A stretch of DNA of 32,000 nucleotides, from assembly GCA_048886185.1 (NCBI GenBank), contig JBHLKY010000007.1, positions 90,001 through 122,000 of the forward strand, written 5' to 3'. The translations under genes were made by a program, and so were the position numbers. A model generated the notes under the pieces. The model was given only the letters and a program-made list of their open reading frames with translations. It searched no databases and was not told where the DNA came from. Source of the stretch: Candidatus Hermodarchaeota archaeon. Lineage in GTDB: Archaea; Asgardarchaeota; Heimdallarchaeia; Hodarchaeales; Hodarchaeaceae. Shown here piece after piece: positions 1 through 32,000 of the stretch. Within the stretch, counting starts at the first letter, position 1. Each line of letters starts with the position of its first letter.

Positions 1-909
1 GGGATCAGCTTTACGAGAAAAGATCATTCCTTCTATCGGGGCGAAAATTGGAGTACCAGCTCCAATATTATCCAAATTAATGAAATATGCCTCACGAAGA
101 TCCTTCCCAAATTTCTTAAGGAATTCGATCATACCCGTACAAAATGCCTCCTCACAACCCGTAAAGACCGAAATAATCTCAGTTTCTTGTAATGGTTCCT
201 TTATAAAAGATTTTACTAGTTCTAGGGCAATAGCGACTCCAGAAGCATTATCATTTGCGCCAGGTACTAATTCATTTCGCCATTCCCTTAAAATTAGTAA
301 CAGACTTGAATAGAGAGATGGAATAACTAGAATTAATGAAATTGGCCAGATTATTGAAGGAATGAGTGGAACCTCAATAAATTCAAATAATGCTCCTACA
401 CTATAGAGCCCAAAAATCAAGAATAATATAACTAGATTCATAAGCGCAAGTTTTCTAAAGGATGCAACTCTTTTGGGATGATGTGTAAAATCAGCTTTCG
501 ATGAATCATAGTGAGCAATTAAAACAACCTTTTTTACTGGTAGTTGTTTTGTTTTTATCTTTCCAATCACGTTTTGACTCATACGAGTGTAAAATAGCCG
601 TGAAATATTAGGCCGATTATCAGTTTCAAATAAAAAAGCAAATACCCCTATTCCTGCAACGATTGCAGCTAAAGTAGGCGAAATAAGAAAGATCAATATA
701 GCTATCTGGGGGAATAACCACGAAAAAATGTTTGGCCAGGACCAAGTTGAAGTTCCACGAAAAGATTGCACAGAAACCTGTACATCTGAGCCTAAAGATT
801 CAAGATAGTTCTCTAGATACTTTGCAGCTGTCTTTTCTCCGCCACTAGTGGGAGCCCGAGGGCCTATATCCTCTGCAAGATACTTAATGTGTGTTAATGC
901 GTTGGTCAA
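1..909 (-). CDS. M28 family metallopeptidase with internal transmembrane segments (partial, C-terminus runs off the window)
   Basis: Not in the ORF track. Manual translation from TTG at 909 (GGTGA RBS upstream) is open to position 1: MTNALTHIKYLAEDIGPRAPTSGGEKTAAKYL...VVLIAHYDSS...PGANDNASGVA...FTGCEEAF...FINLDNIG. These are the M28 zinc-ligand motifs (AHYD, GANDNASG, EE, NLD), interrupted by two hydrophobic stretches. Confidence 0.92.
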   Translation of the reverse strand, partial: MTNALTHIKYLAEDIGPRAPTSGGEKTAAKYLENYLESLGSDVQVSVQSFRGTSTWSWPNIFSWLFPQIAILIFLISPTLAAIVAGIGVFAFLFETDNRPNISRLFYTRMSQNVIGKIKTKQLPVKKVVLIAHYDSSKADFTHHPKRVASFRKLALMNLVILFLIFGLYSVGALFEFIEVPLIPSIIWPISLILVIPSLYSSLLLILREWRNELVPGANDNASGVAIALELVKSFIKEPLQETEIISVFTGCEEAFCTGMIEFLKKFGKDLREAYFINLDNIGAGTPIFAPIEGMIFSRKADP

Positions 910-1050
910 AGAGTATCACCACTTATCATCACTTTAATGTTGTTTTAATTTAGGTTTTGACAATAGAGTATTTATAGAATCCAATCCTGTTCATTATCTT
1001 ATTCTGAGTTACTATTTATTTTAACATGAAACAACTATAAAAACACTAAT

Positions 1051-2403
1051 TTGAACAAGGCGCTTAAGATGGAGATAAAAGAGACAATTTCATTACTTTC
1101 TGAACTCATACAAAATAAATGCGTAAATCCTCCCGGAAATGAGCTGAAATCGATCCAAACAATTCAGCGTTTCTTGCAAGAGCGAAATATCCAATGCCAA
1201 GTATTTGAGTCGGCTCCAAATAGGGGAAATTTAGTTACAAAGATCTCTGGAACAGATAACGGGCCAAAAATGATGTTCGGGCCTGCTCATGTCGATGTAG
1301 TACCAGTAGAAAATCCAAATGAATGGGAAGTTGGTCCATTTTCAGGAACTGTTAAGGATGGATATGTATGGGGTCGTGGTGCGTTGGATATGCTTTATAT
1401 CGTAGTAACGCAAGTGCAAGCTTTTGTTAAACTTCATCAAGAGAAATTCCAACCAAAAGGAGATTTAATCTTATTAATAGTTGCGGATGAAGAAGCTGGG
1501 GGCCTCTATGGTGCTGAGTGGATGTTGAAAAATCATCCTGATTTAGTAAAGACAGATTATCTTGTTACAGAGGCAGGAGGGATTTCAATTGCTCCAGGAA
1601 AAGTAGCTTTCATAATTGGAGAGAAAGGAGGAACTTGGAAACGAATTTCCTTCAAAGGAACCCCTGGTCATGGTTCAATGCCATATGGCAGTGATAATGC
1701 CGCTGTGAAAGCTGCAGAAGCGATTAAACGCATAACTGAATACACTCCTCCTGTCACAAATGAATATCTGAGCTATCTAGCACATGGATTGGATCTTGGA
1801 ATTGTGCAGCGCATTATGTTGACTAATACACATGTTCTCTCATTTACTCTTAAAAATCTTCAAAAAAGTGATCCTATGATGGCCCGTATGGTTCATGGTT
1901 TAAGTAGGATGACAATGTCACCAAACATTGTTAAAGGAGGAATAAAAGTTAATATGATCCCAGCTTTTGCTTACATTGATGTAGACATACGAACATTGCC
2001 AGAACAAGATGATGAATATGTGGTGACCCAGTTGAAAAAAGCTCTTGGACCATTAGCTAAAGAAGCAACAATTGAAGCTTTATCCCCTGAGGAAGGAGGA
2101 TTTACTTCATATGGGAATAGTAGCCCGGCATCATCAGAATTTGTTGATGCTTTAGAACAAATTGTCCAAGAAATACTACCCAATACCTCTCTTGTCCCTT
2201 TTATCATGCCTGCTGTATCAGATTGTCGCTTCTTTCGTGAACGAGGGGTTGGTGCCTATGGATTTTCACTTTTTGATCCAGATACCCCAATGAGTCATTT
2301 AGCAAAGTTAGCTCACGGAACAGACGAAAAAATCAGTATTAAAACTCTCGAGTTAACTCAACAAGCTTATTATAATTTAGCTAAGATATTTTTAAAGAGT
2401 TAA
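1051..2403 (+). CDS. M20/M25/M40 family metallo-hydrolase (ArgE/DapE/PM20D1-like peptidase)
   Basis: Motifs AHVDVVP, GRGALDM, DEEAGG, GHGSMP, SDCRFF and AHGTDEKI. The start could be TTG 1051 or ATG 1069. Confidence 0.93.
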   Translation: MNKALKMEIKETISLLSELIQNKCVNPPGNELKSIQTIQRFLQERNIQCQVFESAPNRGNLVTKISGTDNGPKMMFGPAHVDVVPVENPNEWEVGPFSGTVKDGYVWGRGALDMLYIVVTQVQAFVKLHQEKFQPKGDLILLIVADEEAGGLYGAEWMLKNHPDLVKTDYLVTEAGGISIAPGKVAFIIGEKGGTWKRISFKGTPGHGSMPYGSDNAAVKAAEAIKRITEYTPPVTNEYLSYLAHGLDLGIVQRIMLTNTHVLSFTLKNLQKSDPMMARMVHGLSRMTMSPNIVKGGIKVNMIPAFAYIDVDIRTLPEQDDEYVVTQLKKALGPLAKEATIEALSPEEGGFTSYGNSSPASSEFVDALEQIVQEILPNTSLVPFIMPAVSDCRFFRERGVGAYGFSLFDPDTPMSHLAKLAHGTDEKISIKTLELTQQAYYNLAKIFLKS

Positions 2404-2479
2404 TAGCGTTTTAGAAATTTATATATTCATCTCCCTAGAAAATATTTAAGAGTTTTTTTCTTTCAATGTTTCCTTCATT

Positions 2480-3169
2480 ATGAAAAAACTGAAATGTGTC
2501 TTCATAGACATGATTGAAGACCGACAGAGAAGATCACTGGCCTTAGATGAACCCCTCCCTCTCTATTCTACCTTTCAAGAATATTCGTTTGATAAACACA
2601 TTGGAAGTAGAGTAAACCAATTATTTGGTTGGACCACAGATCTAATAAAAAATTCCTTTTATGAACTTAGCATTCATGTTATTACATCAGACTACCTTAA
2701 TCGACATGGAGTAGCTCAGCATTTCTACTCACCTCATGGCCCCAAATATGATGATAAATACTCCTACCTCCATGGAATGAACCTTCTTGCCTTTGAGGGC
2801 TATAATAGAGTCCATCTGATCTATACTATTACAAAATTAGACCAGATCTTCCAGAAAAAGCAGGTTACTTCTGATTCCAGAAAAAAAATTCAACTTCAGC
2901 GCCTAGCTACTGATAGGGCTGACCTCCCTTTTCTTGTTCCAGTAGATCACCCCAGAATAGGCATTCTAACACCATCAAAGAATCTTAATTCATTCTGGGT
3001 CAATCAGTTAAGGAATCAAGATAAAAACGTTATTATCTCTGATAATTTTCGAGATTTAGTACCTGATATTGAACCTACTGAATTTGTGGATTTTTCGCTC
3101 TCGAGAAGTTACAAATACTCACTAGATGATTACATTCCTCTTTTGGATTCAATTATTAAAATGATTTAG
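2480..3169 (+). CDS. hypothetical protein (229 aa)
   Basis: Long ORF filling the space between two recognisable genes; no motif recognised. Confidence 0.75.
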   Translation: MKKLKCVFIDMIEDRQRRSLALDEPLPLYSTFQEYSFDKHIGSRVNQLFGWTTDLIKNSFYELSIHVITSDYLNRHGVAQHFYSPHGPKYDDKYSYLHGMNLLAFEGYNRVHLIYTITKLDQIFQKKQVTSDSRKKIQLQRLATDRADLPFLVPVDHPRIGILTPSKNLNSFWVNQLRNQDKNVIISDNFRDLVPDIEPTEFVDFSLSRSYKYSLDDYIPLLDSIIKMI

Positions 3170-3217
3170 GATTTTATCTTCAATTTTAAGGGATTAAAAG
3201 CGGTGTGATCTCCGAGT

Positions 3218-3487
3218 TTACCAAGAAACAGTGATTGCGTTTTCAGGGCAGGTTTCTACGCATTTCATACACCGTGTGCATAATGATAACCAAACAGCAG
3301 TAATTTTCCAAAATTGTGGATCAAGAGGATTTTGCTCCTTTTTTTCTAATTTTAGATCTTGGTGTCTTAATAAAATCGCTGGATCACAAACCTTAAGGCA
3401 CTGAGAGCACTCTCTTGGATCTATGCCCCCATTTGGACCACATTTTGAATAATCAAAGGTGATTTTTGTCTTACCCATTGCCATCAA
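3218..3487 (-). CDS. 4Fe-4S ferredoxin-like protein
   Basis: Cys motifs C-x10-CxxCxxxC (CGPNGGIDPRECSQCLKVC) and CxxCxxCxxxCP (CTRCMKCVETCP). Likely start ATG 3484, a few nt after the upstream gene's stop. Confidence 0.88.
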   Translation of the reverse strand: MMAMGKTKITFDYSKCGPNGGIDPRECSQCLKVCDPAILLRHQDLKLEKKEQNPLDPQFWKITAVWLSLCTRCMKCVETCPENAITVSW

Positions 3488-3491
3488 TCCA

Positions 3492-4361
3492 TCAATAATC
3501 TCCTTTTAGTACCGGGATCTCCTCTCGTGGTATTAGATTAAGTGCGTCATGCTCGCAGACATGTCGGCATACCCCACAACCAAAACATTTTTTCTGATCA
3601 ACTAGTACCCTCTTCAAGGTTGGACTATACCAAAGGGCATTATACTGGCACATTACTACGCATTTCTTGCAGCCTTGACACTGATCGATATTTAGGTCTA
3701 TTACATACTCAGCCTTGTACTGGACCTTCAGATTGAAATCTTGTCGTAAGCGGATCATTCCACATTGAGGCTGTTCACATGAACAGATCGCGTTAATGTA
3801 AGGAATAGGTTGAAACGTTACCATTGCCACCCTTCCTTTTCTATTTTGTTCCTCAATGGCGGCTACTGCCTTATCACGATCCATTCTAACTTTTGTATTC
3901 TCAGGAATGAATCTGGGAAGTTTCTCTATTACTTCAGATAATACACCAAAGTTTATGCAACACACATCTTTCACTCCCCGCTGCATCATCCGGCACATGC
4001 AATAGTTTTGAATAATTGGTTCTGCAGCGAGTTCTGAGAGAATAAGCTGGGCATCTTCTAGCGGAATCACTTGTCCGAAGTGGCCATCAGCTCTAATTGG
4101 ATTGTTATAAGGGAACTGCCCATGAATCATCCTTTCGACGTTCCATCGTACAATTTTTCCAATGATGGGCATTTTGAGCTTATATCCTAATCCAATACTT
4201 GATAAGCCCACAATTTTTCTTATGAATACATTCTCGAAATTTCTCCACTGTTCTTCCAGATATTCTTTCATGTTTAGCTCTTTCGCTAGTTCATCACTGT
4301 ATAGTTTTGCGTTCATGTACCATTTCCCTCCAGCACCATGTTTCATGCACCACTTACACAA
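3492..4361 (-). CDS. 4Fe-4S dicluster-domain protein with additional N-terminal and central Cys motifs
   Basis: C-terminal CQGCKKCVVMC and CFGCGVCRHVC; central CMCR...CC and ICSCEQPQC; N-terminal CxxCxxH. TTG start with GGTGA RBS. Confidence 0.9.
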   Translation of the reverse strand: MCKWCMKHGAGGKWYMNAKLYSDELAKELNMKEYLEEQWRNFENVFIRKIVGLSSIGLGYKLKMPIIGKIVRWNVERMIHGQFPYNNPIRADGHFGQVIPLEDAQLILSELAAEPIIQNYCMCRMMQRGVKDVCCINFGVLSEVIEKLPRFIPENTKVRMDRDKAVAAIEEQNRKGRVAMVTFQPIPYINAICSCEQPQCGMIRLRQDFNLKVQYKAEYVIDLNIDQCQGCKKCVVMCQYNALWYSPTLKRVLVDQKKCFGCGVCRHVCEHDALNLIPREEIPVLKGDY

Positions 4362-4513
4362 CTAGAAATCACCTGAATCTAGAGTGAAAATCTCTGCTAA
4401 TCCTATTTTTATAAGCTTTTTCTTAACTCGGCCAAATAATCGCTATTATATGTAAAAGATTAATTTCAATGAGACAAATTTGGAGTAGATCTCAGAGAGC
4501 TGTCTCAATAACT

Positions 4514-5242
4514 TTATTCTTCTTCTCTAACACAAAGAATTCTTGAAACACGAAGAGGAATTTTTTGTTCAGTTTTATTCAAAATAACCGTGATTTTTTC
4601 TTTATCCCTTTCTTTAATGGTCATAACAACCCCAATTCCATGAATATCATAATATTCTAGCTCTTCAGCTGTGTCCGCTGTATGGTTGTTAATTTTAGTT
4701 AAAACTACTTTTTTTCCTACTGGTATTTCTGTTAAACTTTTATTATCACAGCCCGAATCCTCTACTTCTCCCATTGGAATTATATCTCCGAAAGGAGTCT
4801 TTTTTTCTTTCAGTTTTTGAAAAATTAGCACCGCAAGGCGATCTGAAATACCATGCTCGATATTACATGCCTGCTCATGAAGTTCTTTAAAGGGAACATT
4901 GAAGATTTGGGAAAGCATGGCTTCAGCAAGCCTATGGTTCCTAGCAATTCGCTTTGCAACTTGGAATCCCTGGTCAGTTAGAAGAATCCCATCATAAGGT
5001 GTATAATCAACAAATCCCTGAGGTTCTAATTTTCGACGTACAATATTTGTAAGCTGTGTTTTAGCTAGCTCTTGTCCAATTTTATCTAAAATTTCTCCCA
5101 TTTTAATACGTTGATTTTCTTTTTTTATTATAGTGATGTCGAATAAAACTTCCATAATTTCCTCTTCGATATCTCGAAGATCATGCTTCTTTACGTGCAT
5201 CAGAATACGCCTAATCCTCCACTTGAGGAAGAATGATATCAA
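4514..5242 (-). CDS. DtxR/MntR/IdeR-family metal-dependent transcriptional regulator with C-terminal FeoA-like domain
   Basis: wHTH region followed by YTPYDGILLT, RNHRLAE and EQACNIEHGIS metal-site motifs, then a C-terminal SH3/FeoA-like segment. The start may be ATG 5200 (GGAGG upstream). Confidence 0.92.
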   Translation of the reverse strand: MISFFLKWRIRRILMHVKKHDLRDIEEEIMEVLFDITIIKKENQRIKMGEILDKIGQELAKTQLTNIVRRKLEPQGFVDYTPYDGILLTDQGFQVAKRIARNHRLAEAMLSQIFNVPFKELHEQACNIEHGISDRLAVLIFQKLKEKKTPFGDIIPMGEVEDSGCDNKSLTEIPVGKKVVLTKINNHTADTAEELEYYDIHGIGVVMTIKERDKEKITVILNKTEQKIPLRVSRILCVREEE

Positions 5243-5675
5243 GTATGCTAATTCCCCCTTTTTATGGTTTTGATTTTAAAGTTTTGACTAATTTTAATAG
5301 AAAGAGTACCAATTCACCAGAGGTCCACTATTTCTAAAATTGAAGTAGGTTGAGTCCGTATTGAATAAAGGGTTGCGTTGAAAGAATGAATATCAAAATC
5401 AGGGTAATAGAATAATGTTTTACATCATCAGTTGAATTAAAAGTAAGTAGAGAGAGAAACGATTTTTGAATTAATCAGTATAATCATAGATAATGAGAAA
5501 ATAGAATAGATCCTTTTTGTATGAAGAAATATTAAGAATTCAGTAAGCAATGAAATTATTGATATGGGGTGAATACTGCTATTAATCAACTTGAAATTCA
5601 TAAATGGTTTTGATCTCCACGAAAATGCAACCATAAAAAAGAACAAATATAATTGGTTTCCATTTTGTCACGTTC

Positions 5676-6419
5676 ATGTCATCTTTTTCTCTTATTCGTA
5701 TTTTAGTGTATTTTTTCTTTACAATTCTTGTTTTAATTGTTTCTTTCTTTCCAGAAGGATGGTTAATCTATTTATTAGTGACTACTTCTAATCTAGATCC
5801 AATACACTATATTCTATCTCCGTTATACCTTTTTCTCACATATTGTTTTACTGTTCTTTTTTTTGGGGTTATTCATTCTCAGCTTGTGGTTCGATTGACT
5901 TTACCATACCGTGTCAAACCTGGAAAATATCCTCATCATTCCGCTATGGGACGTTTAGTTGCAGTAAGGATAACTGCCGATGGTATTTTTAAATCCATGT
6001 TGAAAGTTTTTACTTTCATTCCTTTTATATGGGGTGTCTTCCTCTTCCCCTATGGTTTACGATTATATGGTCTTAAATGTGGGAAAAACGTCCATATTGC
6101 TACCAGAACTTATATTGAAACAGCTGGTTTAGTTGAGATTGGTGATAATTCATTTATCGGATATAATAGTGTAGTTACTGGGCATGCTAATGAGGATCGC
6201 TCCATAGTTGTTGATCCAACGAAAATTGGTAAGAATTGTTTAGTGGGGACTTACTCAATTGTAGCGTGTGGTTGTGAACTTGGGGATGGGAGTACTTTAG
6301 GAGGAATGAGTGGTTTGCTTAAAGGACAGAAAATTCCTCCAAAAGAAATCTGGATTGGGATCCCTGCAAAGTTTTTGAGGAAAAGGGGGGATACAGAGAT
6401 TACTAATAAACTAGATTGA
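5676..6419 (+). CDS. membrane-anchored hexapeptide-repeat (left-handed beta-helix) acyltransferase-like protein
   Basis: 2-3 N-terminal hydrophobic helices, then LYGLKCGKNVHI, VEIGDNSFIG, TKIGKNCLVG, CELGDGSTLG and WIGIPAK, typical of LbH acyltransferases. Confidence 0.85.
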   Translation: MSSFSLIRILVYFFFTILVLIVSFFPEGWLIYLLVTTSNLDPIHYILSPLYLFLTYCFTVLFFGVIHSQLVVRLTLPYRVKPGKYPHHSAMGRLVAVRITADGIFKSMLKVFTFIPFIWGVFLFPYGLRLYGLKCGKNVHIATRTYIETAGLVEIGDNSFIGYNSVVTGHANEDRSIVVDPTKIGKNCLVGTYSIVACGCELGDGSTLGGMSGLLKGQKIPPKEIWIGIPAKFLRKRGDTEITNKLD

Positions 6420-6444
6420 TTAAATCATCTTTTATCTGTTAATT

Positions 6445-7119
6445 TTATTCCCAATTTGGATTAAATCTCCTAATTTTACTTGTTGTCACCCCATATTTCA
6501 GAAGTCCCATGCTGATGATCAATGCACAAATGACTCCATCTAAAACTGGAACATCAAGTTCTTCCTGTAAATGTTTGTCTAAACCTGTCATCCCAGCACA
6601 ACCTAAAACAATGACTTCAGCCATATCTTTCTCGATAGCAAGCTTTGCGATTGCTAAATACTTTTCTTCTTCATTTAGATTAAGCATATCCTCCTCAGGT
6701 GCTCTTACCGAAGCTAAAACATCTTGAAGGTGATATTTTCTTACTAAACCTTCTTTGATTGGAATTGAATGTTTAGAAGTTGAAACAACCGAAAATTTAT
6801 GTCCCAGCATGGAGGCTATTTTCATTGAAGCTTCTCCAATTCCTACAACTGGCTTATTAGTGATTTCTTTCAAAACATCTAGGTGAGGATCGTCGTGACA
6901 AGCTACAATAAATGCATCATATACTGGATTTTCTCTTATTAACTGAATCATACCTTGAGCAGCTTTAAGTTCATCTTCATATGTTTCGATAAATTTAGGA
7001 GCCCCAGGTGTAGCTTTACATGACACCTCAAACTCACCATAAATGAAGTCAACTGCAGTTCTTTGTATTGATTCGGTCATAACTAGGTCGCTATTCGGAT
7101 TAATAATTAGTATTTTCAT
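6445..7119 (-). CDS. Asp/Glu/hydantoin racemase family protein (hydantoin/allantoin racemase-like)
   Basis: IINPNS N-terminus, catalytic Cys pair in IVACHDDP and VLGCAGM, and PVLDGV. Confidence 0.92.
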   Translation of the reverse strand: MKILIINPNSDLVMTESIQRTAVDFIYGEFEVSCKATPGAPKFIETYEDELKAAQGMIQLIRENPVYDAFIVACHDDPHLDVLKEITNKPVVGIGEASMKIASMLGHKFSVVSTSKHSIPIKEGLVRKYHLQDVLASVRAPEEDMLNLNEEEKYLAIAKLAIEKDMAEVIVLGCAGMTGLDKHLQEELDVPVLDGVICALIISMGLLKYGVTTSKIRRFNPNWE

Positions 7120-7152
7120 GGTAACACTTCTTTGGTTAAATTATGTCTTTTT

Positions 7153-8544
7153 TTATTTAGTAGCAGGATATTCTTTGGCCAGAGCTCTAATATATTCTAT
7201 TGTTTCCATTATATCTTCTGCTTTAATACGCTCATTAATAATTACTATACGTAAAGCAGTTTTATTACCAATCTTTGTCAATGAAATAGATCGTTTTCCT
7301 TCTACTTTTGTTCTCTCATAAACATACTGTTGAAGTTGATCCAGTTGCTTTTCAGGAAAATCCTTAGGTATAATACGAATACAAAGAATTCCTAAATCTG
7401 GTTTATGGCATAATTCGATATCTAGACTATCTAAAAGATTTTCATACACAGTTTCGACTGCTATGAGAGGAGAACGAAGTCTTTGAACCACTTTTTCTAA
7501 ACCAAGATAACGAATAGAGGTGACAAGAGGGAGGGCAGAAAAAGGTCGGGTTGTTGGAGGTGATTTTAATCCTGGGTTAGGTTCAGGATCTCCTTCACGG
7601 TTCCAATAATCTCCATACATTGCCATTCGGGTAAAATCCTTCTTTCGACGTACAAAAAGGAGAGAATTAGGTATAGGCACCCCAAATTGTTTGTGAGGAT
7701 CCCAAGTGATTGAATCCGCAAGTTCCAATCCAGAAAATAATCGTTTACGTTCTGGAACTAAAGCATAAGCCAATCCATAAGCACCATCGAGATGTAACCA
7801 GATCTTAAATTCTTTACATAATTTTGCTATCGGTAAAATTGGATCTATTGAACCTGTTGAAGTTGTTCCTGCAGTAGCAATTACACAAAAAACAATCTTT
7901 GTCTCCTGTATTTCAGCTAGAGTTTCCTGCATATACTTAAGATCGATACGAAAATCATTATCCACGGGTAAAGTCACGAGACTTTGTTCCCCAAGTCCCA
8001 TTATACGTAAAGCATGTCTTACAGAAAAATGAGCTTCTTGTGAAGTCACTACAACTAAATGAGAAGGATCTTCGAATCCTTGTAACCCTTTCTTAACAAA
8101 ATTAAAACCATGCTGCTCTGCAGTCCAATGAAGAGCCAAATAAAGGGCTGATTGATTAGAATAAGTTCCACAATACATGAACGTTGCGTCGGAATCAGGA
8201 GACAATTTAAATAACTCACATAAAGATCTACAACACAGTTCCTCCATCATGACTGCTCCAGGAGAAACCTGCCAATTTGTCACTCCTTGATTATATTGAA
8301 GCGCAATTCTTGCACCCAATTCCGCGCCTTGTTCTGGGAAGAAGTTAAATAGAGATTGAAACTCTGGACGATCATATTCTATAAGATGAGGAACCAGATA
8401 TTTTCTAATCATGTGTTGTAACGTTTCTTGGGATATCCCTTGGTTTTGGAAATCGAAAAAAGGTTTTAAATCGATGGCGATCTTCTTTGGTGAAGCACCT
8501 GAATAAATAGGTTTTTTTAAAGAGTCCTTCATCAATATCACCAA
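7153..8544 (-). CDS. PLP-dependent group II amino-acid decarboxylase
   Basis: Motifs EAHFSV, ATAGTTSTGSIDP, WLHLDGAYG and SITWDPHK (PLP-binding Lys). The true start may be ATG 8532. Confidence 0.93.
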   Translation of the reverse strand: MVILMKDSLKKPIYSGASPKKIAIDLKPFFDFQNQGISQETLQHMIRKYLVPHLIEYDRPEFQSLFNFFPEQGAELGARIALQYNQGVTNWQVSPGAVMMEELCCRSLCELFKLSPDSDATFMYCGTYSNQSALYLALHWTAEQHGFNFVKKGLQGFEDPSHLVVVTSQEAHFSVRHALRIMGLGEQSLVTLPVDNDFRIDLKYMQETLAEIQETKIVFCVIATAGTTSTGSIDPILPIAKLCKEFKIWLHLDGAYGLAYALVPERKRLFSGLELADSITWDPHKQFGVPIPNSLLFVRRKKDFTRMAMYGDYWNREGDPEPNPGLKSPPTTRPFSALPLVTSIRYLGLEKVVQRLRSPLIAVETVYENLLDSLDIELCHKPDLGILCIRIIPKDFPEKQLDQLQQYVYERTKVEGKRSISLTKIGNKTALRIVIINERIKAEDIMETIEYIRALAKEYPATK

Positions 8545-8550
8545 ATTGAT

Positions 8551-9201
8551 TTACTGTTTAACCGAAACACATATACCATCTCCAATAGGAAGTATTGTTG
8601 AAAACACTCTGGGATCTGAAAATGCCAGTTTATTGTATGCTTTCACCCCCCGTGTACTCGCCCTTTCAGGTTTTGATTCAATAACCCAGCCATACCATAA
8701 AGCATTGTCAGTGATTAGAAGGCCTCCTTTCCGTAATCTGGGAACAGCTTGTTTGAAAGCCTGGGGATATTCCTGTTTATCAACATCGTTAAAAATGATA
8801 TCAAATTCCCCCTGAAGCTGATTGATTACTTTTAGTGCGTCTCCCACTATAAATTTGATGTTTGAAATAGCCAATCTCTTAAAATAAGAGATTGCCATAT
8901 CCTTGTACTCTTCTGAGGTGTCAGTGCATATTATTTCAGCTTCATTAGAAGTAGCTTTTGCAAAATGTATAGCGGAGTACCCATAACCCGATCCTAATTC
9001 GAGAATCCTTTTGGCATCAATTATTTGTGTATAATGAGTTAAAAACCGGCCCACTAGAGGTCCAATTATCGGAAAATCGTGTTCGTATGCATAGTCTTCC
9101 ATTTCTACGAGAACAGCGTCTCGTTCTGTACCTAATAAATCTAGCAAATAATTTTGTATTCCTTTCATGAGAATTTCCATAGTTTGCACCATACGAGTCA
9201 A
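8551..9201 (-). CDS. class I SAM-dependent O-methyltransferase (Methyltransf_3/YrrM-like)
   Basis: Motifs FPIIGP, ILELGSGYGYSA, FDIIFNDVDK, GGLLITDNALW and IGDGI. The start codon is uncertain (9201, 9180 or 9168). Confidence 0.92.
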   Translation of the reverse strand: MTRMVQTMEILMKGIQNYLLDLLGTERDAVLVEMEDYAYEHDFPIIGPLVGRFLTHYTQIIDAKRILELGSGYGYSAIHFAKATSNEAEIICTDTSEEYKDMAISYFKRLAISNIKFIVGDALKVINQLQGEFDIIFNDVDKQEYPQAFKQAVPRLRKGGLLITDNALWYGWVIESKPERASTRGVKAYNKLAFSDPRVFSTILPIGDGICVSVKQ

Positions 9202-9342
9202 ATTAGTGAGAAATCATTACAAAGATGAGAATGTATACTAATCAATTGTATTTTTCTTTGTTAAAAAACAAAGAAAAAGAATAACCCTCCAAATAAAACA
9301 GAGACAGAGTACGTTAATATAGCTATAGAAGGGAGTGGTTGT

Positions 9343-10089
9343 TCAGGTACCATTTCTCCAATCTTCAACAACCTTGTTTGCCTCTTTGGCGTACTCTAAT
9401 TTTTTAGTATCTAGCTTGAGATTATCTTCTTTTTCAAAAAACTCAAAATACGAACATTGATGACATTTTGCGTAAAGTAACAGCCTAGGTATAGTTTCAG
9501 GCACTCGGACAAGACGACAATGGTTAATTGATCTAACAAAATCTTTAAAAGTTTGTGAATCTACATTAACAAACTCTAGTATATCTATATTATTAAAATT
9601 GATCATCATACTCGTTCCTGATAAATCCAAAAGATCTTCCTCTGTGATTGTAAGCTGCTCTTGATGATTGACTGAGATCTCTTCCTGTCTCTTTATTAAC
9701 TTTCTTAAACTGTTTGCAGAGAAGTCAGGAAATATTCCATCAAATTTTAAGACAAAATCTTCCATTAGGGAGGTAAGAATTTCTCCAGGATCATAATTTA
9801 ACTTTTTTGATAAGTTATAAAAATCGTTGTATAGTAATTCATCGATCTCTTTGATTAAAATGCTTAAGGATTGGTCATTTAAATCATATTTTCGTATCCA
9901 TCTGTTATGTGCTTCTTTAAGGACATCAATCTCGTTGAGAAGAATTTCGCGTTCAAAAAGAATTTTCTCTATTAATGTTTCCGTTTCCTCCTTCGTAATT
10001 GCTTTTTTCTGGACTTGATTACGATACTCCTCAATCTCTTTCGATAACTCTGACCTTAATTGAGTAGGATTAAATACTTTGATACTCAT
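9343..10089 (-). CDS. uncharacterised protein: N-terminal coiled coil + RHH-like segment + His/Cys repeat domain (paralog of 10124-10699)
   Basis: 248-aa ORF. Residues from ~75 onward align with the neighbouring protein (IKEIDELLYNDF vs IRGIDSEIYEQF; VRSINHC vs VRSISHC). Confidence 0.85.
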   Translation of the reverse strand: MSIKVFNPTQLRSELSKEIEEYRNQVQKKAITKEETETLIEKILFEREILLNEIDVLKEAHNRWIRKYDLNDQSLSILIKEIDELLYNDFYNLSKKLNYDPGEILTSLMEDFVLKFDGIFPDFSANSLRKLIKRQEEISVNHQEQLTITEEDLLDLSGTSMMINFNNIDILEFVNVDSQTFKDFVRSINHCRLVRVPETIPRLLLYAKCHQCSYFEFFEKEDNLKLDTKKLEYAKEANKVVEDWRNGT

Positions 10090-10123
10090 TAAATCACAAC
10101 CATATTTAGGTAAAGAATGTCAA

Positions 10124-10699
10124 TCAATCTTCAATTGAAGTATTCTTGAATGTCTCTACCTCATAAACATCAATACGATCGCAAAATTGCAGCTTAGAGT
10201 ACATGACAAGTTTAGGAAAGATTGATGGTATCCTAACGGTTCCACAATGACTAATACTCCTAACATGACGCGTAAAAACTTCTTGAGTTACATCAGGTAG
10301 AAAGGTGAGCTGATCAATGTGTAAAAAGTCAATCATGGCATCTGCTTCTTCAAGGTCGGCACGACCAATCTTAAGTCGGTCATAATGAATAATACGTATC
10401 CTCTTAAGTTCAAAACGATCAAAAGTAGTCCTTGCACGTAATGCTGGAAGATGATCCAACGAGTCATTTAAATCCACAAGAATATCCTTCATCATTTTAG
10501 TAATTGCATCTCCGAGATTCATTCGTAGATTCTTTATCTTATATGAAAATTGTTCATAGATTTCACTATCAATTCCTCGGATAGTGACATTTTTTAATTT
10601 GGATTTTATTTCTTCCCAGTCTTCCTTGTCAATTTCTGGTTCTTTTTGGACATTTTCGTCTTCGTTTTCATGATCTCTTCCTGATTCATATTTATTCAT
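10124..10699 (-). CDS. uncharacterised protein: acidic N-terminus + RHH-like segment + His/Cys repeat domain (paralog of 9343-10089)
   Basis: 191-aa ORF, ATG with GAGGA RBS. NVTIRGIDSEIYEQF...LGDAITKMM resembles a ribbon-helix-helix. Confidence 0.85.
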   Translation of the reverse strand: MNKYESGRDHENEDENVQKEPEIDKEDWEEIKSKLKNVTIRGIDSEIYEQFSYKIKNLRMNLGDAITKMMKDILVDLNDSLDHLPALRARTTFDRFELKRIRIIHYDRLKIGRADLEEADAMIDFLHIDQLTFLPDVTQEVFTRHVRSISHCGTVRIPSIFPKLVMYSKLQFCDRIDVYEVETFKNTSIED

Positions 10700-10754
10700 T
10701 TAATATTCCTCAAAATCTAGGTATATTGTTTGACGCGCTATATTTGTAACGCAT

Positions 10755-10783
10755 GTATGACAAGTATGACTAAGCTATAAAAA
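10755..10783 (-). promoter_or_regulatory. putative TATA box (TTTTTATA, 10783-10776) with GTCATAC direct repeat (10770-10764, 10761-10755) upstream of the paralog pair
   Basis: The sequence is read directly. A purine-rich BRE-like stretch lies upstream of the TATA. The repeat lies between the TATA box and the expected start site, a typical repressor position. Confidence 0.5.
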
Positions 10784-10851
10784 CCTATTCTTAAAGGTAA
10801 GATTAGCCGCGCAATATAAATTTTTCATCCAATTATTTACTCTTATGTTGT

Positions 10852-12234
10852 TTGGAGGTACTCAGAATAATAGATTTAAATATCATCAACGCCAAAGTCT
10901 TTCTAGAAGATAGCCTTGTAGATGCAAGTTTGGGTATTGATCAGGGGAAGATTGCAATAATTGGTAAAGAAGATTCTCTTCCTAAAGCCCAAGAAACGAT
11001 CAATGCTTCAGGAAAAATAATTATCCCTGGTGGGATTGATGTACACACTCACATTTTAGATTTAAATTTTAATTATAGAGAAACATTTGTTACAGGTACT
11101 AGATCTGCCGCTGCAGGGGGAATAACAACTGTATTAGAGATGCCCCTAGGTATTGAGGGAAAAACAGCTCTCGAAGTATTTGATATGCAGTTTGATATCA
11201 TGAAAAAGAAATGTTTAGTGGATTTCGGGATAATTGGGTCAGCTGGTTATTCAAGCATTGATTATATTCCTGAATTAGCACGAAGAGGTGCGATTGCGTT
11301 TAAAACCTTCATGATTAACCCCTCAGAAGAGGAGGCGGAATTAAAAGATCTGGCTCCACAGGATGACTATTTTTTAATAAAAATCTTTTCTGAGATTGCT
11401 AAGACAGGACTTGTTAGTAGTGTCCATGCGGAAAATGATGCAATTATTAGCAATGAAATCAAGAATTTAATTTCTAAAGGAAAAACAGACTTCAAAGCGC
11501 ACACAGCTTCAAGACCTGCGATTGCTGAAGATGAAGCTTGTATGAGGGCCCTTTTACTGGCTCATCATGCTAATGTTAAGCTCAATCTTGTCCATATGAG
11601 TTCAAAAAACGCTTTTAATTTTATTAAGGAAGCGAAACAGAGAGACTGGGATGTAACTTGTGAGATAACACCTCATCACCTTTTTCTCACTGATGAAGAT
11701 GGTGAGAAAATAGGTTCATGGGCTAAAGTAGATCCACCATTACGCTCAAAAGAGCACGTTCTTGCCGCATGGGAGGCACTGAACGATGGAACAATCGATA
11801 TGATAGCTTCTGATCATTCTCCGTATTCTAGCGATGAGAAGAATGTAATAGACGATAATTTCTTCGAAGTTGGATCAGGAACAACTGGTTTGGAAACACT
11901 TCTCCCTCTAATGCTTGATGCAGTTAATAAAAGGAAGATTTCGTTACAGAGACTTGTCGAATCAACATCTACTGCTCCTGCAAGACGATTTGGGTTATTT
12001 CCCCGTAAAGGGACAATTGCATTAGGAGCTGATGCTGATCTTCTAATAATAGATATGCAGCGGGAATACACTCTAAAAAATGAAGAATTATTCACTAAAC
12101 CCAAAGTGACAGTATTTAATGGAATGAAGTTAAAAGGATCAATCGAGAAAACGTTTGTGAGGGGGAAATTAGTGTACGATACTGGAACCTTTCATGTAGA
12201 ACAAGGACATGGAGAGCTCGTATCTCCTCTTTGA
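10852..12234 (+). CDS. cyclic amidohydrolase (allantoinase/dihydroorotase/D-hydantoinase family)
   Basis: Motifs PGGIDVHTH, SAAAGGITT, AFKTFM (carboxylated Lys), VHAEN, HMSS, CEITPHHL, KVDPPLR, ASDHSP and GADADL. Confidence 0.93.
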   Translation: MEVLRIIDLNIINAKVFLEDSLVDASLGIDQGKIAIIGKEDSLPKAQETINASGKIIIPGGIDVHTHILDLNFNYRETFVTGTRSAAAGGITTVLEMPLGIEGKTALEVFDMQFDIMKKKCLVDFGIIGSAGYSSIDYIPELARRGAIAFKTFMINPSEEEAELKDLAPQDDYFLIKIFSEIAKTGLVSSVHAENDAIISNEIKNLISKGKTDFKAHTASRPAIAEDEACMRALLLAHHANVKLNLVHMSSKNAFNFIKEAKQRDWDVTCEITPHHLFLTDEDGEKIGSWAKVDPPLRSKEHVLAAWEALNDGTIDMIASDHSPYSSDEKNVIDDNFFEVGSGTTGLETLLPLMLDAVNKRKISLQRLVESTSTAPARRFGLFPRKGTIALGADADLLIIDMQREYTLKNEELFTKPKVTVFNGMKLKGSIEKTFVRGKLVYDTGTFHVEQGHGELVSPL

Positions 12235-12453
12235 CTTCTTTTTCTTCAAAATGCTTAAAACAATTTCACTAATTCGTATCTAAGCCGTAACTAATATATA
12301 AAATATTGATTATTGAATTGAACCTCTAAAAAAATACAGAGAGGAGAGTCTAGAATTCAATTATTATCATTAAATCGAAATGGATTGATCCTATTAATTG
12401 TAATAAATACACTTTCAAGTTATAAACTGATTAAATTGAAGGAGTTTAAATTT

Positions 12454-13959
12454 ATGAAACATAGAAAAATTTTGATTTTGTTGGTTTTTAGTTTGTCTTT
12501 ACTGAGTTTTGGTTACAGACAAAATATGGCTTCTATTGATTTTGAATCCAGGGAAAAAATTTCTTTAAACAAGAGCTTACAATATGTTTCACAAAGTCCT
12601 ATCTATATTTCACATAATGACAACTTCTCTACATACGCAATAAGTGGAGACGGGGGAAAGAATAATCCCTGGATGATAACAGGCTATAATATTACAAGTA
12701 ATACGAACATATTAATACATATACAAGATACGACCGATTATTTTGATATTTCAGGCAATCTTTTAGACGGAATAGATAGAACTTACGATGGTATTGCCCT
12801 CTCAAACGTTGTTAATGGATCTATCTCAAATAATACCATCAGAAATAGCTATTATGGCATTTTTCTTAACAACTCTGTCTATAACATTATTTCAAACAAT
12901 TCAGTGTATTATAACCACGAAGACGGTTTATATCTACATGACTCCAGTAATAATGCCATTATTCATAATCTTATACATAATAATGGTCAGAATCCAGGTG
13001 GTAGTGGTATCTTCCTTGATCCCTCAAATCATAATCTAATTATTAATAATACCATATTTAACAATAGCAAACATGGTATATTGCTTAATCGTTCTGATTA
13101 TAATATAATATCTAGTAATAATGTATCTCATAACCATGAACATGGCATGTTTCTATATTATTCCAATTATAGTATTCTATCTTGGAATCAAGTCCATAGT
13201 AATGGTGAAAATCCTGGTGGTAGTGGTATTTTTCTTGATCCTTCAAATCACAATACTATTTTTAATAATGTCATATTTAACAACAATAAAACTGGCATTA
13301 CTCTTAATGCCTCCGAATACAATATAGTTTCAAGTAATAATGTGTCTTATAACCATGAGGATGGATTATTCCTAAAAGATTCCAGTTTCAATGCCATATC
13401 AAACAATTTAATTCACAATAATGGTGTCAATCCTGGTGGTAGTGGTATTTTTCTTGATCCATCCCATTATAACACAATTGATCACAATTCCATCTTTTCT
13501 AACGGTCTGGCTGGGGTAAACATTAGTACCAGCTCTGGAAGTAATCAGATAGTATTAAATAATTTTATTAACAATGGTCCTGGAGGCGGTGAATCTCAAG
13601 CCTATGATGATGGGCTAGACAATTCATTCCAGTTTAATTATTGGAATGATCATACTAATACTGACAACAATCAGGATGGCATAGCAGATACAGCATATAA
13701 CATAAATGGTACTGCAAACAACAAGGATGAATATCCAAAAGTCAATCAATTTGTACATCCTACTCCATCACCGTATTTCATAACCTATACAACTACTGTG
13801 ACAGTACCATTCGGTGAAACTGAAACATCAACAACAAAATCGACAGAAAGTGTATCAACAAGTTCTGAAGAACCTATCGAAGGATGGCCTTTAGCTCTAG
13901 TATTATTTTCAATAATAACACTACTTTTCCTTCGTAAATTTAAACAGAGAACTCATTGA
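12454..13959 (+). CDS. secreted right-handed parallel beta-helix (NosD/PbH1) surface protein with Thr/Ser linker and C-terminal membrane anchor
   Basis: ATG 12454 follows an AAGGAG RBS; signal peptide MKHRKILILLVFSLSLL; many N-x-I-x-x-N...GI-x-L repeats; Thr/Ser-rich linker; EGWP + hydrophobic helix + RKFKQR tail. Confidence 0.9.
   Translation: MKHRKILILLVFSLSLLSFGYRQNMASIDFESREKISLNKSLQYVSQSPIYISHNDNFSTYAISGDGGKNNPWMITGYNITSNTNILIHIQDTTDYFDISGNLLDGIDRTYDGIALSNVVNGSISNNTIRNSYYGIFLNNSVYNIISNNSVYYNHEDGLYLHDSSNNAIIHNLIHNNGQNPGGSGIFLDPSNHNLIINNTIFNNSKHGILLNRSDYNIISSNNVSHNHEHGMFLYYSNYSILSWNQVHSNGENPGGSGIFLDPSNHNTIFNNVIFNNNKTGITLNASEYNIVSSNNVSYNHEDGLFLKDSSFNAISNNLIHNNGVNPGGSGIFLDPSHYNTIDHNSIFSNGLAGVNISTSSGSNQIVLNNFINNGPGGGESQAYDDGLDNSFQFNYWNDHTNTDNNQDGIADTAYNINGTANNKDEYPKVNQFVHPTPSPYFITYTTTVTVPFGETETSTTKSTESVSTSSEEPIEGWPLALVLFSIITLLFLRKFKQRTH
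12856..13512 (+). repeat. three tandem 219-bp (73-aa) intragenic repeat units
   Basis: NPGGSGIFLDPS codons begin at 12991, 13210 and 13429 (spacing exactly 219). Units start at Gly codons 12856, 13075 and 13294. Confidence 0.92.
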
Positions 13960-14046
13960 TAAGATCTAGGTTAATTTCATATCTTTAGCTAAAAAAGGGT
14001 AAATGAGTTTTGTTACAGGTGATTCTCGAATTAGAGGTATTTAATT

Positions 14047-15918
14047 TTGCTTAATCGTTTTTTATCCCAATTAATCAGAGATAATAAAGAACGAGAAACG
14101 ACTAAAGTAAAAACTCTCAAGCAGATTGAACTGTTTATATTAAAAGATACACTCAAAGAGGCTCTACAAGAAGTTGACACTCTATTCTCCAACGTTGAGT
14201 TAAATGAAGCAGATAAGTTGCAGATTCACATTCTCAAAAGTTTGATTCTCACTCAAATAGGAAACTTTGATACAAGTCTAGAGCTTGGTGAACAAATATA
14301 TTTAGAATGTCAACGATTGGAAAACCCCATATTAATTATTGATGCAATCATTTCACTTGCAAACACTAATTTTAGGCTTGATAAACTTGATAAGTGTCTG
14401 GATCTAATTGACAACGGTGAAAAACTACTTAGTACTATTACCAAGGGAAATGAAGAAGAAATTATAGATAGAACTGTTGCATTAACATATCTAAAAGGGA
14501 AGGTTTTCTGGAAAAAAGGTGAACTTGATCAAGCTCTCAAGTTTATACAGGAAAGCTTTTCTTTTAAAGAAGAAAAGAGTACTTTATATGAAACTGCTGA
14601 CTATCAAAACATCTTGGGGATACTTTTTGTGGGAAAGGGAGAGTTCAATAAGGCATTATATTATTTTCAAACCAGTCTTAAGATGTTCGAAGAACTCGGT
14701 ATGAAATCCTCAATCGTTAAGTCCTATAATAATATAGGATTAATACTTTGGAAAAACGGTAACTTAAGGGAAGCTTTAGGTCATTATAAAATGAGTCTAT
14801 CCTTAAGTGAAGAACTCAAAAACAATCAGTTTATCGCAGTTACATCATTGAATATAGGTCTGATTTACTGGAATATGGGAGAATTAGATAAAGCTTTAAA
14901 TTATTACCAGAAAAGTTTGGAAATAAGTGAAGAAATTAAAGATAAAGATTCCATGGCATCTTGTTTTAATAATATAGGAATTATATACCAATTCAAGGGT
15001 GAATTGGATCAATCATTAGAATACTACCAGAAAAGCTTAGCTTTAAATGAAGAACTAGGCATAAAACCAGATATAGCCCTTTGTCTTAATAATATTGGTG
15101 AAATATATCACATGAAAGGATCCTTTGAAGTTGCGAAAGAATACTTCACTAAGAGCTTGATTTTATTTGAGGAAGTTGGTGATAATTATAATACAAGTTT
15201 AGCTCTTTATAATCTGGTTTTGGTTTCCATTGATAGTGGATTAACAAAGGATTCACAACTATATCTTCAGAAATTACAAGAGATTTACATTAAAGAGGAT
15301 AAAAGGCATATTAGTCAAAAATTTCGTTTAGCCAAAGCAATCTTACTAAAAGAAAGTGAAAGGGTAATCAATATTGCTGAAGCTCAAAAATTATTGTATG
15401 AAGTCGCTCAAGAAGAAATGATTAGTCTTGAAAATAACGTCACTGCAAATTTAAATCTCTGTGAGCTCCTTTTACAAGAATTACGAGCTACTGGTAATGA
15501 GGAAATACTAATGGAATTGAAAGAGGTAGTATTTCGATTGGTAAGTGTTGCAGAAGGACAAAATTCGTACATCTGGCTTGCAAAGACCTATTGGTTACAA
15601 TCAAAAATAGCCTTACTAGAGTTTGATTTAGAACGATCACAAGAATTATTGACCCAAGCAGAATTAATCGCTAATGAGAAAGGACTAACAAAACTTCTAA
15701 ACAAGATTTCAAGCGAACGTGATATTCTATTAAATCAATTTAACAAATGGGAACATGTTCTTGACCAAAAACCTTCTGTCAGCGAAATCATTGAATTGAC
15801 CCAAATTGAAGCAATGGTAGAGCGAATGATCCAGAAAAAATTAGACACTTCAGATGAAGAAGTAATGCAGTATGCGATTGAATCTCGACGTTTGGTTGAC
15901 ATGTGGGATAAGCATTAA
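14047..15918 (+). CDS. tetratricopeptide repeat protein
   Basis: About 6-7 consecutive 40-aa TPR units (e.g. SYNNIGLILWKNGNLREALGHYKMSL, CFNNIGIIYQFKGELDQSLEYYQKSL) plus a helical C-terminal region. TTG start with GAGGT RBS. Confidence 0.92.
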   Translation: MLNRFLSQLIRDNKERETTKVKTLKQIELFILKDTLKEALQEVDTLFSNVELNEADKLQIHILKSLILTQIGNFDTSLELGEQIYLECQRLENPILIIDAIISLANTNFRLDKLDKCLDLIDNGEKLLSTITKGNEEEIIDRTVALTYLKGKVFWKKGELDQALKFIQESFSFKEEKSTLYETADYQNILGILFVGKGEFNKALYYFQTSLKMFEELGMKSSIVKSYNNIGLILWKNGNLREALGHYKMSLSLSEELKNNQFIAVTSLNIGLIYWNMGELDKALNYYQKSLEISEEIKDKDSMASCFNNIGIIYQFKGELDQSLEYYQKSLALNEELGIKPDIALCLNNIGEIYHMKGSFEVAKEYFTKSLILFEEVGDNYNTSLALYNLVLVSIDSGLTKDSQLYLQKLQEIYIKEDKRHISQKFRLAKAILLKESERVINIAEAQKLLYEVAQEEMISLENNVTANLNLCELLLQELRATGNEEILMELKEVVFRLVSVAEGQNSYIWLAKTYWLQSKIALLEFDLERSQELLTQAELIANEKGLTKLLNKISSERDILLNQFNKWEHVLDQKPSVSEIIELTQIEAMVERMIQKKLDTSDEEVMQYAIESRRLVDMWDKH

Positions 15919-15923
15919 ATTAT

Positions 15924-16817
15924 TTACTTGAAGAGTTCGATGGATCCAAGTTTCAATACAGCTTCCCCAGCTTCATTTTTAGTCTCAAAACCAAATACTT
16001 TACATGTTTCATTTTCCTCAAGTAACCATGCTTCTGTAGTAAGCGTATCATTCATAAAAACTGGCTTTGAAAACCTTGATTTTATTCTCTTGACCTTCCT
16101 CGGATCACCCTCAGCAAGATTATCCATGATGGCTTGAGTAGCAAACGCCAAGGTACATAAACCATGAAGAATTTTATCAGGAAGTCCAACCGACATAGCA
16201 ACATCTCTATCTACATGAATAGGATTATCATCGCCAGATGCAGCAGCATAACGTACAGATTGATCCGATGTGACTTTCATCTGCTTACAGACTATTACTT
16301 GTCTTTCCTTGTCTTTTTTTGTCTCTTTTCTTTTTTTAGATTCTTTTCTTGGTTTTCTGAAGAACAATCCAGCTCGCATCTCAAAGACAAGTTCCTCCTC
16401 GACCTTTCCTGAACTTTTAGCCCATAAAATATCTCCTGACTCTTTTATATCGATCGATTCTAATTTAATAGAAGTATTTACTTGGTCATGTATTTTGAGT
16501 GGGCGATAATAAAGAATCTCGTGTTCACCATGGACCATTCGGAAAATGTCAAGATTAAGAGAATCATCCAATACAATCCTTTTCATTGGCTCAATGAGCA
16601 TTGTAACTGGAAAGATGGGTGGAATTAATAATTTTTCAATATCCGATTCAAAATATCGCGAATTGGTCTCATTGGTTGCTTTGGCATAAGCTATTACTTT
16701 ATCAGGGTCTACTATTTCTATCGATCCCTCATAAACTCTACCAACAATATTAGGGTCAAGGCCACTATAAGTAGACTCAAATGAGTCGGAATTCTCTGGT
16801 ACCATAATAACTTTCAC
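15924..16817 (-). CDS. MaoC-family double hot-dog (R)-specific enoyl-CoA hydratase/dehydratase
   Basis: Hydratase-2 motif YAAASGDDNPIH followed by ILHGLCT, RFSKPVF; N-terminal hot-dog domain with MVHGEHE. Confidence 0.92.
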   Translation of the reverse strand: MKVIMVPENSDSFESTYSGLDPNIVGRVYEGSIEIVDPDKVIAYAKATNETNSRYFESDIEKLLIPPIFPVTMLIEPMKRIVLDDSLNLDIFRMVHGEHEILYYRPLKIHDQVNTSIKLESIDIKESGDILWAKSSGKVEEELVFEMRAGLFFRKPRKESKKRKETKKDKERQVIVCKQMKVTSDQSVRYAAASGDDNPIHVDRDVAMSVGLPDKILHGLCTLAFATQAIMDNLAEGDPRKVKRIKSRFSKPVFMNDTLTTEAWLLEENETCKVFGFETKNEAGEAVLKLGSIELFK

Positions 16818-16897
16818 CTATTTAACAAAGAATTCATAAAAAAATTTAATGGTTGCTAGAAAAAAATTTCATCTAGGGATAGTTTCTTATAGTTTGG

Positions 16898-18346
16898 GTG
16901 GTAAAATTGTCAACACAATTATTAGAATGGATTGATAGAAATCGAGATCAGTTCATTACAATTAGTAACCGAATCTGGAATTTAGCTGAACTTGGATTAT
17001 TTGAAACAGAATCCTCAGAATTATTAGCATGTAATCTCGAAGAAGCTGGTTTTACTGTCAAACGGGGGATTGCAGATATGCCAACAGCCTTTGTGGCTAG
17101 CTATGGGACTGAAGATCCTATCATAGCCATACTAGGAGAATTTGATGCATTACCAGGGCTTAGTCAAGTGGTGGAACCAGTCAAGAAGCCCCTTGAAGAA
17201 GGTAAACCTGGACATGGTTGTGGTCACAACCTATATGGTGCAGCTTGTCTGGCAGCATGTTTGGCTGTCAAAGAGGCAATTGAATCAGGAGAAGTAGTAG
17301 GAACCATTCGATTCTATGGGTGTCCCGCCGAGGAAAATGCGGATGGAAAAGGGTGGATGATAAATGCTGGTGCATTCGATGATGTTCATATTTCACTGAC
17401 ATGGCACCCTTGGGACATTAATTTTGTAATGGCAAATAACTTCCAAGCGATGTACAATGTTACTTTCCAGTTTAAAGGGCAAACAGCTCATGCTGCGGGG
17501 GATCCGTTCAATGGAAGATCTGCTCTTGATGCTGTAGAGTTAATGAACGTTGGATGTAACTATCTTCGGGAGCACATGATTCCTGATGCTCGCGTTCACT
17601 ATGTTATAACAAAAGGAGGTCAGGCACCTAATATTGTACCTGATGAAGCTGAGGTATGGTATTTTGTTAGAGGGCCGAGGATTGCAGATGTTAAAGCTCT
17701 ATATTCAAGGGTGCTTAATGTTGCGGAGGGGGCGGCTTTAATGACAGAAACCAAAGTTACTGTAACTCTCCTTGGTGGTTCAGCAAATCTCTTACTTAAC
17801 GAAACATTAGAAAATTTGTTACATGAGAAAATGATTGAAATTGGGCCACCTAAATATTCTGAAGACGAGTTCGTATTTGCCAAACGAATTCGTGAGTCTT
17901 TTCCTGAAAATTATTTTGATAACACACTGGCCGTCCTCCCTCAAGATGCCAAACCTTTCTTAGAGCGATTTAGAAATATGGTGTTTTGTGATACCGTTAT
18001 TCCGATTTTTGGTAGAGGTATTACCCTTGGTGGATCAACTGATGTTGGTGATGTCTCTTGGATTACTCCATTGGCGCAATTTGCCACTGTATGCGGGGCA
18101 ATTGGAACTCCTGGTCACTCATGGCAAGCAGTTGCACAAAATGGTATGAGTATTGGACACAAAGGGATGATATATGCTGCAAAAATTCTTGGACTTGCAT
18201 CGTTAGAGCTAATGCGAAAGCCAGAGTTGGTTGATAAAGCGAGAAAAGAGTTTGAAGAGAAGATCAAGAAAACTCCATTTGAGAGTCCCTTACCTGAGGG
18301 TGCTAAACCTCCTATTGAATATTACAGAAGATTGTATAAGCAATGA
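16898..18346 (+). CDS. M20D amidohydrolase (AbgB / aminobenzoyl-glutamate hydrolase subunit B-like)
   Basis: Motifs GEFDALPGL, GHGCGHN, CPAEE, TWHP, AHAAG, GSTDVGDVSW and GHSW. Confidence 0.92.
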   Translation: MVKLSTQLLEWIDRNRDQFITISNRIWNLAELGLFETESSELLACNLEEAGFTVKRGIADMPTAFVASYGTEDPIIAILGEFDALPGLSQVVEPVKKPLEEGKPGHGCGHNLYGAACLAACLAVKEAIESGEVVGTIRFYGCPAEENADGKGWMINAGAFDDVHISLTWHPWDINFVMANNFQAMYNVTFQFKGQTAHAAGDPFNGRSALDAVELMNVGCNYLREHMIPDARVHYVITKGGQAPNIVPDEAEVWYFVRGPRIADVKALYSRVLNVAEGAALMTETKVTVTLLGGSANLLLNETLENLLHEKMIEIGPPKYSEDEFVFAKRIRESFPENYFDNTLAVLPQDAKPFLERFRNMVFCDTVIPIFGRGITLGGSTDVGDVSWITPLAQFATVCGAIGTPGHSWQAVAQNGMSIGHKGMIYAAKILGLASLELMRKPELVDKARKEFEEKIKKTPFESPLPEGAKPPIEYYRRLYKQ

Positions 18347-18425
18347 TACATTGAGTTTTTTTTGAGCAGAAACTTCAAGAAGTAACTTTTTAATAGAGCT
18401 CCACCCCTTATTGTAGGAATGAGTC

Positions 18426-19034
18426 ATGGTTTCTAGTGATTATCTTAAACCAACCTTTTTTATTGACAGTAATTCCGACATTGTGACGGAATTAGCACGA
18501 ATGCTTTCCAAAGGAATAAGTAAGAAAGATGTGATAGCTATTAATACTTTTAACTTTGTAAGAGATGAAATCAAGTATACAATTGATATTACCCAGTATC
18601 ACACTCCTGAAGATATGAAAGCGAGTACGACTATTGAGCGAAAGATTGGTTTTTGTATCCCAAAATCAATTGCATTGGTCGCGCTTCTGCGTGCGAATGA
18701 AATTCCTGCCAGATTGCATTTTGCGGACATAATTAATCGTAGAATTCCATCACACTTACTAGAGCTCTTACAAACCAATGTTATGATATTCCATGGATAT
18801 GCGGAAGTATTCCTTGGGAAATGGATAAAATTAACACCTTCTTTTCAGACTCCACTTTGTGAACGTCATAATTTCCCGGTTTGCTTCTTTGATGGGAGGA
18901 ATGATGCTACTTTCAAACCATTTGATAATGATGGAAATCCATTTGTAGAGTACATAAATGATAGAGGGGTTTATGCTGATCTTCCATACGATGAAATCTT
19001 CACTGCTTTCCGTGAGTATTACGGATATCTCTGA
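18426..19034 (+). CDS. transglutaminase-like domain protein
   Basis: GFCIPKSIALVALLRANEIPARL (catalytic Cys) and FHGYAEV (His). Confidence 0.9.
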   Translation: MVSSDYLKPTFFIDSNSDIVTELARMLSKGISKKDVIAINTFNFVRDEIKYTIDITQYHTPEDMKASTTIERKIGFCIPKSIALVALLRANEIPARLHFADIINRRIPSHLLELLQTNVMIFHGYAEVFLGKWIKLTPSFQTPLCERHNFPVCFFDGRNDATFKPFDNDGNPFVEYINDRGVYADLPYDEIFTAFREYYGYL

Positions 19035-19323
19035 TATAAGAATAACATTTCTAATTCTTTTTGTTTTCTAAGCATTTTATGTCTGGAATGGAAAAGTTTA
19101 ACCTCTGTACTTGAAATAATAGACTATCTTGAGAGAAAAAGGAAATTAATTTTGGTAAGATTTAAAAGCAATAAAAATCTCCAGAATCTCTTTTGAATAC
19201 AAAGATTAATGGTAATCTTTGAGAGATGAAATCTATGAGAAGGGATTGAGGGAAGATTGATAAATATCAGAGAGGAAATATAATTATAGCAATAATTATC
19301 ACTAGAGATAAGAGGTTTTCTGA

Positions 19324-21027
19324 ATGAAAGATCCTGCAAAGGATGAAGAATTTAGGAGAAGAATGGAAGAATTACTTCCTTGCATGTTTGATTATGTTGA
19401 TCATTATGCAAAAGAAAAAGGTTCATCTCTCGCCCTCATTGAGTATGAGACGGGAGAAGAAGTGACTTGGAAAGATTTTGCCACAAAAACGAAGGCATTT
19501 GCAGCAAAATTACTTTCTATTGGATTGAAAAAAGGAGATATTGTAGCGACCTCTCTTCCCTTATTAAAAGAACATATCTTTTTAATGTACGCTTGTTATC
19601 GAATAGGAGTTATCATTGCTCCATTAGATCTAAGATTGAAAGCTCAAGAAATAAACCGTAATTTTGAGAAGATTAAGCCTAAAGTATATCTCTTTTTAGG
19701 AAAGACAGAAAATGTTGATTTTCGTCCTATTATTGCTGAAGTAATGAAAAACCATAAAAACACGTGTAAATACTGGGTACAGTTTCAACGTGAAGAAGAC
19801 CTGATCATGGATGGAGCTGTGAGTATAACTGAGTTTGTCAAAGGTATTAAAGGAACATATGTTAAATCATTGATAACAAGAAGCGTTAAAAAAGCGCAGA
19901 ACCAAATTGCTAAGAATGATCCCTGTTTAATTATCTTTACTACAGGTTCAACTGGTTTTCCTAAACCTGCCCTACTTTCTCATGAGAATATTTTAGTACA
20001 AAATATTGGCCTTGCTTTAGGTTTTGGTATGGATGAGAATGACATAATGTGCGTTAATCTTCCTCCCAGTCATGTCGGATGCACCACAGAACAATTAGCT
20101 ACAACAATATACAGTGGGGGTATAAGTGTGATTCTACATATTTTTGATGCTGAGAAGACATTAGATGCAATTCAAAAATACAAAGTGACAGTACTTGGCC
20201 AAATTCCAGCCCTATTTGCAATGCAATGGCGTCTACCAAATTATAACGAATACGATTTATCCTCTTTGCGATTTGCCATCTATGGTGGGCAGGCTGTAAC
20301 CCGCCCATTCCTTGAACAATTATCTACAATGGCTCCAGAGATGGGGAGTGGTTTTGGCTTAACTGAAAGTTCAGGTTTCATTACATATACTCCTCACGGT
20401 GGAACAGTTGATGATATTCTTGCTAGTATTGGTTATGCTTTTTCCGCTAGTCCCATATCAATTAGAGATTCTATGAAAGCAGATGGTTCCGCTGGTGATG
20501 AAAAGGCTCCTGGAGAAGTTGGAGAGATCTGCTTCTCTGGCCCCCAGGTATTTCTTGGGTATTTTGGTGATGAAGAAAACACAAAAAAGGTTATTTCTAC
20601 TGATGGAATATGTTATTCGGGTGATCTGGGTTCTTATGACGATAGAGGGCTTCATTTTGCTGGAAGAGCTAAATTTATTATAAAACCAAAGGGATACAAC
20701 GTTTTTCCAACAGAAGTCGAAGATTTTATTGAGCATTCATTCAAAGGGAAGGTTGGTACAGTTGCTTGTGTTGGTATCTCCCATGAGGTCTTTACAGAAG
20801 GAATAATGGCATTTGTCGAAGTAGTTGAAGGATCCACTGTCACCCTAATCCAATTGGAGGAAGCAATGAAGGATATTGCAGCTTATAAACGACCAAGTCA
20901 TTTTGAGATAATAAAAACAGGAGAAATTCCTCTAACGCGGATTGGTAAAACAGATTATATGATTTTGAAACAGAAGGGAGAGGAAATCGCCCAAAGACTA
21001 CGATCTGAAGGAAAATGGGATTCCTAA
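19324..21027 (+). CDS. class I adenylate-forming enzyme (acyl-CoA synthetase/AMP-binding)
   Basis: Motifs FTTGSTGFPK (A3), GFGLTE (A5), GEICFSG, YSGDLG (A7) and GKTDY. Confidence 0.93.
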   Translation: MKDPAKDEEFRRRMEELLPCMFDYVDHYAKEKGSSLALIEYETGEEVTWKDFATKTKAFAAKLLSIGLKKGDIVATSLPLLKEHIFLMYACYRIGVIIAPLDLRLKAQEINRNFEKIKPKVYLFLGKTENVDFRPIIAEVMKNHKNTCKYWVQFQREEDLIMDGAVSITEFVKGIKGTYVKSLITRSVKKAQNQIAKNDPCLIIFTTGSTGFPKPALLSHENILVQNIGLALGFGMDENDIMCVNLPPSHVGCTTEQLATTIYSGGISVILHIFDAEKTLDAIQKYKVTVLGQIPALFAMQWRLPNYNEYDLSSLRFAIYGGQAVTRPFLEQLSTMAPEMGSGFGLTESSGFITYTPHGGTVDDILASIGYAFSASPISIRDSMKADGSAGDEKAPGEVGEICFSGPQVFLGYFGDEENTKKVISTDGICYSGDLGSYDDRGLHFAGRAKFIIKPKGYNVFPTEVEDFIEHSFKGKVGTVACVGISHEVFTEGIMAFVEVVEGSTVTLIQLEEAMKDIAAYKRPSHFEIIKTGEIPLTRIGKTDYMILKQKGEEIAQRLRSEGKWDS

Positions 21028-21183
21028 TTGTGTATCACCCACATCTTAGAACTTAATTCTATTTTCTTTTTTACAATTTAGAGAACTTATTTTCCAGAAG
21101 TCTATTATCAGATATGATCAACAATGTTATTATTCAATAATGAAATTGACATTACAGATACCTCAGCATAATGGTGACGCAAT

Positions 21184-22002
21184 GTGACCCCTGACATACT
21201 TCTATCCAACGATGATGGTATTTATTCAAGCGGAATTCGCTCATTCGCTTGTGCGATGCAGGAACGTAAATGGGATGTTACGATAATTGCTCCCCGTTCC
21301 CAGCGTTCTGCAGAAGGGAAAGCAATTACTTTCGATCAACCAGTGAGAATACAAGAGGTTCCATTATCTTACCTAAATGGGAAAGTTGGATGGCGGACTA
21401 CTGGTACTCCTGCTGATGCCGTGATTCATGGAGTCTATCAACGAGCGAATGGTGGTAAACCCCCCTTTGATCTAATTGTTTCTGGTATTAATGCTGGAGA
21501 GAACACCAGTCTTCATTCTATTTTAACATCAGGAACCTGCGCGGTATCATTTGAAGCAGCTCTCCTTGGATTGCCAGCTATTGCGTTTTCTATGGATGTG
21601 GACGAACGTCTCTTCTTTGATGATTTCGCTGATCCTCTTGGCATGAAAATTGCAGCAAACACTGCCTGTGACATAATGGAAAAAGTACTCAAAAATAATG
21701 GACTTCCTTCTGGTGTTAGATTTCTGAATGTTAATTTTCCTGATACAATTTCGGAAAGTACACCAATTCAAATTTGTCCGATGGCCATGACAAAGTATCG
21801 TGATTATACAATTCGTCGTGAGGATCCTAGAGGAGTTCCTTATTATTGGATTTGGGGAGAAACGCTAGATATCCCCAAAAACACCGATGCTTATGCAGTA
21901 CTGAAGAAAAAAGTCACAAGTATAACTCCTATTACATTTAATTTCGATGGTCGTGAAAATCCAGCTATTAACCAGTCTTTGAATTTCTTAAAGCGAGAAT
22001 AG
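21184..22002 (+). CDS. surE: 5'/3'-nucleotidase SurE
   Basis: Motifs ILLSNDDG, GTPADAV, SGINAGEN, SGT, LNVNFP, EDPRGVPYYW and SITP. Confidence 0.95.
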   Translation: MTPDILLSNDDGIYSSGIRSFACAMQERKWDVTIIAPRSQRSAEGKAITFDQPVRIQEVPLSYLNGKVGWRTTGTPADAVIHGVYQRANGGKPPFDLIVSGINAGENTSLHSILTSGTCAVSFEAALLGLPAIAFSMDVDERLFFDDFADPLGMKIAANTACDIMEKVLKNNGLPSGVRFLNVNFPDTISESTPIQICPMAMTKYRDYTIRREDPRGVPYYWIWGETLDIPKNTDAYAVLKKKVTSITPITFNFDGRENPAINQSLNFLKRE

Positions 22003-22151
22003 AGGAATTCTATAATAATTCTTGAGTATTTATTCTAGCCTATGTAACATAAAATATCGATATTCCTACAAATTATAACCGAGCTTTTATATATATCAAT
22101 AGAAAAATCATGCAAGTACTTAATATTAAAAACGATTGGTGGTTATTCTAG

Positions 22152-22361
22152 TTGAGTCAAAAAGGGTTTTTAAGCAGATTCTCTTGGCGTGAATACCTTC
22201 TTATTGGAGGATTACTAATTATATGGGCAACGGTTGGTTTCTTTTCTTTTCAAGCTTTTGGTAACGACGATATTGAGACCATAGGGGTTGCTTTGTTTCT
22301 TGGAGTCATATGTACTGGAGCCCTATTGATTCTTATAGCCCTTGTTGAAAGAATATTTTAG
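22152..22361 (+). CDS. small two-helix membrane protein (paralog of 24969-25169)
   Basis: TTG with GGTGGT RBS; two hydrophobic helices; ~25 of 64 positions identical, without gaps, to the 24969 product. Confidence 0.8.
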   Translation: MSQKGFLSRFSWREYLLIGGLLIIWATVGFFSFQAFGNDDIETIGVALFLGVICTGALLILIALVERIF

Positions 22362-22612
22362 ACCCAAGCCATTCCATATTTAAAATTATTCGTTTCCACT
22401 ATTCATCAGTTATCATCCTACCCATATTGTAGTTATAATCAAGCATTCTGGACTTTTGTACAAGAAGTATTACTAATATACATAAGATTATAATGACATC
22501 TTTTATCCTTCTGGTACTTTCCTGTTTGTTCACTGTTGTAATCATCCCAAAGAAAAGGAAATCTGGGAGAAAGTAACACTAAGTAGAGGATTGAGAGAAT
22601 AGTCCAAATAGG

Positions 22613-22907
22613 CTAAGTTATTAGATCTTTTACAGTTTTTAGCAAAAACTCTAGGTCCTTTTCTAATCTAGTCTTTAAAGTAAAATCCTTCATGTATTGC
22701 ATGTTGAGATGTTTTAATTTTCGTAGTTAGACGCTTTTTGCATCTTCAAAGTTTTGATTTCTATCAGTTTGACCTCTAGCATAGTATAATTTAAAGACTA
22801 TAAGATCCTCAGGGATCTGTAAAAAAGCCTTATTATCTTCTGTCTCGAAAACTTCTTGATTGATCCGCTTTTTTAAAGAATTCTTCAAAATCAGTATAGA
22901 TTGTCAA
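22613..22907 (-). pseudogene. decayed nucleotidyltransferase (DUF6036/AbiEii-like toxin) remnant
   Basis: GAGGAG RBS + TTG 22907 gives MTIYTDFEEFFKK. A frameshift near 22870 leads to ...AFLQIPEDLIVFKLYYARGQTDRNQNFEDAKSV*LRKLKHLNMQYM..., the C-terminal PEDL-x-x-x-KL...R..D motif of this family. There is an internal TAA at 22729-22727 and the catalytic core is missing. Confidence 0.65.
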
Positions 22908-22926
22908 TTAAATCTCCTCAAGTAAA

Positions 22927-23130
22927 TTACATAAAAAGGACAAAACGAAGTTGTTTGAGGAGTTCCTTTTCGTTTGCGTTAGGATTTTCTTTCTTTATTT
23001 TTTTAAGTAATGAATCCACAACTGTTTTTGTCATTGATGCAGCGATTTTTGACGATGAACCACCAATGCGTTGAAGAGCCAGAATATCGGTATATATTGG
23101 ATCAATTATTCTTTTTTGCGGTTTTTTCGT
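22927..23130 (-). pseudogene. small helical protein, probable antitoxin, with apparent start-codon mutation (ACG)
   Basis: AGGTGG RBS, 6 nt, then ACG and a 67-codon open frame KKPQKRIIDPIYTDILALQRIGG...IKKENPNANEKELLKQLRFVLFM*. It ends 19 nt before the NTase remnant. Confidence 0.6.
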
Positions 23131-23628
23131 TATTTTCCACCTATTAGAACTTAGATGCTTTTCACATCAAGATGCACATATTATCCCATTTTGAACCACG
23201 CTTGGAATGTATCTGCAGTTAAACTAATAAATAGTTTTGTGAATTTATACACCTTTCCATGAAAGACCTTAACAGTTTGACATATTTTCAAATTCAGATA
23301 GATAAATCAGGAGGATGATGAGAGCTTTGGTTAAATTTGGCAATAATAACAGCATAAACAAGAATTTATTTTTTCTATAGGGGTAAAAAGAGAATGATTC
23401 ATCCTAAGAACTTCCATGATGTTGAAAAAAACCTATCATTTCAATATCATTGCAACGCAAACTTAATTTACGTACTGGTATTCTATAGATGACAAGAAAG
23501 TCAATGTATCAGCGTTCCCAGTCTTAGATTTTCCTCAAATTACGTAAGCCAAGACGAAGTTTTTAATGGAAATTACGAAAGAATTCAATAATTTCGAATA
23601 GATCTAGCATTTAATGGGTTTGATTTTC

Positions 23629-24864
23629 ATGAAGATAATTAAGGTTGAATTATTTCACATTTCTATCCCACTTAAATCTATATTTTATCCATCGTGGATA
23701 CCTGGATATCCTCAAACACATAATCGTTTTACTCTCCTTCGTTTATCCACTAATGTTGGTATCACTGGAGTTGCTGCTGGGGTGGCTTTTGGTGAGGAAC
23801 GTGAGGGGTTAGGGGGTCTATTGGCACCATATATTTTAGGACTGGATCCTTGTGATCTTGATTTAGTACACCAAAGGATGATTGAAGCTTCCTTTTTAGG
23901 TTGGCGAAATTTCTGGATGGAAGCTGCTTTTTACGATATAAAAGCTCAAGCAGAAGGTGTTCCAGTTTGGAAGATGTTAGGTGGAACAGACAAACCCATT
24001 CCAGTTTATTGGTCTACTGGGGCAACGTGTCAGTCAAAGCGTCATTCAAAAATAGTCGAACAAGCTCAAGAAGCAGGATACAAAGGAGTGAAACTTCGAG
24101 TCAAAACAAAAACCATAGATGAAGATGTTACCGCTATCAGAGAAACAAGATCCCGGGTTGACCAAGATTTTCCTCTAATGATAGATGCAAACCAGGGTTG
24201 GTTGGTTACTATTGTTGACAGAACCCCTGCTTGGGATCTTAACCGAGCTCGACGATTTGTGGAATCAATAGAAGACCTCAATATACACTGGTTGGAAGAA
24301 CCTTTGGAGATGCACAAATATGAAGAATTAGCTGATCTACGAAGCTCCAGTTCAATCAGAATCGCGGGTGCTGAGTTAAATTCTGGGTGGCATGAAGCTA
24401 GGATGTTACTTCATTTCAAGAGTCTTGATCTCTATCAACCTGATGTTACTGTATTCGGTTTCAAAGATACATTAAAGGTTATTGACGCTACAAAACAACA
24501 AGGATTGGGATTCAGTCCTCATACTTGGACCAATGGAGTTGGTTTATGGACCAACCTACACACAGCTGCATTAACTAATCGAGAGTTTCCATTAGAGTAT
24601 CCTTACGAACCTGGATCATGGACCCCCGAATATCGAGATGGAATCCTGAAATCTACAATCGTTCCAGATAAAGAAGGCTGCATTGAGCTCCCAGAAGAGC
24701 CAGGCCTTGGCCTAAAAATCGATTGGAGTAAGGTGGAAAACTTTGGAAGAAAATTCTTTTCCATGACAGAAGGAGAATTACGAAAGAAGGTAATGAAAGA
24801 AAAGGGAATTATTTCTGCTCTAAAATTAAAACGTAGGAAAGATAAAGAAGCCAAACAAAGCTAA
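23629..24864 (+). CDS. mandelate racemase/muconate lactonizing enzyme (enolase superfamily) protein
   Basis: Motifs GYKGVKLRV, metal ligands DANQ / EEP / AGAE, QPD and PHTW. The ORF track start is 23614; the MKIIKVE start at 23629 is more typical. Confidence 0.92.
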   Translation: MKIIKVELFHISIPLKSIFYPSWIPGYPQTHNRFTLLRLSTNVGITGVAAGVAFGEEREGLGGLLAPYILGLDPCDLDLVHQRMIEASFLGWRNFWMEAAFYDIKAQAEGVPVWKMLGGTDKPIPVYWSTGATCQSKRHSKIVEQAQEAGYKGVKLRVKTKTIDEDVTAIRETRSRVDQDFPLMIDANQGWLVTIVDRTPAWDLNRARRFVESIEDLNIHWLEEPLEMHKYEELADLRSSSSIRIAGAELNSGWHEARMLLHFKSLDLYQPDVTVFGFKDTLKVIDATKQQGLGFSPHTWTNGVGLWTNLHTAALTNREFPLEYPYEPGSWTPEYRDGILKSTIVPDKEGCIELPEEPGLGLKIDWSKVENFGRKFFSMTEGELRKKVMKEKGIISALKLKRRKDKEAKQS

Positions 24865-24968
24865 TTATGAATAAAGATCTTCATTTATAGTCTTATAAAT
24901 TTGTTATATAAAAACGACAACAAACTCTATTATCAAGAAAAAAGAAAGTAAGTCTGGAGTCAATCTAT

Positions 24969-25169
24969 TTGAGCTTTCGAGAGAGATTTACTTGGAAGAA
25001 ATTCTTCTTATTTGCTGGTTTAATTATCATTTGGGTTATTGCTGCTTTCGCTTTGCTTCAAGCATTGAGTGAAGTTGATATCCTAACAGCTGGCCTCGCA
25101 ATCATTGTAGGGATTGTATTTTCTGGGATTCTTTACATTCTCATTAGTATAATCAATAGACTTTTGTAA
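24969..25169 (+). CDS. small two-helix membrane protein (paralog of 22152-22361)
   Basis: TTG with GGAG RBS; two hydrophobic helices; ungapped similarity to the 22152 product. Confidence 0.8.
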   Translation: MSFRERFTWKKFFLFAGLIIIWVIAAFALLQALSEVDILTAGLAIIVGIVFSGILYILISIINRLL

Positions 25170-25253
25170 AAATGAGTTCATTTCCCTTTACCCTGCCAGT
25201 CCGAGATGAATTTTGTGTCCCTCTAGTAGTAATCAATATCTGGAGAATTTGAT

Positions 25254-26207
25254 TTGCAAAAACTGGTTGATAAAATTTTAGAAGGTAATCGTCGGGCTAT
25301 TGCACAAGCTATTTCTTTAGTGGAAAATCAACCAGATAAGTGTGCCAATTTTATTAAAAAAATTTTTCATGCAACTGGAAATGCATTCATTGTTGGCATA
25401 ACTGGCCCTCCAGGATCAGGAAAGTCAACTTTAGTCAATAACTTGGCCGTTGAGTTTCGTAAACTTCAGAAGAAGGTCGGTATTATCGCAGTAGATCCTA
25501 CTTCTCCTTTTAGTGGTGGTGCTTTGCTAGGTGATCGAATTCGGATGGATGATTTACAAACAGATCCAGGCGTTTTTATAAGGTCAATGGGTTCCCGTGG
25601 AAGCCTCGGGGGATTAAGTCGAGCAACAATGGATGCTGTTCGTGTCCTTGATGCTGCCAAATATGATATCATCTTGGTTGAGACTGTAGGTGCTGGACAG
25701 AGTGAGGTGGAAATTGTAAGAACTGCTCACTGTTGTTGCGTGTTAGGAATCCCTGGTACGGGAGATGCGGTTCAAGCTATAAAAGCTGGTATCTTAGAAA
25801 TTGCTGATATTTATGTTGTTAATAAAGCGGATCGCCCTGGGGCTCAAGAGATTGTTAATGAGTTGCAACTGCTGTTAAGTCTTGATCCTCTTGCTGAGGA
25901 AAAGGGACGATGGAAAATACCCGTAATTTCTACCTCCAATGTTGAGAAGACAGGAATATATGATTTAGTAGAGACTATACTAAGATTTCAAGACTATTTA
26001 ATAAAAGCTGTAGAATTTGCACATGAACGAGAGTTGATCCGTCGAAGAAATGAGATATTGGAGATTATAAAAATTGAATTTTTTGAGAATATTTTAGAAA
26101 ATCTCGTGAATAAACAAAAGTGGGAAGAACTCCTAAATGAGGTCATTACAAAAAAGACTGATCCCTATTCAGCTGCAAAATCCATAATGGATCCTCTCTT
26201 TAGGTAG
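25254..26207 (+). CDS. meaB: methylmalonyl-CoA mutase-associated GTPase MeaB
   Basis: Motifs GITGPPGSGKST, AVDPTSPFSGGALLGDRIRM, FIRSM, ETVGAGQSE and VVNKAD. Confidence 0.95.
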   Translation: MQKLVDKILEGNRRAIAQAISLVENQPDKCANFIKKIFHATGNAFIVGITGPPGSGKSTLVNNLAVEFRKLQKKVGIIAVDPTSPFSGGALLGDRIRMDDLQTDPGVFIRSMGSRGSLGGLSRATMDAVRVLDAAKYDIILVETVGAGQSEVEIVRTAHCCCVLGIPGTGDAVQAIKAGILEIADIYVVNKADRPGAQEIVNELQLLLSLDPLAEEKGRWKIPVISTSNVEKTGIYDLVETILRFQDYLIKAVEFAHERELIRRRNEILEIIKIEFFENILENLVNKQKWEELLNEVITKKTDPYSAAKSIMDPLFR

Positions 26208-26312
26208 TCTTATGAAATTAATCAATTATTTTATTCATTTCACGGTATATATAAGTATTAACAAGAATTTCACAATTAAGTTTGTTTTAGCAAATAGAAG
26301 GTCTACTATAAT

Positions 26313-27995
26313 TTGTTTACATGGGTAACCATTGCTTCAATAATAGCTTTTGTCATAAGCGTGTTTTTATGGATTTATGATGATAAAGGGGAGAAGATTC
26401 CTATAAAAATAATCATGCCTGTAATGGCTTTAACTGCAATTACTGCCTTGTTCAGTCTGTTATTTATCGCTTCTCCTAGTACTTTTACTCATTCTGACGT
26501 ACAAATAATGATTGTCCTATTTTTCACTGTTGTTTTTACCTTTCTTACATTAGCAGAAGAGGAAAAACTTCGGGTAATTCTTTTCGGCAGTGCCCTCGCT
26601 GTTATGCTGATGATTATATTTCTCAACCAATTATTACCTTTAGAGTACTTAAGAAGGCTTACTGATGAACAATTACATAGTATAACTGCGGAGTATTTAT
26701 CAGAGGAAATTGGTAGAAAGCTCCCTCTCACTCTAGAACAGCTCATTGAACTTGCTGAGGCTCCAGATCTCTTTTTTGAAGTTGCTTTATTTGGTTCATT
26801 TATTGAATGGGAAGTTATTTCTATCGTTTTTGGGATGAGTTTGCTTGTTGCAGTGCTTTCAGACACTGGTCTCTTTGATATGGTTTCCATTCGTACAATT
26901 AAAGCTTCTCAAGGAACACCCAGGAGGCTTTTAGTATTGGTTTTTTTCCTCACACTAATATTATCAGCCTTATTAGATAATACAACAGCTATTATCCTGC
27001 TTAGTAGTATTACTATCACAGTCACGCGGGGATTGGATCTAAATCCAAAACCCTATATTTTAGCAGAGGTTGCAGCTACAGTAATGGCTGGAATAATAAC
27101 AGTTATAGGTTCTTTACCAGGTATTCTGATTGCCAGTAAGAAAGCAGGTGATATACCATTCATGACATTTACTATTGTTAATTCTGTATTTATTGGGGTA
27201 GCAGTTATGATATCGATCGGATATATCTTTATGGTCTTTAAAAATGAGTTATCTGTCACAGAAGATATGAGAATCGACCCAACAGTGGTGAGTTTTTTGG
27301 ATGAGTGGTCTGTGGTGGACTCAAGGAGAAAATTGTACCTTGGATCAATAGTTTTAGGTGTAGTTATCTTTGGATTGGTACTATCAAGTAACATTGGATT
27401 ATCAGTAGGATTTGTAGCAATAACTGGAGCCATACTTGCAATCATCGTCACAAGAGCCGATATTGATAGCGTTATCCATGAAATTGAACTTGATTCAATA
27501 TTATTTTTCATTGGATTGTTTGTATTGGTTGGTGCCTTACAAATATCAGGTGTTCTTGAGGTTTTAGCTGAAATTATGCTTGAAATATCTGGAGGTGATC
27601 CTCTTGTACTTACAATTATTATTATAACAGCTATTTCTATTTTAAGCGCAGTTGTAGCAAATATCCCCATAACAATTGCTTTAGCAGAGGTTATTCGAAT
27701 CCTTCTTACTGATCCAGAATTCGCTGGACAAGCTGTTTTTGGATTTCCTGTAGAAGGTTTATTATGGTTTACTTTACTATATGCTGTAACTTTTGGTGGT
27801 GGATTTACTCCATTTGGAACTGTTACAGGAGTTATAGGTGTTCAAGTCCTACAGCAGGAGGGTCATCCAGTAACATTTATGAACTATGTAAAGAAAATGG
27901 CTCCATTGAGTGTAATACTTCTAGTTCTAGGTTTTCTCTATTTGTTAATTCTCCAATTAACAGGAATTTTACCATTATTATTAGGCTTATTATAA
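26313..27995 (+). CDS. ArsB/NhaD (IT superfamily; SLC13/P-protein-like) permease
   Basis: About 14 hydrophobic segments; IEWEVISIVFGM, LSALLDNTTA, LFFIGLFVLVGAL, SAVVANIP and GGGFTPFG. Confidence 0.9.
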   Translation: MFTWVTIASIIAFVISVFLWIYDDKGEKIPIKIIMPVMALTAITALFSLLFIASPSTFTHSDVQIMIVLFFTVVFTFLTLAEEEKLRVILFGSALAVMLMIIFLNQLLPLEYLRRLTDEQLHSITAEYLSEEIGRKLPLTLEQLIELAEAPDLFFEVALFGSFIEWEVISIVFGMSLLVAVLSDTGLFDMVSIRTIKASQGTPRRLLVLVFFLTLILSALLDNTTAIILLSSITITVTRGLDLNPKPYILAEVAATVMAGIITVIGSLPGILIASKKAGDIPFMTFTIVNSVFIGVAVMISIGYIFMVFKNELSVTEDMRIDPTVVSFLDEWSVVDSRRKLYLGSIVLGVVIFGLVLSSNIGLSVGFVAITGAILAIIVTRADIDSVIHEIELDSILFFIGLFVLVGALQISGVLEVLAEIMLEISGGDPLVLTIIIITAISILSAVVANIPITIALAEVIRILLTDPEFAGQAVFGFPVEGLLWFTLLYAVTFGGGFTPFGTVTGVIGVQVLQQEGHPVTFMNYVKKMAPLSVILLVLGFLYLLILQLTGILPLLLGLL

Positions 27996-28226
27996 GATAA
28001 CTGATATTATTAACAACAAAAACTCTTCATTGATTATTCTCCGAAAATAAACGAAAAACGTATAGACCAAGCTACCAATCCCTTAAGCCATCTGATCGGT
28101 TCGTTTAATTTCCACAAAGACAAAAAGGACGAGAAGAGCTAAAGCCCTTGTACAATGAGTGAGAGTCAAGAGGCATTATTTTAGATGGCATGAGAACTCC
28201 TTCTTTTGGTTATCTGCTGAAAGATT

Positions 28227-28499
28227 TTAGGAAAAATCGCCATCTCTCCGCTCACCTCTTCTTCCTTCAGTAGGAATATAATAAACTTGTAAAAGCCAAG
28301 TAACGAGGTAAGCGATAAGCAGAAAATATACAACTGCAACAATAGCTTGGATAATGTCTTGAAGTATCATGAGTAGGGGAGGAAGAAACCCAAAGAGTAC
28401 ACTACTAACAAAGAGAATAACCAAAACGAGTCCAGAAAGAAGGAAAAGCCCCTTTTTGGTAAGAAGTCCTTTCCATTTTGAGATTTTGAGATCTCGCAT
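28227..28499 (-). CDS. small membrane protein (hypothetical)
   Basis: ATG, basic N-terminus, two hydrophobic helices and a charged tail; no family recognised. Confidence 0.55.
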   Translation of the reverse strand: MRDLKISKWKGLLTKKGLFLLSGLVLVILFVSSVLFGFLPPLLMILQDIIQAIVAVVYFLLIAYLVTWLLQVYYIPTEGRRGERRDGDFS

Positions 28500-28726
28500 T
28501 TTTTCCCTATTTAAGACAGACCCTTGACTAATAAAAAGCTATCGAATGGTAAACTCAATTTTAGGAAAAATCTCACTTTCCATAATTTCTGAGAGAAATG
28601 AACCTGGGTGTGATTAGTGGGAATATAATTCGCCAAATCAAAGATTTTGGGAAAAATGAAATACAATTTATAAAGGTAATTAGGGAGATCTACATCAAGC
28701 TCTTGTACGATTAGTGGTTTAAGACG

Positions 28727-29281
28727 TTGAAGGATAAAGTAAGAAAATTTTTGCAGAGAAGAATAGGGAAAGAAGCTAGAGAGAAGCTTTTTGCGAATTC
28801 GAATGTTGAGGATAATTCTGTCCCAAGACTCTGGCAGTGGATTGAGGAATGTTTTAGAGAACTGGAGTTAGGGGAACACGCAGACAGAGCGAAAGAGATT
28901 GACAAGTTTACAATGGAACTATTTGGCGCCCATACTCAAACCAAGCGGTGGATAGAGGATTTTGAGACAGTAACACAAGTGCGAAATCTGGGAACCATTT
29001 ACAATCTGATAAGGGAATGTAATTATTCTGTTCCGTGTTGTACGGAAAATGTATTGAACATACGAAGAAAATTTTTTCAATTGCATCGGCCAACAAAGCT
29101 TAGGTTTTATTGTATGCAAGGCCCCTGTCCTTTGTACGAATCCAAGACACAGTATTGTAATCATCACAAAAGCTTGTACATGGAGATCTTTCACTATTTA
29201 GAACGAAATTTACCCTGGAAGTATTACGAGGACGGGGAAGGCGTATTAGTTGCAAATAATACAGAATGGTTTGATGCCTGA
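28727..29281 (+). CDS. Cys-rich hypothetical protein (possibly V4R/ATC-hydrolase-like ligand-binding fold)
   Basis: 184-aa ORF with 7 Cys, including FYCMQGPCP...YCNHH. The fold assignment is a guess. Confidence 0.7.
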   Translation: MKDKVRKFLQRRIGKEAREKLFANSNVEDNSVPRLWQWIEECFRELELGEHADRAKEIDKFTMELFGAHTQTKRWIEDFETVTQVRNLGTIYNLIRECNYSVPCCTENVLNIRRKFFQLHRPTKLRFYCMQGPCPLYESKTQYCNHHKSLYMEIFHYLERNLPWKYYEDGEGVLVANNTEWFDA

Positions 29282-29783
29282 ACCGATTTTCATCTGAGGA
29301 AGGAGCCAACTCCAGGGGAGAGTAATAACCAATTAAACATGGTAAGTTCTGACGAAAGATGTCGGGAAAAATCTTAATTACCACACAGTTAGCCCTTGTG
29401 ATTAGAGCTGCTATATTAGTGTTTGGAAAACTCTTGATGAATGGATCACTACTAATAATTGCGAAAGAACCAGCATTGGTTCTGTAGTGATCACTCAGGC
29501 TGACTTGAATCCTCCTGATAAAAGCTGAAACATAGTACCTAAATTAAAGCTGAATAAAAGAAAGAAACGAGGTAATTGAAAAGAAAGGTATCTTCTCTGT
29601 CTCCGAAAATGGATCATAGCATAAGTCAAGAGAAAAATCTTTCGAAAAAGGAGATAATTAAAACTCAGATATTTCTTTTAGAATATTCCTGATAATAAGA
29701 GTATTTATAGAACAACTAATAACACCTCAGTAACAGACCCAATTAATTTAATATAACTTTTATTCGAATTTGAGGTTTTTTTT

Positions 29784-30419
29784 ATGAATTTTGATCCACG
29801 GACAGTTATTAGTATTCGTATCATTGGTATTTTGGGAATCTTATCTCCTATTATAGCTTATAGTGGTATTATAATTGCCATTTTATTAAATCTGGATTGG
29901 TTTAGTTGGACGGATAGCGCATTGTCTGATTTAGGACATTATGGTAACTTAGGACTCCGAGCATTTATTTTTAACGGTGGATTATTTATTAGTGGTATTT
30001 TCGCTTTAATTTTTTGCCTAGCTTTTTACCATCAAGAAAAAGAAAAGTTTAAGGATGATAAAATCGGGAGATTGCTTATAATTATTGGAATGATTGCGTT
30101 TTTCTTTGCTGTTCTAGCATTAATTGGCATTAGTATTTTTTCAGAAGATTTTGGGGCTATTCATAGGTTTGTATCAGAAGTCTTTTTCACCTGTATTCCC
30201 TTCGCTATGTGGTTTTTTGGAGGTGCATTTTATCGCCAAAAGAAATTGAAAGTTATGGGTTTGTTAGCACTTCTTATTGGCACCATAGCAGGTATAACAT
30301 GGATTTCTTATTTCATTCTCCATTTATTTTCTGGAGTGGCTATCCCTGAGGCTATTTCGTCAATTGCTGTGAGTTTTTGGATTGTTTTACGTGGTGTACA
30401 GTATTACTGGTATGGATAG
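29784..30419 (+). CDS. DUF998-family membrane protein
   Basis: WFSWTDSALSDLG, IFNGGL, GIFSED..IH and PE motifs; about 6 TM helices. Confidence 0.85.
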   Translation: MNFDPRTVISIRIIGILGILSPIIAYSGIIIAILLNLDWFSWTDSALSDLGHYGNLGLRAFIFNGGLFISGIFALIFCLAFYHQEKEKFKDDKIGRLLIIIGMIAFFFAVLALIGISIFSEDFGAIHRFVSEVFFTCIPFAMWFFGGAFYRQKKLKVMGLLALLIGTIAGITWISYFILHLFSGVAIPEAISSIAVSFWIVLRGVQYYWYG

Positions 30420-30615
30420 TCAAAAATCACCATAATATTGCTCATTATGGATCCTTTCAAGGTTTAAAAACTGACAAATAAAAGGAGAAAAATTCATTGT
30501 GTTTATCATGGTTTCTTTTTCCTTCCTCTTGTTATTAGCATAAGCTTTTAGATTATCACACGACAGAAGCATAAATCATCTTGAATTCACGAACTGATAA
30601 TAAGGAGAATCCATT

Positions 30616-32000
30616 TTAATCCTTCTCTATGATTAGTTCATCAGGGAATTTCGTAAAGACAAATAGAGCCACTAACATTGGGATAAAAGCAAAAGCTCCC
30701 ATGAGTAAAATTGGGCCTACTGGGTCATAGATGTAATACGGAATATCTAAGCCAGTTCCAATATAATCAGGATGCGGAATGATGTCAATAACAAATAGAC
30801 CTAGTATGAGTCCTTCTAAAAAGATAGCAACGGCAATAGCTAATTTTTCTGTGAATTCTTGAAACGCATAATACATTGATTCCCTTCTAAGACCTAATCT
30901 TTTCTCCTCCTCATCCACAATATCCCCAACAATGGTTGGTGGAAATATCCATAAACCACCCATTCCGAAACCAATAGTACAGATCATAATGAATGCAATA
31001 AATAGATTCTTGGGGAAGATAAGGAGTAGGAAGCTCAATAGTAAGGGGATTGTGAAAACAATCATAGAAATAATGAATGCTCTTTTCTTGCCCAAATATC
31101 GAGGACTTGAGAGTTTTCCCCAGATAGGAAAACTAATAATCGCTACGACAATCCAGGGTGCTGTTAATACCATTATTTGATCAAGTTCTAGAGCAAGAAC
31201 ACTTACTGCGAAGAATGGCATTACTGCATTTAGAATTCGGAATGAGAACTGCATCCCAATCTGATTAGTCAAGAAGATTTGATAAGCCTTGTTCTGAACA
31301 CTTATCTTCAATGATTCCAATAATGAGACATGGGGTTGTTTCCTAATTTCATCACCAGGTAATTCTTTGATAGGAAGAACGGCAATGATTGTTAAAAAGA
31401 CAATAATTCCTAAAATAGTGCTTGTATTTGAGAATCCAATGTTATCATACATGATTGGAGCAATTACAACACCAACAATATTCGCTAAAATCGCGAAAAT
31501 GTTACCCCAAACTGCTAATGTTACGCGTTCACCTGAGGTAGGAGCAATTTCAGGTAAAAGTGCATAAATGGGAACGAATACAAACGTAAATAGAGCATCA
31601 AAAATAGATATTATAATAAAAAGATATAGTATAAGAAGTAATTCTCCCAACCCATCTGAAAAAAGAGATAGTAGAAATATTGGAGGATTGAAAAGAAGTA
31701 TAAAACTTAAAGTCATAGGTAGAATTCCAACAAGAACGAATGGTCGACGCCGTCCCCATCTTTTCCATCGAGTATTATCAGATAACCAACCCACTAAAGG
31801 ATTCACGAAAGCATCAACTAATCGTCCAACCATTAGAGCAGCCCCTACCAAAGCTCCGATTACCATTGGATGGAGGGAAACGCCAGTCATTCCTTCAGTT
31901 AAATAGAAAAATAGGACAAATCCTAATATTGATGCATTTATTATAGAAATTCCAAAATTAGCTGTGGAATAAAGAAAAATTTCCTGTCTTGTGAGTTTTC
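30616..32000 (-). CDS. MFS transporter, glycoside-pentoside-hexuronide (MelB/MFS_2)-like (N-terminus runs off the window)
   Basis: The frame is open from 31998 (KLTRQEIFLYSTANFG...). Motifs DAFVNPLVGWLSD, RWGRRRPF, YALLPEI and DIVDEEE...RRESMY. Confidence 0.92.
   Translation of the reverse strand, partial: KLTRQEIFLYSTANFGISIINASILGFVLFFYLTEGMTGVSLHPMVIGALVGAALMVGRLVDAFVNPLVGWLSDNTRWKRWGRRRPFVLVGILPMTLSFILLFNPPIFLLSLFSDGLGELLLILYLFIIISIFDALFTFVFVPIYALLPEIAPTSGERVTLAVWGNIFAILANIVGVVIAPIMYDNIGFSNTSTILGIIVFLTIIAVLPIKELPGDEIRKQPHVSLLESLKISVQNKAYQIFLTNQIGMQFSFRILNAVMPFFAVSVLALELDQIMVLTAPWIVVAIISFPIWGKLSSPRYLGKKRAFIISMIVFTIPLLLSFLLLIFPKNLFIAFIMICTIGFGMGGLWIFPPTIVGDIVDEEEKRLGLRRESMYYAFQEFTEKLAIAVAIFLEGLILGLFVIDIIPHPDYIGTGLDIPYYIYDPVGPILLMGAFAFIPMLVALFVFTKFPDELIIEKD

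Follow-up and report, generated by a model that had tools for sequence, protein, structure and literature searches.

What two adjacent genes of a Heimdallarchaeia genome might do, when neither resembles anything named, is the question raised by a locus of Candidatus Hermodarchaeota archaeon (assembly GCA_048886185.1, contig JBHLKY010000007.1). Very little is known about the regulation of transcription in Asgard archaea, and most lineage-specific genes of these organisms are unnamed. The genes lie in a stretch of 32,000 nt, hereafter the window (positions 90,001 to 122,000 of the contig), whose own numbering is used below. A sequence-only reading of the window had taken them for a heteromeric two-subunit regulator or sensor, or else for an atypical toxin-antitoxin or scaffold pair.

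Both genes are on the minus strand and co-oriented, gene B (10124..10699, 191 aa) being followed after a gap of 34 nt by gene A (9343..10089, 248 aa), just as the sequence-only reading had placed them. B consists of an acidic disordered tail, a ribbon-helix-helix (RHH) head and a beta-solenoid C-domain, and A of a coiled coil, an RHH-like head, a beta-solenoid C-domain and a conserved C-terminal helix. That the two are tandem paralogs is borne out by BLASTP, in which they share 46 of 149 positions (31%, E 6e-20) over a match spanning all four segments on which the claim had been based. Their N-termini do differ as described: residues 1-32 of B are disordered with a net charge of -8, while residues 8-67 of A (9889..10068, minus strand) are modelled as two long helices, which we read as a coiled-coil extension, and the A-like gene of another locus (L048) also begins with such a helical extension. 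At the other end of A, the helix of residues 229-245 (9355..9405, minus strand) is nearly invariant at E232, Y233, E236, A237, N238, V241, E242 and W244. Scanned against Pfam and NCBIfam, A and B gave noise-level matches only and were assigned no model, in agreement with the view that the pair belongs to no named family; text searches on Pfam RHH_8 (PF17723) and on RHH regulators of Heimdall and Asgard archaea turned up no account of the family either. The neighbours of the pair in the window are metabolic genes and differ between genomes, and about 4 kb from the pair there is a gene of iron-dependent-repressor type.

The first step towards a function is the identity of the heads. In the model of B, the head (residues 33-81; 10457..10603, minus strand) has the strand-helix-turn-helix topology of about 45 residues that marks the RHH superfamily (Pfam clan Met_repress), with a strand at residues 36-42 (36-43 being extended) and helices at 45-57 and 62-80; the corresponding RHH-like head of A covers residues 73-128 (9706..9873, minus strand). 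With the predicted model as query, residues 28-90 of B gave more than 15 RHH structures at Z 3.5-4.6, and residues 36-85 were matched in the same range by the heads of MazE6, TacA, NikR, PutA, ParD2 and FitA. A and B themselves have no RHH match in Pfam at E up to 10, nor do they reach any Pfam threshold. When 95 heads of the family were scanned one by one, the Pfam families matched most often were all of RHH type (FitA-like_RHH in 13, best E 4e-5; RHH_1 in 6, RHH_3 in 3, VapB in 2), and at E 0.007 the head profile also found the head of the antitoxin MazE6. The modelled topology and these matches, together with the inter-chain ribbon described next, support the earlier proposal that both proteins carry RHH-like heads.

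RHH proteins are expected to dimerise through an antiparallel beta-ribbon, and such a ribbon between the heads of A and B is what complex modelling predicts. The predicted interface joins A 73-128 to B 33-81, and the strand contacts A76:B40, A78:B39 and A79:B37 keep a nearly constant index sum, so the strands would run antiparallel. The runs have at least 72% of contacts in common, with partner pLDDT of at least 74. The A-B model scores ipSAE 0.71, a mark that 58 of 80 solved complexes attain, as do 2 of 110 mismatched pairs, with 0.00 for the best control; since RHH dimers are abundantly solved, this score may simply reflect likeness to them, and it does not distinguish an A-B heterodimer from homodimers of A or of B. 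The proposal of a heteromeric two-subunit regulator is favoured by the score against its controls in combination with gene order and with single-chain relatives, both of which are taken up below.

A candidate binding site lies at the promoter of the pair. About 55 nt upstream of B, a direct repeat GTCATAC-TT-GTCATAC with a period of 9 bp (10755..10770, minus strand) abuts a TATA-box-like TTTTTATAG (10775..10783, minus strand), which stands 4 nt upstream of the repeat and which we infer from archaeal promoter architecture to be the TATA box of the promoter. Nearer to the gene, a GAGG word resembling a Shine-Dalgarno sequence (10708..10711, minus strand) precedes the ATG of B by 8 nt. Beyond the other end of the pair, T-rich runs 45-80 nt past the stop codon of A (9263..9300, minus strand) are probably the oligo-T terminator of a bicistronic B-A unit. 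The candidate operator is well conserved: in GTCATACyTGTCATACATG, 18 of the 19 columns are invariant in four loci, against 20-27% in the flanks. It is also specific, for the repeat in the window is the sole match in the 4.84 Mb genome, and the perfect repeat occurs 8 times in 22 genomes of the genus, always upstream of B. In five genomes of three other families, seven of the eight exact matches to TCATACNNNTCATAC lie upstream of a gene of the family, where a reversed control pattern gave 1 match. The number of copies is two or three, arranged as direct repeats at most loci and, in L042, as an inverted pair. Elsewhere in the genome of the window, the search for further sites gave only near-cognate tandems with one degenerate copy, inside ORFs on contigs C10 and C21 and, in one case, between genes on C13 beside ORFs without Pfam matches, so that a regulon beyond the B-A promoter cannot be claimed there. 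Taken together, the position, uniqueness and conservation of the repeat suggest that it is an operator through which the B-A pair probably switches off its own promoter.

Regarding the distribution of the family, it comprises at least 263 clusters at 50% identity and is found mainly in Heimdallarchaeia among the genomes sampled. The ortholog families hold 21 B and 27 A sequences, with identities down to about 41-45%. The survey for tandem co-occurrence found B followed directly by A in 15 of the 16 genomes of the genus that carry the genes, the 16th locus being cut by a contig end, and the gap between them is 31-38 nt across the window and four other loci read; the pair is a stable chromosomal feature of the genus. 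In other lineages, the relatives are single chains of roughly 295 aa with two modules; the N-modules of these chains make up one well-supported clade and the C-modules another. In this sister lineage, the two-module gene faces an ABC exporter gene pair, and 9-bp-spaced TCATAC repeats lie upstream of these fused relatives in the intergenic region common to both. The fused gene with its TCATAC clusters towards the exporter makes the family look like a set of local repressors. In the tree of modules, the fused N- and C-modules are sisters and the A-like and B-like clades are sisters, with modest support (83% and 63% SH-aLRT) and a midpoint root. An origin of the A/B pair by splitting of a fused gene was considered as well, but this tree speaks rather for duplication on two separate occasions. 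As side observations on the family, some relatives carry proline-rich and acidic tails, an LRR protein of 821 aa ends in a B-like C-domain, and P0060, alone among the members, touches DUF3194 at 22.2 bits.

The two heads seem not to be equivalent with respect to DNA. The strand K-N-V-T-I-R-G of B is putatively the DNA-reading strand of the whole family, and K-x-V-T-I-R is kept in every subgroup save the A-like one; in A, N-V-T-I-R-G is replaced by S-I-L-I-K-E, and the T-I-R residues are absent throughout the A-like clade (48 representatives). This loss in A had been missed by the sequence-only reading, as had the tandem repeat upstream of B and a distant link to RHH_8 discussed below. The head of A (residues 72-120) bears a charge of -6 and that of B only +1. 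Helix 2 in most other RHH proteins starts with a phosphate-anchoring G-x-S/T-R-S/T-E, present by alignment in RHH_8 proteins, where the A/B family opens with G-D-A. This helix start, the head charges and the acidic character of the whole proteins (net charge -9 for B and -12 for A) count against the reading as a DNA-binding regulator.

The asymmetry of the heads admits another assignment of roles, which we regard as unlikely: a B-B homodimer would be the repressor on the operator, and A an anti-repressor titrating B into non-binding heterodimers, giving a self-limiting feedback. An entire clade lacking T-I-R where other subgroups keep it, and a strongly acidic head, are what one would expect of such an A, and since the predicted interface is that of any ordinary RHH dimer, B could equally pair with itself. 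However, the hydrophobic core and the I-D-E..Y-N-D-F helix of the A head are under strong conservation, the presumed 1:1 co-transcription from one promoter is more in keeping with an obligate partner than with a titrator, and the single-chain relatives present two unlike modules working together. We thus favour the A-B heteromer, with A as the partner subunit.

What the C-domains add is the next question. Linkers of roughly 20 aa join the head to the solenoid in each subunit. In B, residues 98-181 (10157..10408, minus strand) are confidently modelled as a solenoid of 3.5 beta-beta-alpha turns with a ladder of H105, H127, H151 and F172 and an invariant C152; the C-domain of A (residues 136-220; 9430..9684, minus strand) is paralogous to it. 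The sequence-only reading had proposed about four short I-x-[H/F/C]-x-x-x-[L/V]-x-[I/F/V] units in a solenoid-like domain, and these are found in B at I103-I111, F125-F133, I149-I157 and L170-V178, just where the model, with pLDDT above 90 over residues 99-180, has its strand-turn-strand elements. It had further suggested that the conserved His and Cys could bind a metal or ligand, and on a related reading the pair would be a metal- or redox-sensing regulator like NikR, with its sensing site in the C-domain. In the B family H105, H127, H151 and C173 are indeed nearly invariant and C152 invariant, the RHH domain of NikR is among the structural matches of the head, and the iron-dependent-repressor-type gene is not far off. 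But the His positions of B vary in the A family (N, R, G, F, Y, Q), the fused forms are without them, and one Cys only is conserved across all subgroups; the His residues of B also share the register of core hydrophobic positions, as those of a structural ladder would. A metal site is therefore unsupported, and with a C-domain that is a solenoid, and NikR matching residues 28-78 only, we consider a sensor of this kind quite improbable.

Could the solenoid instead point away from transcription altogether? Structural matches to B 97-183 (LRR proteins, bactofilin, the beta-helix of CAP/TBCC) are weak at Z 3.4-5.0, LRR proteins accounting for Z 3.4-4.5. As to the right-handed beta-helix known from CAP, RP2 and TBCC, CAP C-domains match at Z 3.5-3.8 and TBCC clusters at TM 0.37 and 0.32 by query, no better than unrelated solenoids. 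Foldseek against PDB gave a best E of 0.028 with poor TM-scores, the core profile matched PDB sequences only weakly (internalin K, E 0.023; a MarR protein, E 0.08), and neither A nor B matched an LRR family of Pfam, whose models detect LxxLxLxxN/C repeats. Such resemblances, along with the antitoxin-like nature of RHH heads, the proline-rich and acidic tails of some relatives and the B-like C-domain at the end of the 821-aa LRR protein, are what could be cited for a toxin-antitoxin-like pair, or for a cytoplasmic scaffold with a protein-binding solenoid of LRR or CARP/TBCC type. Yet no solenoid match exceeds Z 5 or, by query, TM 0.37, the genus keeps the pair as a stable chromosomal feature, and unless DNA is bound it is difficult to account for a repeat that is specific to the locus and stands beside the TATA box. 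Type II systems set an antitoxin beside a toxin of unrelated fold, and A and B are paralogs of the same architecture with no toxin family linked at any locus. With both partners of one fold and no toxin-like gene linked, this part of the earlier proposal is unsupported, and we find a non-transcriptional role hardly credible. The solenoid is likely an effector or oligomerisation domain that would bind a ligand or make contacts between dimers.

Our reading, to which we give a probability of about 0.62, is that A and B are the two paralogous subunits of a heteromeric, sequence-specific RHH autorepressor, of an undescribed family that occurs mainly in Heimdallarchaeia among the genomes sampled. 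In this mechanism, the heads of A and B would pair through the predicted antiparallel beta-ribbon, B would supply the conserved DNA-reading residues N37, T39 and R41, and A, with its acidic head devoid of them, would be the partner whose N-terminal coiled coil could join two A-B dimers. The complex would occupy both GTCATAC repeats, which are spaced by 9 bp and of which the first begins 4 nt downstream of the TATA box, and thereby block recruitment of TFB and RNA polymerase, so that the unit is under negative autoregulation, with the solenoids perhaps binding a ligand or holding neighbouring dimers together. In a wider view, to which we lean only tentatively and at somewhat less than even odds, the family would be an undescribed class of archaeal transcription factors, obligately asymmetric RHH pseudo-dimers that arose by two duplications, one giving the B-A pair with its DNA-blind subunit and the other the single chain, with 9-bp direct repeats overlapping the core promoter and a new mini-solenoid as effector.

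If true, this gives to the archaea closest to eukaryotes a lineage-typical regulator with TCATAC as its cognate DNA word, and to the fused branch an ABC exporter as likely target. For at least 263 clusters of "hypothetical proteins", the analysis proposes a specific DNA word as well as a fold and a likely partner, and a simple circuit that can be tested, namely autorepression at a TATA box and, in the fused branch, control of an exporter. Since the protein can be made by synthesis, as can its candidate operator, the prediction is testable in vitro without culturing the organism. Moreover, few RHH proteins in nature are heteromeric or single-chain, which makes the family a useful case of a symmetric DNA-binding fold turning asymmetric.

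Among known systems, one of the nearest is Pfam RHH_8 (PF17723), uncharacterised RHH regulators of archaea and bacteria on which we found no experimental work in the literature. Like A and B, they start with an RHH, which a linker connects to a small beta/alpha C-domain, and this C-domain also rides on winged-helix heads in other proteins, as expected of an effector module. Aligned by hhalign with the C-domains of 8 Asgard RHH_8 sequences, the A/B family matches over 55 columns (probability 77%, E 2e-5), and against a single RHH_8 protein the family profile is not significant (E 0.11). The predicted shapes of the C-domains superpose over 74 residues at 2.4-2.6 A, and their language-model features compare at 0.86. 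The A/B solenoid thus appears distantly related to the C-terminal part of RHH_8. The differences are that the alignment with the RHH_8 C-domain takes in no more than part of the solenoid, that RHH_8 heads carry an S/T-R-T-E helix cap missing from the A/B family, and that neither A nor B matches RHH_8 even at E 10 (gathering cut-off 25.4 bits), the same genome having a true and separate RHH_8 gene on contig C10 at 95 bits. With LRR proteins, bactofilin, pentapeptide repeats and the CAP/TBCC beta-helix, the C-domain shares stacked coils of 22-24 residues with a ladder residue at the turn; it differs from LRR and small beta-solenoids in a beta-beta-alpha coil with an H/N/C ladder, no match exceeding background Z.

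The archaeal RHH transcription factors CdrL, CdrS and aCcr1 do not belong to the A/B family. CdrS consists of a single domain of 55 aa and CdrL bears a double zinc ribbon (PMC7439475), neither having a described solenoid domain, and aCcr1 is given simply as a cell-cycle transcription factor of the RHH family (PMC9976878). For CdrL, one reproducible binding site is reported in the genome (PMC7439475), which is a precedent for one strong site upstream of B. The plan of an RHH DNA-binding head followed by a C-terminal regulatory domain recalls NikR, whose head is structurally similar and alone matched B. The C-terminal domain of NikR is an ACT-like metal-binding fold; that of A and B is a solenoid, in which neither a conserved multi-residue metal site nor a tetramerising metal-binding domain with His/Cys ligands was found. 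TraY of the F plasmid has two RHH repeats in one chain and so resembles the fused relatives of roughly 295 aa as a single-chain pseudo-dimer; it is an accessory protein of the relaxosome that lacks solenoid domains and has no sequence relation to them, and the window has the two-gene form. For the mode of binding, a parallel is offered by the Omega repressor of plasmid pSM19035 and by MetJ, RHH dimers which act on tandem repeats of 7 or 8 bp. There as here, short non-palindromic words are repeated beside a promoter, head-to-tail or at some loci inverted, presumably with one RHH dimer on each and cooperation between neighbours, the period being 9 bp with two or three copies at the A/B loci. Omega and MetJ are small homodimers without a folded C-domain, whereas the dimer proposed here would unite two unlike modules, each with a solenoid of its own.

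On the minus strand of the window, genes B (10124-10699, 191 aa) and A (9343-10089, 248 aa) are separated by 34 nt, with B in the upstream position; they appear to form a bicistronic unit, with T-rich runs after the stop codon of gene A. We read their products as a heteromeric ribbon-helix-helix (RHH) autorepressor that has a defined candidate operator and belongs to a family, not described before, with its centre in Heimdallarchaeia, and give this full mechanism, whose binding steps are predicted, a probability of about 0.6; the prediction that the family consists of RHH-type DNA-binding regulators is held with greater confidence. The A-B heteromer would bind repeats at its own core promoter and repress B-A by occlusion. 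The sequence-only reading had described a tandem paralog pair, and rightly so, as the two proteins share 31% identity across 149 residues (BLASTP, E 6e-20) in an alignment that includes every segment it quoted. Neither A nor B matched any Pfam or NCBIfam model, and the source names of their homologs are Heimdallarchaeota or Hodarchaeales.

The genome holding the window is 4.84 Mb in size and 96% complete. Directly downstream of gene A on the minus strand (6445-9201) lie genes for an O-methyltransferase, a PLP-dependent decarboxylase and an Asp/Glu racemase, a linkage kept in some close relatives only: the complete genome of a close relative (L022) has the trio behind the pair as well, and in one other relative only a decarboxylase gene stands there. 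On the plus strand, 12385-13959 encodes an internally repetitive protein of the NosD/right-handed beta-helix type; the B homolog of Heimdallarchaeota LC_3 (L004) and the pair in L022 each have a large NosD-type gene like it in their vicinity, which may be coincidence. In two related genomes (L006:1484-2713 and L023:885-2114) a small GTPase of the Arf/Roc family, 409 aa long, is encoded about 3 kb upstream of B and A, adjoining MacB-type ABC transporter genes.

The fold of B was modelled by AlphaFold2 on a 21-sequence alignment, giving disorder in residues 1-31, an extended segment followed by two helices in residues 36-80, and three and a half strand-strand-helix coils at pLDDT above 90 in residues 99-180. 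The model of A is weaker, has the common core, and adds two long helices at the N-terminus (8-27 and 34-67) and one helix at the C-terminus (229-245). A Foldseek search of the PDB gave no match. With an exhaustive structural aligner, residues 28-90 matched the RHH heads of MazE6, TacA, KacA, NikR, PutA, ParD2, RelB and FitA (Z 3.5-4.6), and residues 97-183 matched small solenoids, namely the SV2C luminal domain, bactofilin, Qnr, LRR proteins and the CAP C-domain (Z 3.4-5.0); none of these scores exceeds the stated background of the aligner, and they therefore indicate fold type rather than kinship. The earlier proposal of an RHH head followed by a mini-solenoid is upheld, and its repeat unit I-x-[H/F/C]-x-x-x-[L/V]-x-[I/F/V] falls on the four modelled coils of B (I103-I111, F125-F133, I149-I157 and L170-V178). 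The proposed metal site was not borne out: H105, H127, H151 and F172 stand in register with the core hydrophobic residues, which suggests a structural ladder.

For the suggested heteromer, a complex of A 72-223 with B 33-184 was modelled with a score of 0.71, while three controls reached 0.00 at best. Of 80 solved complexes, 58 attained that mark, as did 2 of 110 mismatched pairs. At least 72% of contacts were common to the runs, partner pLDDT was at least 74, and the modelled interface involves the heads only (A 73-128 with B 33-81). Between the strands, the contacts A76:B40, A78:B39 and A79:B37 keep a constant index sum, so the modelled strands are antiparallel, and such a pairing, as predicted, is the RHH ribbon. 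Solved structures include many RHH dimers; the pass therefore shows likeness to RHH dimers, and the score of this model cannot tell the heterodimer from homodimers. The heteromer, which holds up, rests as much on the invariant tandem and on the relatives with two modules (head plus solenoid) in a single chain as on the predicted complex; the alternative suggestion of a toxin-antitoxin pair was not supported.

As regards the division of labour, the B-like group, both modules of the fused proteins and other single forms conserve the strand K-x-V-T-I-R-G/N; throughout the A-like clade the T-I-R residues are missing, and the hydrophobic positions alone are kept. In the window the head of B has a net charge of +1 and that of A of -6. 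From the loss of T-I-R and this charge, A is read as a putatively DNA-blind, or at least DNA-poor, partner with a coiled coil. The main rival starts from the same asymmetry, with B alone binding DNA and A serving as an anti-repressor; we consider it unlikely.

The 152-nt region upstream of B holds TTTTTATAG, four bases, and then GTCATAC-TT-GTCATAC at 10755-10770, about 55 nt from the ATG of B with a GAGG word within. Across four loci with B proteins down to 58% identity, GTCATACyTGTCATACATG is invariant in 18 of 19 columns, against just 20-27% of the flanking columns. The tandem occurs only here in the whole 4.84 Mb, and among 22 genomes of the genus all eight perfect matches are upstream of B, as are three more copies with one mismatch; the remaining one-mismatch matches, about one per two genomes, do not rise above a reversed control pattern. 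A search of the window's genome gave no convincing second operator site; its only intergenic near-cognate site, ATCATACTAATCATAA on another contig (G000:C13:45837, L054), precedes, by about 230 nt, a 212-aa ORF that matches no Pfam family. Exact TCATACNNNTCATAC matches lie just upstream of a fused family gene in seven of eight cases (five genomes, three other families; control 1). In other paralogs the layout is kept but the words differ: GTTTAACAA adjoins a TATA box twice in one paralog group, and TATATA and three TAACAT words at 10-bp spacing precede a paralog on contig C5. Some loci have three word copies or an inverted pair. The combination of an invariant reading strand with a locus-specific repeated word at the family's own core promoter marks out an autoregulator. 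Archaeal transcription starts about 25 nt downstream of the TATA box, so the repeats upstream of B would overlie the start-site region, pointing to repression of the B-A promoter by occlusion. The predictions on operator and family concern genes and DNA that can be synthesized.

A profile of the common 149-residue core, searched against 1.84 billion representative proteins, matched 263 at E ≤1e-3 and 204 at E ≤1e-10. Among the family sequences analysed, 151 are single modules, about 27 have two complete modules in a chain of some 295 aa, and rarer architectures are one head with two solenoids (a few) and short forms of about 128 aa. Matches occur in 37 of 83 genomes of the class; in a phylum sample of 301 genomes they were confined to the Heimdall class and a single further family, where 12 of 76 genomes had short forms, with none in the other sampled families. 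Within the window's genus the genes are present in 16 of 21 genomes, adjacent as B then A in 15 of these, the sixteenth locus being cut by a contig end. In the window and four other loci read, the B-A gap is 31-38 nt and the neighbouring genes differ. A maximum-likelihood tree of 175 modules, with a midpoint root only and modest deeper support, contains an A-like clade (48 modules, 99% SH-aLRT), a B-like group (28 modules, 76%), and separate clades of N-modules and C-modules from the fused proteins (99% and 98%) that are mutual sisters (83%); this topology favours two independent duplications, one probably behind the B-A pair and one behind the fused chains.

Further members show other arrangements. 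The contig C5 paralog, a distant third in the window's genome (G000:C5:80720-81733; L003:1231-2244, minus), has 337 aa in its longest reading frame; its N-terminus is acidic and rich in proline, and it contains a single RHH-like head (matching RHH_1 weakly, E 0.15) and two solenoids. In a Heimdall-group genome (GCA_026702845.1, L048:4547-6058) three family genes stand in tandem (150, 148 and 204 aa), of which the last is A-like and has a helical extension at its N-terminus; the 9-bp tandem words TCATACATG, TTATACATG and TAATACAG lie upstream, and in addition a second pair comes after a TATA box. P0127, an 821-aa canonical LRR protein (LRR_8, LRR_4 and LRR_14 matches) on a 9.2-kb Logan contig, ends in a domain much like the B solenoid (core profile E 2e-25, positions 63-148), which is either genuine domain shuffling or a chimera created in assembly or gene calling.

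At six loci from at least three families, a fused gene lies divergently to two paired, full-length genes for an ABC exporter, and in the loci read (L045, L047, G006/G007) repeat clusters lie near both promoters of the common intergenic region; the fused branch therefore looks like a local regulator of the exporter. For the A-B pair no exporter-type target is apparent. As candidate for the effector-binding domain, the solenoid is the natural choice.

Among named families, the Pfam families matched by most of 95 family heads, run one by one, are all RHH-type: FitA-like_RHH (13, best E 4e-5), RHH_1 (6), RHH_3 (3) and VapB (2); the head profile also meets the MazE6 head at E 0.007. The solenoid leads to the C-terminal part of RHH_8 (PF17723) by three independent routes, namely predicted shape (74 residues at 2.4-2.6 Å), language-model features (0.86, 185 in common) and hhalign against eight Asgard RHH_8 proteins (55 columns, probability 77%, E 2e-5). 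Our literature search found no experimental paper on RHH_8 or the A/B family. RHH_8 is sparse among Asgard genomes (9 of 121 sampled), and the window's genome has a genuine member on contig C10 (G000:C10:160207-160548; L008:1450-1932; 160 aa, Pfam 95 bits), the nearest named comparator for A and B. Although the C-terminal part of RHH_8 resembles their solenoid, A and B themselves do not reach the RHH_8 model and that true RHH_8 gene stands separately in the same genome; the kinship is therefore distant at best, and we do not class the pair as RHH_8.
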